Position numbers and translations under genes: made by a program. The notes beneath the pieces were generated by a model, which was not told the origin of the DNA, did not search any database, and was given only the letters and a program-made list of their open reading frames with translations. A stretch of 63,109 nt of DNA, the filler included, from Dimorphilus gyrociliatus (lineage: Eukaryota; Animalia; Annelida): assembly GCA_904063045.1 (NCBI GenBank). It is 5 parts of 5 records of this genome, joined end to end, with 100 filler letters (N's around TTAATTAATTAA, not from the genome) between each part and the next. Parts side by side here need not be neighbours in the genome. Positions count along the whole stretch, not along the records: positions 1 to 11,292 come from CAJFCJ010000085.1; 4 more parts are not named here. One strand, written 5' to 3'. Below are positions 1 to 63,109 of this stretch, piece by piece; within the stretch, counting starts at the first letter, position 1, and every line of letters starts with the position of its first letter.

Positions 1-190
1 AAGAACACAGAAAAGATGCATGTGAAATTTGTTACATCTTAGGCAATACCAGATGCTACTGAAGCAGGCCTGTGCTGCAGTGGCACATGTTGGCCATGTG
101 ATGTTCATCTCATCATTGTATTCTATATGTGTGATATAATAGTCTTTGATATTTTTGTTACTTGTGGATTATGAGACTGCTATATTTCGC
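1..190 (+). repeat. Fragment of the solo-LTR family (U3 part)
   Basis: TTGTTACATCTTAGGC...GATTATGAGACTG matches 53645-53770, 50045-50120 and the reverse complement of 8560-8700. Confidence 0.6.
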
Positions 191-1676
191 CCTCCTTCAA
201 TTGAATAATTTGGGTATGACATCAAGAATAGGACAAAAGCTTACAAGAAATATTTTTTTAACTATTACAATAAATGCAATTTGCTGGATTCCTTTCTCTG
301 TTTTAAGTGAATATATTAGCATGTTTTATAGAAATAGAAGAAGTTTCTGAAAGTGATAGAAAATGTCAACAACAATATGGTTTTATTTTACTATAACACT
401 AATGCAAAATCTGCAAGATACAGAAACCATCTCCAAATGTATGGTTTTACCCTAAGCCTAACCCAGCCCTTGTCACTTTCCAACCTTGTTTGTCACTCCT
501 AACAGTCAGATGGGTTGCCCTTAAGTACTAATCAATAGCTGTCTTTTTCTTCCTAACCATTCGTCAACCCAAAATCTAACCTTGAAATATGTCACTCGAA
601 GACATTGTCTATCAACCCCAGAAAATCTTGTCTTTTAACACTTGTTAATTAGCCCTATCATCAGATGGGAGCCTCTCCCAAGTACAAATTACCAGTTTTT
701 GTTATTCTTGCTAATCAATTTTCATGACAAAATCTTACTCTGAAATATCTGACTTGTGGACAGTTTCTGTCACACCCAGAAACTTTGAATAAATTACTGC
801 AATATAAAAAAGACACAAACAAAGAAAAATCAATTGAGTAATTAAAGGCTATACATATCTATTTCATTGTTTTGTTTTGTTTTTAGGCTATATATCATTA
901 ATGACTGATTTGGAAATCAATGAGAACATTTACATTTTTGTCATAATATTTTTCTTACCAATAAATTCTGTTGTAAATCCATTTATTTTCTTGTTGAGCA
1001 AATTAATTTCCAATAGGAATGAAGCATCTAAAAGAAGAAAGGCAAAAATGTTAACAAAATACTTTTTTTTTTCTAAATTTGAATCAAAAAAAAAAAAAAT
1101 TTTTTCTTAAAATCATTTTCATTTCTATAGAAAATTGGAAATACAATCAAAAATATCACAATTTCAATCGAAAAGTAACAACGAAATAGTATTAATTCAT
1201 TTTTAAATAATTAGACAATTTTTTTTATTACTTTTTCAGTTTTCAAATATCAAAGTGAAACAGAAGAAAATCAAATTATTCCAATTAGATATTTACATAA
1301 TTTTGAAACAGTTAAGATTGACTATAATCTGTACAAAAACAGTCAATACCTTATCCTATTGCAAGTTGTCCTAAAATCATTAGCATTTTTACATTTCTAT
1401 GAATTATGCCTTAAACAAAATTTGGGTATTACAAATATTGTTTTTGATGTAAATTATAATTTTTGAACTATCTAAATAATACAATAATAGCTCTTTTATT
1501 TTTTGAAGAGAATGTCAAAAAAGTATTATTTAACTGTCACCAACTTAACAAGTTTAAGTGTGGAACATGCAAAAGATGACATTAAGCAATTTGGGATGTT
1601 AGTTAAAAACATTCTCCAGAAGAGAAACTTTTTACTACAAAAAAAACACCTCACCTTGAAAACTGTACTACAATAG
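191..1676 (+). CDS. GRL101/RXFP-like GPCR, 3' part (TM6-TM7) with C-terminal pseudokinase-like tail; 5'-partial
   Basis: Exons ~191-306, 887-1049, 1131-1174 (44 nt), 1240-1448, 1509-1676 splice in frame with GT-AG introns. TM6 ICWIPF, TM7 LPINSVVNPFIF, tail YLILLQVVLKSLAFLH...NIVFD|...AKDDIKQFGMLVKNILQKR. Confidence 0.75.
416..777. mobile_element. Two degraded tandem Mutator-type MITE copies in a GPCR intron
   Basis: Similar to the MITE at 25484-25690 (CCCTAA motifs, AGATGGG core, ends ...TTTCTGTCACACCC). Confidence 0.55.
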
Positions 1677-1749
1677 AGAAATTATTATCCAGATATGTCA
1701 TATTGACCTATATTTAATTCTGCTTTGTCGTACTCTATCCATTCCTACT

Positions 1750-2644
1750 TATTTTATAACTGTATAGAATAAAAGCAAATATAGACTAAAATAAGACAAT
1801 TAACAAAAGAAACTAGTCTCTACCATCTAAGATTTTTAATTTAGAAAGATATTTCTGTAAGTTAGATCATGGACAAGGGTATAGTCTGGGGCAATTTTTT
1901 AGGAATTGTCAATCATTAGAATGTGTTAATTTACAAGAAAATGTACAACAAGGAGATAGCTTTGGAAATATTTGTAGTGGACTTGTGCCATCTTCTAATT
2001 CTATGAAAAAGCTTAGTATATGCTTCTGCTTTATAAACAATAAGCAAACTAAATGTATCACAGAAATGTTGTCAAACAGTACTGCTTTAGACTGATTTTT
2101 AATGGACTGAAATCATCATCCAGTACTTTAACAAATTAAAATTTTGTGGCTGTAAGTTAGATTCAAAACAGTTAAGATGCCTAGGAGAAGCTCTTTAAGA
2201 GTTTACTAGTGTAGTAACCATTGACCTTCTGTTCAACTTGTGTGATGGAAGTAAATATAATGAAAATTTTAAAGGACTAGAGTCCTCCTCTAGCTCTTTA
2301 AAATTTATTAATATGCAAACATTTGACATAACAGATATTGAAGCTGAATCTATAGCAAAAGGTTTAGAATGTTTTTATTCATTAGAGTCAATTCTTCTTC
2401 ATAGATATACATGAAGGTGTTATATGGACTTAATCAGATAATTGAAGGACTATACTCAAGAATTAATAGCTTGAAAATTCTGAAAATTACATCTTATGAA
2501 TTAGACAATAGCCAAGGAGATGTCCTTAGAAAATTTCTTGGCAATTGCCAAATATATATTCATATATATTACATCTATCATCAACATTTCTTGTTTAAAT
2601 CCTCTTATGAAATAAAAGCACGAGTTTTCCTAAAATGGGAATGA
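1750..2644 (+). pseudogene. RNI-like/NLR-type leucine-rich-repeat pseudogene
   Basis: Interrupted LRR-like peptides (LDHGQGYSL..CQSLECVNL; INSLKILKITSYELDNSQGDVL) with stops and frameshifts. Confidence 0.5.
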
Positions 2645-3178
2645 TTTTACCCAGAGACAAGTTTTCCCAGGGCAAGTTTTTCTGTTCCTGTCTTGTACAG
2701 CTATTGCTTTTCTTTAGCAATATATAGAATAGTACTCGTCCAAGTAGAACCAAGTTATACTACAGCAAAAGTATGGCTGTAAAAGATGAGTAGAGAATAA
2801 AGAACAAGGGTATCTTCAAAAAGATGGGGTTTGTATTCAGTAAAACTTTACTTTAAAATGCAAAAATGCTGACTAATTCATTTTTTGAATAGGAAATACT
2901 TTGATATAAAATACAGAAAATATTCAATAGCAGACTTTTAAAAAAACAGAAGAAACAAAGGAGCAATTCTAATAAGAATTCTGGACAAAACATCCCCTGG
3001 AGAAATCTTTCCTTGAATATAATTAAAAATGTCTTGTATTATTTATGATTGTGAAAAATATTTAATAAGTAATATTTATTAGAAAATGTATTTTGAAAAA
3101 AATGAAATGCAAAGTTTAGTTATTAAAATAGAAAAAATATTGAAGGATAATTAAAGTAAAATTAAAAGCAACAGTATA

Positions 3179-4831
3179 CAGCCGCGGTCATAAATATCTA
3201 TACATGAAAAAAAAAATTTTTTTTTTCTATAAAATAATTTTTTTTTGGATTTCTTCAACAAAATTGTTTGTTCTTTTTTTAAATATTTGTTGAAGAATAT
3301 GTTATAAACCAGAAAATGGATTTAGTTTACTGAAAAAAATATTCTTATATAAAAAAAAGAATGTTTTTTAATTCTATGTTTATTTATCATTAAAAATAGT
3401 CCCAAAAAAAATGGCCAAAAATATTTATATAAATTTAATTACATAGTTTGTCAAGGTTTTTTTTCTAAATTTTTGCGTTTTGTCTCAGTCTAAAAACTAC
3501 TTTTTAATTCTGTTTCCTTTATTGATAATAACTTGCCAAACTCTCTCCCCGATTCCTCTATATAAATTTTTCACAAAATCTCTATTGCTTGTATTGATTT
3601 TGTCCACCTCTTCCTGTATCCTGTCCCATAAATGGTCAAGGGTTTTTGGTGTTTGAATTTCATACACTTTAATTTTTAAATAACCCCACAAATTCTCTAT
3701 GGGGTTGAGGTCTGGAGAGTATGGAGGCCAATCAAGGACTTGAATTCCATTCTCCTCCAGGATATCCATTGTTACTCTGGCAGTGTGTGGGGGTGCATTA
3801 TCCTGCTGAAAGGTGAAGTTTTCTCCAAATTTTTCCCTCAAAATTGGGAAAACTGTTCCCTGAAGAAATTCGGCATAAATCTCTCCAGAGATGTTGGAGG
3901 GAAGTCTTTGGATAAAAACTTCACCATCTGAGGATATACACCCCCACACCATCACTCCTCCTCCACCAACTGGAAGCTTATCTCTAAAGAGCCTTGGCCT
4001 GTCATTGAGCTGCCAGGTTAACAGATGATCGGGACCATCCAGCGAAAACCTGGACTCATCTGTGAAGACCACATTTTTATATTCAACTTGGCTCTGAATC
4101 CATCCACCCAGTATATTTAATCGTGTGGTTTTTGCTCTTGCTGACAAAGGGCATACCTTCAAAATGGGCAGATACTTTGCTCCATTTTTATTTAGAATCC
4201 TTCTAATGGTTCTTTCAGAAAGATCCAGGCTTAAGTTATCCTTAATTTTTTTAGCAGTTGCCAACTCTCTTTTTTCCTGCAATCTTATGCATTCTCTTTT
4301 AATTAGTGACTTCAGTCTTTCACTGGCTTTGGATGGTCTTCCCCTTTTGTCAGGTTTTCCTGCTCTTTTGTTCTCACAGATATACTGGAGTGAAGGTTTT
4401 GGGATATTTAAGTCCGCCTCAAGTTCTTTATAGGTCATTTCAGCTTTTTTCGCCCTTGCTAGCTCTCTAATTTGAGAATGATATTTCATTTTGACAAAGA
4501 AATGTAAGTAATTATCTGCGGAGTCAGATTTGTTCTAAATTCAAATGTTCTAAAAACTATTTAGACAAAAAACATGTTTTTATAGATATTTATGGCCATT
4601 TTTAAATTATATAATTTAATTGCAAAAAGCACTTGTTGTCTAAAATTAAAAAAAAAAAGTACTTTTAAAAGCTGAAAAAAACAAATGTTGTATGAAATTA
4701 CATAAAATACCCTTTAAACAACATCATTCTATTTAAGAAAAATAATTTTATTTCTCAAAATTAGAGAAAAATGAGTTTTTAAAAAAAATATTTTCTTTTT
4801 TTTCATGTATAAACATTTTTGACCGCGGCTG
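3179..4831 (-). mobile_element. Full-length Tc1/mariner element (DD34E) with TA target duplication
   Basis: TA|CAGCCGCGGTCA...TGACCGCGGCTG|TA. About 38-bp outer TIR plus an inner repeat of the same motif (3412-3433, 4578-4598). Confidence 0.95.
3497..4489 (-). CDS. Tc1-family transposase, intact, 330 aa
   Basis: HTH plus GRP linker; catalytic TDESRF, QDNAPPH and SPDLNPIE with 34 residues between the second D and the E. Confidence 0.95.
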   Translation of the reverse strand: MKYHSQIRELARAKKAEMTYKELEADLNIPKPSLQYICENKRAGKPDKRGRPSKASERLKSLIKRECIRLQEKRELATAKKIKDNLSLDLSERTIRRILNKNGAKYLPILKVCPLSARAKTTRLNILGGWIQSQVEYKNVVFTDESRFSLDGPDHLLTWQLNDRPRLFRDKLPVGGGGVMVWGCISSDGEVFIQRLPSNISGEIYAEFLQGTVFPILREKFGENFTFQQDNAPPHTARVTMDILEENGIQVLDWPPYSPDLNPIENLWGYLKIKVYEIQTPKTLDHLWDRIQEEVDKINTSNRDFVKNLYRGIGERVWQVIINKGNRIKK

Positions 4832-5181
4832 TATTTTAGATATGTTATCCAATAGTTGTAATGCTGTTATGGAAGCAACATCAAATTCAGCCCAATATTT
4901 GAAAATATCACTTTCAATTCTCTTATAACATTTCTTTTGAAGCCTGCAGACTTTTCCATCACTCAAAAGTTTCTTGTACAGATTAATCAAATCTGACTCT
5001 CTTTTTAACTCATCTATTAATAAGTAGAAGGAGCCTTTAGCATATACATTTCTATTCGGGGTCAGGTGCAAATGTACCTGTTAGCAAATATTTCCAACCA
5101 TGAAAACATTTTAGGAAAGGGTTAGTTTGAATATTTTGATCAATTTATTGTTAGAGGGGCTCCAATTTAGGGTTAGGGAAT

Positions 5182-6116
5182 TGTACACATACATTCGTCA
5201 GCTATATTCTACAATAGAGAAGTAGTATTGAACCAGTATTGTACTATGCAGATAGCACTGATAAAGATAAACAGTAGTGACCTAGTTTCACATAGGGTAG
5301 TGCATACACATTATGCAGCAATAAAACCTATTGAATTATTTAAAGAATATTTGCTATTTGCAACCTAGCATTAATATTACAATTTATTAATCCATAAATT
5401 TATGATTTCCAACTAAAACTAGTTCAATTAATTATCAATTATGCTTAAATTCTAAGTTTAGATTATATTGACTATTCAACAGTATTGTATACACAATACT
5501 GTTCTTTTTAACATGCATTAATCAGATATACTTCCTCCTTATATGCTGATGCTAAATTTACTAACTCAATCAATTGAATATCATTATTAAGGTAGAATAT
5601 AAAAACGGTCAAATATACAATCTACATGTTTTCTTCATTGTTGGACTTGTCCTACTAAAATTGTTACATCTTATGCAACTCTCCAACCTGAGAAATTCAA
5701 CTATTATTTAGAAGAGGAAAACAATAAAAACATGACCATATTTACAACTTTTCTTTGTCTTCAAATGTTACTTTTGTTTTTGTGAACATTGAAATTTGTG
5801 AACTATCAATCCTTAAAAGAGTATATAAACCCTACGAAATTAACAGTTGACAGTTCACTTTTCTAACTGTCAGCTAGTTGTTTAAACTAGCTTGTTTAGA
5901 ACTAGAAGCTCATTTTACTCAATACATATTCTTTGCACGAAATACTGGTGTTTTGTTAATTAATTTCTACCGAAATTGCCTTTGTTAGACTATTTGTGGA
6001 CAAACTTTAAAGGTTCTATTTGTTTGAGTACTTTGGCAAGTTGGTAAATGATTGGAAAGGACGATTACAGTTGTGACGAACCAGAAATTCCTACAATTAC
6101 AATACAACAAAGTACA
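5182..6116 (+). mobile_element. Solo LTR (935 bp), subfamily A
   Basis: TGTAC...GTACA termini, perfect 5-bp TSD GGAAT, TATA-like TATATAAA near 5823; near-identical copy at 47544-48478. Confidence 0.9.
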
Positions 6117-8216
6117 GGAATATAAAAAACACAGATATAACACTCAATTTCAGATATATTAAGGTAGGCTTCAACCTGCCATGGGTACGTTTGCACCCCC
6201 ATCCTTTCTATTCAACCTATTATGCCAGCCTTCCAAGTCATTGTTAGTCCTAATTGTTTCTCTGTAGACTGAACAAGTACTTGGAACAAAGAAATCTCCA
6301 TAAAACCATTGCTTATCCACATAGTCAATTAGCTTGCTGAGGAATTTTTTCTCAGATACTTTGTTTCTGAGAATATCAAAGGTAGCAGGGATGACATCAG
6401 TTTTTAGAAATGGTAATGCCAGTAGTTTCTTCATTATCAAATACTCCTCTTCTTTCTTCTTATAAAGAGAACTATAACCTGGTTCTCATATTTTTCTATA
6501 GACTGCTTGAGTTCAATGAAAATAGCATCCTCTGATATTTGCATCAGGGTAAACAGACAGAAGTGCTTTCCAAATTGACTTTTCAAAGTCAGTTATGAAT
6601 TTTTGTGGCAAATGACCATCTGTTATTGCTTTAATTTCCTGTTTTCCAAACAACATTGGTTTGTTAATATTACATTTATAGTTTTTAACCAATTGCTCTA
6701 CTCACCTTGAACAAAAGCTTATATGCTTTCTTTGATTTTGAGCTCATAAATGCAAAGACCAAAGGAACTTGCTTCAATTCACTGTTCTTTTTTACAAATC
6801 CATGAATGGTAAATAGCTGATAAAATGGGTCCTTAACATATTTAAAGGTTCTATCTATAAACCACATCTTTCCATGGGATAGTAATTTTACTTGACTTTG
6901 TGTAGAGAATATAATTATTCTTTCATTTTCTCTGCAAATATCATTTATCAGGAAATTATCTGGAACAAAATTTTTGTCAAGAGTGAAGTATAAGCCATCT
7001 GGTTCATTAGGATTAAACTGCTGTCTTGTTCTATTAATAAGTCTACAACAGCTATCAATAGATGGAATAGCAAAATTTGATTTTGGAACTTCACTGAGAA
7101 CATTTTCAGCCAAACATTTTCCTGATGTTATTTTATCATTTTGACCACTTTCTGTTAATTTGTGTCTAATTCTTATTTCCATTTCCAGATTATTATTTCT
7201 CTCATGAATATGATTCATTTTGCCAAGGATGAAAGAATTATCTCTTTGGGAAACTCTTGCAGGACACTTCATGGATTTATTTCTGACACTACAAGTCCAT
7301 TTAACTGTGTTTGCAGTCTTTTCTTTTACAGTATAACTGTATCCTTCATGCAAAAGGAGATTTTTTCCTTTTTGACTCATTCCTTCCAATATTGTAAATG
7401 TAGGGTCCATTTCATCTATTCCTTGAATATTTGAGTTATCAAAAGAGTTTTCCATTAAATCATCTTGAGAGACATTTGTCAAATGGTTTCCATTATTTCT
7501 ATGATCAGATAATTCTTGGTCATTCCCTACAATTTCATCTTTTCCACTTCTTTCTCCAGTAAAAGGGTTATCTTCAACAAAAGTAAGTCTAAAACAGGTT
7601 ATTCTATTTAATGAGACAAAGCAATTCTTTTTGGAGATATCAGTGCAGGTGGAACATAAATATACATCAGACACTGCAAATATTTAGAAATAAATAAAAA
7701 TGATAGAATAATAAATGTGAATATTACTTGAAATGCATTTTTTATGAAAGTTTAACTGATGAGAGCAGAGTGAGCATTTGCTTGTGAATTTTCTTTCAAA
7801 TATTCTATATCTACACATTTGACAGTAGGGAGCCATCACCTGATGAAAAATTAGAAAGTGGACATGACACAATGCCCAAATAAAGATTAAGCAAATAAGT
7901 TACTTTTTTTAAATAAATACCTTGGGGGTATGAAAATCTTTGATGAAATATCTATACCAAAATCACCTTGTTTTAAATCAGAAACAATCATTACAGCATG
8001 AAGAATAAAAATTGTAGTAAAAAAAGATGGCTACCAGGTATTAAAAACAGGAAGTGGACAAGACTTCCTGTAAAATAGTACTTTTTTCTTTAAATCAAAT
8101 AATTCTCATTTTAGGTATATTTAAACTAGTTTGAAACACTTTTTATACTAATATTTAATTAGCAATTCAATAAAACATTATTAAGTACAATAAAGAAATT
8201 ACTTCACTTTTCTAGC

Positions 8217-8954
8217 TGTACTTTGTTGTATTGTAATTGTAGGAATTTCTGCTTCTTCAGAACAGTATTCGTCCTTTCCAATCATTTATCAATTTACCAA
8301 AGTACTGATCCAATTAGAACCTTTCAAGTTCGTCCACAAATAGTCTTAACAAATGTAATTTTGGTAGAAATAATTCAACAAAATACCAGTATTTCGTCCA
8401 AAGAATATGTATTGAGTAAATGAGTTTCTAGTTCTAAACAAGTAAGTTTAAACAACCAGTTAATGGTTAAAGAACTGAACTGACAAGCTGGGGAAATGCA
8501 TTTCCTTTTATACATTTTCCAAAGCTTGGGTTCAAGTGGTCAAAGGATTACAAAGTTGAAATCTGACAGTCTCATAATTCTCATGTAACAAAAATATGAA
8601 AGACTGTTATATGACACATATAAAATATAATCCTAAGATTAGGGCCACATGCCAAACATGTGCCACAGCAAACAGGCCTGCCTCATCAGCATCTGGTGTT
8701 TGACCTGCATCTTTTCCATGTTCTTTGTTCCTTTGTTAATTCCCCAAGTAGCCACCATCTGTTACAGTCAAAGAGTCTATTTCTTACGAAATAGAGTTCT
8801 TTCTAAAGTACTAAAAGCTAACTCTACGAAATAAAAGTCTTTCTAAAGTTCCACCACTATAATTCCTACGAAATATAAGTATTTCTATAGTTGCACCAGT
8901 CTAATTCCTATAAAATAGAAGTCTTTCTAATGTACCCTTATATCTAAGTGCACA
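8217..8954 (-). mobile_element. Solo LTR (738 bp), subfamily B
   Basis: TG...CA termini and perfect 5-bp TSD CTAGC (8212-8216, 8955-8959). Shares the 3' ~270 bp with subfamily A; U3 contains tandem ~45-50-bp repeats. Confidence 0.9.
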
Positions 8955-8961
8955 CTAGCTC

Positions 8962-9045
8962 AAGAGACAATCTGTCCAGGGGACGTTTTGTCCAGGAGAT
9001 TTTTATCAGGGGATGTTCTGTCCAGGGGACATTCTGTCTGGGTCC
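8962..9045. repeat. Tandem ~16-bp repeats (CCAGGGGACRTTYTGT), probable MULE subterminal array
   Basis: About 5 degenerate units; same motif as the MITE terminus at 34207-34229. Confidence 0.65.
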
Positions 9046-9253
9046 CTACTAATAATACCATTTATATTATAGATGTCATTAGTGGTATGCTTTTTTGAAT
9101 AACAAATATTTGAGAAATCTGATGATTGAGTGAAAAAGAAGAGAAGTGTCAAAAACTTGGTAGAGCTTTACTCATAAAACCCATTCTAAAAATCATTTAG
9201 TGTTTACGTTTCATATTGTTTGTTTTTTTTTTATTTCAGTGTATTAGACTTTA

Positions 9254-11292
9254 TTAAAGATTATTTTGAACTGAAATATAGGTTTGTCTCTTCTGCAGAA
9301 TTTTTTTTATAATTGTACCTATTGAAAGAATGTCTTGCTTCTCTTTCTCAGTAGTTAGCTTATTAAACAAAAACTTTTTGAGCACATACAATGAATAAAA
9401 TGTCTGAAAATGATAAAACAATTTAAGAAAGACTATTTGCTATTTTCTCGTAATTTTTACATTATAGTGTAAATCATCAAATAGAATTTCACTATCAAAT
9501 GAAAGATTGTTTCTATGACAATATTCAATAATCATCAATATATCTCTTGTCAATTTCAAATATTCCAGTTTTGAAAAAAATTGGAAAGATAGGAAATTTT
9601 TTTCCAAAAATTTCAGATGGTATTCATTTTTTAGCATGATATAACCATTAGAATTTGAAAAAAATGTCATTACTAAAAATATGAAGAGGCAAATCTATAG
9701 CTCTCTCCAATTACTAAATAAAAACTGGTAATCTCTGTACTATACTTACAATTGCCAAACGTTGTCTTTGTTATATTTCGCATTACTTTTTCCCTGTGGA
9801 GATGAAAGGTTATAATTTGAAAGAGGAGGAGGAGAAGCAGAGAGAGAGAGAGAGAGAGAGAGAGGAGTGAGCAATACCTTTCCATTTCTATCCTTTTTCT
9901 CCTTTTGAAGAACAGATCTTGAATGTCAGAAGAAGAATAGAAAAAGGGATTCAATAAACTATTTATAGGTATTAAAGTTGAAACGATTATAGAATAGACA
10001 TCATTGCTCATGTGAATATCAACAGAAAATGAAATAAGGCCTATATATTAAAAATCAAAAACGTTTCTGTTAAAACTTTTGACCCAATTTAACAACAACA
10101 ATCACCTAGAGTTGATATTGGCAACCAACAACCCATATTTGTAGCTATTATACAAACAACAGTCCTAAGTAATTTTTGAGATTTTTCCTGTCTCCTTTCA
10201 CTAGATTTCATCTTTGAAAGTGAATTTTTAGCACTATTCAGCAGATTTCCATACAAGACACAAATTATAACACTGATCAGCAAAGTTGTAACATTAAAGA
10301 TAATAAATGAATAGAACCATCCATATTCCTTTTCACTTCTTATATGAATGTTAAAGCAGATTGGGGATTTTCCATAGACATTCTGAGAAAGGGAGGGAGG
10401 GAGAGAGAGAGAGAGAAAGAGGGAGAGAGGGTGCATTTTAATATATGTCTTAAATTGGTAAAAATCAAAATGGAGGTATTTTTTTTACTGTATATAATGC
10501 AAGTGGCAAAATTGATGTTAGAAAGACTTGGAAAAGTACGAAAATAGCTATATATTTACAGAATCTCTTGATTTTTGATAGTAAAAAAGGAAATACAATT
10601 GCAAAATATCTTTCTGCAGTTATTAATAAAAGACTTTCTGATGAAAGTAGCAGTGAAAAAGTCATAATTGTTCCTAAAATTTGACAGAATACACTCTGAC
10701 GCCATATTGGATCATTTTCAATAAAATTATTCTTGTAGAAAGTATCAACAGCAGCAATTGATAGAAAGTGAAAAGATGTTAGAAAATCACCAATATTTAA
10801 TATTAATCTAAATGACTTTGAAGTTGAAACAAAGATTAGTGATAGTAAGAATGAGATTAGATTAATAATTAATCCAATTAAGCCAAAAATCCAAAAGAAT
10901 CCTTTGATTAGGTTTGAACTTAATAAATTTGAACATGTATTGAACAGTGATGAAGATGGTTGACAGCTAACTCTGCTACTAACATACTTCCAAGTTAAAC
11001 AACACAACCTGTATGATTTGCTAATAATTTCTTCAACTCCCTGAATATATTTTGCAATGTTTTCACTTTCATCAACTGGGAAATTTGTGTTGTTCAAGTG
11101 TAAAATTCTCAATTCTCTTAGCAATTCAAATGACCTTGAACCAATATGCAAAATATTACATTCGGCCATTTTGAAAGTTTCTAAATTTTTAAAATATCGT
11201 AAACTGGAATTTAAATATTTAATAGGATTATTTGAAATGTCCAGGTATTTTAAATGGGAACAGCCTAAAGCCACTAATGAGTTTATATCTTT
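9254..11292 (-). CDS. LRR-7TM GPCR (GRL101/RXFP-like) with C-terminal pseudokinase-like domain; 5' end cut by contig edge
   Basis: Exons 11292-10489, 10382-10106, 10040-9878, 9793-9750 (44 nt), 9672-9461, 9403-9254; all GT-AG and in frame. LRRs, TAERY, CWLP, NPFFY, then LTRDILMIIEYCHRNN and KQDILSIGTIIKKIL; AATAAA follows the stop. Confidence 0.85.
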
Positions 11293-11392
11293 NNNNNNNN
11301 NNNNNNNNNNNNNNNNNNNNNNNNNNNNNNNNNNNNTTAATTAATTAANNNNNNNNNNNNNNNNNNNNNNNNNNNNNNNNNNNNNNNNNNNN
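11293..11392. other. Artificial contig spacer
   Basis: 44 N + TTAATTAATTAA (stops in all six frames) + 44 N. Confidence 0.98.
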
Positions 11393-11683
11393 ATAATGTT
11401 AGGATAAATTAAGTACATAAAAAAAATTAGGTACATAAAAAAATCCTATTAAATTACCATAAAATTGTTTTTTTTTAATTATTTTAACCCCTATTTTGTT
11501 CATTTTGGTAAGGATAAATTAGGTACATGGTAAATTGGTAGGGTTTTTTCTATCCCCCCATAAAAATTAAATAGAGTTTTTTACCATAAATTTTTTTTTT
11601 GTCTCCATCGAAAAAATTAGGTACATAAAAAATTTTTGAGGGTAATTTAACAACATTTTTGAAAAAAATTGGATAAAACTATT

Positions 11684-12889
11684 TTATTCGATAAATTGTT
11701 TTAAAACATATCTAGTTGCAACTTTCATATTATTATTCTCATCCTTTATTGTTATTCTATTATCATTATGAATTGATATAACAGTGTATATTTCATCATA
11801 ATATAATGATGTCAATGGATATCTTCTAGTATTGACATTATTATCGAAGTCTTTGGCTAATAAGTATTTTCTCCCCACTACTACTTGGTTGCTATCGTTT
11901 GCTCTTGCATTGTATTCATTAATATAACTACTTACATATTTTATATAATTATTTCTTGCTTCCTGAAGTGAGAGAATGACGTTATTATTATAATTATTGG
12001 GATCTACATTACGGAATAACACAAAGGGCTTAAAACCTGTAGCACTATGCTTACTATTGTTGTACTGATATACTACATCCTCATGAACCCTAATCCAGTT
12101 TACTTCACCTCCTAAAGCCTTTCTCATCCTGCTTTTTAGTGTTCTATTAAATCTTTCGACAACTCCCTGTGATTGTGGATGTCGAGGCCGGCCAGTTACA
12201 TGCTCAATATTAAACATACTACATATGTTTCTGATTCTTTGGTTAATAAATTCTCTCCCGTTATCTGTATGGAGAGTTTTCCACGGGCCTTCTGAATAAA
12301 ATAAACTTCTTAAAATTTCTGCTACAGATTCTGAGCTTTTATCATATAACTTAAAACTGAATGCAAACTTCGAAAAACAGTCTATTAAGTTTAAAACATA
12401 TCTATAATTATCATTAAATTCAGAATATGTACTCAGATCTATAATGTCGGCCTGTAAACGTTCATGTATATTATATATAAGAATAGGTGTTATAGGTCTT
12501 GTGATATTGATTGTATTTTCTCTTTGACAGCCCTCACATGAAGTAATATATGATATAATATCGTTTACTTTTATATTTATATAAAGATTGTCAATGATTC
12601 CCTTCATCTTATTAGCACAGAGATGACTTGGTAAATGAGCCTCCTTGATTATATTCTTTTTCTCTTCATGCTCAAAATCACATATATATTTCTTTCTGAC
12701 TCGATTTTGCTCAACATAAAGTGTTGAGTTACTATAAAAAAACCTTGCTGATTTCTTGATAAACTGTCTTTTACGTTCGCCTTTAAGCTCGCGTGGTATA
12801 ACTTTATCAACAACGTATGATATTATCTCATTTTTCTCATTTATATTCGAAATAACTGGAATCATGGCCATGGGTGATACAAAATTCAT
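11684..12889 (-). CDS. Retroviral-type (rve) integrase/transposase, intact, 401 aa (likely start at Met7, 12871)
   Basis: H2C2 zinc finger (EAHLPSHL...SCEGC), core QADIID / HTDNGREF / QSQGVVERFNRTLK; no RT, gag or protease. Confidence 0.92.
   Translation of the reverse strand: MNFVSPMAMIPVISNINEKNEIISYVVDKVIPRELKGERKRQFIKKSARFFYSNSTLYVEQNRVRKKYICDFEHEEKKNIIKEAHLPSHLCANKMKGIIDNLYINIKVNDIISYITSCEGCQRENTINITRPITPILIYNIHERLQADIIDLSTYSEFNDNYRYVLNLIDCFSKFAFSFKLYDKSSESVAEILRSLFYSEGPWKTLHTDNGREFINQRIRNICSMFNIEHVTGRPRHPQSQGVVERFNRTLKSRMRKALGGEVNWIRVHEDVVYQYNNSKHSATGFKPFVLFRNVDPNNYNNNVILSLQEARNNYIKYVSSYINEYNARANDSNQVVVGRKYLLAKDFDNNVNTRRYPLTSLYYDEIYTVISIHNDNRITIKDENNNMKVATRYVLKQFIE
12872..12874 (-). 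promoter_or_regulatory. Microsporidian-type CCC initiation motif before integrase Met7
   Basis: Minus strand reads AATTTTGTATCACCC-ATG. Confidence 0.5.
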
Positions 12890-13183
12890 CGAATAAAATA
12901 GTTTTATCCAATTTTTTTCAAAAATGTTATTAAATTACCCTCAAAAATTTTTTATGTACCTAATTTTTTCGATGGAGACAAAAAAAAAATTTATGGTAAA
13001 AAACTCTATTTAATTTTTATGGGGGGATAGAAAAAACCCTACCAATTTACCATGTACCTAATTTATCCTTACCAAAATGAACAAAATAGGGGTTAAAATA
13101 ATTAAAAAAAAACAATTTTATGGTAATTTAATAGGATTTTTTTATGTACCTAATTTTTTTTATGTACTTAATTTTTCCCAACA

Positions 13184-13948
13184 TTAAATATTATCAAAAC
13201 AACAGAGTTATATACACCAGCTCAAACAAAATTACTTAATGACTTAAATTATAATATAAATGATACTTCTGTACTTAGGGTAATACTTTTACAATGTTTT
13301 ATAAGTGATTCTTGTAATAACAATGCTTTATTTTATGTAAAAAAATTGAAAAAGTTGAAAAACGTTGTTAATGTTTTACTTAAAAAAGAAGAAGAAGAAT
13401 TTTACGATCAGAGGGATTTGGAGAGTTGGCAATACAAAGAAATAAGTGAGAATATAAATTCTTTATTAGAAATAGAACTACTAGAAGAAGTTGAAAATGA
13501 TTTTAAAAGTACGAAAAATCAAAAACTGGGGAATGGTAGACTTTCTGATAAGTGGGAGAAATTAATAAATATAACAGTAATTGCACCAATTTATAAACTA
13601 CGGGAATATGAGAGATTTAAATATAGAAAAGAAAGTAAAGATATTTTGAAGAATTTCAATTTCTTATGGTTTACAGTACCTGTAAAACAAATAATAGGAG
13701 ATGAAGGAATGAAAATATTAAGTTTCATGTTAAGTCGTAAATATACAATAAAAAGCTTAAAAGAGATGAATATAGAAGTATTTAATTTAGTATGTGATAT
13801 GTATTTAGGAATATTTATGTACAAAACTAAACATTACTTCTTTAATGACGTATTTAAAGATATAAAAGAAATTAAGTTTCTAAAAGAAAACGAGGCTCAC
13901 TATCAATACTTCTTTTTAATTCATGAAAGATTAATTAAGAATACCTAA
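13184..13948 (+). pseudogene. Hypothetical protein gene, 5'-truncated by the Ginger-like insertion
   Basis: Frame is open from the TIR edge (LNIIKTTELYTPAQ...) for 54 extra codons before the TTG start called by the ORF track; no in-frame ATG until about residue 122 of the track ORF. Confidence 0.65.
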
Positions 13949-14143
13949 AAATACAACTTTTATAAAAATTTATTTATTAGGATTTTTTATAATTTATGAA
14001 ATTTCGAAATAATTATGTCTTATGTAATTTTTCTTTATAAAATATTCTATTATCCTATTTAGGAAATTTAAAATCATTTTATATAAAAATAGTAATTATA
14101 ACCTATTTGTAAAAAAATGACTTAAAATATCAACTTTATTAAA

Positions 14144-14380
14144 TTATTGTTCATCACTATCATTACATTCTGTATCACATATACTAATAATATTATCTCC
14201 TCTTACAAATATTTTATCATGTTCTATTGTTCCATTACTATCAAAAATAGTTGAATCTACTAATGTCATATTATAATGTTTATCAAACTCTATTAAATTA
14301 CCTACCAATTTACGGTTGTTTCTTAAATTTACAATTATTTGTGAGTTTAATAAACTATTTAAATATTGTTCTAATTTCAT
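14144..14380 (-). CDS. SMD2: Sm-fold snRNP protein, closest to SmD2 (LSm3 less likely)
   Basis: IVNLRNNRKLVG..EFDKHYNMTL and IFVRGDNII match the Sm1/Sm2 motifs; CCCCA precedes the ATG. Confidence 0.75.
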   Translation of the reverse strand: MKLEQYLNSLLNSQIIVNLRNNRKLVGNLIEFDKHYNMTLVDSTIFDSNGTIEHDKIFVRGDNIISICDTECNDSDEQ

Positions 14381-14692
14381 TGGGGTGTTTTTATATCGGA
14401 AATTTATAAAATATTTTAGGAAATGTATATTTAATTTACACGAACACGGTAATTTTTAATAAATATCAGGTTGTATAGAAACATACATTTAAATAAATAC
14501 TTAAATAAGCTCATTTTTAATATTAATAGATAGTTTGATAAATATTTTGATATTTTAATAAACGGAATTTTCTATATAAAATTTTAATTGATTCGTAAAT
14601 TTAAGAGTTAGTTCGTTTATCACTAAAAAATTTATAAATCGTATGACATACAAAACAAGATGAAATACAAATAGAACATATTTTAAAGTTAT

Positions 14693-15187
14693 ATGCTGTT
14701 TTTTTTTGAACTGATTAATTCTTTTGTTCTGAAGCTAAGCTATAGAAATAGATTTTTGAGTATCTGTGAAGGTAGTCCATGCTTAGTAAGTAGTAAAGAA
14801 AAGGCCGTAAGACTAAAATTTGTAAATAAACATGTTGTATTGAGAGACTATAAGAAAAACTTTAATATAGATAACGAAGGAAAGCTAAATTTTTCTAAAA
14901 TGCCACATAAGTTTAAGAAAGAATTTATAGGGTATAGAAATAAACATAAAAATCGATTTAAAGGAAGATTTAGACTTAGGATCGGCAAAAAATGTTTAGA
15001 ATCAAAGAATGGACTATTTGTATTGAATAGGTGTAATTTGAGTCAAAAGAGACAGATTTTTCAAAAGCTTAGAAGAGGTCATAAATTTAAAAAAAAGACG
15101 ATAACAAAATCAATACATAATGGAAAGATTCAACATCTTTTATTTAGAAAATGGTTTAGACGTAATATATTTAAAGATCCTTGTTAA
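14693..15187 (+). CDS. Secreted ricin-B-lectin-like protein 1 (basic)
   Basis: Hydrophobic N-terminus; FRLRIGKKCLESKNGLFVLNRCNLSQKRQIF beta-trefoil-like lobe. Confidence 0.6.
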   Translation: MLFFFELINSFVLKLSYRNRFLSICEGSPCLVSSKEKAVRLKFVNKHVVLRDYKKNFNIDNEGKLNFSKMPHKFKKEFIGYRNKHKNRFKGRFRLRIGKKCLESKNGLFVLNRCNLSQKRQIFQKLRRGHKFKKKTITKSIHNGKIQHLLFRKWFRRNIFKDPC

Positions 15188-15246
15188 TAAAAATAATTCG
15201 TTTTATATTATATTTTATTTAAATATTAAGCTAAATGTTACATTAA

Positions 15247-15318
15247 GCGTCAATAGTTCAGCGGTCAGAATGCGGCCCTTCCAAGGCTGAGATCCGGGTT
15301 CGATTCCCGGTTGACGCA
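15247..15318 (+). tRNA. tRNA-Gly: tRNA-Gly (anticodon TCC)
   Basis: Acceptor GCGTCAA/TTGACGC, anticodon arm CGGCC-CTTCCAA-GGCTG, GGTTCGATTCC T-loop, downstream oligo-T Pol III terminator. Confidence 0.97.
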
Positions 15319-15658
15319 TTTTTTTATATTTTTTCGCCCCCTTTTAAAAATATAATAAAGACATCCAAAAATATATATTGTAATATTTTTTTGCTTTCCT
15401 ATTAAATTGTATTTAAAATAGTTTAATAAACCTATCAAAAAACTACAAAAAGTATCATATAATATTTTTATATCAGGACAACTTTACTGATGCTCTTTAA
15501 AAATATTTACATATCTTTATTCTGTCTTATGCAAAATAGCTAATTGATTTTTGTAGAAAATTTTATGTAATATTCAATTTAATAAGTCAGTTACAATTTT
15601 TATCATAGGATGATCTTGACATTCAAAACGTTATTATTCTAAAAAAACTATAAAAGGC

Positions 15659-16399
15659 ATGACAGTCTTGTTTATAATGAAAATTATACAATGTTTTCTA
15701 TTATTTATAAACTTTTCGAGTACTTATAAACTAAGGTTGGCGGGAAATGATCAGTATATTTCTGGTAGTGGCCAGAACACGACCTTGGCAAACTATGATA
15801 ATGCGTTTGATATACAGGAAATTAGGAAAAACGCAAGTGGTAGCCTCTTTAAGGTTATGGCAGGACGAAGGAGATACTTTGATATGGCAGGAGGTGGGAC
15901 TAAGTTAATATTCTGGCATCGCGGTCATGGTGGTAGAAACCAAAGATTTACATTATCAAAGTTAGCAAATGGTATGTATCAAATAAAGGTTATGGGTCAG
16001 TGTATTAAACACCATGGAGGTGGTAAATTCTATAGAACAAGATGTAGCACAACAGCAACAAACCAGCAATTTGAAAAAGTTACTAAAAATCCAACGCCTA
16101 AACCTAAGCCCAAACCAGTGCCTCAACTTAAACCAAAGGCCATGAGAAAAAATGCTTTACTTAAAAAAGCAAAACTTCCCAAGCAACCAAAAAAAGAAAA
16201 ACAGAAAGCAAAAATTGCAGACCTTAAATCTAAAAATAAAACGTTAAAAAAGAAACTAAACAATAAAAAAGGCGAAAAGTCGACCACGTCCACCTCCAGT
16301 GATGACGATAAACTCAATATGAGAGACTTAAAAAGGATTATTAGAAAAGAACTACATCCAAGCTGTTGTGATAATCCTTTAAGGCGTCTGTGGTGTTAA
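15659..16399 (+). CDS. Secreted ricin-B-lectin-like protein 2 with Pro/Lys-rich tail
   Basis: Signal-peptide-like start; YFDMAGGGTKLIFWHRGHGGRNQRF and YQIKVMGQCI...RCSTTATNQQF (QxF repeats). Confidence 0.8.
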   Translation: MTVLFIMKIIQCFLLFINFSSTYKLRLAGNDQYISGSGQNTTLANYDNAFDIQEIRKNASGSLFKVMAGRRRYFDMAGGGTKLIFWHRGHGGRNQRFTLSKLANGMYQIKVMGQCIKHHGGGKFYRTRCSTTATNQQFEKVTKNPTPKPKPKPVPQLKPKAMRKNALLKKAKLPKQPKKEKQKAKIADLKSKNKTLKKKLNNKKGEKSTTSTSSDDDKLNMRDLKRIIRKELHPSCCDNPLRRLWC

Positions 16400-16749
16400 C
16401 ATAACTGATTTTTTTTAAATAGTAATTAGACGAATCTATCCAATAAAACACAATCATACACTTTTCTAGATGTAATTAAACGGTTTACATGCTATTTTTA
16501 TACTAATATCTTACTTATAAACACAATGTTTAACTTGTAGTATTTTAAGTATTAATGTGTTATACTTGATTTAACCTATTTTTAAAAAACTTCTATTTTT
16601 ATGACTAAGGCTATAAATAACTAGAATTTCTATAAAAGCCTAAAATCTGATTTCGTTAAAATTTATAAAATAACACTTGAAAGAAGGAATGTACTATCTA
16701 CATTAAAACGTTAAAGTAATAATTTGAATCTATTTTCAGATCAGATTTA

Positions 16750-17382
16750 ATGAATGATAAATCAAACACTGGTTTCATAAGCATTTATAAAAAAACATCG
16801 GTGGTTTTACTCAAAATGTTATTTTATGTTATCATTGCATTCAGTTTTAAACTAATGCTAAAATCTAGGATAAAATATTTGGGTGGATACAAAGGAAACA
16901 CTAAATTGACTGGTATTAGGAAGGATGCTTTAGAGTTAACTGAAGTTAGAGAGAAAACAGGGCCTCTAATAATGGGAAAAACTGATGTAAACAGATATTT
17001 TGATATGGAGAATGATAGAGTGTTAGTATTAAATGCGAACGGACGAGAAACACCAAGTCAAAAATTTAGATTAAAACCATTAGATCAAATTAATGAAACG
17101 TATATGCTAGGAGTAGAGGATGGTTGCGTAGAGTATATACAAAAACATTTATTTGAGAAAAGAGCTTGCGATCCAGAAGATGACAACCAAGTATTCTTTT
17201 ATGTAAGAACAGGAAATCCTTTTGATAGAACAGGAGAACCACCAGAACCTAAAGATTTAAGTGAAGCAGAAGAAATGATAAACGATAGAAAAAAAGCAGC
17301 AGATGATTTCAACGATAATGATGAAAAAAGACTAAAAAAGTTAATAGCAGATGGTCTGAATAGAAGAGATCTAGTAATTTAA
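16750..17382 (+). CDS. Secreted ricin-B-lectin-like protein 3 (probable start at 16816, MLFYVIIAFSF)
   Basis: YFDMENDRVLV..PSQKFRL and GCVEY..FEKRACDPEDDNQVF; acidic C-terminal region. Confidence 0.72.
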   Translation: MNDKSNTGFISIYKKTSVVLLKMLFYVIIAFSFKLMLKSRIKYLGGYKGNTKLTGIRKDALELTEVREKTGPLIMGKTDVNRYFDMENDRVLVLNANGRETPSQKFRLKPLDQINETYMLGVEDGCVEYIQKHLFEKRACDPEDDNQVFFYVRTGNPFDRTGEPPEPKDLSEAEEMINDRKKAADDFNDNDEKRLKKLIADGLNRRDLVI

Positions 17383-17481
17383 AAAAAGAACACTAAAAAG
17401 ATTAATAACAGAAGAGATCTTGTAATTTAAAAATGGAACATTAAAAATATTAATAACAGAAGAGATCTAGTAATTTAAAAA
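17359..17481 (+). repeat. 48-bp tandem repeat (~2.6 copies) covering the RBL3 stop codon
   Basis: AGAAGAGATCTWGTAATTTAAAAA recurs at 17362, 17410 and 17458. Confidence 0.9.
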
Positions 17482-17627
17482 TAATTTTTTAATAAATGTG
17501 AATAAAAAGCATAGATGTTAAAAATGTGTGATTCCATAAACATATTTATGAATCATTGTTTGTAGAACAGATGTAACAATTATTAAAATTAAATAATAAT
17601 CTGACTTTCTGTTCACAGGGGTTAATT

Positions 17628-18788
17628 TTATTTTTTTTTATTAAAAATCAATAAAACATCATTTAAATTACTTCTAATCAAAGGACTGCATCTCTGAATT
17701 AAAAAATTAAACTCATCAATGCTTTTTGGCTTGTTTTTAATTAATGAAATAAAATCATAAGGTTTTAGAACGTAAAAAAGTGATTCATTGCTATTTTTAG
17801 CTAGAAAATCTATTAATTTAAATAATTCAATTGTTTGAGAATCAATTAAAAATTCTTCAAATTTTGATTTTTTTTTTAAATTTTTAGATTTTTTTTCTAT
17901 TTTGAAAAATTTAGTAGAAGATTCAAAAAAAGTATTAAAAATATGTTCTATTACTAAATTAATATAAACTTCAATAGGTCGTATTCTGTAATCTACATAA
18001 ACATCATTGTTGTATTCTATATCTTCAAATTTAAAATTTAAGTATTTTTTAACATTTTCTTGATCTTCTGTTAATTTATTATCATTTAAATTAGACTCTT
18101 TATTGATTATAAGAGAGTCACTAAAGCTTATTTCATATTCTAAAAAACTCAGATTGGCTTCATTTGTCATAAAAATAATACATCCATCAAAATTTATATG
18201 TTTTAAAAGGTTTCTCTCTTTTATTAAGTCTAATACAAAAATATTATTTTCTGTTATAAATATGAAAAATGAAGTATAAGGTTCATATGTTCTGTAATAT
18301 TCTCTTCTTGAATCTATAAATATGGTTTCATTTTCAAATACTGATTTTAGCTCTTCTTCTTTCCTAAAATATATAACGTTTTTATTTTCTGGAAATTTGA
18401 AAGAATTTAAAGGTTTTTGTGTTGAAAAATTAATTTTTAGCTCTAAATCGTTAAATAAAGGTTTTTCTAGGTTTCTTGGTATTACCATTTGTATGTTTTT
18501 TTCTCCAATTTCTTTAATTCTATTTTGTTCTAAATTTAACAAATTTACTTTATATTTTCCTTTAGGATTCTCATCAAATGCTATTACTACATCTCCTTTG
18601 TTATATTCTCTTTTTTCAAGTCTTTTAATAGAGAGATCTATATCTTCTAGTAACGGTTCATCTTCTATTTTATTTAAACTTTTATTAATTAAGTTTATTA
18701 TCTCATCGATTTCAGCTTTTCTCATTTTATTGCTTATTTTATTAATATTTTTATTTATATATTTTACTAATTCTAAACATTCTTCCAT
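17628..18788 (-). CDS. RRP6: Rrp6-like exosome subunit (EXO + HRDC), degenerate active site
   Basis: IFIDSRREYYRTY..FVLDLIKER resembles ExoI; VDYRIRPI resembles the Rrp6 DWRIRPL motif; HRDC LAKNSNESLFYVL..KPKS...SPLIR; TACCC precedes the ATG. Confidence 0.8.
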   Translation of the reverse strand: MEECLELVKYINKNINKISNKMRKAEIDEIINLINKSLNKIEDEPLLEDIDLSIKRLEKREYNKGDVVIAFDENPKGKYKVNLLNLEQNRIKEIGEKNIQMVIPRNLEKPLFNDLELKINFSTQKPLNSFKFPENKNVIYFRKEEELKSVFENETIFIDSRREYYRTYEPYTSFFIFITENNIFVLDLIKERNLLKHINFDGCIIFMTNEANLSFLEYEISFSDSLIINKESNLNDNKLTEDQENVKKYLNFKFEDIEYNNDVYVDYRIRPIEVYINLVIEHIFNTFFESSTKFFKIEKKSKNLKKKSKFEEFLIDSQTIELFKLIDFLAKNSNESLFYVLKPYDFISLIKNKPKSIDEFNFLIQRCSPLIRSNLNDVLLIFNKKK

Positions 18789-18923
18789 GGGTAACTATTT
18801 TTACTTATATTAGAATAAAATGTTTCCTAATACACCCCTAGTAAATATTTTATTCTACAAAAAAAATGGTAAATTATTAAACAATACATACTACTTTGAT
18901 AATAAATAATTTTAAAATTTTTA

Positions 18924-19796
18924 TTAAAGAATAATAACACCACGTTTTTTTAAAACTTGGTATGAATGCTGGTCAATAACTGGAAAAGCATAACCTATCT
19001 GTAGTATCTTTAGTTTAGCCATTTTTGCAATATTTTGATAATCCTCAACCTCTAAATTCACACACCAGTCCATATATAATTCTTTTATTTCGGTCTGTTT
19101 TATAGTTTTTAGTAAACCGCATTTTTGTAAACACCCTTTCATATTTAAAATTCTTAACTTTTTTAATAAAAAAATACTCATATAATCAATTTCTATTAAT
19201 TCTTGGTTCCAAGATACGTTCAATTCTTCAAGCTTTTCTAAATTACAAATGTTTCTTAAACCGCCACCTTCAATATCACATAGTTTAATGTTAAGAAATT
19301 CTAAGCTTTTTAGGTGAAAAATTGCATTTAAATCTTCGTTATTTAAGCTATTGTATGATACGTTTAGTACTTTCAGCTTAGTTAGGTAAAATCCCTCCTT
19401 AAAACAGCTTTTTGTTAGATTGCAATTCTCTAATTCCAACTCTACTAGGTTTATCAAATTAAATATACTATCAATGTATTCTGATATACCAAGACTACAT
19501 TTTATTTGAAGTACTCGTATATTCTTTATAAATTTACCATCTAATAGAGTAATTTCGTCAAAAAAGCAGTTTTTGATTTTTATTGTAGTCAAATTTTCTA
19601 GTTTATGTAACTTTTCAATAATATTGTGATCTATTATACATTCTTCTAGCTTTAATTTTAATCCATTATTGTAGATAAATTTATCCAGTTTTGATAGATT
19701 AACGAACTTATTTTTATATATTGAAATAGAACCTTTAATAAAAACTATCATAAAAAATAAACTTAATATATTATTTGTATAGATACAAGTTAACAT
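18924..19796 (-). CDS. Leucine-rich-repeat protein with hydrophobic N-terminus
   Basis: Repeated LxxLxxLxLxxN/C units (LTKLKVLNVSYN, LEKLEELNVSWN); TACCCT precedes the ATG. Confidence 0.85.
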   Translation of the reverse strand: MLTCIYTNNILSLFFMIVFIKGSISIYKNKFVNLSKLDKFIYNNGLKLKLEECIIDHNIIEKLHKLENLTTIKIKNCFFDEITLLDGKFIKNIRVLQIKCSLGISEYIDSIFNLINLVELELENCNLTKSCFKEGFYLTKLKVLNVSYNSLNNEDLNAIFHLKSLEFLNIKLCDIEGGGLRNICNLEKLEELNVSWNQELIEIDYMSIFLLKKLRILNMKGCLQKCGLLKTIKQTEIKELYMDWCVNLEVEDYQNIAKMAKLKILQIGYAFPVIDQHSYQVLKKRGVIIL

Positions 19797-19904
19797 AGGG
19801 TAATTTTTATTTCCCTTTTTTATATAATCAAATATATTGTAATTTAGAACCTGTCTGTCAAAACAATCCCATCTCTAATGATTCCAAGCAGGATGATTAA
19901 AAAA

Positions 19905-20004
19905 NNNNNNNNNNNNNNNNNNNNNNNNNNNNNNNNNNNNNNNNNNNNTTAATTAATTAANNNNNNNNNNNNNNNNNNNNNNNNNNNNNNNNNNNNNNNN
20001 NNNN
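19905..20004. other. Artificial contig spacer
   Basis: 44 N + TTAATTAATTAA + 44 N. Confidence 0.98.
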
Positions 20005-22178
20005 ATCGTGCTGCTGAAAATGTTCTTGAACTCAATTGCACTTATCATATCTCTCTCTGCCCAGAAATGCCCAAAAAGAGTCAATCTTTAAAGTTGAAAG
20101 GCTATTGTGAAGGATTTTAAGCAATTACAAAGAATTCAAAATCTTATAAAATATTACCAAATAGTTCAATTTAAAAATGTTTGTTTTTGTCATAACAAAG
20201 TTATGGGGTATTGTATAAGGAATCACGTGATGAATAAATAAATTTTGTAATGATTGGACACGATTGTTAAATTAAATCGACAGAGAGAGAGAAAGATCTT
20301 GCAAAATGCTGTGCAATTTTCAATTCTCTTTGATTTTCTTATATCAATTGAAAAAAATTGATGAAGTGTTTCTAGAATCTCAACTGAATATTGATGTCTA
20401 TAACTTAACCAATGAACCAATTGGGTGATAATGATCGAATTGACATAAATAATAAAATGATCCTATTTAACAATGGTACCCATACATTTTCCAAAGTAGA
20501 AGATGCTGAGTTGATGGGAGAGGATGTAGACTGCTCAGCTGACTGTACAAAAGTTCCCGATAGTGATAATTTCTTGAAATTGGAAACTATAGATTCATTT
20601 CTATTTCAATTCTCCAACCATAAAGCTGATTTTCAACTACCATTAGTTCATTTTGGCAATATTCCGGTGCCTTTATATGTGATACATGCAAATAACGCTA
20701 GAACTAAATGTAAGGTCAAAGGTCAAATTATAAATTCCTTTTATAAAAATTATTTTACTTTGAAAAGTTGTAGAATATAGTTTGTACGTGAGAAATATTT
20801 GCTATAAACTGTCCCTAATGCCAAATGATGAACACGGCACACACTTTTTTAATAGACAGCTGGTTGAACTCTTTCTAGATTCATATCATTCAAATGTTCA
20901 AGGATACGATTGCCTTAAGCCACTCATTTCAAATAAGATAAATTGTATCGTTACTTTTAAGAAATTGAATAAAATATGGCTTTTAAAATGTCGAAATATG
21001 GTGGAAGTTGATTTAATGGGCAGTTCCAAATATTTAAGAAGTTTGTTCAAAAATTCACAGAAATAACAATAGAATACTTGAATTTGTAGAAGGTTTCTAC
21101 AGACTGAGGAATCCCTGAAAGAACTGCAGAGAAGAGAGGAATTTTAGAAACTTATAAATAAAATAGGTATTGCTTCCTGAACTGCGTTACTGTTTGTTGC
21201 TATATTTGTCGGGTAGATGTAACCCTGAGAGCTTCTAGCACCTTCTCCATCACTTTTCTCAGCCTTTGCACGTCACTTCCTTCAAGAACAGAATTGTCAA
21301 CATACAAGAGACACATACATTTCCACACACGCATACACGGAGTATATAAGGAGGAAGCACATCTGATTAATGCATGTATCTAAAAATTGTTCCGTGTAGA
21401 AGTCTTTTTCAACAGATGTAGTTTTTTGTTTCATAGCCCGCAATTGATTTTCCATGGTTTCTTCATCATGATCATCATTTAAACTATCACCCAAGCAATC
21501 ATCTAACTCTTCTAGATCCTCTTTATCAATATAAAAGCATTTAAACTTGTCTTTCCTAACTATAACAATATTGCTATTCTGTTTTTCTTCATTCAGTCTG
21601 TCTTTGAGTAAGTTACAAAAATCAATTACTTCGTCTCTTTCTCGATACACAGTCAAGATGATGATAATTTTCTTAACCTCCTTTAATATGTTGGACCTCT
21701 CTAATGTTATGGAGACACTGTTATCTTCTTGACTAAAGAATATGTCTTTAATGGTTTATAATATATTGATGTTTGCTTTGTTGTTGCTTGGAACTCAGAA
21801 ATGAGGACTATGGCTTATAACTTTATGGACTCAATGAATCCCATGACATGTTAAGTTTATGTCAGATACGAATAGAAATATTCAATATCCCAGTCTCGTA
21901 TGTTGACTCCGATTTTGTCTTGAACAGGAATATAAGTTTGACCTAATTCTTTATTGAGGACTCGATGGACATAATAATGTAAAGAGAGGAGAGATAGCAG
22001 AAGCAAAAAATCATAGAGAATATTTTGGTAGCTTAATGATGTAATAAAATTGCTTACTTTCTCCAAAAACTGGAGAAATATTATCGTTTTTTAAATTTTT
22101 ATGTACAAGGTTAAAAAAGTCCTTTAATTAAAAAGTGTTCATTTTCCTTTATTTAACAATAAACAGTAATTTATTTGT

Positions 22179-24948
22179 TTAGAAAATAATATTTTTTTGC
22201 AATAATTTTCTTGTAAACCAACCAAATGAAATGATATTATCAAATCCATTCTCTTCATTCTTTTGAATTACTGATGGAAAGTATAAGTGATAATTTCCTT
22301 TCTCCTTATTAAAAAAAATAGAATCAATTGTAATTTGGCCATTTAAAATAAAATTTTGTGAATGTAGAAAGTGAATCCCTTTTGCAATTTGATTGATACA
22401 CTTTAAATATTTTGATGCTTTAAAGAAGCAAACTGTTAAGGTCAGTTTTTCATAAAAAGGTTGTCATTGTTTGTGCAAAGGTGATGATTTGAATAAACAT
22501 TAGATATATGTTGAACTATAATAAAAAAAATTTTATCACAATTAAAGAAAACATTTGTAATTCAAACCTGCTTTAATATTTTCACTAATCAAGAATTTTT
22601 CTCTGGTCAGTCTGTGAAAAAAAGAAATAAAAATATTAATGCAGCTGATTGAGAAACGAAAACTTTAGAGTGCAAGAAAGAAAACCTTTCACGAATTAAT
22701 TTGTTTTTCCTGTTATATAAATATTTTAAATATTCATCAAAAGACAATATGATTGGATTTGTTAGAGAATTGATAGGGAAAAACAATGCAATATATAATA
22801 TATAAGCATCAATTGTCATATCCAGATTATAGAAAAATATTAAATTTCCTGTCATAATACAAACAAAACCATTTAAAAACAAACTGTAAGAAATGTAGTA
22901 ATATCACCAAACAACCTAAAATGCTATTTACTATCCATAGTGTGAAGTGAATAATAACTATTAATTGAAAGTTGTATTTCATGCTTCTCTTTGATTTGCT
23001 GTTTAAATTATTCTTTACATTATGTGATGATTTGCTTATATACATCAACAGTTTTATATTAATATACATGATAATACGACTCAATAAAGGAATGACATAT
23101 GAAAATAAAATTAAAGAAAATGTTGAAAGACTCATATTTTTAGCATTTTTGTCATTTATACTAAAAATATTAAGGCAAATTGGAGTGTCAACAACTGTCT
23201 TCTTGAGATTTATGAAAAAAAATTTAAAAATACATTTAGTATTTTGTTTTTTAAAAATTTTTTACCATAAAAAGTTTGAAATATAAGCCAATTACACAAC
23301 CAAAAATGAAAATTACAAGAAATAATATTTGCAATTTATATTTATTCAAGTTTTAAATGGTGTTGTTATAGCTATATATTTTTGTAGAGTAACTGTTAAC
23401 ATTAAGATTGAAGAGAGATATAGAGATGAAATTATAATTGTTTGAATTACTTGACAGAATATACTATTTATCAATATACCCAGATATTCCATATAATCAT
23501 CTCCATAGTAGGCATCAATGATTGGAATTATAATAAAACACATTGAAAGTAAAATTAAATCATTAAGTGATATAAATAAAATATAAAATTTAGATATTTT
23601 ATAAAACCCAAATTATATGATATTAAGAAAATGTTTGATAAAATACAAAAAATATATATAAACCAAATAACTACTCTAATATAATTTGAATGTATCAATC
23701 TTAAACAACTATGCATATTTAATCTCTTTGGTTTACAATCTAAATGATTACCAATTGTTTTCCAGGCTGTACAACATAAATGAAATTTATCATTTTCTAA
23801 TATTTTCAACCTTGTTACATGGATAAAAATTGAATTTTTTACCAAATATGGTAATTTTGTATTTGTTAATATCAATGTTGTTAATTGTGATAATGGTTTG
23901 AAAGAGGTACTTTTAATTTCTTTTAAATTGCAATATGACATTTTAAGAAATATCAATTTTCTTAAAATTATAAAATCATTATTTTCAAGTGAATGGATTA
24001 ATGTTGATGATAAATCTAAATATAGAAGATTGATACAACGCAATTGTCTTATAAATTTTAAAGATGATATTTCTTTTGTCTTTGTTATATTAAGAAATTG
24101 TAACATTCCTAATGAACCATCAAATATTGACAAATTTTTATCATTAACTATTTTTATATCGTTGAGCGATAAATGGAAAAGATTTGGAAACATACTTGTT
24201 CTAGATTGATTGCTAGATAAATTGGACAAGTGTATGGTTAAAACTTTCAATTCTAATGAACTTTGAAAAAAATCTTTTGGTATTGGACCATTTGTTAAAA
24301 TATTTTTCAGAATTTGTTTAACTATATGTCTTGATGAAATTTTTCTTTTATTCACACCAATTTCAAAAGCACATTGTAGATTAAATATTGAAATTACTTG
24401 ACACTTTTTACTTATTTCATTATTAAGCAAATTGCAAACTAATTCATCACTTCCATACTGACAGTGGGAAATATTGTCACATATTGTATTAGGTAAAAGA
24501 TAGACATTCTCATTTTTACATTTAAAGTAACCTTTTGGTAAGAACTTGTCTAAAAAATTTACAAAGTATTTTTAATGAAATCTCCTTAGAGTATTTTAAA
24601 AGAAAATTCACCACAATCTTCTTCATCATCACCCAAAGGGCAATGCTTGAGACCATCACAAACTAGCTCAATGCTCAAACAGAAATATTGTCTGTGACAT
24701 AAATAATAACCTTCATTACAAAAGTCAACTTTACATTTCTTAATATATAAATCTGTTATAGGAGCATTTAATGAGTCTGTTTTAAAATAACAAAAGTTTT
24801 CATTATTTTTAGGGTATAAATATGCTAAAAATTCATCAAAACATGAACAGTCGCATTTTCCATCATATTCATAGAAAAGGGGTAAACATTGTTTACCGCA
24901 TTTATATTGCTTAAAACTGCATTTTATATGGAAAAAAATATTGAACAC

Positions 24949-24979
<31 letters not shown>

Positions 24980-25370
24980 GCAGAGAGAAATAAACAGTTA
25001 TACCAGTTTTATATTTTTCAAGTATTGCATTTTCTTTCAAACACAATTCATCACTGCTATCAAAACAATTTCTTTCATTATCACAAATGTACATTTCTTC
25101 AATACATTGTGATTTTTGACACATTCTAAATTTGACAAAAGAAAAACACGTGTTATTTCTATTTCATTGTCTTTACTCAAAAAACAATAATACTCTAAAC
25201 TTACTCTTTGCCATACCAACTTTTCTTGACTAAAGAAAACAGTTGTCATATTAGAAGCATAATTGAAAAAAAAATTGATTGAGTGTTTTTTCTCATACCA
25301 CATAACTCTTCATCAGAGCCATGAGAACAGTCTTTTACAAAATCACATAATCTTTTATAGTTTACTGTTT
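22179..25370 (-). CDS. GRL101-like LDLa(n)-LRR-7TM receptor with pseudokinase-like tail; several 1-nt frameshifts (pseudogene or homopolymer errors); 5' exons may extend to ~28423
   Basis: At least five LDLa repeats (e.g. LVCDGLKHCPLGDDEEDC, ICDNISHCQYGSDELVC), LRRs, TM3 VTLQKY, TM7 PINSLTNPII, 44-nt exon 22611-22568, tail YLKCINQIAKGIHFLHSQN...FDNIISFGWFTRKLLQK. Confidence 0.8.
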
Positions 25371-25483
25371 GATTTTGTGTTGTTGTGAAGCAGGAAAAAT
25401 GATGATACATTTCATTTGAACAATTTTCTTCATCTTCTCCAAATAGGCAGTCTTTTTCCCCATCACATTTGTATACTTTATTG

Positions 25484-25690
25484 GGGGCCGACAGAAAACG
25501 TCCCCAAATGAGATTTTTGAAAGCAACATTTCGGATTGAAAAATGGTTAGGAGGGGTAAAGTAGCTTTTGATTTATAGTTAGGGGGGTTCCATCTAAGGG
25601 TTAGGAGCAATCAAAAAGGTTAAGGAGAGACAAGGGCTAGGTTAGGGTTAGGGTTAAATCATGAATTTGGGGACGTTTTCTGTCGTATCC
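25484..25690. mobile_element. Mutator-type MITE (207 bp) with internal TTAGGG motifs
   Basis: TIR CGACAGAAAACGTCCCCAAAT and its reverse complement; perfect 9-bp TSD ACTTTATTG. Confidence 0.92.
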
Positions 25691-28600
25691 ACTTTATTGA
25701 TATATATTTCAGTTTTTTTACAATAGAAAACATTTAGTTTAAAACTGATTCCATCATTCACATTTAAAATATTAAATGTTGATAAATGCTGAATCTTTTC
25801 TTCATCTGTAAAGAAAATATGAAAAGCAAATGAGTTTAATAAAAATTTTATAAAAGCTTTGTATTTTATGGCAAAAAAAGTAGCTTTTAACTGCGTAGTC
25901 ACGAAAATAAATAATTTTACTGAAAGTGCTATGGCAAATGTTTAATATGGTCTGATGTTCTTTTTGGCTATTTTAAAGAAAATATTTTGATTTAAAATTC
26001 AAAAAAATAAAATTGTTAAAAAGTTTTCAAATACTTCACCAACATGAAATCTATTTGTTGGTGAAAAAAATCTTTGTCCATTACTTACATTATTGCTTTT
26101 GAAATTAATATTATTCTTCAGTGTGATCAATGTATATATTAAAAAAGGTTTATTGCATGGTATAGAAATTTTAAAAAATAATATACCGGAAATGTAAATA
26201 ATTTATAATAGCTGTTTGTTTCAAAAAAATTATTTATTGAAGGAAAGTAACTGTTCAAATTAAGGTTTTCATATTTGTTGGTCTGAAATTCATTTTGTCA
26301 ATTGGAATGTTACTATGATTAATGCCAATTATGCTAAATGTTTCTAATTTTTTCTTTTGACTATACAGTTTTCTTTTTAGTTTTTATATAATTTATTATA
26401 TTCTGTACTATTCTATACACCATATTCACACACATATATATATATATATGCTTACCATTGTAATTGAGACTGGTATATCTGTAGTTACATCACTACTAGT
26501 AACAAATAAATCTCTTCCTTTGATTTTCTTTTTCAAATATACACAAGATATGAATCATATAGTTTTGTGCTAGTAAAACAAGACAATTCGTATGGTAAAA
26601 TTATAGTTGACAAGAATGAAAAAATAAATCTTCTTTTCAATGTTGGAAAATCTGAATATGTTAAATTCAATTTATTACAATGTTGTATATGATCAATAAT
26701 ATTTGAATCAGTTTCTTTTTGATAAATTTAGTAGCATACACCAAGAATACTAATAACAAACTCTCCTTTACATTCTATAATTTATAAATTTTTTTTTGTC
26801 AAATTGAACAAATTGGAACATTTTAGAAGAAATTACCTAAAACCTTCTTTCTGAAACACTCAATGGAACATGGATACCAAGTTCTCGCTCTATTCACTCT
26901 ATAGATTATTTTTATGCGTAGAATTGTGTTTTTAAATTTGGTTATACAATTACTTACTCAGACTTTAATATGCAATTTGAAATTGATGTTGCATTGTTCA
27001 AACATATAATTGTGCTATAATATGAATTACCTGTAATTCTATAATCAACTTCATTTTTGAGAGTAAAAGGTTGAACTTTGTTAACAATTGTTCCGTAAGA
27101 AAAACCAAAAAATGAGCAAAGAACATTCACTGAAGTACTTTCAATGTAGAGAAAATCATACCAAATGTCTGATAAAATCTAGAAAAGGAAAATATAAAAA
27201 TCAATTGTATTTATATTGAAATCTATCACTTAATATAAAACTTGAAAATTTCCAATAAATTGTTTATAGCTGTATGAATCTTTCAGATATAAACTTCCTG
27301 ATGGATTATAAAATCTGATATCTAAATATTTGAACAAGTGGATAGAAGTTTATAGATAGAACAAATGGAAAAACTCATAGTACTATTATCTTTTGGAATT
27401 GGTTCACAAACAACATTAAGGTTAACATATGTGTGCGATGTATATAGCTTCACTAGGAAACAACTGCTTACATTCAATAGCAAATGGTCTATACTGATAA
27501 TAAATTTTAAAATTTTTAAAGTATGAATAGAAAACATAGAAAATTTTCTAACTGTTCTTTCCTCTTCTGAACATTTTAAAGAGAAATATAGAAAAAAATC
27601 CTTTTCATAGATTTTATGAAAAGTTAAGAGTACTTTTTCATTTGAAGTTAATTCAAAATTTCTTTTAAACTTTAGCTCTAATTGGATTATTTAATGCTAA
27701 AATATTAGTAGAAAGTGAAAAAATGAGCAAACCATTCAATTCTTGAAAACTACATATAAAATGTTTTGTATTTATTAAATTTTTAACAATTTTTAAAGAT
27801 AATAATTTATATGTTTCATTTACTAAAATTGCCATTTCATTTGATAAATATTCTTTAAATGAAACACTGCTATAAGCTATAAATTCTGATTTTTTGCACA
27901 AATAATTTGAAGAATATTTGACTTTATGAACCAGATACAATATATTATTACTGTCTTTGAAATGCAATTGGTAATTTCCATTAGAGATATGAATGTTAAA
28001 AAAATCTGCAAAAACACCAACAACAAATAAAAAAAACAATTAATATTTAATTTAATTTCTTTTTACATTTTTCATCTTTCTTATAACATCTCAATTTTAG
28101 AATGTGAACATATTCTCTTGCAAATGCAACTTTTTTAGAATGATACCTAAAATTGTTATATAATTGTCATCATTAATTATAGTATATTTGATATATTTGA
28201 TAGAAAATATTAAATTTTACACCAGATAGGTATTTTTCATTTTAGATTCTAAGATTCTTCCTATAATTTGAGTTGCAACATATTTTTCAGGTAACATTCT
28301 TATAGCCATAGCCTGAGAATGATTTTTATAATAAAATTTATTAGTCATAATAAAAGTTCCATTGTCAATTAAAACTTTTGCTATAAAATATAAATACAAA
28401 AAATTTACATTGAAAATTTTCATTTTTCTTAAAGCGGACTTGTCTTGAAAGGTCTATAACAAGTTGTAGAATATACAAGGATTTTGTCAGATTTTATTGA
28501 TTTAATTGGTATGCAAGAAATAGCATTTTTCTCTATTGAACAATTATCAAAATGAAATGGCTTTTCTTTTTAGGAAAAATTTATATTATTGTCTTGTTAA

Positions 28601-29929
28601 ATTAACTAAAAAATGCAGTGGTAATAGTTACAAAAAATACATCAGCTCTGAGAAATCTACACGCATCATTCCTTGCAGAAAAACGTCTTCTTTCACAAAT
28701 AAAATCAGAAGCATCATATGCTTTTGTATATTCTTGAAATACACATTGAGAAGTTCCAAAAGTTTTAGATAAGCAGAAATATTTGACGTCTACTGATTTA
28801 TAACGTCTAAACCATAATTTTAATAGAGAAAGCTGCACTTTAGTCAAAGATTTCCTCATTATGAATGTTGTTAAATCTATTTTAAAAACTCTATAGGTAT
28901 AATGGTATAAAAACTACTTTATTCAAACCAGATAATTCAAGGTATGTACAAGTTAAATGAGGACTATTCAAAAAAAATTTTTCAATTTTAATATTAATTT
29001 TGTCATCATTGTTTTTGTCAAAAAACACTCTAGCACCATATTCTGTATTGTTATCATTGATTGGATAATCTTCCCAAACAAAAAATTCACTTTTTGAGCA
29101 TAATTTTCTTCTAAAAAATTTTGTAGTTTTTTTTTCATTTTTTCTTAAATATAACAGAAAATTTCTTGTTGATGATAATTGCTTTGAAAAAATGTAATAG
29201 AGAAAAAAACTAGTTTTGAATTTATGAAGAGAGAAAAGAGCAATTAAAAATTTTTTTTTCCTACATGTTGACTTGGGTTTGAAACATTTTAAATTGACAA
29301 TTCTTTTTGCTGAAGTTCTCTGTGTGTAGCTGTTTAAAGTTGTAAAATTTTTGCATAGCACTTAAATATATTCTTACAATTTGCAACATTTTCCTCTGCT
29401 ATTATTTTCTAGCAAAACAGTTGATTTCTTCAAAATATTTTCTGTTGCATTTATAAAAGAATAGAATAAATCATATCCCAAATATTTGCACATTTCATTG
29501 CCTAGGAATTGTTTGATGGTTGGTCGATAGGTTATTTTATAGATCTTGACATTTCCTTTCAATTTTACAGAAGGTATAGCATATATGAAATTTTCACCAT
29601 CAAAACTTGTCTCTCTTATAAATACTTTGCCACTAGTAGTATTAGTACTATTATCAATAAGAGAAGTATGTTTTTCCTTTATAGGCCTAATAGACTATTA
29701 ATGAGAGGCCTCCCCAAAATGGTTGATGTGACAGAAAACATTCATTAAATGACTAACAACTTTCATAGTTCTTTTTAAAACATTACCTTACCATATTTGT
29801 TTTAGTGTAATTTATGACATTTTTTCCTAATCCATAATAATCAACGTTAGAAATTTCACTAATCAAAACCTAATATATATCTCTAAATATAGAAAATGAA
29901 AATAGAACAATATCGCCCATAGTTTCAAA

Positions 29930-30730
29930 ATGGCCACCAACCTAAATGTCACTCAAGAAGACCAATTTAAATGTTTATTTTGCTTGAAATATTTTATAAC
30001 AAATGAGCCTGAAAAACTTCCTTGTGAACATGCATATTGTTTTGAATTTATTCAACAATTTCAAAGGAAAAATCCAATATGCAGACAATATGCGAAAATA
30101 TCAAATGGTGATATTAATGAACTGCAAAAGAATCCAATGGAAAATTGTTCACAAAGCTTGAATGACAACCTTGAAACTTAAAAAGAACTATGATTATATG
30201 TTTGACAGAAATTTTACTTGTAAGGATCTTGAAAATGTAGTAAACCGATTAAAATCAGAGAAACAAGTAATGGAGTTGAACTTGGAAGATCGTAATTTGA
30301 ATGAATCGCAAAGTATTGATATTGGAAATGCGCTTAAACATTGCTCAAAAATAGAAACGATAAATCTATCTAGGAATAAAAATATGGGAAATGGATTATT
30401 GACTATTTGTCAAGGACTTCAAATGTCATCAAATACATTGAAGAATTTTGATTCGGTTGGTGTTTTTTAAATGAAAAACAAAGTAGAGCAATCGGAAATT
30501 TACTAAGATGTTGTGACGGAATTGAAAAAATAAACCTCTGTTATAATTTTCAAATGGGAAATGGAATATTACCTATTTGTAAAGGACTTCAAAGGTCAGC
30601 AAATACTTTAAAGGAACTAGATTTGGATTCTTGTGATTTTAATGAAGAGCAAGGAATCGAGATTGGAAAATTGATGGAAATTTGTTTTGGTTTAGAAACA
30701 ATAAATCTGTTTGGCAATAGGTTTATGTAA
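29930..30730 (+). pseudogene. RING finger + RNI-like LRR gene, disrupted
   Basis: CLFC...LPCEHAYC RING followed after a stop/frameshift by LRRs (LKHCSKIETINLSRNKNMGNG, LRCCDGIEKINL). Confidence 0.6.
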
Positions 30731-31429
30731 AATGGAATAATGAACGTTGTGAAATAGCTCTAATGTGTTTTAAAAGCTAATTAAGTGTGTCAAACTAAAT
30801 CTTACTAAGAGGCATTAACTGTAGGAGAAACCCTATTGATAACAATGAATATTGCTGAAAAAGAGTGTTGAGCGAAAATCTCACCAAATAAATTATCAAC
30901 ATTGTTCTTCAGTTTCTGGTAAATAGTTTGAAAACTTTTAAAATGCAGCTTTAAAAATTACAAATTACTTTATCCTTCGTTAGGTTAGGGTTAGGGTAAA
31001 AATGAAAAATAGGGGACGTTGACATGGACATAAAGAGTTACAGAACATTTTAATGCTAATTTTTTTTGCCAATAAATTTTTTTCTGTTCTATCTAATCTT
31101 TCAGCAAATAAATTGATTTATTCATCAATAGTTCAGCCTAGAAGAGACTTTGTAAACCTCATCTTCTCTCTACATGATTTGACATACCGAAAAACCATAA
31201 TACTCTCACCACCAAATTTTACAGTGTGATGCTCCCATTTCTGTCAGTAGTTCTTTTAAAGAGAGACAGAAACAGAGACAAAAAAGATCTAAAACAGACA
31301 ATTTGAAATGAGAATATTAACTCTTAAATTCTTAATTTAATAATCCTGCTCTGCTCATAGTTTCAAAACTGGATTTTTGTTTAAGTCTTCTCATATCTAG
31401 TTTTTGTTCATCATTTACCATAATAGATA

Positions 31430-32100
31430 TTATTGACTGAGAAAGTGGTCATGTTCCAAATGATACATCAATGTCATATAAACCATCAATTGTAACTTTT
31501 CATGTACTATTTTTAGAACTCCAACCAAAATTTGTATCCAGAACAACTTTATCATAGTTTATCTTTTTGGTTATAGTTGTTATTAAATGATTAGTTTTAT
31601 AGACAAAAAATGCTGGACTTTTTACAGTTGCATTCAATTTAAATCCTGAAATATAGGTTTCAGTATTATCGGAATGTGTGTCTAAATGTCCAGCAAGTAA
31701 TTTTAATGAAAATTTTCTCATCTTGACTTAAATAAACAATTTTTCCATTTGATATTTGAGAGGTATAAGAATAGAGATGACCTTGTCAATGGATCTCTCG
31801 AAAGATATTAAGTTTACCATTTATTGTTAAGCTCATTATACAATGTTTCTTACTAGCATTGTTAGCTCAATTCTATATGGAATGTAAAACGCAATTTTTA
31901 AGGTAGCAGATATATAAAGGCGAATTAGACTTCCAACACTTTGATAGTTTGAACCTTTCCTAATAAAAAAAAAACGTTATTTGTTTCATACATAAAACCA
32001 GACCAAGATGTTTATGAGCCATTTCCACTGACAATATCAGCATCATAATTTAGTGATACATATGTTTGATCAGAAGTGGATAATGAATATAATCCAGATT
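31430..32100 (-). pseudogene. C1q-domain-like gene fragment with in-frame stops
   Basis: PAFFVYK...INYDKVVLDTNFGWSSKNST*KVTIDGLYDI resembles the gC1q core. Confidence 0.4.
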
Positions 32101-32154
32101 AATTTCGTATAGTTTGCTTTATATACTCCTTTAAGGGTTTATATTTGACATAAC

Positions 32155-32290
32155 TCAATGTTCACAAAAACAAAAGTAACATTTGAAGACAAAGAAAAGT
32201 TGTAAATATGCTCATGTTTTTATTGTTTTCCTCTTCAAAATTATAGTTGAATAACGAAGTTTGGAGAGTTGCATAAGATGTAACAATTTT
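32155..32290 (-). repeat. Internal fragment of LTR subfamily A
   Basis: Reverse complement of ~5660-5800. Confidence 0.7.
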
Positions 32291-32669
32291 TTTCACTGCT
32301 AATCAACGTAGTGTAATACCAACCCAATACAATCTATCAATAGCAAATAAAAGTGATAAATTCATGTGTGCATAACCTTCTAAAAACTCATTTTGTCAAT
32401 CAACTAGAAGATTAGACAGAAAAGGATTTTTGGCAAAAATATTAGCATTGAAATGTTCTATGAATTGGAAGAGTTTAAGAATACAACAGAAAATGCCCTA
32501 ACTGAGATAGAAAACGGTACCAATCGGAACAGAAATTGGCCCCAACATTTTTCAACATAAAAAATATATATGTAAGAAATAAATTATATTTATGAAAGAA
32601 TGTTTATTTGACAAGTTAAATATATTACAAGACTACAACTTAAAAAATTGTCCAATTTAATAACACTGA

Positions 32670-33289
32670 TTGTATCTTATTGAGCTTCTAAGTAAAGTTC
32701 AAAACACTTTTCTAGAACTTCTGATGAAGTCATCTCATGGCTTTCAAATCTTTGCTAAATTGCTCCAACCTTACCATTTAAATGAATGGGTAAACCTTCA
32801 GCATCGTTAATAATCCAAGTTCTTTTGGATTTTTCTGTAATTTGCTTGATTCCAATGGAATAAGCATCCTGACAGATCTATACTTTCCCAATTATTTAAT
32901 TCAGCTTTCCAAACTGCTTCGAAATCCATAACAATTTTTTTGGTACTTTATATTGTAGCAGTTGATTAATGCACTGAAAAACAGGAAAATGAATATTAAA
33001 TGCATTTCAAAGAAAACTTGAAATTAGCATTACTGTTGTAGTTCTCCTCAGGTATACTTTTAAATGAATCCTCCATAATTATATCATTTTCACTAAAATG
33101 TAATGTATATTTATCCAGAGGGCTACTCCTACTAATATTATCAACAAGCCTGGACTCTGCATCACAATTCAATGGCCTGAATAGAGTAACCACTTCTTCA
33201 TGATCAACATCCATTATTATATTTTGCACATCTATCTCTTCCTTTGTATCATTTTGTACACATTTAGGCAGTTCGTAGGTACTAAACAC
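32670..33289 (-). mobile_element. Internally deleted MULE remnant
   Basis: IVMDFEAVWK..SGCLFHWNQ peptide; 3' end matches 46285-46365 (SEVLEKCFELYLE). Confidence 0.7.
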
Positions 33290-33479
33290 GTAAGCTTATA
33301 ACCAGGCTCACAAATTCACACAATACACCCAAATTGTTACATTTCATTCATCAATGGAAAGCAATATTGAAAGAGTATTATAGAGTACTCTACACGCCTA
33401 AAACTACAACATACACTATTTAAACTAACTAGATGTTAACCCAAATTATTATACACATCATATTTAATGAATATTAATT

Positions 33480-34186
33480 ATATCTTCCACTATTCTATTT
33501 ATATTTGGAGTTTTTAGATTATTGTCACTTTTGAACAGTATTGTATGCACAATACTATATTGGATGATTAAGTTTAATACTTTTATGCTACCAGTCCTTT
33601 ACACAGAAACATATTATCTTACACAAACAATTATTATTAATAATTTGTTGTATATTAAAACAGCATCAAGTTGACCTTTTCCTATTTTTGTGTTTTGGAA
33701 TCAATCCAACTGCTATTAATAATTGTTACATCTTAGGCAACTTTCTGACCTACTAAAATAGGGAGCAAAGGTTCTCCAAGATAAAGAAAAAGTAACAAAC
33801 ATGGAAGTATATTTGAACTTTCCCTTTATCCAAATTGTTACATTTGTTTGTGTGAATATTTTTATCTGTCAACTGTGAACTATTGGAAAAGTATATAAAC
33901 CCTTAGAATTTAACAGTAGTCAGTTCAGTTTTCTAACCATCAGCTGGTTCTTCAAACTTGCTTGTTTAGAACTAGAAACTCATTTACTCAAATACATATT
34001 CTTTGAATGAAATACTGGTGTTTGTTGGTTAATTTTTACTGGAATTATATTTATTAAGACTACTTGTGGACGAACTTGAAAGGTTCTATTTGGACCAGTA
34101 CTTTGGCACATTGGTAAATGATTGGAGAGGACGAATTTGATAGCGACGAGCTAGGACTTCCTACAATTACAATAGAACAAAGTACA
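33480..34186 (+). mobile_element. Diverged LTR copy (5' boundary uncertain)
   Basis: Colinear with 5450-6116 and ends CAAAGTACA. Confidence 0.75.
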
Positions 34187-34206
34187 TATTTAGATATTTA
34201 TTTTCA

Positions 34207-34412
34207 GGGTCGAGACAAAACGTCCCCTGAAGGTAAATTCTAGGGCTAGGTTTGGGGCTTTTTTAGGGTTGGAAAAATTCAATTTCATTGATTTCAGTCT
34301 ATGTCAAGGCCAAACTGAAGGTTAGGGACAAAAAAGCAGAAGTTACTCTACCCACTGTTGGGTTAGGGTTATGGTAAAATTTGCAAAATAGAGTACGTTT
34401 TGTCCTGCATCC
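34207..34412. mobile_element. Second Mutator-type MITE (206 bp)
   Basis: TIR core GACAAAACGT/ACGTTTTGTC; ~10-bp TSD TTTATTTTCA on both sides. Confidence 0.85.
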
Positions 34413-34759
34413 TTTATTTTCAGTTTTGTCTTCTAAAATTTCATCACATCTCTTTGTCAACATATGTTTGTGAACATATTGAACAGAGCCCATCTAGAAA
34501 AATAAAGAACTCAGCTTATCTTACAATCAAATTGAAGTTTACCTGATAAATAGGTCCAAAATTTTGTAGCCATTTTCTGTTGATCCCGTTTTCCATAGCA
34601 TTGTTAACGTTTTTAGCCCTACAATTTTTGCTTGTGTTTTTCTTCTTTTAATTATTCCCATTCTTTCCATTTCTTTATATCACACATATAATTTTAAACG
34701 GGTTATATGCCATTCTATTGCATCTTAGGGAGATAAATTTAAATGTTTATAGATATGTA

Positions 34760-34833
34760 GCTTCCATAGCTCAGTTGGTTAGAGCGTCGTGCTAATAACG
34801 CGAATGTCCTGGGTTCGACCCCCAGTGGGAGCA
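34760..34833 (+). tRNA. tRNA-Ile: tRNA-Ile (anticodon AAT, eukaryote-type)
   Basis: Acceptor GCTTCCA/TGGGAGC, anticodon arm TCGTG-CTAATAA-CGCGA, T-loop GGTTCGACCCC, oligo-T downstream. Confidence 0.96.
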
Positions 34834-36049
34834 ATGTTTTTTTTTCTTCCAATTGACAGTATATTGAGTTTAGACCCTTCTTCTTGACACAAAAGGCATA
34901 AAATATATTTTTATAAATTGTTTTTTTTTACCCATCTTTCCTTACTTCTATATCCCTTCCAACTGGCTTACTCATTTTGTTTGTAAATATCCTAAGCATA
35001 ATCCAACAATTTAGGAAGATCATTCCAATTTTTCACTTCTCAACCCTCAGGAAACAACCAGTTCAAGTAGTTTTCTGCCTACGAATGCTAATGATGAAAA
35101 GTATAGAGTTTCATCTTATATTATTATCAGATTAATTAATTTTATCTCTGTCACAAGTGTCACACCTGTACTTTCAGACTTGTGAATAAATCTTAAAATC
35201 TAAAATCTTAAATCAAATTAAATTTTCAAAATTTTTTGCAGTCGATTCGATATTTGGCCATAGAATTCTAAGATAGAATATCTGATCTATTCAAATATCA
35301 ACACAAGTTTGAGTAGTTTCATCATCATCAATAATATTTTGTATTGTTTATCTATATGAGAATTCTTGAGAAATAAAAAGTGTGCACTTTAAAATAATTG
35401 ATGATTCATTAAATCATTTAGCTCAATTAAATGTTGCAATTTATTTTCTTTGTTTTTGTTAGTTATTGTCATCTTTAAAGTGATTAAAGAACTGTACTGG
35501 TCATTGTCTGCCTACAAACAGAATACTCCAGTTAGAGCCAACTGATGATATGTCAGCCAACTCTACAGAGATTTTTGGTGAAGACCAGCTACAATGTCTT
35601 ATCCAAGACTACTGTTTGCTAAGTGTGGTATAGGTGCACCCTCTATACTAAAATATATCACAATTAAAGTCAATAAAATAATTTAAGAGGCAGATACTGA
35701 TAATATATATATATATAAAGTAAACTACATAAAAAAATGGACACCATAAATTTTGATAGGTATCTGACAGATTAGCAATGCTGATAAGACTGGAAGGATC
35801 ATGAGGAAGCTGATGGCTTTACCCAAAACAATTATTTACAAGATAAATCCTGTACATGATTCCCAGCGTTAAGATATATTGTTTAATAATATAATATGTT
35901 GTACTTGAAGTAAACAGCATAGAAAATATTATTTCAAATTAAAAGAATCAATAATTAAAAGATAAAATATCTGATCTATTGGAATATCAACATAACTTTG
36001 AGTAGTTTCATCGTCATCAATAATATTTTTACATTGTTGGCATATAATC

Positions 36050-36170
36050 TGGTGACTTTCAGTTGCCAATTGCTTTTAAACATTCAAAACAGAATATATG
36101 GTAACAAGGAAGTATTCTTGGGTCATTATCTAACCAAAAATTTTGAACAATTATGACAAAGTAGTTTTTC
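36050..36170 (-). pseudogene. RING finger (TRIM-like) fragment
   Basis: DPRILPCYHIFCFECL. Confidence 0.5.
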
Positions 36171-36181
36171 TTTGCAGATAA

Positions 36182-36388
36182 GGATGCGACAGAAAACTTT
36201 CACAAATGACTGCTTTTACCCTAACCGTAACCCAGCCCTTGGCTGTACCTAGCCTTTTCCATTATCCCTAAACCTTAGATGAGATCCTCCTAACTAGAAA
36301 TCAGTTGCTATCTTCCTCCTCCTTAGCTCGTTTCAATCCAACACCTGGCCTTGAAAATTCTCATTTGTGTACGTTTTCTGTCAACCCC
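36182..36388. mobile_element. Mutator-type MITE copy
   Basis: GGATGCGACAGAAAAC...ACGTTTTCTGTC; no TSD recognised. Confidence 0.75.
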
Positions 36389-37769
36389 ATCTGGAATCAT
36401 TCCAATTTGTCGATGTAGTTTTAAACAATTCTGGAATGGCAGTAACTATTTCATGCTCTTCCGTCTCACTGCATTCGAACGATGTTCTCATAACAAATCC
36501 TCACCTTACAATGTTTGAATCAGTAATGAAGTTTGTAGTAACAGATTTGACAGATTGTATTAAAAAAGCTCTGTGGAACTGAATTGACTGATGAATTATT
36601 GTATTGGCTTCTCTAAAAGAATTATCTCCGGTATAACGATGACTCAGCTCAATAGTTTTTTTAAATATAAAGTTCTTATGTCTTCCTCCTCTTCCACAGA
36701 AAATGTGATTTATCTTCTTGCTCTTAATATTCAAGTTACCGTATTCGCAATGACTTTGGCTTTCAACATTGCAAGACTCAAACTCGAAGAAAAAAGAAGA
36801 TCTTCTTGTGAACTGCGTAGGTTATTAAATTTAGCTTGTATAGAGAATTCTGACTGAGCAAATTCTCCATCAGCGATGTATCGAATAACCAACAATCCCT
36901 TCGGCGATATAACTATAGGCTATTTTTCTTATTAATGAGAGTACTCAACATACCATAGAAGACTAACGAGACAAATGCTCAAAATAGGAAAAATTGCTTT
37001 AATCTTCACGTTCTACAGTCGAAATGTGGATATCTTCAGAAGATGATTTTTGAGAGAAATCATTTGAAATACTTGAGTGCCATAGGAAAAGCCCTTTTTG
37101 GAAAAAATGATGACCTAATTCAATGCGATTTCGGATGAATAGTTAACAATGAGCATCGTGTGATATTTGACGAATATTTGGCGATTGATAATGAAAAAGA
37201 AGACTTAGAAAATGTATTTGAAAGCTTTTAAATCTTCAAAGTAATCCGGGAATTGATTACCAAATCTTACACATAGCGCCATCTTTTGTTTCATTTTTTA
37301 TGAATACAGATGGCGACATATATGGCATTGTATATAGTTCTGTTTTAATATTTAATAATAATATATTTGTATTGAAATATTTCCATCAACTGTCGACATT
37401 TCAACAAAGTAAGTTTTAAAACACTTGAGAACTTTTAAAGTGAAGTTCAATTTAAAGATACAAATATAATAAGAAATTTTGAAAAAATATATATTTAGAT
37501 TAAATCATCTTTTTTATGCTTTGGATAATAAATCATTAAAATGCTAGTTTTTCTTTAATAAAATTCAGTTTTATTAATTATACCTACAAAACAAAGCAGT
37601 CATTTTTTTCAAAAACTAATTGAAAGACACCTAGATTAAATAAAGTAGCAAATATAGTTAAAGTATTTAAGTGGGGAGAAGAAGCATCCATGTTTACATC
37701 ATTGTGGATGAAAAGGACCATGCAGAGAAGGTCCATTTGGAACCATCAGAGAGAGAGAGAGAGTGAAAA

Positions 37770-38520
37770 TGTACAAATTTATTTATCAAATGGTTTAGAA
37801 AGCAACAAAGAGATTTACTTAAAAAATGAACATTTAAATGATACTATAGTTAGCCTTTTATTAGAAATCAGAGGAAGTTGTTTATTGGATATTAACATTT
37901 ACAATACCAAAATAAATATTAGTTTTCTACTGAAACAACTTGCTCTGTACTCTCCACTGCTCACAAATATTGAAAACAATTAGACTTGATGGATGTAATT
38001 TGAATGATGAACAAGCTAAATATCTGAAGAAATATTTAAACAGTGTTTAGTATTGGAGGCTGTTGATTTCTCATTTAGTTATTATGTGGGAAATGGGTTT
38101 AGAGTGATGTTTGATAGACTGAAATCGTGTTGAAACTCTCTTCAAAATATTTGAGTCTGTTGTTGTTGTGTAAATGGGGAAAAATTTGAATATCTTAAAT
38201 AAAGAATAAATATTGTCAATATTAGAGATATTTATTAGATTAGATGTTATAAAAATGAATGCTATGGGAACATGTTTCATTGGGATGCTGGACAAATTTC
38301 CCTTATTTTGCATATATATCATATAATCCTAACACTTTTGTTTTGCCTGGAGAAAATGAGGATTATCATAATGAAGTTTTTGTATAAAATACTCATTTAT
38401 AATCAACAATTTAATATAAAGAAAATGCTGAAATTGAAATATCAATTAAGTAAAGACCTGGAGAAAGTTTACTTGAAAAGTAGGTTAATTTTTAAAATAA
38501 TCTATGAAGACAATAATTGA
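37770..38520 (+). pseudogene. RNI-like LRR pseudogene
   Basis: LRR-like peptides broken by stops and frameshifts, similar to 30162-30730. Confidence 0.45.
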
Positions 38521-39529
38521 AAAATTCTTCACATTGTTAAACTCACAACTTAACATTTAAAGAACAATACTTTTTTTCTAATTAGGTGAATAATTGTATA
38601 AAGAGATTTTAAATTTTAACCCTAACCAAAAGTCTTTCATTCTTATGTTAAAATCATGATTATATAGTGGTGGACTAAAAAACCCGGACACTGTAAATTT
38701 TGATAGGCCAATTTTTAAATCACCCCAAAAATATGTCTTTTAGTTTGAAATTAGTTTTTTAGGCAATTTACATTGATAAAGGGTTATATTTATGTAATAT
38801 TGAAAAGAATGACAAAATTATCATATTTGTGAATATTAATAGGAAAAAAATTTTTACTAATTTTAATTAATTTTTTCTTTATTTGGCCATGAGATGTTAT
38901 TAACCGCACATCCGTTTTGTCTCCAGTTTTGGATTCAAATTAACATCCTAAATAGAAATTTTTTTTGACCAAACTAATTTTCAAAGTTAAGTAATCACTT
39001 TTGATCTATTTTAATTTCTGAAGTTAACTTTAAATTCTATTTACTTAATTATGACATGGGGTAAAGAGGTTAGGAATCTAGTATTTAAGAAATATGAAAA
39101 GATCAACTTCCTTTTCTATTTTCACTCAGCAGAGGTAACAAGGAATTTTAATAAAAAGTGTTTTTTTAAGGTTAAAATGGAGTATATGTTCATAAGCAGT
39201 CAATGATTTATTTAACATAAATTTATACTACCTTATTTGCCTAATGCGGTGTATTTAAAAGTTTTTTATTGACTATTGTACAAACCTTTAATTAAAAAGC
39301 ATGATTTGACAATAAAATTGACTGATTTCTCTCATTAAATAATGTATATACTATAGATAATTTCTAATTTCTGGTATTTTGTTAATATAAATTATTTTCC
39401 AAGTTTTCTAGATAACTATCCCAAGTTTAAAAACATGGATAATACATGTTATATTTGTCAAGATGAATTCATTGAAAACCAAATCATAGGCAAATGTTGT
39501 CTTTGCTTAAAACGGCCATAAATGAAATA

Positions 39530-39704
39530 TTTGAAAGTTAGATTTCAGCCTGGGAAATGGTTAGGAGGAATAAGATAACTGTTGATATGTTCTTAGGAGG
39601 GTCCCATCTAAGGGTTAGGGGTATTCAAAAAGGTTAGGCAAAAACAAGGGCTGGGTTAGCATTAGGGTAAAACAATAGATTTATGGCCGTTTTCTACCAC
39701 ATCC
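39530..39704. mobile_element. Mutator-type MITE, one TIR missing
   Basis: Colinear with 25510-25690. Confidence 0.7.
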
Positions 39705-39805
39705 TTTAAAAACTGTCATATTAAGTGTTTTCAAGGTATGAAATATCCAAAGTTTGATTTTGTCAGTTATTAATTTTTTTTTCAACCAGCACTTCACCAT
39801 TATGT

Positions 39806-41010
39806 TTGATGTGTTATCAAATATCAAACAGAAACTGTATTGTGTTGCTAACAAGAATTGATAATGAAAAAGAAAAGAAATTCATTGAACCTACAGAAGA
39901 GCTGAGGTTGTCTTTCTCTTTTAGTAGTTTGGAGAGTTTTGCTGACTGTCCATTGGAAACTGGAAATGGGATTAATGACAATGAAATTACATACAACAAT
40001 GAAATTCAAGTAACCACAATGGATACATCAACTACAGAAGTTCAAGATTTTCAAGAGGATTCATTTGAAAGTCATACTAGTCAAAGAGATAATTGCACTG
40101 ATGATTTACATTTCAAAATTTTACCAAATGGCAGTCAAAAAGGAAAAGATCTTCTCATCCACAAAGGATATACTTTTAACATAAAAATGAAAAGAAAAAC
40201 AGCTACAATTTGGACTTGCTCAGTTCGTAACAAAAATAGAAAGTGTTCTGCAAGTATTAACCAAAAAGGAAGTGATTTTGTAATTGGTAAAATGAAACAC
40301 AATCATTCACCTTTGAAAAATGCAGAAAAGCAGATTATAATTAGAAAAGATATCAAAGAGAAGTGCCTTAGTGATAATAAATCATCTGGAAAAAGGATTG
40401 CAGAAGACACTCTTTTAAAATATCCATATGGGAATTTACACAACTGCAAAGAAGTAGCCAACTATAATAGGCAAAAAAATAAATCAGCTGAGCCTGATGA
40501 TGTCAACTTTCAACTTGATTTGAGAAGGCCATTTGGAACAGTATTAGAGATACATGGCCAGATGTTACAATGGTTGGTTGCTCTTTTCAGTGGTCACAAG
40601 CCATTTTTAGAAAAATTCAGGTTAGAAATAATACTAATAAATGTTAAAATTTAATCTAAGTATATTATTCTAGTTTTAGGATCTGGGTTACAGCCCAGAA
40701 TTTAAAAAGAGAGAAGGAGAATGGCAATCAATGAAAATGATTATGGCTTTGCCCTACCTCCCTCATACTTTGATTGCAAATCAATTCTATAAAATAAAAA
40801 GTGAGCTGGCTGAAAGAAACAAGCTTGGAGATTTATTAGAATATGTGGAGGATAATTGGATAAAAGATAGCTTTTGGCCTCCAGAAACTTGGTCTGTGTT
40901 TAACCAATCAATCCGCACTAATAATGATTTGGAAGGATTTCATAATAGACTCAATAAAAACATGGGAATAAACTCATCATTTTACACAATTATTGATGAA
41001 CTAAAGAGAC
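39806..41010 (+). pseudogene. FLYWCH-MULE transposase with internal deletion of the first catalytic Asp region
   Basis: FLYWCH (WTCSVRNKNRKCSASI), jump at ~40520 into (DF)EKAIW..GCSFQWSQ, then intron and RTNNDLEGFHNRLN..DELKR. Confidence 0.85.
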
Positions 41011-41223
41011 CTGAGCCCTATAGAAAATATGTGGCACCTGACAAAAAATTTAGTTTACGATGGGGCACAATTTCAATCTGGGGGTGAACTGTGGGAGAAA
41101 ATAAAAAAATGTTCATACCAGGTTGTAAGTCAAAATCCTGACTTGCTACCAAACTTATATGCAGGGATGGGAGGTAGGATTAGCAAATGTATTGCAAATG
41201 AGGGTTGTCATATTCAAAAATAA
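41008..41223 (+). mobile_element. C-terminal fragment of a second Tc1-family transposase
   Basis: DLSPIENMWHL...LWEKI...LPNLYAGMGGRISKCIANEG aligns with the end of 3497-4489. Confidence 0.75.
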
Positions 41224-43682
41224 CATATATATTTTATACCTGAAAAATAAAAAAAAAAATCTGTTTTGCTGGTGAAAAAGCAAATATATCAATCACCATT
41301 CCGAAACTGATTCCAAACATATAGAATCAATCACAAATCTTGTTGATTGATATTTATTTGTTAATTTACAAACAGTCTGAAAAATTTCAAACTTACTTTA
41401 TGAAAAGAAAATTGAATATTTTTTTATGAATTCATTTGTAATTTAACTTGACATTCAGTAAAAAGTAAAAACAAACTTTTATATGTGAACAATATTCAAA
41501 AAACATTTTTTTTTAGTACTGAGCATGTCGAAAGAGAGTATTGAGATATGTGAAATAGAGTCAATGGATTATCTACTGCTATTTTTGTTCATCTACAAAC
41601 ATTAGAATAATAATTGTTGTATGCCTATTGACTTTATGTGGTTACAAACAATGCAACATAAGGCTCATAGCTGTGTGCCCTCAATCATCCATGGACACTT
41701 TACAATTTGAATTCAATACTACTCTCTACCGGTACTACTCTACATATTACTGTAATTGATGATTTTTTTGTTTTTGGTCAAAATTATTGATTAAAAGTAT
41801 TTCACTCAAACTTATTTGTCAGAGATTGAGATTATTTATAATAAACTTTTCAATAACATCTTGGGTACAATTTCTTATATTCAAAACTTCAATTTTATGA
41901 AAATTCTGATTTTTATCAATATTTTTTCAATTTCAAGAATATTTTAAACCTAGGGGATATTTCGAATGTTGAAATGAGAGACTCTACATTCTCCTTTCAG
42001 ATGTTTGCAATGGAATTTGCAATTGTCTTCATTGAACTCCAGATAGATTGGGTACAATGCCATTTTTCTATGCAACTGCTATTATGTTATTATCTTATTT
42101 ATTTTTGTTCCAATAAACTTATTGCGTGATGTATTTTTGTGTATCCAATACCTTTTTTATTCCTTTATGGAGTACGTGAGCTAATCTGGCAATTTCGAGT
42201 TTTGGCTCAACTGCATTAACTTGGCAGGTACATTGTGAAATTTGCATCCTCTTTCAGAATAGTATACATACGTTTTTCCTATCATTGTTGTGGTTCTTTA
42301 AATAGGCCTAATGTTTTTCAGAATCAGCATTTTAAAAATCTAGTGGGAAGCGTAAATGGAACAGAAACTCTAGTGAAAAAAGTAGCAGCCAGGTTAGATT
42401 TACATGCTGGAAATTTTATACATTATTTGAGAAAGGTTCACAACTGTAATGTTCCAAATGCTTTTTTGCAAATGCAAATCTTATTTGAAGAGTAAATAAA
42501 AATGAATTGATTCAAAAGAAATAGAAGAAGATATTTTCTTAAAATTTAAAGATAACATTGAAGACTGGTCTGAATTGGAATCAATAAGTAGAAAATCTTC
42601 TAGACATGCAGAGATTAAAACACTAAAGCATGTAAGAGATTTAAATTTTGCGAGAATGTTGATAAAAGTCCAATTATAAGAGTTGTAGGCTTATTAATTG
42701 GGGAAAAAATATTGTGGGTAGTTTTTTTTTATCAAATACATACTAATTAATAGAAAGTCGAAAATATGGTTTCCTTAACAAAGGTAGAACATTCAAATCA
42801 AATCTATTTACATAATCATGCACTTTCAATTCGAATAGTGAATTGTGGCATTGATTGTTGGCATTCTTTAAAATAGTATGATGCGTCAGGTACATTGGCA
42901 AGCTACACTAGTGAAGATAATTATAATGGTAGATAAGCAACATAAAAAGAAGAATGATGGAAAATGTTGTTTATGTCACAGGAGCTTTGAAAAAGGAAAA
43001 TCTGTAAAAAGTATAAGCATAAGTAAATTATCAGCCAAACAAAAATCCCTTACACTTCTTTTCATTCTAAAATGGATTAGAAAATAATATCTATACTTAT
43101 GGTTTTACTTTTTACAGATTTTCCTTCTAATAATAATTTAATAAACTTTTTTATATTTCCTTATCAGACCCCAAAAGAGCAAGACTAGAATCTTTCCACT
43201 CAAATTCTTTTACTTTTCTTAAACTGCTCAATTTTAAAATATTTCTAATGTTTCAAATTTGTTGTTATCATTAACAAATGTTGGTATAAAATGAAGCATT
43301 CAATTTATAAACAGAAAATAACTGGCCTAATAATAAAGGTTACTAATCAATATATGTCCACTACAAATACAGACAATGACTCATCAAGCTTATACTTCTT
43401 CCCTTCCTTCATTTTGATGTAAAACTTGAAATGTAATTATGAAATGACCTTATCTATAATATGTCTTTAGAAAAAAATCTGGGTTAACGTCTGCAATATG
43501 TCTGCATCCCGGTCAGTTTAAGGAGGCTGCATATGCTATTTTGCAGGCTTAGATGATTGGTACCAAATTGACTTTATGTAATATATCGGCTTTTAATAGC
43601 TTGTTATCTAATACCTGTTTATATAGGTTTCCTGTATGAGCTAAAAGTAGCAAAAATATTTTGAGGTAGGGTTTGATAAAGG

Positions 43683-43990
43683 TTGAACTAGACCCTAAGA
43701 TCTGAGTTCCAGTGAAAGTTGAATAACTTACACCAAAGTTTCAGGAATTCCACTTACTGCAAAAGCTGAACAAGACATAACAACATAATAGTTCAAATAT
43801 GTAAAAGGTGTAAAAGTGTTGTTTTAGATAATGTTTTAGGATGTGGTGAATGTTGTTGAATATAATAACGAAATGTAGTTTTAAACAGCCTACAAACCTT
43901 AGTAACTTACCTGCCATTGTTTTGTCTTCCCCTTGTACAAAGCCTCACCAGGGTCATATTGACTGTTTTTGAACAAATAATCAAGGGGAA
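43683..43990. repeat. Dispersed repeat or duplicated gene fragment (second copy 57311-57620)
   Basis: Shared blocks GTTGAACTAGA..AAAGTTGAATAACTT..ACCAAAGTTTCA and TTTTGTCTTCCCCTT..CAGGGTCAT. Confidence 0.6.
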
Positions 43991-44399
43991 GAGAGATCAA
44001 TTCTATAATTATATCTTCTCCCAGCCCTTACATTTATTTTTTTTGTAATATTTTATATTAGATTTTTTGTATTGTTTTTTTGTGGTTTCAAGTTGACTTA
44101 AAATTTTTTTCCTAATTATGTTCTAGTTACTGAACTTACTTTCAATGATCTAAGTTTTTTAAAATTGAATATTATAATTGGATTGTCATGGTATTCTACT
44201 TTTGTTCTGTAAGTGTTGTGGATATTCCCTTTTCCTACCAGTTCTTTTTTGGCAGTACAAAGTACAATCTGCAATCTATCCACTTCAGGGTTAAAGGTAA
44301 TCGAGAGGTAAATATTAGCTGCTCATCAGCAACAATTGGCTTTAAGGGTGAAACAACAGAACAAACTACATTAAAGCTTGAAACAAGAACTACGAATAA

Positions 44400-46965
44400 T
44401 GAGAGTCAATCTTCAAAAGAAATAAGTGAACCTTTTATAGATATTATTAAATTTGGTTTGTCACAAACATTAATTCAATATATTTAATGGATTATATTTT
44501 GGTTGGATATAAATGATAAAGAAAGATATATTAGCAACAATTCGAACAAAAATTTCTTTTGATATTAGAAAAGGAAATTAAAATTTGACTTTCTTTCCAA
44601 ATGTAACAATAATGATAAAATTTTGAGTAAATGTTCAAAATTGTTACAAAAACTTTAACATGTGTAAAATGATCATTTTTTTTCAATGTAGTTACCAATA
44701 AAGGTAACTTTACTTTTTTAACAAAAGTAAAAAAAATTAATTTAAATAAATTAAAAAAAAATTTAATAAACAGATATTCTTACGATAAATTGCTTTACAG
44801 TAAGTTTCATCAATATCATTACCACAATCATTTATTCCATCGCACAATTCTGTATGTAAAAGGCATTTTCTATGACAGATGATATCACTATCATATCTAC
44901 AACCTTTTTATAAAAGAGAAAATTGTGATAATATTTTAAATTAATAATTTCGCGATCAACAGAAAACGGCCCCATTTGGGACAGAAAACGGCCACAAAAT
45001 TTTGAAATATATAAATTGAATAGAATAAGTTAATTTAAAATTACATTTTAATGAGAATGATATCAATATTCCTTTGAAAGTATACCAGAGATGAACTATA
45101 AGAGCAATGGTAAATTCAGAATATTCCCTACAGGAAGTCAAAAAGGCAAAGAATTACTTGGTCACTCATTTGTTATCAAAAGAAAAGACAAGACTTCAAT
45201 AATTTGGAGATGTGGAGATAGGAGCAAGGAAATGAAATGTCCTGCCAGTGTCATTCAAATAAATAATAATTTCTCTTTGGGGTCTAAATGTCATATTCAC
45301 CCCCCAAAAAAAGTTAGAACAAATTATTGAAATGAAAGTGACAGCAAAACAAAAAGGAAAGACAGACACCAATGTTAGTGGAAAATGAATTGCTGAAAAT
45401 GTTCTGCTTCCTTTTGCAAATATGGGAAATATTGTAAAAGTTGAAAATTGCAAAGAAATGATAAATTACCATAGAAGAAAAATAGACCCAATGAACCTAT
45501 TGGAAGAAATTTTCTTATTAATAATATTTATTCCTGATGATTTCTTAAAGAAAGATATTCCTCAAAATAATGAAAGAGTGATTATATTTTCCACTTCAAA
45601 ACAGCTTAGTCTACTTTCAGTGTCAAAAGTCTGGTATTTAAATGGAACTGTCAGGATTGTTAAGGATCCATTTACACAATTATTTTCATTTCATTCATTC
45701 CTTAAAAAAGAAGGTAAATTAAAACAGGTTCCTCTTCTATATGCATTCATGTCATCAAAAAAGAAAAAAGCATATAATCTGTTATTTCAGGTAGTTCAGC
45801 TTCAAATTTTCTTTTCAAACTAGAATCATTCTTAATTTTGTTTTTTTTAGGAGCTTGGTTATTCATCAGACTTCAACAAAAAAAATGGACAATGGCTTGA
45901 AATGAGACAGCTAATGGCTTTACCATTCCTTCCATCTCACATTATTCCAATAGAGTTTATCAAAATTAAGGATTACCTTAAATCAATTGATAAACTTGCT
46001 GATTTTATTGATTATTTTGAAAGAACTTGGATTATAAATGATGTTTGGTCACAAAAAGATGGTCTATTGATCAATGTGGAATAAGAACAAATAATGATGT
46101 TGAGGGATTTCACAATCATTTGAATGTTAATGTTGGAGTAAATGTTTTATTTTATTCTGTGATAGATGAATTGAAAAGGGAAGCTGATCTTATACCAGCA
46201 TATCAGAGAATGTTATCAGAAAAGAAAATATTAAGATACCAAAGAAAGCTTTTTAAGAACCTGCAAAATAAAATATTTTCATTTTAGGAAAGATTTGAAA
46301 AACATGAGATGACATCATCAGAAGTTCTAGAAAAGTGTTTTGAACTTTATTTAGAACCTCAATAAATACATCAATTGTTGTTAAATTGCAAGTTTTTTAA
46401 GTTGTAGTGTTATCATATATTCAACTGTTCAAATAAACACACTTTCAAAAACATATTTCATCACTACCATCAAAACAATCCTTTTCCTTATCACAAATAT
46501 TTTTTAGAAGGCATTGTTTGTTATAGCATTGTCTACAATGTTAACAAAAACCATTACTTTTTCATCAACCAAAGATATTTTTGGTCCAAACCTTTCATGA
46601 ATGCTTTTACAATTTTTATTCTCTGATTAAGATAATTGAAATACAATGTAAATATAATTTGCTTTATTAGTAATTGAGAGAGAGAGAGAGAGAGCAAACA
46701 GACAACATTACGTTCTTTTGTATTACATGTTATAAAAATCAACACACTGTATAAAAAAATCTATTAGTTTTGCAACATTTTGGCACATTATATAAAATTT
46801 GAAAACACCAAATTCATTTTTTCATATTTTATACTAGAATATATTGAATGTTTAAATCCAAATTGTTGACAAACAATTCAATGTTCTCTATGTTTAATAT
46901 CAATTATATTTTCCCATCTGCTATTATGAAATACTTGTAATAAACCCACAAAATTTTCAAATGAA
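44400..46965 (-). pseudogene. Fourth LDLa-LRR receptor paralog, split by a MULE
   Basis: LDLa CDKEKDCFDGSDEIC at ~46450-46530 and CDGINDCGNDIDETYC at ~44790-44890 flank the MULE. Confidence 0.6.
44958..46365 (+). mobile_element. Decayed FLYWCH-MULE element with surviving left TIR
   Basis: Two ACAGAAAACGGCC units at 44958-44995; FLYWCH, WYLNGTVRIVKDPF, RTNNDVEGFHNHLN; many frameshifts. Confidence 0.85.
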
Positions 46966-47065
46966 NNNNNNNNNNNNNNNNNNNNNNNNNNNNNNNNNNN
47001 NNNNNNNNNTTAATTAATTAANNNNNNNNNNNNNNNNNNNNNNNNNNNNNNNNNNNNNNNNNNNN
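46966..47065. other. Artificial contig spacer
   Basis: 44 N + TTAATTAATTAA + 44 N. Confidence 0.98.
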
Positions 47066-47464
47066 ATTAATATTTGGATGATTTATTCTATTAACTTTGA
47101 TTGTATTGAAAAACTTTACAATATGATCAGTGCTATTCAATTGTCTTGATATTATTTCTCCAAGTTGTTGTTTGTTTAAGTTATGTGGTTGGTGATGTTG
47201 AACAAGCCACATTTTTTCATCACAAAATTCTTTGAATTTTATCATTTTGTCTACTGCAAGTTTTTCAAATTTATTTCCATCAAATATAGGAGGATGGTTT
47301 TTGTCATCTCTTTTAAATCTTAAAAGATGGTTATAAAATGTTCTAAAGTTGAAAAATTGTTCAAAAGAAGGTGGTAAAAAATGTTCAATATCTATAGTGT
47401 GGTTTATTAAATTTCCATCATTTTCTATTGTTTCAATTTGGTTTTGTGGAAGGTTGTTTGCCAT
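47066..47464 (-). CDS. Hypothetical protein, runs off the contig end
   Basis: Open frame from MANNLPQNQ with protein-like composition; no family recognised. Confidence 0.3.
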
Positions 47465-47543
47465 TTTAGAAAATCTATATATAAGGAAAAATGTAATATA
47501 ATATGTTATGTATATTCTACATAAAAAAAACAACATGAACATT

Positions 47544-48478
47544 TGTACACATACATTCGTCAGCTATATTCTACAATAGAGAAGTAGTATTGAACCAGTA
47601 TTGTACTATGCAGATAGCACTGATAAAGATAAGCAGTAGTGACCTAGTTTCGCATAGGGCAGTGCATACACATTATGCAGTAATAAAACCTATTGAATTA
47701 TATAAAGAATATTTGCTATTTGCAACCTAGCATTAATATTACAATTTATTAATCTATAAATTTATGATTTCGAACTAAAACTAGTTCAATAAATTATCAA
47801 TTATGCTTAAATTCTAAGTTTAGATTATATTCACTATTCAACAGTATTGTATACACAATACTGTTCTTTTTAACATGCATTAATCAGATATACTTCCTCC
47901 TTATATGCTGATGCTAAATTTACTAACTCAATCAATTCAATATCATTATTAAGGTAGAATATAAAAACGGTCAAATATACAATCTACATGTTTTCTTGAT
48001 TGTTGGACTTGTCCTACTAAAATTGTTACATCTTATGCAACTCTCCAACCTTCAAAATTCAACTATTATTTAGAAGAGGAAAACAATAAAAACATGACCA
48101 TATTTAGAACTTTTCTTTGTCTTCAAATGTTACTTTTGTTTTTGTGAACATTGAAATTTGTGAACTATCAACCCTTAAAAGAGTATATAAACCCTACGAA
48201 ATTAACAGTTGATAGTTCAGTTTTCTAACTGTCAGCTAGTTGTTTAAACTAGCTTGTTTAGAACTAGAAGCTCATTTTACTCAATACATATTCTTTGGAC
48301 GAAATACTGGTGTTTTGTTAATCAATTTCTACCGAAATTGCCTTTGTTAGACTATTTGTGGATGAACTTTAAAGGTTCTATTTGGACCAGTAGTTTGGCA
48401 AGTTGGTAAAAGATTGGAAAGGATGATTACAGTTGTGACGAACCAGAAATTCCTACAATTACAATACAACAAAGTACA
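47544..48478 (+). mobile_element. Solo LTR subfamily A, no TSD
   Basis: Near-identical to 5182-6116; flanks ACATT/AAAAT do not match. Confidence 0.9.
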
Positions 48479-49267
48479 AAAATCTATATCTATGATTTCT
48501 AACTCCTCTAGATTCTGGCAAAGTTTTAAAAAAATTGCCCCAACAGATCCACTTTTCCCTGTCAAACAGCAATTTTCAATCCTAAACACCTTGATTGATG
48601 AACAAGAACACATTAAACCATCAAAGACATATTGAATATCATTTCCAGGATTGTATTTTGGGAAAAAGGTAAATTCTTGAATATTTTTTAATTTACAAAG
48701 AAACTCTCCAAGATGTTGATAATCAATCTGTTCAATACTTGATAAAGTGATATATTTTAAATTTTCACTCCAAAAATTAAAATTAAATTTTTTTAAAAAT
48801 GATTTGTTGAATATTGAAAGTTTTCCATAACTCAAGTTTAAAGATTCCAAATTTTTAGACCTCTGCAGAAATTTCATTGTATAATTTTTCAATACAATAT
48901 CTCGGTAAAAAGCCAATTTAATAGATTTTATAGATTTTCCATTAATATATTTTAGTACTTTATTTAAATTAGCCATTTGAGTCAAATTTAAATGTCTGAT
49001 TGAATGACCATTTAGAAAGGCTAATCTGTTCAAAATTGTTATGTCATCATTTGTAAAATGGATTTCTGACAAAAATATTCTTTTTGAAGAGAAGAACAAT
49101 AGTTCACTTATTGATAGTAGTTGTATTTTCTTGAGTCTTTTCAACAACATATAATTACCAATTGATGGAGGAATTAAAGTGCTTTTCCTCTTGGTTTCTT
49201 TGTTAACTTCCTCTAAATGATTAACAATATAATACATTGTTAAATTGTATAGGGAACAGACAGCCAT
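48347..49267 (-). CDS. LRR protein with BC-box/Cul2-box-like N-terminus, C-terminus replaced by LTR sequence
   Basis: MAVCSLYNLTMYYI...LIPPSIGNYML; LRRs (SKNLESLNLSYG, CQNLEELEI); the last 43 codons plus stop are read from the LTR minus strand. Confidence 0.65.
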   Translation of the reverse strand: MAVCSLYNLTMYYIVNHLEEVNKETKRKSTLIPPSIGNYMLLKRLKKIQLLSISELLFFSSKRIFLSEIHFTNDDITILNRLAFLNGHSIRHLNLTQMANLNKVLKYINGKSIKSIKLAFYRDIVLKNYTMKFLQRSKNLESLNLSYGKLSIFNKSFLKKFNFNFWSENLKYITLSSIEQIDYQHLGEFLCKLKNIQEFTFFPKYNPGNDIQYVFDGLMCSCSSIKVFRIENCCLTGKSGSVGAIFLKLCQNLEELEIIDIDFCTLLYCNCRNFWFVTTVIILSNLLPTCQTTGPNRTFKVHPQIV

Positions 49268-49778
49268 TTTCCAAAAATTCACTTTGACTACACAGTTTAT
49301 GGTTATACTCACTCAAAATACTTTCCAATCAATAAATGGTTGAGTTCAGTGTCCAAAATTGAATTTTTTAATCTATTCTAACATGTAGCTGGATAAGAGT
49401 AATGCAATACTATTTGTATTCTACTTATTCTAACAAAGGAGGAGACTGATCCAACTCTAATCTCCCACTAACAAAAACTATATTGTTATGACTTCTCTAT
49501 ATTTAGTTAGATAAAAGATTCTAAATTAAAAGCAACTTATAACAGTCAATATCCACCTGGCAACCAGTCTAGACAAGAAATTGTATTTATATTGTACACT
49601 GCAGATGTCACCATTTTCAATTTTTTCATAAGCCTATTCTATTTTATCTATTGTATTTTTTACAAGTTCCAGCTTGTTTAGAATACCAACAATCAAGTTT
49701 GGAATATACTGATGAGAATCCTGAAATTGATCCAAGATTTATTTAAAATCGACACAATTCAACAACAGTCACAGAACC

Positions 49779-50907
49779 TGTGCACTTTGGAATTATAATA
49801 TAAAGAATTATAATATAAAGACTTTGGATAGATCTTATTTTAAAGGAATTAGAATAGTGAAATATTAGAAAAAACCACTTTTTGATGGAATTAATAACCC
49901 AAACCTAGGAAAGACCTTATTTAGTGGAATTAGATGCTTTGAATTCTAGAAAGGCTTTTAGTTTGCACAAAGTATAATTCTCTGAACAAAACAGATGTTG
50001 CCACTGTGGTATAAACAATGGAACAAAGAACAGGAAAAAATGCATGTCAAAATTGTTACATCTTATTCAATAACAGATGCTGAAAACTAAGGCTTGTTTT
50101 CGAAGTACCACATGCATAACCTATATGATATAACTGTTTTTCATACCTTTGTTGTATGTTCATTGTAAGATCATTACATTTCAACTTTGTGTTCCTTTGA
50201 ACAATTGAACCCAAGCTTTGGTAAATGTGTACTTTGTTGTATTGTAATTGTAGGAATTTCTGGTTCGTCACAACTGTAATTGTCCTTTCCAATCATTTAC
50301 CAAGTTGCCAAAGTACTGGTCCAAATAGAACCTTTAAAGTTCGTCCACAAATAGTCTAACAAAGGCAATTTCGGTAGAAATTGATTAACAAAACACCAGT
50401 ATTTCGTCCAAAGAATATGTATTGAGTAAAATGAGCTTCTAGTTCTAAACAAGCTAGTTTAAACAACTAGCTGACAGTTAGAAAACTGAACTATCAACTG
50501 TTAATTTCGTAGGGTTTATATACTCTTTTAAGGGTTGATAGTTCACAAATTTCAATGTTCACAAAAACAAAAGTAACATTTGAAGACAAAGAAAAGTTCT
50601 AAATATGGTCATGTTTTTATTGTTTTCCTCTTCTAAATAATAGTTGAATTTCGAAGGTTGGAGAGTTGCATAAGATGTAACAATTTTAGTAGGACAAGTC
50701 CAACAATCAAGAAAACATGTAGATTGTATATTTGACTGTTTTTATATTCTACCTTTTCTACCAAAATTGCCTTTGTTAGACTATTTGTGGACAAACTTTA
50801 AAGGTTCTATTTGTGTGAGTACTTTGGCAAGTTGGTAAATGATTGGAAAGGACAATTACAGTTGTGACAAACCACAAATTCCTACAATTACAATACAACA
50901 AAGTACA
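49779..50907. mobile_element. Composite LTR: subfamily B 5' part, inverted subfamily A piece (50228-50755), then LTR 3' end
   Basis: Starts TGTGCAC; 50228-50380 is the inverted repeat of 50756-50907. Confidence 0.75.
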
Positions 50908-53380
50908 AATACTTAATTAACTTTTATATTTCTAAAACGAAAAAAAAATTTTTATTTATAGTTTCTGTTTTGCTGTTCATCCCAGCTGCATTGCCATCAT
51001 CATTGTCATCGTCATCACTGATAAATATTGAAAATTTAATGGAGTTTAAGACAATGGAAAACAGTACAGGAAATTTACAGAATAGTTGTACAAGTTTGGT
51101 TAGGGAATGCAATGAAAAAATGAGCAATAACTTTGATAACATGATGGAAAATGGTTTCATGCCAACACAATGCTGCATAATTATGACAGGACATGTGCAG
51201 TGTGGAGGAAATCTTATTATGAACGGTTGTCTTATTTGGAATTTCCTAGACATTGAATTATTTACTAAGGCGATTTCTTACTTAAGTAATATACTTGAAT
51301 ATATCGCCAATCAATAATTTAGGGTTTATATCTCTTTTTTTCCAGCATGCCAAAGTTATCTGCAAAACTGTATTGATATCAAAAAAATATGTGATTTGTT
51401 CTTTTGCACATATAACATTCCAGAATCTTGTAGACCTTCTAATGAAACTGTACAAGAAAATGAAGAGTATCTGTGAAAATTCTGTAAGATAACAATTGAA
51501 TTCTACTTAGAAATTATGTATTTATTTAACAAATAATCAAACAGGTGGTAATACAGAAAATTCGGCATCATCTTCACTAATGGATTACAGAATTCTGGTT
51601 CTGTTCATCTTTCTATGTTCCGTACTTCAATTCTTAAATTAAAACTTTCTCTGTTTGTCAGATATTTTGAGCTTAGTGATTCATTTAAAAGCAGCAAATT
51701 ACAATTAAATAAGAATAATTTGACTATAACAGACGGAGCCACAATGGAATTGGGAAAGAATCAAAAGATGCTCATCAAAGAAAATTGTACGTTTTACATA
51801 ATGCTATGTAATAGTTGTTCATGTTTGAAAGAATATTTGTTACACATTTTACAAAGTGGTCAAAAACATTTTGCCTTTATTTTATATTCTTCTCCATTGC
51901 TCAGTAGCCATTTTGAAGTCTTCTTACTTAAAATAGTTTGGATTTTTTTCTACTTTTCAGTTGGATTGTATTCAACTGGATTCACAAATGTAAACTTGGT
52001 ATATAAACAACCTACAAATATATATCTGGTTTATGGCCAACTAGTTTAGGTCATTTGGCTGTTAATGGGGAATTTAACCCTGTATATAAAAATTATAAAA
52101 GATGTAGCCATACATGGATTGAAAATAGACCATGGTATTTAGGGTTAGTTAACCTAACCCTGCCATAAAACACTCAAACCTTTCTTTAGTGTAACTGCTT
52201 CTAATAGCAACACTAATCTTAACCATATAAGCTTTTAGTGAGAGTGTAACACCAAGTGGTCTGTCAGTCTGAATTGGTTTTTAAGTAAGCCTATAATTTA
52301 TAGATTGTTGGAAAAAATAAGTGGATCATTAATAAAATACTTTAATAAAAATTCCATCAAATGAAGTATGTGACATACTTGGAAACATATAGTTGAAACA
52401 GCTGTCCAAACTTAAGTAGGTAGAACAATCCATGCAAAATGTTATTGCAGAGACTAATAAAAAAATTTAATGTTAAAAATCAATCATTCATTTAGTCTGG
52501 TTGCAAAGCAACCATGTGACTCATAAAAGTAACTGGGAATACTAACAAAAATGTTGGATAGAGAAAACTGCTCAAAGGAGCTTTAAACAGACATAATACA
52601 AGAATTAGGATCTAGGTATAGTTTATAGCAAAACATTTTTAAATCCGAATTTCTTACAAAATAACTATAAAAGAGAGAAAATCAATTAGAAAACACAAAG
52701 AATAAAATCAGTTGAATGTTAGGAACAAACATTAGCATGATGCATTCCAAAATCTAGATTAGATACCAGACACCATTTATTGTTGTGTAACATATCAAAT
52801 AACCTTTACTTTCAAAATAGCTTATCATATTTCAAACTTTCAATCTAGATTGTAAATCTATTTGAAAGAAAATATAAACTGGTAAGAGAAAATCTCTCTA
52901 GACAGACAATCTTGTCAATTTTTACATGTTGTATTTAATTTGCAATGAAATGTTTATTTTAGAGATAAAGGCTCAGAATAGTCAATACCTATCTTATTTG
53001 GTAAAATACAAATCTTTGGACAAATATCATTTACTTGCTAATACTTGTGGACAAACTTTAGGTTCTATTAGGACCAGTACTTTGGTGTGTTAATAATGAG
53101 CAGGAAGGAATAGGTGAGAATTTGAATATTTAAAATGTATTTGTTACTAGTCATGAACAATTGAAAATAACTTCTTTGATTATACAAAAATTTTTTTGAA
53201 AAAACGAGGATTAATATTTAAATTTTTAACTCCTTTCTTTATTATAGTTCCAAAATCATTCATATTTAATTTTTCACTTTCTGTAGACTTTCACAGTATG
53301 AGTTATGATATCTGTATCATATTACCAAGGGTGTGTTTTTGCTTTCTGGATGCTTTCTGGGTCTATTATTGATTAAAAGT

Positions 53381-54450
53381 CGTACACTCTGTGATATTTA
53401 GACTTTAGATATTATAGAATTTTAGAAAGGCTTTTATTTTGTAGCAATTATAATGGGGGAATTATAGAATCACTTTTATGTCATACAAATTATAATTGTG
53501 GAGCTTTAGAAAGACTTTTAATTAGTAGAATTAGATTCTAGAACTTTAGAAACACCTTTATTTTGCAGGAAATAGATTCTTTGACCATAACAGATGGTGC
53601 CATTATGGAATTAACAAACAATATAGATAAAATGCATATCAAACTTGTTACATCTTATTCAAAAACAGATGAGGAACAGGCAGGCTTGTTTTTGCACTGC
53701 CACATGTTAGCCATAAGTGATGTAATAGTTTTTTTTGTTTTTGTTATATGTGCATTATGAGACTGTTACATTTCAACTTTGTAATCCTGTGCACTAAGAT
53801 ATAATGATATATGAATGCTTAGACTTTAGATATTAGGGTACCTTAGAAAGACTTCTATTTTATAGGAATTAGAATGGTGCAACTATAGAAATACTACTAT
53901 TTTGTATGAATTATAATGGTGGAACTTTTGAAAGACTTTTATTTTGTAGAGTTAACTTTAGCACTTTAAAAAGAAATGTGTCAAAGTTGTTTTTCTTAAC
54001 TATTATCAGATGTTAATGGGACAGATGTGTTATGTGGCAACATGTGCTGACTATATAGCCTTTGTTTAGGGATTATGTTTTTGTGACATATGCAATCTTT
54101 TGATAAATTGAACCCAAGCTTTGGGAAATGTATAAAAGAAAATACATTTCACCAATTTGGCAGTTCAGTTCTTAACTGTTAACTGATTGTTTAAACTTAT
54201 TTGTTTAGAACTAGAAACTCATTTACTCAATAGATATTCTTTAAATGAAATACTGGTATTTTGTTGAATTATTTCTACCGAAATTACATTTATTAAGACT
54301 ATTTGTGGATGAACTTGAAAAGTTCTATTTGTTTGAGTACTTTGGTGCATTGATAAATGATTGGAAAGGACGAGTACTGCTCTGAAGAAGCAGAAATTCC
54401 TACAATTATAATACAACAAAGTACAAATCCTTTGACCAAGTAAATCTAAG
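53381..54450 (+). mobile_element. Older LTR remnant (host of a nested solo LTR)
   Basis: Starts CGTACAC; removing 53788-54430 restores CTTTGTAATCCTTTGACC as seen in the 8217-8954 copy. Confidence 0.6.
53788..54425 (+). mobile_element. Solo LTR subfamily B (638 bp)
   Basis: TGTGCAC...GTACA with perfect TSD AATCC. Confidence 0.9.
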
Positions 54451-56002
54451 CTTTGGTAAAAATCTTTTGTATAGTAAAAAATGGTAGAATTTGACTAGAA
54501 TTAGTTTTTCAATTGAGTAAATATTTTACTTTTCCTTCCATTGATTGTTAACAATGGAAAAGGCAAGTAATAAGTTATTGATGACAGATATAAGATATGT
54601 TGATTTTTTCTCCAATGTGTTGAGCATGTTTTGTATCATATTTCCAAAATAAAAATTTATGGCTCTTGAAATTGTATAATGATTTTTCATAAATCATTCT
54701 GGTCAGGTAATAATGCAACAGTAGATATTATCCCTTTGTATTTATTAATGAATAAATACTGAACTTGCATGCAAAACTTTAAGTCTATAGATAGGAATAT
54801 ATCAAGTATTAAAATCTTTATTTCCTTCTTGTGTTTTTGGTTAGGATTTTTGAGTTGTGTTAGTTGTAATGAATCGACACTGATAAATCAAGTATAATTT
54901 TTTTATCTTTGTATGTGCCCAAACTCTTTTTCCATGCATTCCCAAAACTCTTGCCATCACCCTTAATTTCCCAATATCCTTCTATTTTATAACTATTGTA
55001 CTGCTCTTGCTTGGCAAAATCTATGCGCTTGAAAGTTATAACAATACTGGTTCTACTCGAACCTTTAAACAAATGTTTAAATTAAAACGGTTTATTCGCA
55101 ATAATAATACTTAAGCAAGTAACAATATGAGAGTTCAATAGCAGAGTTAGGTTAGGACTTGGGGTTAGGGTTAGGCCACACCCTAGGCAAGTTAATTAAA
55201 TTATAACTTGACCAAACCTTTATTGGTAATTAAAGATGAGCCTTCAAGCTGACTAATGAAACCTCTCTTTGGCCAATGTTATAGCATTTTCTTGCATAGA
55301 TTTTTAAGATGTACATGTATAAGTTGCATAAAATAATAGAGTTCAAGCATGTTAAATATAACCAATGTTGTACACATGTACTATGATATCTCAATTATAT
55401 TCTGTAATTAATTGATGACTATTTTCTATAAAACTTTAAACAAACTACTTTAAAGGGGACAACCAATTTTGACTGTTTATTGAAAGTTGGTCTTGCAAAA
55501 TTTACTGTGTCCAATTTTTCCTGCCATTTCCTTTATGGTTTCTCTCTATATTCTGATGTTTAACTTGTTAACTGAAGCAATTCATTATTATTAAATATTA
55601 ATAATTAAGAATGCTGTATGTTTTGAGAGTGTTTTCTGATCTTAAGTGAATGCTTTTTATCTCAACCCAAAAATACCATATATTCTACTTGCTGTGTTTA
55701 AATCAATACAAGAGAACAAAGAAAAGAAACACTCATTGATTAATATTCCATATGTATTCCTGTTGAAAGAATGTTTTTTATATTTCTGACATTTTAGAAA
55801 TAAGGAACAAAAAATGAACTGAGGAAGCCCTATGAATTTTTCATAAATTGAATGAAGACATATTCAATCGAAAGATTGATTATTAATCTTTCTAAACAAA
55901 ATTTTGAACTTTTATATTAATAATTCATAGAAATATTTCCTATATAACCACATAATGTTTTCTTATACATCTCAAATACGCTTTAGATTTTCCAAAAAAA
56001 TA

Positions 56003-56907
56003 ATGAATATTTTAATTTTTCAATTAATAACAATATTTCTTTTGACAATAAGAAATAATGATTGTGCAAGTAAAAATTATGATTTTTATATTTATTCATA
56101 TTTCTCCTTATCTTTTATTAATATACAGTTTGCGATTTCTTTCATCAAGAAGATAAACAGTTAGCAACAAGCACATATGTTGTTATTTATAATATAGATG
56201 ATAGAGGAGTAGACTATTGTAAAAAGTTATGCTATTATCTTGAACTTTGCAAGTATGTTTATAGAAAGAGAGAGAGGGAGAGTAAAATCTACACATTTTT
56301 TCCACTTTAGGAGTTTCTATGTTGATAAACAGGATAACAACAAATGTTATCTTTCAACTGACCATGCAGGATTAGGAGGAAGTCAGTTACCTCAAGTCAT
56401 TGGTTATGATTATTATGAAAAACCAGATGTTTGTGGTAATTAAAAAGTGTTAGATTTTTTTGTAAAATAAAAGTATAAATAATTTCTTTTTCAGATACTC
56501 CACAATTTGGAGACACAAGTAAATAACTAAATGCAATAAAAGCAAAGTACATAAATATATTAATAACATTTCTTTGTTTTTGTCTGTCTCCTTCCCCTTT
56601 AAAGTTACCTATAAAAGTTATCCTGATCAGCTTGGCGGATTTACTTATCATACAGTTTTTAATACAGGTGAAGCTGACTGCAAAAAACTTTGTAGCATGC
56701 TCAGTGATTGCAAGTTAGTTATAAAATATAATAAATGTCTTATAATTTTATCATTTCTTTTTTACAGTACAATTAGTATTGTAACTTCAAATCAGATATG
56801 TCACATTTTCAAAGCAACCTTTGATGAACTTACAGATCGTCGTCAATCAGTAGGGGATACTACATTTTCAAAAATTGGTGTAACAATTGAACCTTCATTG
56901 GATCCAG
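56003..56907 (+). CDS. Secreted protein with two tandem PAN/apple domains (multi-exon, 3' end not traced)
   Basis: Signal peptide MNILIFQLITIFLL; YCKKLCYYLELCKSFYV..KCYL..YDYYEK and DCKKLCSMLSDC..ICHIF across short GT-AG introns. Confidence 0.75.
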
Positions 56908-58457
56908 GTAAAGAATGTTTGTTTATTTTCAAACCCAAATCAATTAAATAGTTATCTTCATTTAATCATTTAACATATAACAACATGCCACAACATTAAA
57001 ACTGCATGTATTCCACTTACAAAAAGTGTCAAAAAATTTAGGGTTTGGAAAAGGTTTTTTTTGACTAAATCAAAAAAGAGAAACAGAATTCTCAAACTTC
57101 AGGGTTAGGTCTTGGGGTTAGGGTTTTAACGCCCTAGAGTAGCACTCTCACTTTCTCCATGAGTGATACCCTTGGAAGGTTGCGTTCCACATTGAAGAAT
57201 AACTATTCTGAATGACGGCAGGTTAATCTCTTAAGAACTGGGACCCTGAATTGTCAATTAGACGTGATACAAGGACCATTCCTCCGATTACGGGTTAGGG
57301 TTATTGTAATGTTGAACTAGATACTAAGATCTAAGTTCTGATGAAAGTTGAATAACTTCCACCAAAGTTTCAAGAGATTCCACAATGGTATGGAATGCAA
57401 GAGTAAGAACACTCTGTACAAGTAAGACTATCTACAACTGATTGATGAAAAATGTTCAGTTTATGTTTTAATTTTTTGATGGTTACTAAGAATAGTTGAC
57501 CTACCATGGTTTTGTCTTCCCCTTTAGCAAAGACTCATCAGGGTCATTTCAGAAGATAGCTTCACTTACACTACTTTGAAGGGGAGGTGAGGACCAATTC
57601 TGCAATTGTATCCTGCCTTGCATTCTATTTTAGTTGGATGATTGTGTTTTAGAGGATACATGTTTGTAATTTTAATTTTGGAACAGATTTTTTTCTTTGT
57701 ACAATGTTTGAGTTATGTAGAGTGTATAAAGTAAATTCATATTTGTCTGATAAGTCTCATTTCAACAAGGAAGAAATGGCTTTGTTTAATGAATTAATTT
57801 TGAATGGATATGGTTTTTACTTGACAAAGAAACAAAAATTACTTCAAAGAAACACTATTGTACTTTTCTTTGAACATATAAATTATAGAAATGTATAACT
57901 CACTCTGGTTTTCTTACACATTGTGTTCTGAAAATTTCTTCCTAATGCAGCCTGTAGAAGGTTTTTGGGTTATTTTTGTCTTTGTTTTGTTGTTTCTTGA
58001 GGCTGATTTCTTTTTATGATGGTATTTTTTTTCAACTGATGATATGTGGCTTGTTGTTACCCTTTTATAGGTGGTGGTTATGCAATTGACATATATCAAG
58101 ATATTGCATTTTTTCTTGAAGGTCATGTTTTACTGTGTAAGTCCTTCCTGGGATATGTCTGTTGACCATCTGTTGCTTCTATATGGTAAAGTAAATACAA
58201 GGGATTTATGATGGACCTACAAATTTAATGAAGTACAATAAATGTATTTTTTTTGGTCTAAACAAACACAACATCAAAATGGACTAATATAATGTATGTT
58301 TTCTAAAATTGCTTTTTTCTTCTTAGGCTTGATAAAATTATTCATTTGAAATATAAACATGCAAAGAATTAATAATTTTTATGGTTGAAAGTAACACTTC
58401 TGATTAATTTTACTGTTGATTTGAAGCTTGGAGAATTGGTCTGTTTAATTTCTTTTT

Positions 58458-58557
58458 NNNNNNNNNNNNNNNNNNNNNNNNNNNNNNNNNNNNNNNNNNN
58501 NTTAATTAATTAANNNNNNNNNNNNNNNNNNNNNNNNNNNNNNNNNNNNNNNNNNNN
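58458..58557. other. Artificial contig spacer
   Basis: 44 N + TTAATTAATTAA + 44 N. Confidence 0.98.
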
Positions 58558-58632
58558 GAGATATGAGAGATGAGAGAGACAGAGAGAGAGACGTACTTAA
58601 AAATGACAATGGAAGCCAAGTAAGACAATTAC

Positions 58633-58800
58633 GGATGTGACAGAAAACGGCCCCAAAAGCATGGTTTTACCCTAACCCTAAACCATCCCTTTGTATCTGT
58701 AACCTTTTTCATTACTCCTAACCCTTAGATGGGACCCCCCTAACTACAAATCAATAAATGCTTTAAAAGCACTCATTTGTGGATGTTTTCTGTCGTATCC
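58633..58800. mobile_element. Mutator-type MITE copy (shortened)
   Basis: GGATGTGACAGAAAACGG...GTTTTCTGTCGTATCC. Confidence 0.8.
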
Positions 58801-59744
58801 CTGTAATACAGTCTATCTAACCAGAATTTTTATCACAAGGTCTTGCTATAGAATGTAACCCATCATAAATCAACATTTTGCAAAAATTATTAGTCTATTT
58901 AACATTCAATTGCAAATGGACAATGAAATATTCACTCTGCAAAATTTTGCTGTAGACTTTTGAAATTCCATAAGATTTTATTGAATCGAAATGAATTGTT
59001 TATAGCATATAATTCAGTTGAGTATCATCAAAAATATATTGATTTGTAATTGAAAATGAAGATAATCTAACGCAAAAAATATTTAAAAGAATGACAATTT
59101 TCATACTTTATTTTATTCTTTTTTAGAATGAAAGAATAAAGTAAAAAGACCAAAACGCTTTAATCTAATCTTTTATAGACAATCCTATTCAATTTTCCAT
59201 TTAATTGTGTCAATCTTCCATTCAAGTGGAATGTCAAGTATACTCTTATTACAACTAATTGAGAGATGCAATTAAAAATACCAGTTTGATAATTAGTTGC
59301 TTCTTGTAAAGTGATACACTTTAAGATTATTTTTTTAATTTTTGATTATGAAAAATGTACATATTGTGTTTTCAGAATATTTCCAGATAGATTGCCCAAA
59401 TTTGGTATTTTTACTATGGGGCCAGGACACTTTTTGTCAAAACAGGAAAAGGAAATTGTAAAAAAAGTAAAATATACTTTTGAAACAAAGAAAACTGGTA
59501 CCCATTACTCTGCAAATGTTTTGAATTTTATAACAATTCTTATACATATCCAGAACTCTCTTTTATTAATAATTTTATATTTCTTGTTCTTTAATGAAAA
59601 ATGTTCTTAAAATGGGCTAAAATATCCAGGGCTGAAACGTCACTGCACCTTTCACAATGTTTGTCAGGTATATGATTACCTTGTAGACAATATTATCAAT
59701 AAATTGATAATTATAAAATGTATCACTGAATTATTAGCCATTTG

Positions 59745-59925
59745 AAATCAGTGCTTTTACCCTAACCCTAACCCAGCCCTTAGCTGTACCTAACCTTTTC
59801 CATTACCCTTAACCCTTGGAGATGACCCTCCTAAGTACAAATCAGTTGCTGTTTTCTTCTGCCTAACCATTTCTCAAGCCAAATTTTTGTCTTGAAATTT
59901 CTCATTTGTGGACGTTTTCTGTCGA
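59745..59925. mobile_element. Mutator-type MITE copy, left TIR lost
   Basis: CCCTAACCCTAACCCAGCCC...GGACGTTTTCTGTCG. Confidence 0.75.
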
Positions 59926-60514
59926 CCACAACAATTTGTCTTCACCTTGCAAATGAAAGATAATTAGTCAAACCAAGATTTGAAATGAGGAAAAACTCAC
60001 AACATTTTACCTGCAGAGGTGAAAATTTGAAATATTTAAAAGGTATTACTGAGACCCTCTGTTTGAACAGTATTTTACTAGCATATAATATATTTAATTA
60101 TCCAAATTATTATGCAATGAAATTGCCAAAAAGAAATAATTTTTTTAAATAATGTATTTGTATTAACGTGAATTTATGCATAATACAATCCTTGTGGTAT
60201 CTTTGACAAATGGTTTTTATGCTTTTCCTATTGGAAAAACCATTTAGTGATTGGTTAATTTTAAAGTTGAAGGTGAAGGGAAGAAAAACAAATTCTATAA
60301 TCTCTTCATCTCATAGTTTTATGGCTGAAATCTCCTTTTCTTGAAAATGTACTTTAAAATCATCCGTTGCAGATAATAATTTAAACTAACTATTCCATGT
60401 GTGAAACCAAGCCGGAAACTAAAAACAGGATATAGCCAACTTGTCATTTTACAATTTTTATAATTATTGCAACAATTTAAAAAAGGTTTTTGTGTTTCAA
60501 ATAGAAATAAATTA

Positions 60515-60610
60515 TGAGTCAGATTCGATTAATCTCTACAAAAAACTTTTAAGAGATGGAAATGTCTGCAAACTTCAGAAAAAAAGCTATAAAATCTCTG
60601 AATTTGAAAA
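60515..60610 (+). mobile_element. MULE C-terminal fragment
   Basis: SDSINLYKKLLRDGNVCKLQKK matches the peptide at 4930-5010. Confidence 0.65.
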
Positions 60611-61029
60611 ATTTTAATATTCAAAATCAAAGGATGATGAAAAGCTTAAGAAAAAATCTGGATAAGAGTTTTTCAACAAACAAGAGAAATGATAAGAAGA
60701 GTATGATAAATGAAGAGAAAAATGGATATTATTAAAAAATACCTTAGTCTTTGTGGTTTTTACTTTAATCATAACTGAGCCCTTCACACTGTTCGAAAAA
60801 CATTTCGTTGCTCTTAACCTTTCTCAGATTTTATTTTTGCTATAAAACTAAAAATAGAACTTTATCAAGAATTTTCATTCTGCATAAAATATAAATAATA
60901 TGTAAATATAATGGTTATTTCCATTGTACTAGCAATTGTTCTAACCCTTTTAATTGCCTATTTTGTATATACATACAGAGGCAAAAGTTGACAGCTCACA
61001 GATAAAAATATCTACACAAAACAAATGTA

Positions 61030-61345
61030 TGATTATGGATAAAAGGAAAGTTCAAATATGGTTCCATATTTGTTGACTTTGCTTTGTTAAAGAAAACTGT
61101 TGTCAGTAGGTCAGAAAATTGCATAAGATGTAACAATTTTTGGTAAATGTTGGATTGGTTCCAACACACAAAAATAGACAGAGGTCATCATAATGCTGTT
61201 TTTAAATACCTCAAATTATTAATAATAATTGTTTGTCAAAAGTAAAATATTTGAGTATAAGTCATTGGCAGAGTAAGGTTAATTTCACTTGACCATCTAC
61301 AATAGTATTGTGCTTACAATACTTGTTGAAGTGACAATGAACTAC
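61030..61345 (-). repeat. LTR U3 fragment
   Basis: Reverse complement of ~33520-33830. Confidence 0.65.
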
Positions 61346-61521
61346 ACACTTCAAATATATATGAAATAGTGTAAGATACAATTAATGATCATTAAATATG
61401 ATGTGCAAATTCTTACTTAAATACATTTTATATTGTAAAACTTTTTCTCTGCTAAATTCTTTTCATAGAATAGTGTTTTCACATTGTCTTGTGTCATTCT
61501 ATAGAGCTACTTCCTTTTTAA

Positions 61522-61607
61522 TATGGGACATTCTTTCGATAGGATGTTCATTTCATGGGACATTCTTTCCAATATGGGACGTTCATTCCATGGGACGTTC
61601 TTTCCAG
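61522..61607. repeat. ~15-17-bp tandem repeat (ATGGGACRTTCWTTCC)
   Basis: About 5 units; resembles the MULE subterminal motif GGGACGTT. Confidence 0.7.
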
Positions 61608-61966
61608 CTCCCTTTGAAAATAAAAATGTTCAAAATAATAAAAAGTTGCCAAACTTGTTCAAAATGGATGCTAAAGACACTTTTGAAGTATCATATTTCA
61701 AAACCTGTTTGGATGACTGAAAGATCAGATCAGAGGAGTTGATTACAAAAATTTGGACTAGCTAAAAAAGGATGTCCGGGAATTTTTGAGGAGAAAACCA
61801 TCCTCCTTTTATTGGAATGAGACAGATCTACTTCCATCCAAATGGCAGACATATATAAGCAATGGGGGGAACTATTAAGGAATAGAATAGTTAATTTTTC
61901 TAGAGTAGACTATGGGCTATAATATAAATAAAAATTATTGAAACAAGCTAAGTACTATAAATATAG

Positions 61967-62350
61967 ATGCAAAATGTACAGAATTTTCAGATTGTACCTA
62001 ATATATTACTTCAAAGTACAAGGTTGTCTTACATGAATTTAGATAATAATCAAACAATATGTAAAAGACTTGGGAGGATATGTATTGGACTGAAATATTC
62101 ATGTTTCACTTTGGAGTATATTAATCTTTCTTTTGTAATTTGTCAGTGGAACAAGCAAGTTGTTTAGGTGATTTTTTTCAAATGCACAGCTCTAAAACAT
62201 ATAAATATGTGTTCTAATTCTAATATGAAAAGTGGACTTAATAGAATATGTTCTACATTCAGTTCTTCCCTTTTCTCCTTACAACATATCAGTTTCCTTC
62301 AGTGTTCTTTGTTAAAAAATCTCTCAGCTTACTATACACCTTTAATTTGA
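61967..62350 (+). pseudogene. RNI-like LRR pseudogene fragment
   Basis: LSYMNLDNNQTICKRLGRICIGL and LKHINMCSNSNMKSGLNRIC with stops. Confidence 0.45.
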
Positions 62351-62819
62351 CATGAGATAATTTTGCTTAATAATTTTCCCGCTTTTGTAAAATTTCACTA
62401 TCTGAAATAGAAACAGGAATATTTGTCCTCTTTTTTTAAAAGCTAGAAAGAAAAGATACATAATACCGTTGGTGTGAAATGTAGAAAATGATTGACTGAC
62501 ACAAATACCAACTATTAAATTGGATTGCATTAGGCAATTTCTAAACCTACAAGGACATCATACTTGTACCAATATTTTGTGATGTAAATAGGAGCTAACA
62601 GAAGTCACCAGGAGCAGAAGTTGTCCATGTCATAAACATATCTTGCCCCTGTACAGTTATTTAACTAAATAGTTTATTTAGACAACATTAATAAAGAATA
62701 AAGTTTTTTTCTTGAACCAAACATTTTAGAATTAAAACAGTACAGTAAAAAATAGTTAATATTTAATACAGTTGAAAAATAAATGATGCAATGCCCTCTG
62801 CTATCAGAGTGGCATAACT

Positions 62820-63109
62820 TTTATTCAGCTATTGATTCAATTCTCTCCAGCTTATGAATTTTTTCATGTGAAAGTAACTCAAAGAGATAATTGTTTCTTC
62901 CTTGGCAAAAGGTATCAAATCTAAAATATTCTCTATGTCAGAGTAACACAAGATAAGACATTTTTCCGCCTAGTGGGCAATTACTGCCATAGGTGGTTGG
63001 TGAGTTCTAATTTGAAAATAGATGAGAACGTTTATTCTCTAATAAAAGAATTAAGACGAGAAGCTGAATTAGTAGAGATCTTTGAGAAAGATACAGAAGA
63101 AAAAGTATA
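62820..63109. mobile_element. Rearranged MULE fragments in opposite orientations
   Basis: Minus strand SDIE...SYFH; plus strand YSLIKELRREAEL. Confidence 0.45.

Follow-up and report, generated by a model that had tools for sequence, protein, structure and literature searches.

The window, a stretch of 63,109 nucleotides of Dimorphilus gyrociliatus DNA, carries in its first piece two related genes for LRR receptors with a rhodopsin-type seven-transmembrane (7TM) part, one on each strand (Table 1). The minus-strand gene is read in six exons. The 5' end of its exon 1 is lost, since the first piece ends at this point together with contig C85. Exons 1 to 3 encode the receptor proper, and three further GT-AG exons (exons 4 to 6) extend the frame of the TM7 exon, remain open throughout and add approximately 154 amino acids after the NPFFY motif. 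Reading frames and phases are compatible across all five introns, and the TAA stop codon (9256-9254) is overlapped by an AATAAA at 9255-9250. The coordinates and frames that a previous sequence-only reading had given for the three tail exons were reproduced as proposed. The splice junctions are predictions that rest on comparative evidence. A valine codon follows exon 5 in nearly all aligned copies because the intron begins with GT; the VKI found after HYN in the minus-strand gene, considered as a kinase beta8 motif, was rejected as read-through into the GTAAAA donor.

The plus-strand gene (L050) follows the same exon plan in its 3' half, and its Ldl_recept_a repeats and first LRRs lie further upstream on the contig. 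It is seemingly frameshifted in TM5. An ending of its exon 5 in DVNYNF followed by a stop was likewise rejected as intron read-through, the donor being located at 1449. Where three paralogs sharing the tail had been counted in the window, two were found in this piece, namely the minus-strand gene and the plus-strand gene at 1-1676.

Table 1. Exons of the two receptor genes in the first piece of the window; a slash in the donor sequences marks the exon-intron border.
Feature	Position	Strand	Content	Borders and remarks
Minus-strand gene, exon 1	10489..11292	-	end of LRRs, Cys-rich hinge, TM1-TM4, ERY closing TM3	open frame 0; donor ACA/GTAAAA
Minus-strand gene, exon 2	10106..10382	-	TM5, intracellular loop 3, TM6 (CWLP)	acceptor ...CTCAG; donor G/GTGATT, phase 1
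Minus-strand gene, exon 3	9878..10040	-	TM7 (NPFFY) and basic helix-8 region	163 nt; donor AG/GTATTG; phase 2 end
Minus-strand gene, exon 4	9750..9793	-	long helix opening the tail domain, first half (corresponding to kinase alphaC)	44 nt; acceptor ...CACAG; donor GTAAGT; in frame
Minus-strand gene, exon 5	9461..9672	-	end of alphaC, beta4-beta5, alphaD, alphaE (YCH), degenerate catalytic-loop region, beta7	212 nt; acceptor ...TTTAG; donor GTAAAA
Minus-strand gene, exon 6 (last)	9254..9403	-	beta8-like strand, short loop, long alphaF-like helix (DILSIG...KKILQKR), stop	acceptor ...TTCAG
L050, 3' half (gene 1-1676)	887..1676	+	second paralog; exon plan as in the minus-strand gene	AG/GT borders, open frames
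L050, end of TM5-6 exon	~150-306	+		
L050, TM7 exon	887-1049	+		163 nt, same size as 9878..10040
L050, exon 4	1131-1174	+		44 nt, same size as 9750..9793
L050, exon 5	1240-1448	+		209 nt, against 212 in the minus-strand gene; match G000:C85:52001-52204 = window 1245-1448, E 8e-8
L050, exon 6	1491-1676	+		AG/GT borders, open frame

A receptor of the type C LGR family

The receptor part was characterized by Pfam searches and by its motifs. LRR_8 matched exon 1, which lacks its 5' part, at E 4.7e-6 and 26.7 bits, just below the cut-off of 27. The 7tm_1 family matched the same exon at E 1.2e-5 and exon 2 with 35.1 bits (cut-off 30.5), and ERY, CWLP and NPFFY could all be read in the translation. 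In the paralog L038 LRR_8 reached 43.1 bits, and Ldl_recept_a, LRR_8 and 7tm_1 were found together in L038, L045 and L050. The nearest protein-language-model clusters were "Relaxin receptor 1" and "GRL101-like", and the LRR ectodomain lies directly N-terminal of the 7TM part, as in type C LGRs. The minus-strand gene is a type C LGR of the relaxin-receptor/GRL101 kind, in line with the LRR and rhodopsin-type 7TM assignment made earlier from the sequence. That assignment had been accompanied by the suggestion of a new receptor class; the receptors are better described as a lineage-specific, much expanded subfamily of type C LGRs with a new tail. A search for homologues of the L038 exon encoding LDLa, LRRs and TM1-4 yielded none at E ≤ 1e-10 and a length of 0.55-1.75x, a threshold that was probably too strict.

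The tail exons across the paralog family

In six-frame searches of the same 78-Mb assembly, exon 5 was matched at least 149 times (E ≤ 1e-3) and exon 6 64 times (E ≤ 10), and in at least 11 cases an exon-5 match was followed by one to exon 6 approximately 30-330 nt further downstream. A phase-1 start and a phase-0 GT donor were common to all 29 aligned paralogous copies of exon 5. At 25 of 30 loci an exon for TM7 and/or TM5-6 was present upstream on the same strand, at a distance of 10-1235 nt (mostly 75-600 nt). The recurrence of exons 5 and 6, the shared phases of exon 5 and the 7TM exons upstream of it go far beyond chance.

In most of the examined paralogs the tail exons come after the 7TM exons with phases unchanged. 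Several copies read across exon borders: exons 4, 5 and 6 are fused as a single exon at L038:3872-4246, one open frame spans exons 5 and 6 in L032, L033 and L055, and in the public ORFs P0008 and P0023 as well as in the G000 locus L052, TM7 leads into exon 5 in a single frame without an intron. Some copies, L051 among them, are clearly rearranged. Stops within exon 5 were seen in only about 10 of the 149 matches. While the identity between paralogs is low (20-50%), the family retains an invariant His column and strongly conserved DIxSxG...KKILQKR motifs. The dN/dS ratio was approximately 0.2-0.4 for pairs with a dS of 0.25-1.1, indicating purifying selection. The family, with the same architecture, is also present in at least two further organisms.

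We considered whether the three downstream exons might lie outside the receptor mRNA, be it as a separate small gene, as alternative or untranslated 3' exons, or as a pseudogene copy. The gene may not be intact, as the contig ends within it, and the apparent TM5 frameshift of L050 together with the rearrangement of L051 suggests that part of the family is decaying. However, frames and phases match over five introns, the series of 163-nt, 44-nt and ~210-nt exons is repeated in paralogs, TM7 and tail are uninterrupted in P0008, P0023 and L052, the last exon ends in a stop that shares bases with a poly(A) signal, and past the donor of the TM7 exon there is no in-frame stop that would give a plausible earlier end. 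We therefore regard this reading as very improbable. On this comparative evidence the gene has the structure given in Table 1 and the tail belongs to the receptor; the size of the family and the purifying selection acting on it are likewise shown.

Resemblance of the tail to protein kinases

When a profile of the tail family was compared with PDB sequences, nearly all of the 55 rows were kinases, and in a second search this was the case for all 33 listed rows. The matches, with E values ranging from 0.002 to 0.005 (best: CaMKII, E 0.002), span beta4 to beta8 in the correct register and include CaMKII, CDPK, Tribbles and MK2. Among 1.8e9 proteins, the only profile match beyond short fragments of the family itself was P0047, a genuine kinase (E 2.8e-4). 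Several pieces of the family (6 of 41; best E 8.4e-5) matched Pkinase, and no other Pfam family was matched by more than an isolated piece. By hhalign, the tail aligned with a kinase at 95.8% probability over 110 columns, pairing xCH with the alphaE His motif and DIxSxG with the alphaF Asp motif, the latter on DVWSLG. The nearest sequence relatives of the tail are kinases of the CAMK group. Searches with single sequences were blind to this relationship: in Pfam, exons 5 and 6 of the minus-strand gene searched alone gave chance matches only and no kinase match, and phmmer found no match for the single L038 tail in PDB. Kinase homology is therefore visible at the profile or fold level only. The gap between beta7 and alphaF is placed differently by HMMER and hhalign, and with this ambiguous alignment the retention of beta8 and of a DFG remnant is uncertain.

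For the fold, the tail of the paralog L038 served as a stand-in for that of the minus-strand gene. Its two AlphaFold models had pLDDT values of 92.9 and 95.6; one of them shows a helix at residues 2-21, which match exon 4 (pLDDT 95), and another at 98-124. In four fold searches with these models every top row was a kinase or pseudokinase, and the models matched kinase folds only. The matches included Rad53 (Z 10.2) and RNase L (Z 10.1). Over the top matches 100-108 of 110 residues were aligned and the TM by query was 0.59-0.66, and Foldseek (E 0.013-0.014) placed the minimal kinases RIO1 and Bud32 among its top matches. Most VIA Z values were 7-8, a range described by the tool as common. The sequence-only reading had placed the tail at kinase subdomains IV-V, alphaE and alphaF from motifs, and the PDB, 1.8e9-protein, Pfam, hhalign and AlphaFold tests all agree with this placement.

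Some of these values are marginal when taken singly (PDB E 0.002-0.005, Foldseek E 0.013-0.014, VIA Z mostly 7-8), single-sequence searches are without a kinase match, and the genome is AT-rich, which makes its proteins rich in K, N and I. The tail exons could thus be real and conserved but encode an unrelated small alpha/beta domain that resembles a kinase by composition and helix-strand packing. We consider such mimicry very improbable, given that independent methods agree on one family and one register with listed rows that are nearly all kinases, that P0047 was the sole match outside the family, that hhalign pairs the two most conserved motifs of the family with kinase ones, and that the TM by query reaches 0.6-0.66 at 3.1-3.6 Å. 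Both the profiles and the models indicate that the alphaC-alphaF core has a kinase fold and that the family is of kinase descent.

The absence of the Gly-rich loop, the VAIK lysine, HRD and DFG, noted earlier from the sequence, was confirmed. The models begin at the alphaC-like helix and contain neither the Gly-rich loop nor the VAIK lysine; only ~35-45 residues separate NPxxY from the first helix of the domain, which therefore leaves no space for an N-lobe. In alignment with P0047, the columns equivalent to HRD hold K/N/E/D, G/K/N/S and E/D/Q and never H-R-D. Ser/Thr occupies the Lys-equivalent column in 18 of 25 copies, and the Asn-equivalent column is D/N. No conserved DFG was seen in the family alignments. 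The protein terminates 5-15 residues beyond the alphaF-like helix. The tail is thus a remnant as had been proposed, although smaller than the "mostly C-lobe" extent assigned to it, reaching from alphaC to alphaF without activation segment and alphaG-alphaI. With the N-lobe, HRD, DFG, the activation segment and alphaG-I all missing, the tail cannot act as an enzyme and cannot catalyze phosphorylation.

The loss of every catalytic motif and of about half of the kinase domain, together with a paralog identity of only 20-50%, might also be expected of a decaying relic of an ancestral fusion between an LGR and an active kinase, without a function of its own. Against this speak the dN/dS of 0.2-0.4 and the open frames of most of the at least 149 copies, the strong retention of the invariant His and of DIxSxG...KKILQKR, the recurrence of the architecture in at least two other organisms, and the confident, compact predicted fold. 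We hold a functionless relic to be very improbable.

Proposed role and known systems

We consider it likely that the family consists of LGRs with a CAMK-like, non-catalytic, kinase-derived tail, for which we infer a docking or regulatory role. The receptor would be built of LDLa repeats (as seen in paralogs), followed by LRRs, a rhodopsin-type 7TM part and, where a short disordered tail would be usual, a compact kinase-derived domain of ~125-130 residues. This domain would have kept a core of alphaC, beta4-5, alphaD, alphaE, beta7-8 and alphaF, with the catalytic loop reduced to a degenerate segment, and would have lost from the ancestral kinase the ATP-binding beta1-3 sheet, HRD, DFG, the activation segment and helices alphaG-I. 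The 7TM part presumably still switches in the fashion of class A GPCRs, and the tail would then be a fixed module inside the cell that binds proteins or regulates, comparable to KIND, the kinase-homology domain of receptor guanylyl cyclases or Tribbles. Recruitment of a partner is one possibility; another is that the tail occupies the cytoplasmic face of the receptor until the ectodomain binds its ligand. It may be a scaffold or an allosteric module, as suggested earlier from the sequence. With the N-lobe sheet and alphaG-I missing, the core bares alphaE/alphaF surfaces that are normally buried, so that even a confident model could miss a partner. A family this large, with members so divergent, fits a sensory or immune-type recognition repertoire better than hormone receptors.

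A further-reaching proposal, possible but in our view rather doubtful, is that in more than 150 LDLa-LRR receptors a folded mini-pseudokinase has replaced the disordered, phosphorylatable C-tail and brought its own mode of signalling, forming a sensory or immune repertoire wired to kinase pathways. In that case the alphaC-alphaF core could pair with a partner kinase and switch it allosterically, as known for KSR-RAF and HER3-EGFR, or else the tail could plug the G-protein site until ligand binding.

Known type C LGRs have short tails. GRL101 of Lymnaea and RXFP1/2 share with the present family the LDLa repeats, the LRRs, the Cys-rich hinge and the rhodopsin-type 7TM part with ERY, CWxP and NPxxY, but their tails are short and poorly conserved, whereas here a conserved folded domain is present in at least 149 divergent copies. 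The LGR tail has previously been set aside as poorly conserved (PMC4079206).

A 7TM part and a kinase-fold domain in one polypeptide have been described as GPCR-PIPK (RpkA), GPCR-TKL, GPCR-TKL/K and GPCR-TK, with GPCR-TKL in oomycetes and amoebozoans, GPCR-TKL/K in choanoflagellates and GPCR-TK in sponges and choanoflagellates (PMC12716839, PMC5784254, PMC6033456). GPCR-kinase fusions are reported from these four groups only, with no functional characterisation of any of them (PMC12716839). These fusions carry lipid, TKL or Tyr kinase domains that are recognised by Pfam/InterPro, on 7TM parts that are not of the LGR type. By contrast, the family described here joins the 7TM part of a class A LGR to an incomplete, CAMK-like dead core that falls below the threshold of standard scans. 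An LGR-type GPCR with a non-catalytic kinase remnant as its tail was not found in the literature searched.

Among kinase-derived modules, the closest comparisons differ from the tail in extent. In RIO1 and Bud32 the C-lobe is likewise short and lacks a classical activation segment; unlike the tail they are active enzymes, in which the N-lobe is complete and the catalytic residues are present. The pseudokinase modules of receptor guanylyl cyclases, NFR5, Tribbles, PEAK3, RNase L and IRAK3 also use kinase folds for regulation or docking, and several of them were the best structural matches: RNase L (Z 10.1), PEAK3 (Z 8.9), NFR5 (Z 8.7) and IRAK3 (Z 7.7). All of these modules retain the two lobes and, as a rule, a nucleotide pocket, whereas the tail has neither the N-lobe sheet nor alphaG-I. 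The KIND domain of Spir, PTPN13 and KNDC1 is a kinase-fold fragment without catalysis that has been reused as a protein-interaction module. It comprises the entire C-lobe including alphaG-I, while the tail extends from alphaC to alphaF and ends past alphaF, and no KIND match was obtained in Pfam for the 41 family pieces at E ≤ 1.

The family thus appears to place a conserved kinase remnant on a class A LGR, where ordinary domain annotation does not see it, and indicates how far the kinase fold can shrink under selection, namely to alphaC-alphaF and ~125 residues. It also represents a receptor expansion to at least ~150 copies within a compact genome, and a candidate for a new coupling of a 7TM receptor to intracellular partners. 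Because the tail is small and folds alone in silico, it is directly testable experimentally, and the family profile can be used for screening other unannotated genomes. The public relatives found here are ORF fragments in Logan assemblies; P0008 comes from ERR14224704, a Tara Pacific long-read metagenome of coral.

Exon structure of the receptor gene and recurrence of its tail

Positions 1-11292 of the window correspond to G000:C85:50757-62048, the 11.3-kb terminal portion of a 62-kb contig; the assembly comprises 78 Mb in 349 contigs. The G+C content is approximately 30%. The introns measure only 57-106 nt; the genome is therefore that of a compact eukaryote. When the exon borders of the receptor gene were re-derived, every intron proved to be GT-AG with compatible phases (0, 1, 2, 1, 0), and the three tail exons and open frame proposed by the sequence-only reading were recovered with identical coordinates. 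The translation contains ERY, CWLP and NPFFY, beyond which the tail extends for approximately 154 residues.

Features of window positions 1-11292, and elements of the tail (in order) as seen in the fold models
Feature	Positions	Strand	Description
Exon 1	11292-10489	-	5' end missing, truncated by contig end; Pfam LRR_8 and 7tm_1
Exon 2	10382-10106	-	Pfam 7tm_1
Exon 3 (TM7, NPFFY)	10040-9878	-	GT-AG introns, frame
Exon 4 (tail)	9793-9750	-	GT-AG introns, frame
Exon 5 (tail)	9672-9461	-	GT-AG introns, frame
Exon 6 (tail, last)	9403-9254	-	Stop TAA 9256-9254, overlapped by AATAAA
Tail element 1, alphaC equivalent			20-residue helix, exon 4 and start of exon 5
Tail element 2, beta4-5			Beta hairpin
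Tail element 3, alphaD			Short helix
Tail element 4, alphaE			Long helix, invariant His at its end
Tail element 5			Short degenerate loop
Tail element 6, beta7-8			Two or three short strands
Tail element 7, alphaF			27-residue C-terminal helix, DIxSxG start, KKILQKR end
Plus-strand paralog	1-350	+	TM5 region; reading frame shifts near 150-175, beside a T5 run
Its TM6-TM7 intron	307-886	+	580 nt, far longer than other introns
LRR-like stretch	1860-2640	+	Short ORF fragments (e.g. 2238-2414) broken by stops
Tc1/mariner-type transposase	3497-4489	-	Intact 330-aa ORF; DDE_3 (E 7.8e-19), HTH_Tnp_Tc3_2; G+C ~40% vs ~30% in surroundings
Mutator-like element	5847-8486		Terminal inverted repeats of ~270 nt (5847-6117 vs 8216-8486), 83-89% complementary
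Its FLYWCH and MULE transposase	6171-6440, 6513-6692, 6685-7674	-	Broken into several ORFs

The tail exons recur throughout the genome. Exon 5 gave 51 matches as a single sequence and at least 149 as a profile (E≤1e-3), exon 6 gave 64 (E≤10), and in at least 11 cases an exon-5 match was followed, approximately 30-330 nt downstream, by a match to exon 6. All 29 aligned exon-5 copies have a phase-1 start preceded by AG and a phase-0 end marked by GT, and 25 of 30 loci carry a TM7 and/or TM5-6 exon a short way upstream on the same strand. The plus-strand paralog is built alike: its corresponding exons measure 163, 44 and 209 nt, those of the receptor gene 163, 44 and 212 nt. In another paralog (L038:3872-4246) exons 4, 5 and 6 are fused into a single 125-codon exon directly after the TM7 exon; one open frame spans exons 5 and 6 at loci L032, L033 and L055, and one runs from TM7 into exon 5 at locus L052 and in the public ORFs P0008 and P0023. 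For pairs neither saturated nor near-identical, dN/dS of the tail exons was 0.2-0.4. Together, comparative data on copy number, phases, upstream 7TM exons, intron-less relatives and dN/dS argue that the tail exons continue the receptor, as had been claimed, and that the tail is a selected, integral part of these receptors.

Kinase ancestry of the tail

A profile of 25 exon-5 peptides (A1) matched 55 PDB sequences, almost all protein kinases, and all 33 sequences matched by a whole-tail profile (A3) were kinases. CaMKII ranked first (E 0.002-0.005), ahead of CDPKs, Tribbles, MK2/3, MNK2, titin kinase, BRSK2/SNF1 and CLK, and the kinase matches were collinear with the family profiles from beta4 to beta7/8. 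Exhaustive search of 1.84 billion representative proteins with A3 returned 56 matches, 55 of them ORF fragments of 57-220 residues; those inspected were unnamed family members of raw-assembly origin. The remaining one, P0047 (559 residues, E 2.8e-4), is a genuine Pkinase from a different, gene-dense eukaryote. In its alignment with the family, xCH lies over the 'LH' of kinase alphaE and the next residues over HRDIKLEN. When A3 was compared by hhalign with the kinase domain of P0047, the probability was 95.8% over 110 columns and DIxSxG was paired with DVWSLG; the two alignments leave the beta7-alphaF stretch ambiguous. Pfam matched Pkinase in 6 of 41 family pieces (best E 8.4e-5) and no other family in more than one.

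The P0047 neighbourhood, seen in three sequencing runs (L041-L043), consists of tightly packed uninterrupted ORFs, including tRNA synthetase, Cu/Zn SOD and Snf7, and its source is a different, very compact eukaryote.

AlphaFold2 models, built without templates from family sequences only and for a paralog standing in for the tail of the receptor gene, reached a pLDDT of 92.9 (110 residues) and 95.6 (125 residues). Among the Foldseek matches listed against PDB there were only kinases. When 48,161 chains were searched with VIA, which is independent of Foldseek, kinases or pseudokinases filled all 50 rows listed, led by Rad53 at Z 10.2 and RNase L at Z 10.1, and the alignments covered 100-108 residues. 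In the ESM-Atlas fold search (TM 0.59-0.66 by query, rmsd 3.1-3.6 A), 9 of the 10 rows listed were kinase clusters, the tenth being an unnamed cluster. Because every method converges on one family and register, despite modest individual scores, we take the kinase ancestry of the tail as shown at the level of sequence and predicted structure.

Loss of catalytic elements and possible mode of action

The protein ends 5-15 residues past the alphaF helix. In the matched kinases the span that the tail domain covers takes 150-215 residues; the activation segment is therefore lost and alphaG-I are never reached. RIO1 and Bud32, among the top Foldseek matches, are natural kinases with a C-lobe about as short. 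Only approximately 35-45 residues separate NPxxY from the first tail helix, and the beta1-3 sheet is therefore absent. In no copy do the HRD-equivalent columns spell HRD; the third of them is acidic in 15 of 25. The Lys-equivalent column holds Ser/Thr in 18 of 25 and the Asn-equivalent column Asp/Asn in 16 of 25, and the family tail alignments hold no conserved DFG. Lacking room for an N-lobe, HRD and a conserved DFG, the tail appears catalytically dead, as the sequence-only reading of a kinase-like fusion had it, and catalysis is excluded as far as sequences and models are concerned. The two best-conserved positions are the alphaE His (25/25) and the alphaF Asp, both of which are known to stabilise the core of kinases (His158 and Asp220 in PKA), suggesting that selection keeps the fold rather than the chemistry.

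The intact class A switches suggest that the receptor would still change conformation upon ligand binding. The tail may act as a rigid module, tethered approximately 20 residues beyond helix 8, that could offer a docking surface, partner a real kinase or sit on the cytoplasmic face of the receptor, and the end of alphaF, which is basic and amphipathic, could rest on the membrane. Precedents for a regulatory kinase-fold module are KIND domains, Tribbles and the kinase-homology domain of receptor guanylyl cyclases.

Receptor family, distribution and neighbouring elements

The L038 paralog encodes several Ldl_recept_a repeats, LRR_8, 7tm_1 and the tail in this order, the plus-strand neighbour has at least four LDLa repeats in its upstream part (L050), and a relative from another organism (L045) carries LDLa, LRR, 7TM and tail on a single 3.6-kb contig. 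Some 2.9 kb immediately before the window (L050 2390-5250; G000:C85, about 47.9-50.7 kb) are masked as N and take up the middle of the plus-strand paralog, from the LRRs to TM5. With language-model search placing the N-terminal half nearest the 'Relaxin receptor 1' and 'GRL101-like' clusters, the family belongs to the type C LGRs. Relatives occur in at least two further organisms: L045 resembles the present genome only over short stretches (74-82% identity), and P0008, which derives from a long-read metagenome of Tara Pacific coral, is 24-42% identical to copies in the present genome. Family size and divergence would fit a sensory or immune-type repertoire.

In the literature searched, reports of GPCR-kinase fusions are confined to oomycetes, amoebozoans, choanoflagellates and sponges, and the kinase domains concerned are recognisable by domain scans (PMC12716839). 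No LGR with a pseudokinase tail was found there, nor did the search of the 1.84 billion representatives uncover any named or full-length protein bearing this tail, which is short of proof of absence.

Most family members reside on small contigs of 50-200 kb. One copy, L051 (G000:C109:8500-13000), has a 430-aa open frame (1212-2501, +) in which LDLa, LRR and TM1-2 are joined directly to the kinase-like exon; the copy seems to have suffered an internal deletion and is probably dead. The exon-5 copies L025, L028 and L029 (G000:C205, C150, C173) are 99-100% identical in protein, owing either to very recent duplication or to haplotigs left uncollapsed. The frame change in the plus-strand paralog likewise has two readings: a true frameshift, in which case the copy is a pseudogene, or an assembly error at the homopolymer. 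The LRR-like stretch, of which one tested fragment had no Pfam match, may be a decayed LRR gene, and the Mutator-like element is probably inactive, its transposase being split over several ORFs.

Follow-up and report, generated by a model that had tools for sequence, protein, structure and literature searches.

Positions 11,393-19,904 of the window (63,109 nucleotides in all), an 8512-base piece taken from record CAJFCJ010000288.1 of the Dimorphilus gyrociliatus assembly GCA_904063045.1, were analysed. This piece is very probably a stand-alone contig of nuclear DNA from a living microsporidian whose genome was sequenced along with that of another organism. A first-pass annotation had claimed a microsporidian genome fragment at this place, and the claim is supported by two independent genes, encoding an Rrp6-like protein and an integrase, by CCC and AATAAA signals at the starts and stops of genes, and by lectin and leucine-rich-repeat (LRR) features that are documented in Microsporidia.

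Gene content and organisation

The overall GC content of the piece is 25%, with 27% in coding sequence and 20% in the spacers. Eight protein genes (complete or cut ORFs) and one tRNA gene were found, and 73% of the 8512 bases are coding. Seven of the eight ORFs are intact, and all eight protein genes end in the stop codon TAA. The genes are separated by spacers of 59-350 nt and none of them requires an intron, so that the tight, intronless packing reported earlier is borne out. The features are given below by coordinates and strand.

11394..11697, no strand: left terminal inverted repeat, cut by the contig edge, with a TGTTA terminus at 11397 and four copies of AATTAGGTACAT; 304-nt arms, 99% complementary
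11684..12889, minus: stand-alone integrase/transposase, 401 aa (395 aa from Met7, 12871); Pfam rve 3.6e-16, Integrase_H2C2 6.8e-6
12883..13186, no strand: right terminal inverted repeat, with a ...CAACA terminus at 13183; complementarity to the left arm, counterpart in Dictyocoela
13172..13948, plus: 3′ part of a gene, frame already open within the right repeat, first possible start an internal Met; open frame of 254 codons
14144..14380, minus: Sm-fold protein (SmD2 or LSm3), 78 aa; Pfam LSM 4.7e-17, residues 6-68
14693..15187, plus: first lectin-like gene, 164 aa, hydrophobic N-terminus; weak paralogue, weak Pfam match to CDtoxinA (beta-trefoil), 0.034
15247..15318, plus: tRNA-Gly, anticodon TCC; ARAGORN, Rfam tRNA 69.9 bits
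15659..16399, plus: second lectin-like gene, 246 aa; signal-like N-terminus, modelled beta-trefoil core, Lys/Pro-rich tail, Cys-rich end
16750..17382, plus: third lectin-like gene, 210 aa; 28% identity to the 246-aa protein, N-terminal hydrophobicity
17359..17502, plus: 48-nt unit in three tandem copies, repeating the end of the third lectin-like gene (its final six codons and stop)
17628..18788, minus: Rrp6-like protein, 386 aa, exonuclease-fold core and HRDC domain; family search, PDB profile and Foldseek; TTACCC before the ATG, AATAAA over the stop
18924..19796, minus: LRR protein, 290 aa, signal-like N-terminus; Pfam LRR_8 1.9e-7, LRR_6 above cut-off; TTACCCT before the ATG, AATAAA over the stop

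The housekeeping proteins had been described as shrunken, and their lengths agree with this. The Rrp6-like protein has 386 aa compared with 733 aa (yeast) and 885 aa (human) for the PDB chains, and the Sm protein has 78 aa compared with 110-118 aa for SmD2. Besides a tRNA gene, the piece would carry housekeeping genes in reduced form: the Sm protein is small, and Rrp6 is half-length, with its fold and HRDC domain retained. Pfam and Rfam scans found none of the markers diagnostic of the phylum (rRNA, polar-tube or spore-wall genes) within the 8.5-kb piece. The tRNA was the sole match of the Rfam scan, and no viral hallmark genes were found by the Pfam scan. The piece also contains a transposon of its own, of which the first-pass annotation had listed merely the integrase.

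Signals at the starts and stops of genes

The Sm gene begins as CACCCCA-ATG, the gene for the 386-aa protein as TTACCC-ATG and the LRR gene as TTACCCT-ATG. In the integrase gene, CACCC stands directly before the second in-frame ATG (Met7, base 12871), and the first ATG is without a CCC motif. The motifs are therefore as they had been reported, that of the integrase belonging to the Met7 ATG. In the whole piece, on both strands, CCC lies at most 6 nt upstream of only 4 of the 290 ATG triplets, each of these being the start of a gene. For this enrichment the binomial tail is 1.2e-6 when four of seven genes are counted, and 8.8e-5 when three of seven are counted. The box is missing from all three lectin-like genes.

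AATAAA overlaps the stop codon in the integrase, first lectin-like, 386-aa and LRR genes, and is found 4 nt after the stop of the Sm gene. It is thus on or just after the stop in five of the eight genes, compared with 97 of all 823 TAA triplets in the piece (12%; p = 9e-4), and the earlier observation that it overlaps several stop codons is upheld. A CCC-like box just ahead of the start codon, and AAUAAA close to the stop, are documented microsporidian signals (PMC2803860), as the first reading had assumed. The genes would then have an ordinary microsporidian organisation, in short leaderless transcription units with the CCC box just before the ATG and AAUAAA at the stop.

The Rrp6-like protein

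Proteins of the Rrp6/EXOSC10 group are recognised by an exonuclease fold of the RNase D type with an HRDC domain after it. When 1.8 billion representative proteins were searched exhaustively, 31 relatives of the 386-aa protein were obtained. Eight of these are named, and every one of the eight is microsporidian or named RRP6: Trachipleistophora hominis Rrp6, proteins of Hepatospora eriocheir, Enterocytozoon bieneusi, Enteropsectra breve, Ecytonucleospora hepatopenaei and Pancytospora epiphaga, Nematocida sp. RRP6, and one JGI 'RRP6'. The remaining 23 are metagenome or read-assembly proteins without a name. The family surfaced in the exhaustive search only; a word-index protein search with the 386-aa protein found no relatives, nor did a metagenome scan. 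Gene order was compared at the loci of five relatives (including a metagenome relative, Hepatospora, Enteropsectra and T. hominis), which had only the Rrp6-like gene in common with the piece.

The profile of the family matched Rrp6/EXOSC10 structures in the PDB at 1.5e-26, in an alignment spanning the exonuclease and HRDC domains, and Pfam HRDC was matched by 21 of 23 family members. When a model of the 386-aa protein (pLDDT 77-86 in the core and about 90 in the HRDC domain) was compared with known structures by Foldseek, the best 13 fold matches were all Rrp6. Searches with the 386-aa protein alone gave a Cullin match in the PDB, which was dismissed as chance, and a sub-threshold match to SPARC_Ca_bdg (E = 0.09) as the sole Pfam match.

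The DEDD-Y catalytic residues of Rrp6 are D238, E240, D296, Y361 and D365 in yeast numbering. At these positions the 386-aa protein has D, R, (N), V and I, where the register at D296 was set by eye and is less sure. The E240 position is non-acidic in all 23 family members in the register of the profile-PDB alignment. The naming of the gene as Rrp6 therefore holds as far as homology is concerned, by family profile and fold, and the catalytic residues are lost. We predict that the 386-aa protein is an Rrp6 homologue inactive as a nuclease, and the Rrp6 of the sampled microsporidians also appears to have lost its catalytic residues. Because the fold and the HRDC domain are kept and the catalytic residues are gone, the half-length Rrp6 would probably serve as a scaffold of the nuclear exosome. 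A literature search for a nuclease-dead microsporidian Rrp6 found no description.

Microsporidian Rrp6-like proteins, such as ELQ76328.1 (T. hominis), KAI5172432.1 (Nematocida sp. LUAm3) and ORD96754.1 (H. eriocheir), resemble the 386-aa protein in their length of 370-460 aa, in the exonuclease-fold core and HRDC domain, in two motifs, YR(S/T)Y and D(W/Y)RIRP, and in the non-acidic residue at the E240 position. The 386-aa protein differs from them in its identity of 18-28%, in retaining the first catalytic Asp, in a very long branch, and in the spacing between the two motifs, which is about 101 aa here, in Nematocida and in yeast, and 73-79 aa in 21 other members. In the tree of the family the branch of the 386-aa protein measures 2.87 changes per site. 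It meets Nematocida, which may be due to long-branch attraction; as the protein is unplaced, no clade is claimed from this tree.

A Ginger-like transposon at the left end

Judged by its sequence, the left-end element is a Ginger-like DNA transposon and not an LTR element, because a copy in Dictyocoela has the same layout, with an integrase between long inverted repeats. The integrase gene noted at first pass is present, and it belongs to this inverted-repeat DNA transposon. A reading as an LTR retrotransposon was rejected, the repeats being inverted, not direct, and gag, protease and RT all being missing.

The integrase has the zinc-binding residues H85/H90/C118/C121 and the catalytic residues D151, D209 and E245. 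Its closest relatives are proteins of about 400 aa, likewise stand-alone integrases, from Dictyocoela muelleri (45-47% identity) and Enteropsectra breve (39%), in alignments that cover 72-92% of the query. Four of the top five matches come from Dictyocoela or Enteropsectra, and the other is a read-assembly protein without a name. The matches that come after the microsporidian ones are mostly rve plus chromodomain proteins of about 360 aa, an architecture typical of Polinton/Maverick integrases. The Polinton/Maverick group stands next to Ginger2 (PMC2836005). An exact look-up of the integrase found no record, and a metagenome scan for an exact 27-mer of its gene gave no match.

The sequence AATTAGGTACAT occurs eight times in total, four times in each repeat arm, compared with 0.12 expected, and these copies are putative binding sites. 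In Dictyocoela, the inverted repeats on either side of the integrase copy are 187 nt long and 99% identical, and their ends read TGTTG...CAACA; the 4 nt next to these ends are TTAT and ATAA, not a direct repeat. The TGTTA/TGTTG termini lie 3 nt inside the repeat end, and the left flank of the element in the piece is lost at the contig edge.

Ginger2/TDD elements (Bao, Kapitonov and Jurka 2010, PMC2836005) are recognised by ends of the form TGTNR and by target-site duplications of 4-5 bp. [quoted passage not shown] In contrast to Ginger2/TDD, with lengths of 2.7-6.7 kb (PMC2836005), it is much shorter at about 1.8 kb, and its inverted repeat extends 3-6 nt past TGT. Among Microsporidia, Ginger has been reported in Anncaliia algerae (PMC5751038).

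With an intact H2C2 and DDE integrase between 304-nt, 99% inverted repeats, the left 1.8 kb would represent a recently active Ginger-like cut-and-paste transposon. The gene at 13172..13948, whose open frame matched no Pfam family, was probably cut by the insertion. The transposon would thus have inserted into a gene, and the assembly would have broken at the transposon.

Lectin-like, LRR and Sm-fold proteins

The three lectin-like genes are adjacent and on the same strand, their products have hydrophobic N-termini, and the tRNA-Gly gene lies inside the cluster. The 246-aa and 210-aa proteins are paralogous (28% identity, E = 3e-11), and the 164-aa protein is weakly related to the 246-aa protein (E = 0.026), with Cys and Q-x-F positions in common. 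The true start of the third gene is probably Met23 at 16816, which would give a signal-like N-terminus. The 246-aa protein matched Pfam RicinB_lectin_2 at 1e-3 (20.2 bits, below the gathering cut-off of 25.6). Its AlphaFold2 model, made from 3 aligned sequences, had a pLDDT of 70, and the top Foldseek matches in the PDB were all beta-trefoils (TM about 0.6, E about 0.01). A profile of the three lectin-like proteins found no match in the PDB. The tandem secreted ricin-B-lectin-like genes of the first-pass annotation are thus confirmed as a tandem cluster with two clear paralogues; the third member is weak, and the ricin-B call consists of a sub-threshold Pfam match and a beta-trefoil model.

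The LRR protein has five regular repeats and a hydrophobic N-terminus. Both clustered ricin-B-lectin-like genes and LRR families with signal peptides are documented features of Microsporidia (PMC3749934, PMC9224602). The published RBL clusters of E. cuniculi, N. ceranae, S. lophii and N. bombycis (PMC3749934, PMC9224602), compared by description, are like this one in their small, putatively secreted proteins, their tandem duplication, and their weak, degenerate ricin-B signal with a beta-trefoil fold, which is a modelled one here. The cluster described here differs in that the Pfam score is below the gathering cut-off and a tRNA gene lies within it. According to the literature, the putatively secreted beta-trefoil proteins and the LRR protein would belong to families thought to act at the host interface.

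The Sm fold of the 78-aa protein is clear from the Pfam match (LSM, 4.7e-17), and by the PDB scores the protein may be SmD2 or LSm3. The best eukaryotic match was SmD2 at 1.5e-6, followed by LSm3 at 2e-5, and archaeal Sm proteins scored above both. The N-terminal extension of SmD2 is missing from the protein, and a word search with it found no relatives.

Origin of the DNA

Several observations count against a microsporidian origin. The piece has no phylum-diagnostic marker, most of the Rrp6-like relatives (23 of 31) are nameless, and the branch of the Rrp6-like protein is long and unplaced. Moreover, no common gene order was seen at the five relatives' loci, the word search found no relative of the Sm protein, and the lectin-like genes are without the CCC box and have a ricin-B assignment under the Pfam threshold. 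Transposons are able to move between hosts, and the integrase alone is therefore no proof of origin.

Other sources with AT-rich, densely packed genomes were considered, among them amoebozoans, apicomplexans, nucleomorphs and giant viruses, and we regard an origin of this kind as extremely improbable. Several traits of the piece are each known from such genomes: low GC, closely spaced genes without introns, a tRNA gene, LRR and lectin-like paralogues, and an inverted-repeat integrase; Dictyostelium also carries TDD/Ginger2 elements. However, all named relatives of the 386-aa protein among the 1.8 billion representatives read are microsporidian or named RRP6, and the integrase has four microsporidian proteins and one nameless read-assembly protein as its top five. 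Viral hallmark genes are missing from the piece, and CCC boxes that directly precede the ATG are known as microsporidian signals (PMC2803860). Since the flanks of the piece are missing, microsporidian DNA that had been transferred into the animal chromosome, and is now inert with no live parasite, was also considered. We regard such a transfer as highly improbable, because intact ORFs (7/8) with their start and stop signals kept, transposon repeats 99% identical around an intact integrase, and different GC in coding sequence and spacers would all be unexpected in a decaying insert.

The DNA could also be microsporidian and yet come from something other than a parasite of the assembled animal, for example material in the gut, prey, a hyperparasite living in another symbiont, or contamination between samples. 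Metchnikovellids infect gregarines of annelids. The piece has no host link, both of its ends being non-host sequence and the left end a transposon repeat, and the length feature of Rrp6 that is common to Nematocida and yeast hints at a lineage beyond the best-sampled clades. Nothing within the piece speaks against this origin, but we consider it unlikely, as such contigs in host assemblies usually come from infection of the sequenced individual (PMC12558613).

On the preferred reading, that of a contig from a living microsporidian, the lineage is taken to be unsequenced because the collections searched held nothing closer than about 28% identity for the Rrp6-like protein and 47% for the integrase. 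The parasite had been called possibly undescribed; the lack of a close relative agrees with this, and shows just that the lineage is unsequenced. We suggest, tentatively, that the source may be a deep or otherwise unsampled microsporidian lineage, at family level or above, of which there is no genome so far, because its Rrp6 has a very long branch and retains an ancestral stretch of about 25 aa, found otherwise in Nematocida and yeast only. The 40 microsporidian genomes from arthropod hosts of the Darwin Tree of Life (PMC12558613) provide a parallel, as parasite contigs in animal data that were recognised by composition, gene density and homologues. The lineage described here differs from those cobiont genomes in being without a relative above these two identities.

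The analysis flags non-host DNA in an animal assembly. We advise that it be separated from the host record, because it would otherwise be annotated as animal genes. The parasite genome is probably recoverable from the same reads at no extra cost. Microsporidian contigs are a useful, and by now fairly common, by-product of animal sequencing, and microsporidian genomes are few relative to the diversity of the phylum. If the source does prove to be a deep lineage, and the animal a non-arthropod such as an annelid, the remaining genome from these reads would close a gap in the tree of Microsporidia. If the lineage is deep, the same data would also show Rrp6 to be a nuclease-dead exosome subunit across Microsporidia. 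The element at the left end points to a compact family of Ginger-like transposons, each an integrase between inverted repeats, that is common to distant microsporidians and is labelled 'Pol polyprotein' in public records.

Gene content and organisation

The piece at positions 11393-19904 (CAJFCJ010000288.1) comprises 8512 bases with no N, at a GC content of 25%. We built a gene map from a mechanical listing of open reading frames, family scans and a tRNA search:

11684-12889 (-), integrase gene, flanked by two 304-nt inverted repeats
13172-13948 (+), open frame without a start codon
14144-14380 (-), Sm-fold gene
14693-15187 (+), lectin-like gene 1, small protein of 164 aa
15247-15318, tRNA-Gly(TCC), between lectin-like genes 1 and 2
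15659-16399 (+), lectin-like gene 2, small protein of 246 aa
16750-17382 (+), lectin-like gene 3, small protein of 210 aa
17628-18788 (-), 386-aa gene (Rrp6-like)
18924-19796 (-), leucine-rich-repeat (LRR) gene, 290 aa

Coding sequence and the tRNA occupy 73% of the piece, spacers measure 59-350 nt and no gene needs an intron, in agreement with the intronless, tightly packed genes described in the first-pass annotation. All stops are TAA, and GC content is 27% in coding sequence and 20% in spacers. An Rfam scan of the piece returned the tRNA only.

Start and stop signals

CCC motifs had been reported directly before the ATG of the SmD2, Rrp6, LRR and integrase genes, and the sequences are as written: CACCCCA precedes the start of the Sm gene, TTACCC that of the 386-aa gene and TTACCCT that of the LRR gene. 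In the integrase gene, CACCC stands ahead of the second in-frame ATG, which makes Met7 the likelier start. CCC occurs in the six bases upstream of only 4 of the 290 ATG triplets on both strands of the piece, and all four are gene starts. Given this background rate, the binomial tail amounts to 8.8e-5 if three of the seven genes are counted and to 1.2e-6 with four of the seven. The box is absent from all three lectin-like genes. AATAAA, which was said to overlap several stop codons, does so in four genes and lies 4 nt past the stop in a fifth; it therefore marks five of the eight gene stops, compared with 12% of the TAA triplets across the piece (p = 9e-4). Both signals are known from Encephalitozoon cuniculi and four other microsporidians (PMC2803860). 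Transcripts of the piece would be short and nearly leaderless, beginning at the CCC box and ending with the AAUAAA of the stop.

A microsporidian Rrp6 homologue of 386 aa

As a single query, the 386-aa protein gave no Pfam family above threshold, no meaningful PDB match and an empty word-index search. When 1.8 billion representative proteins were searched exhaustively with HMMER, 31 relatives with E up to 1e-3 were recovered, mostly of 370-460 aa. Eight were named by cluster look-ups: Trachipleistophora hominis 'Rrp6', Hepatospora eriocheir, Enterocytozoon bieneusi, Enteropsectra breve, Ecytonucleospora hepatopenaei, Pancytospora epiphaga, Nematocida sp. LUAm3 'RRP6' and one JGI 'RRP6'. The remainder are unnamed metagenome or read-assembly proteins. 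A profile of 23 members, the 386-aa protein included, matched both the exonuclease and the HRDC domain of solved Rrp6/EXOSC10 chains (1.5e-26), and 21 of the 23 matched Pfam HRDC. The AlphaFold2 model made from this alignment had a mean pLDDT of 64 (core 77-86, HRDC domain about 90); its best 13 PDB matches are Rrp6, and RNase D comes next. The profile and fold matches support the original Rrp6 call, the 386-aa protein being a microsporidian homologue of Rrp6.

Homology and phylogeny of Rrp6 had been proposed as a check of origin. On the homology side, the named relatives are microsporidian or labelled RRP6; the maximum-likelihood tree gave the 386-aa protein a branch of 2.87 changes per site, and none of its neighbours was supported. 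Identity to the other alignment members is 18-28%, and about 15 billion collected sequences contain no closer relative. Two metagenome scans, one for relatives of the protein and one for an exact 27-mer of the integrase gene, found nothing. As there are no close relatives, the lineage is one that has not been sequenced, which does not show it to be undescribed. Most named microsporidians are not known to have a genome sequence.

Catalytic positions were read in the register of the profile-to-yeast alignment for the 23 family members. At yeast E240 all 23 have F, Y, L, C, K or R and never an acidic residue; only the 386-aa protein and Nematocida retain D238, and Y361 and D365 have for the most part given way to other residues. 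At D296 the family consensus has C, and the 386-aa protein, read by eye, has N. With the DEDD-Y positions replaced across the family, the sampled microsporidian Rrp6 proteins appear to be nuclease-dead, and the 386-aa protein probably serves the nuclear exosome as a non-catalytic subunit. We found no paper on nuclease-dead microsporidian Rrp6.

The spacing from YR(S/T)Y to D(W/Y)RxRP is 101-102 residues in the 386-aa protein and Nematocida, and 73-79 in the other 21 members. The 386-aa protein aligns with Nematocida nearly without gaps, and 25 gap positions are required to align it with its best hit; yeast has about 23 extra residues between the motifs relative to the family profile. This rare length change, a single character, hints that the lineage lies outside the clade of T. 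hominis, Enterocytozoonidae, Enteropsectra and Pancytospora, which carries the deletion. Against this placement, the 386-aa protein is slightly more identical to members of that clade. A GTP_EFTU-domain gene (636-671 aa) precedes the Rrp6-like gene in Hepatospora (locus L002, 226-3382) and Enteropsectra (locus L004, 7332-11236); the LRR gene holds the corresponding position in the piece, so that this local order is not shared.

A transposon encoding an integrase

The arms flanking the integrase gene (11394-11697 and 12883-13186) are 304 nt long and 99% complementary, the left one cut by the contig edge. Each contains four copies of AATTAGGTACAT (11407-11626; 12954-13173), eight in all against 0.12 expected, which are plausible transposase binding sites. 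The integrase has an H2C2 finger (H85, H90, C118, C121) and an intact D151-D209-E245 triad, and lacks GPY/F and YPYY motifs. Its best matches are Dictyocoela muelleri 'Pol polyprotein' entries (303-400 aa, 40-47% identity), one protein from Enteropsectra breve (39%) and one read-assembly protein without a name (38%); rve and rve plus chromodomain proteins are more distant. The Dictyocoela gene lies between 187-nt inverted repeats of 99% identity (locus L006, 3998-5625, from SDVU01000604.1), a read-assembly contig of 1447 nt has 30-nt inverted repeats at its ends, and a pair of 49-nt inverted repeats, spaced 3.4 kb apart, encloses the Enteropsectra copy. The integrase belongs to a DNA transposon common to other microsporidians.

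The element termini, TGTTA...CAACA in the piece and TGTTG...CAACA in Dictyocoela, have the TGTNR form described for Ginger (PMC2836005) but sit 3 nt inside the end of the repeat. A Ginger element is on record for the microsporidian Anncaliia algerae (PMC5751038). The element appears to be Ginger-like, with features that fit the Ginger2/TDD group. Arms that are still 99% identical, together with an intact integrase gene, suggest that the element was active recently. At 13172-13948 a frame is open for 254 codons from within the right repeat, with no ATG before an internal Met; in the simplest reading it is probably a gene cut by the insertion, its 5′ part lying past the contig edge.

Stand-alone integrases of about 400 aa are annotated as 'Pol polyprotein' in Dictyocoela; the loci considered are L006, L007 and L008. 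With inverted repeats (187 nt, 99%) on either side, these integrases are part of DNA transposons of about 1.6 kb and not of LTR retrotransposons. For the element in the piece, an LTR retrotransposon was rejected since its repeats are not direct and gag, protease and RT are absent.

Origin of the piece

Two unrelated genes of the piece have microsporidian affinity, and its start and stop signals are microsporidian; together these support the microsporidian genome fragment first proposed. The organisation is dense and intronless, and the transposon and open reading frames are intact. We infer a nuclear-genome contig of a living microsporidian, co-sequenced with something else. Integration of the piece into a host chromosome is unlikely given that its genes and signals are intact, and the relatives found speak against another AT-rich source, such as an amoebozoan, apicomplexan, nucleomorph or giant virus.

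That animal assemblies contain parasite contigs is well known and already put to use: sequencing of arthropod hosts has yielded forty microsporidian genomes (PMC12558613). Every feature of this contig is of a known kind and would not surprise a specialist; the finding is of use for assembly cleaning and for recovery of a divergent genome.

Sm, lectin-like and LRR proteins

The 78-aa protein annotated as SmD2 has a clear Sm fold (Pfam LSM, 4.7e-17). The subtype is less firm: among eukaryotic PDB chains SmD2 scored best (1.5e-6), LSm3 followed at 2e-5 with longer coverage, and the SmD2 N-terminal extension is missing.

Tandem secreted ricin-B-lectin-like genes had also been proposed. The genes are in tandem, and two of their products, of 246 and 210 aa, are paralogous (E = 3e-11); the 164-aa protein is weakly similar to the others (E = 0.026), with two Cys and a Q-x-F position in common. 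Hydrophobic N-termini are present in all three and in the LRR protein, in the 210-aa protein if Met23 is the start. Pfam RicinB_lectin_2 scored 20.2 bits, under the 25.6 cut-off. A model of the 246-aa protein core (pLDDT 70, alignment of three sequences) matched only beta-trefoil proteins in the PDB (TM about 0.6, E about 0.01), among them FGFs, designed trefoils and ricin-type lectin domains.

Several microsporidians are described as having clusters of secreted ricin-B-lectin-like proteins that arose by tandem duplication (PMC3749934; PMC9224602). LRR families are likewise described as expanded, and those of Spraguea lophii have signal peptides (PMC3749934). The lectin-like and LRR genes of the piece are candidate members of families of this kind. 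Their products are putatively secreted, with a presumed role at the host interface.

The 246-aa protein ends in a long Lys/Pro-rich tail (16090-16399; PKPKPKP... and KKxK runs) with a Cys-rich end, SCCDNPLRRLWC, which its paralogues lack. At 17359-17502 a 48-nt unit carrying the last six codons and stop of lectin-like gene 3 is repeated three times in tandem; the 3′ end of this gene has thus been triplicated into its 3′ flank.
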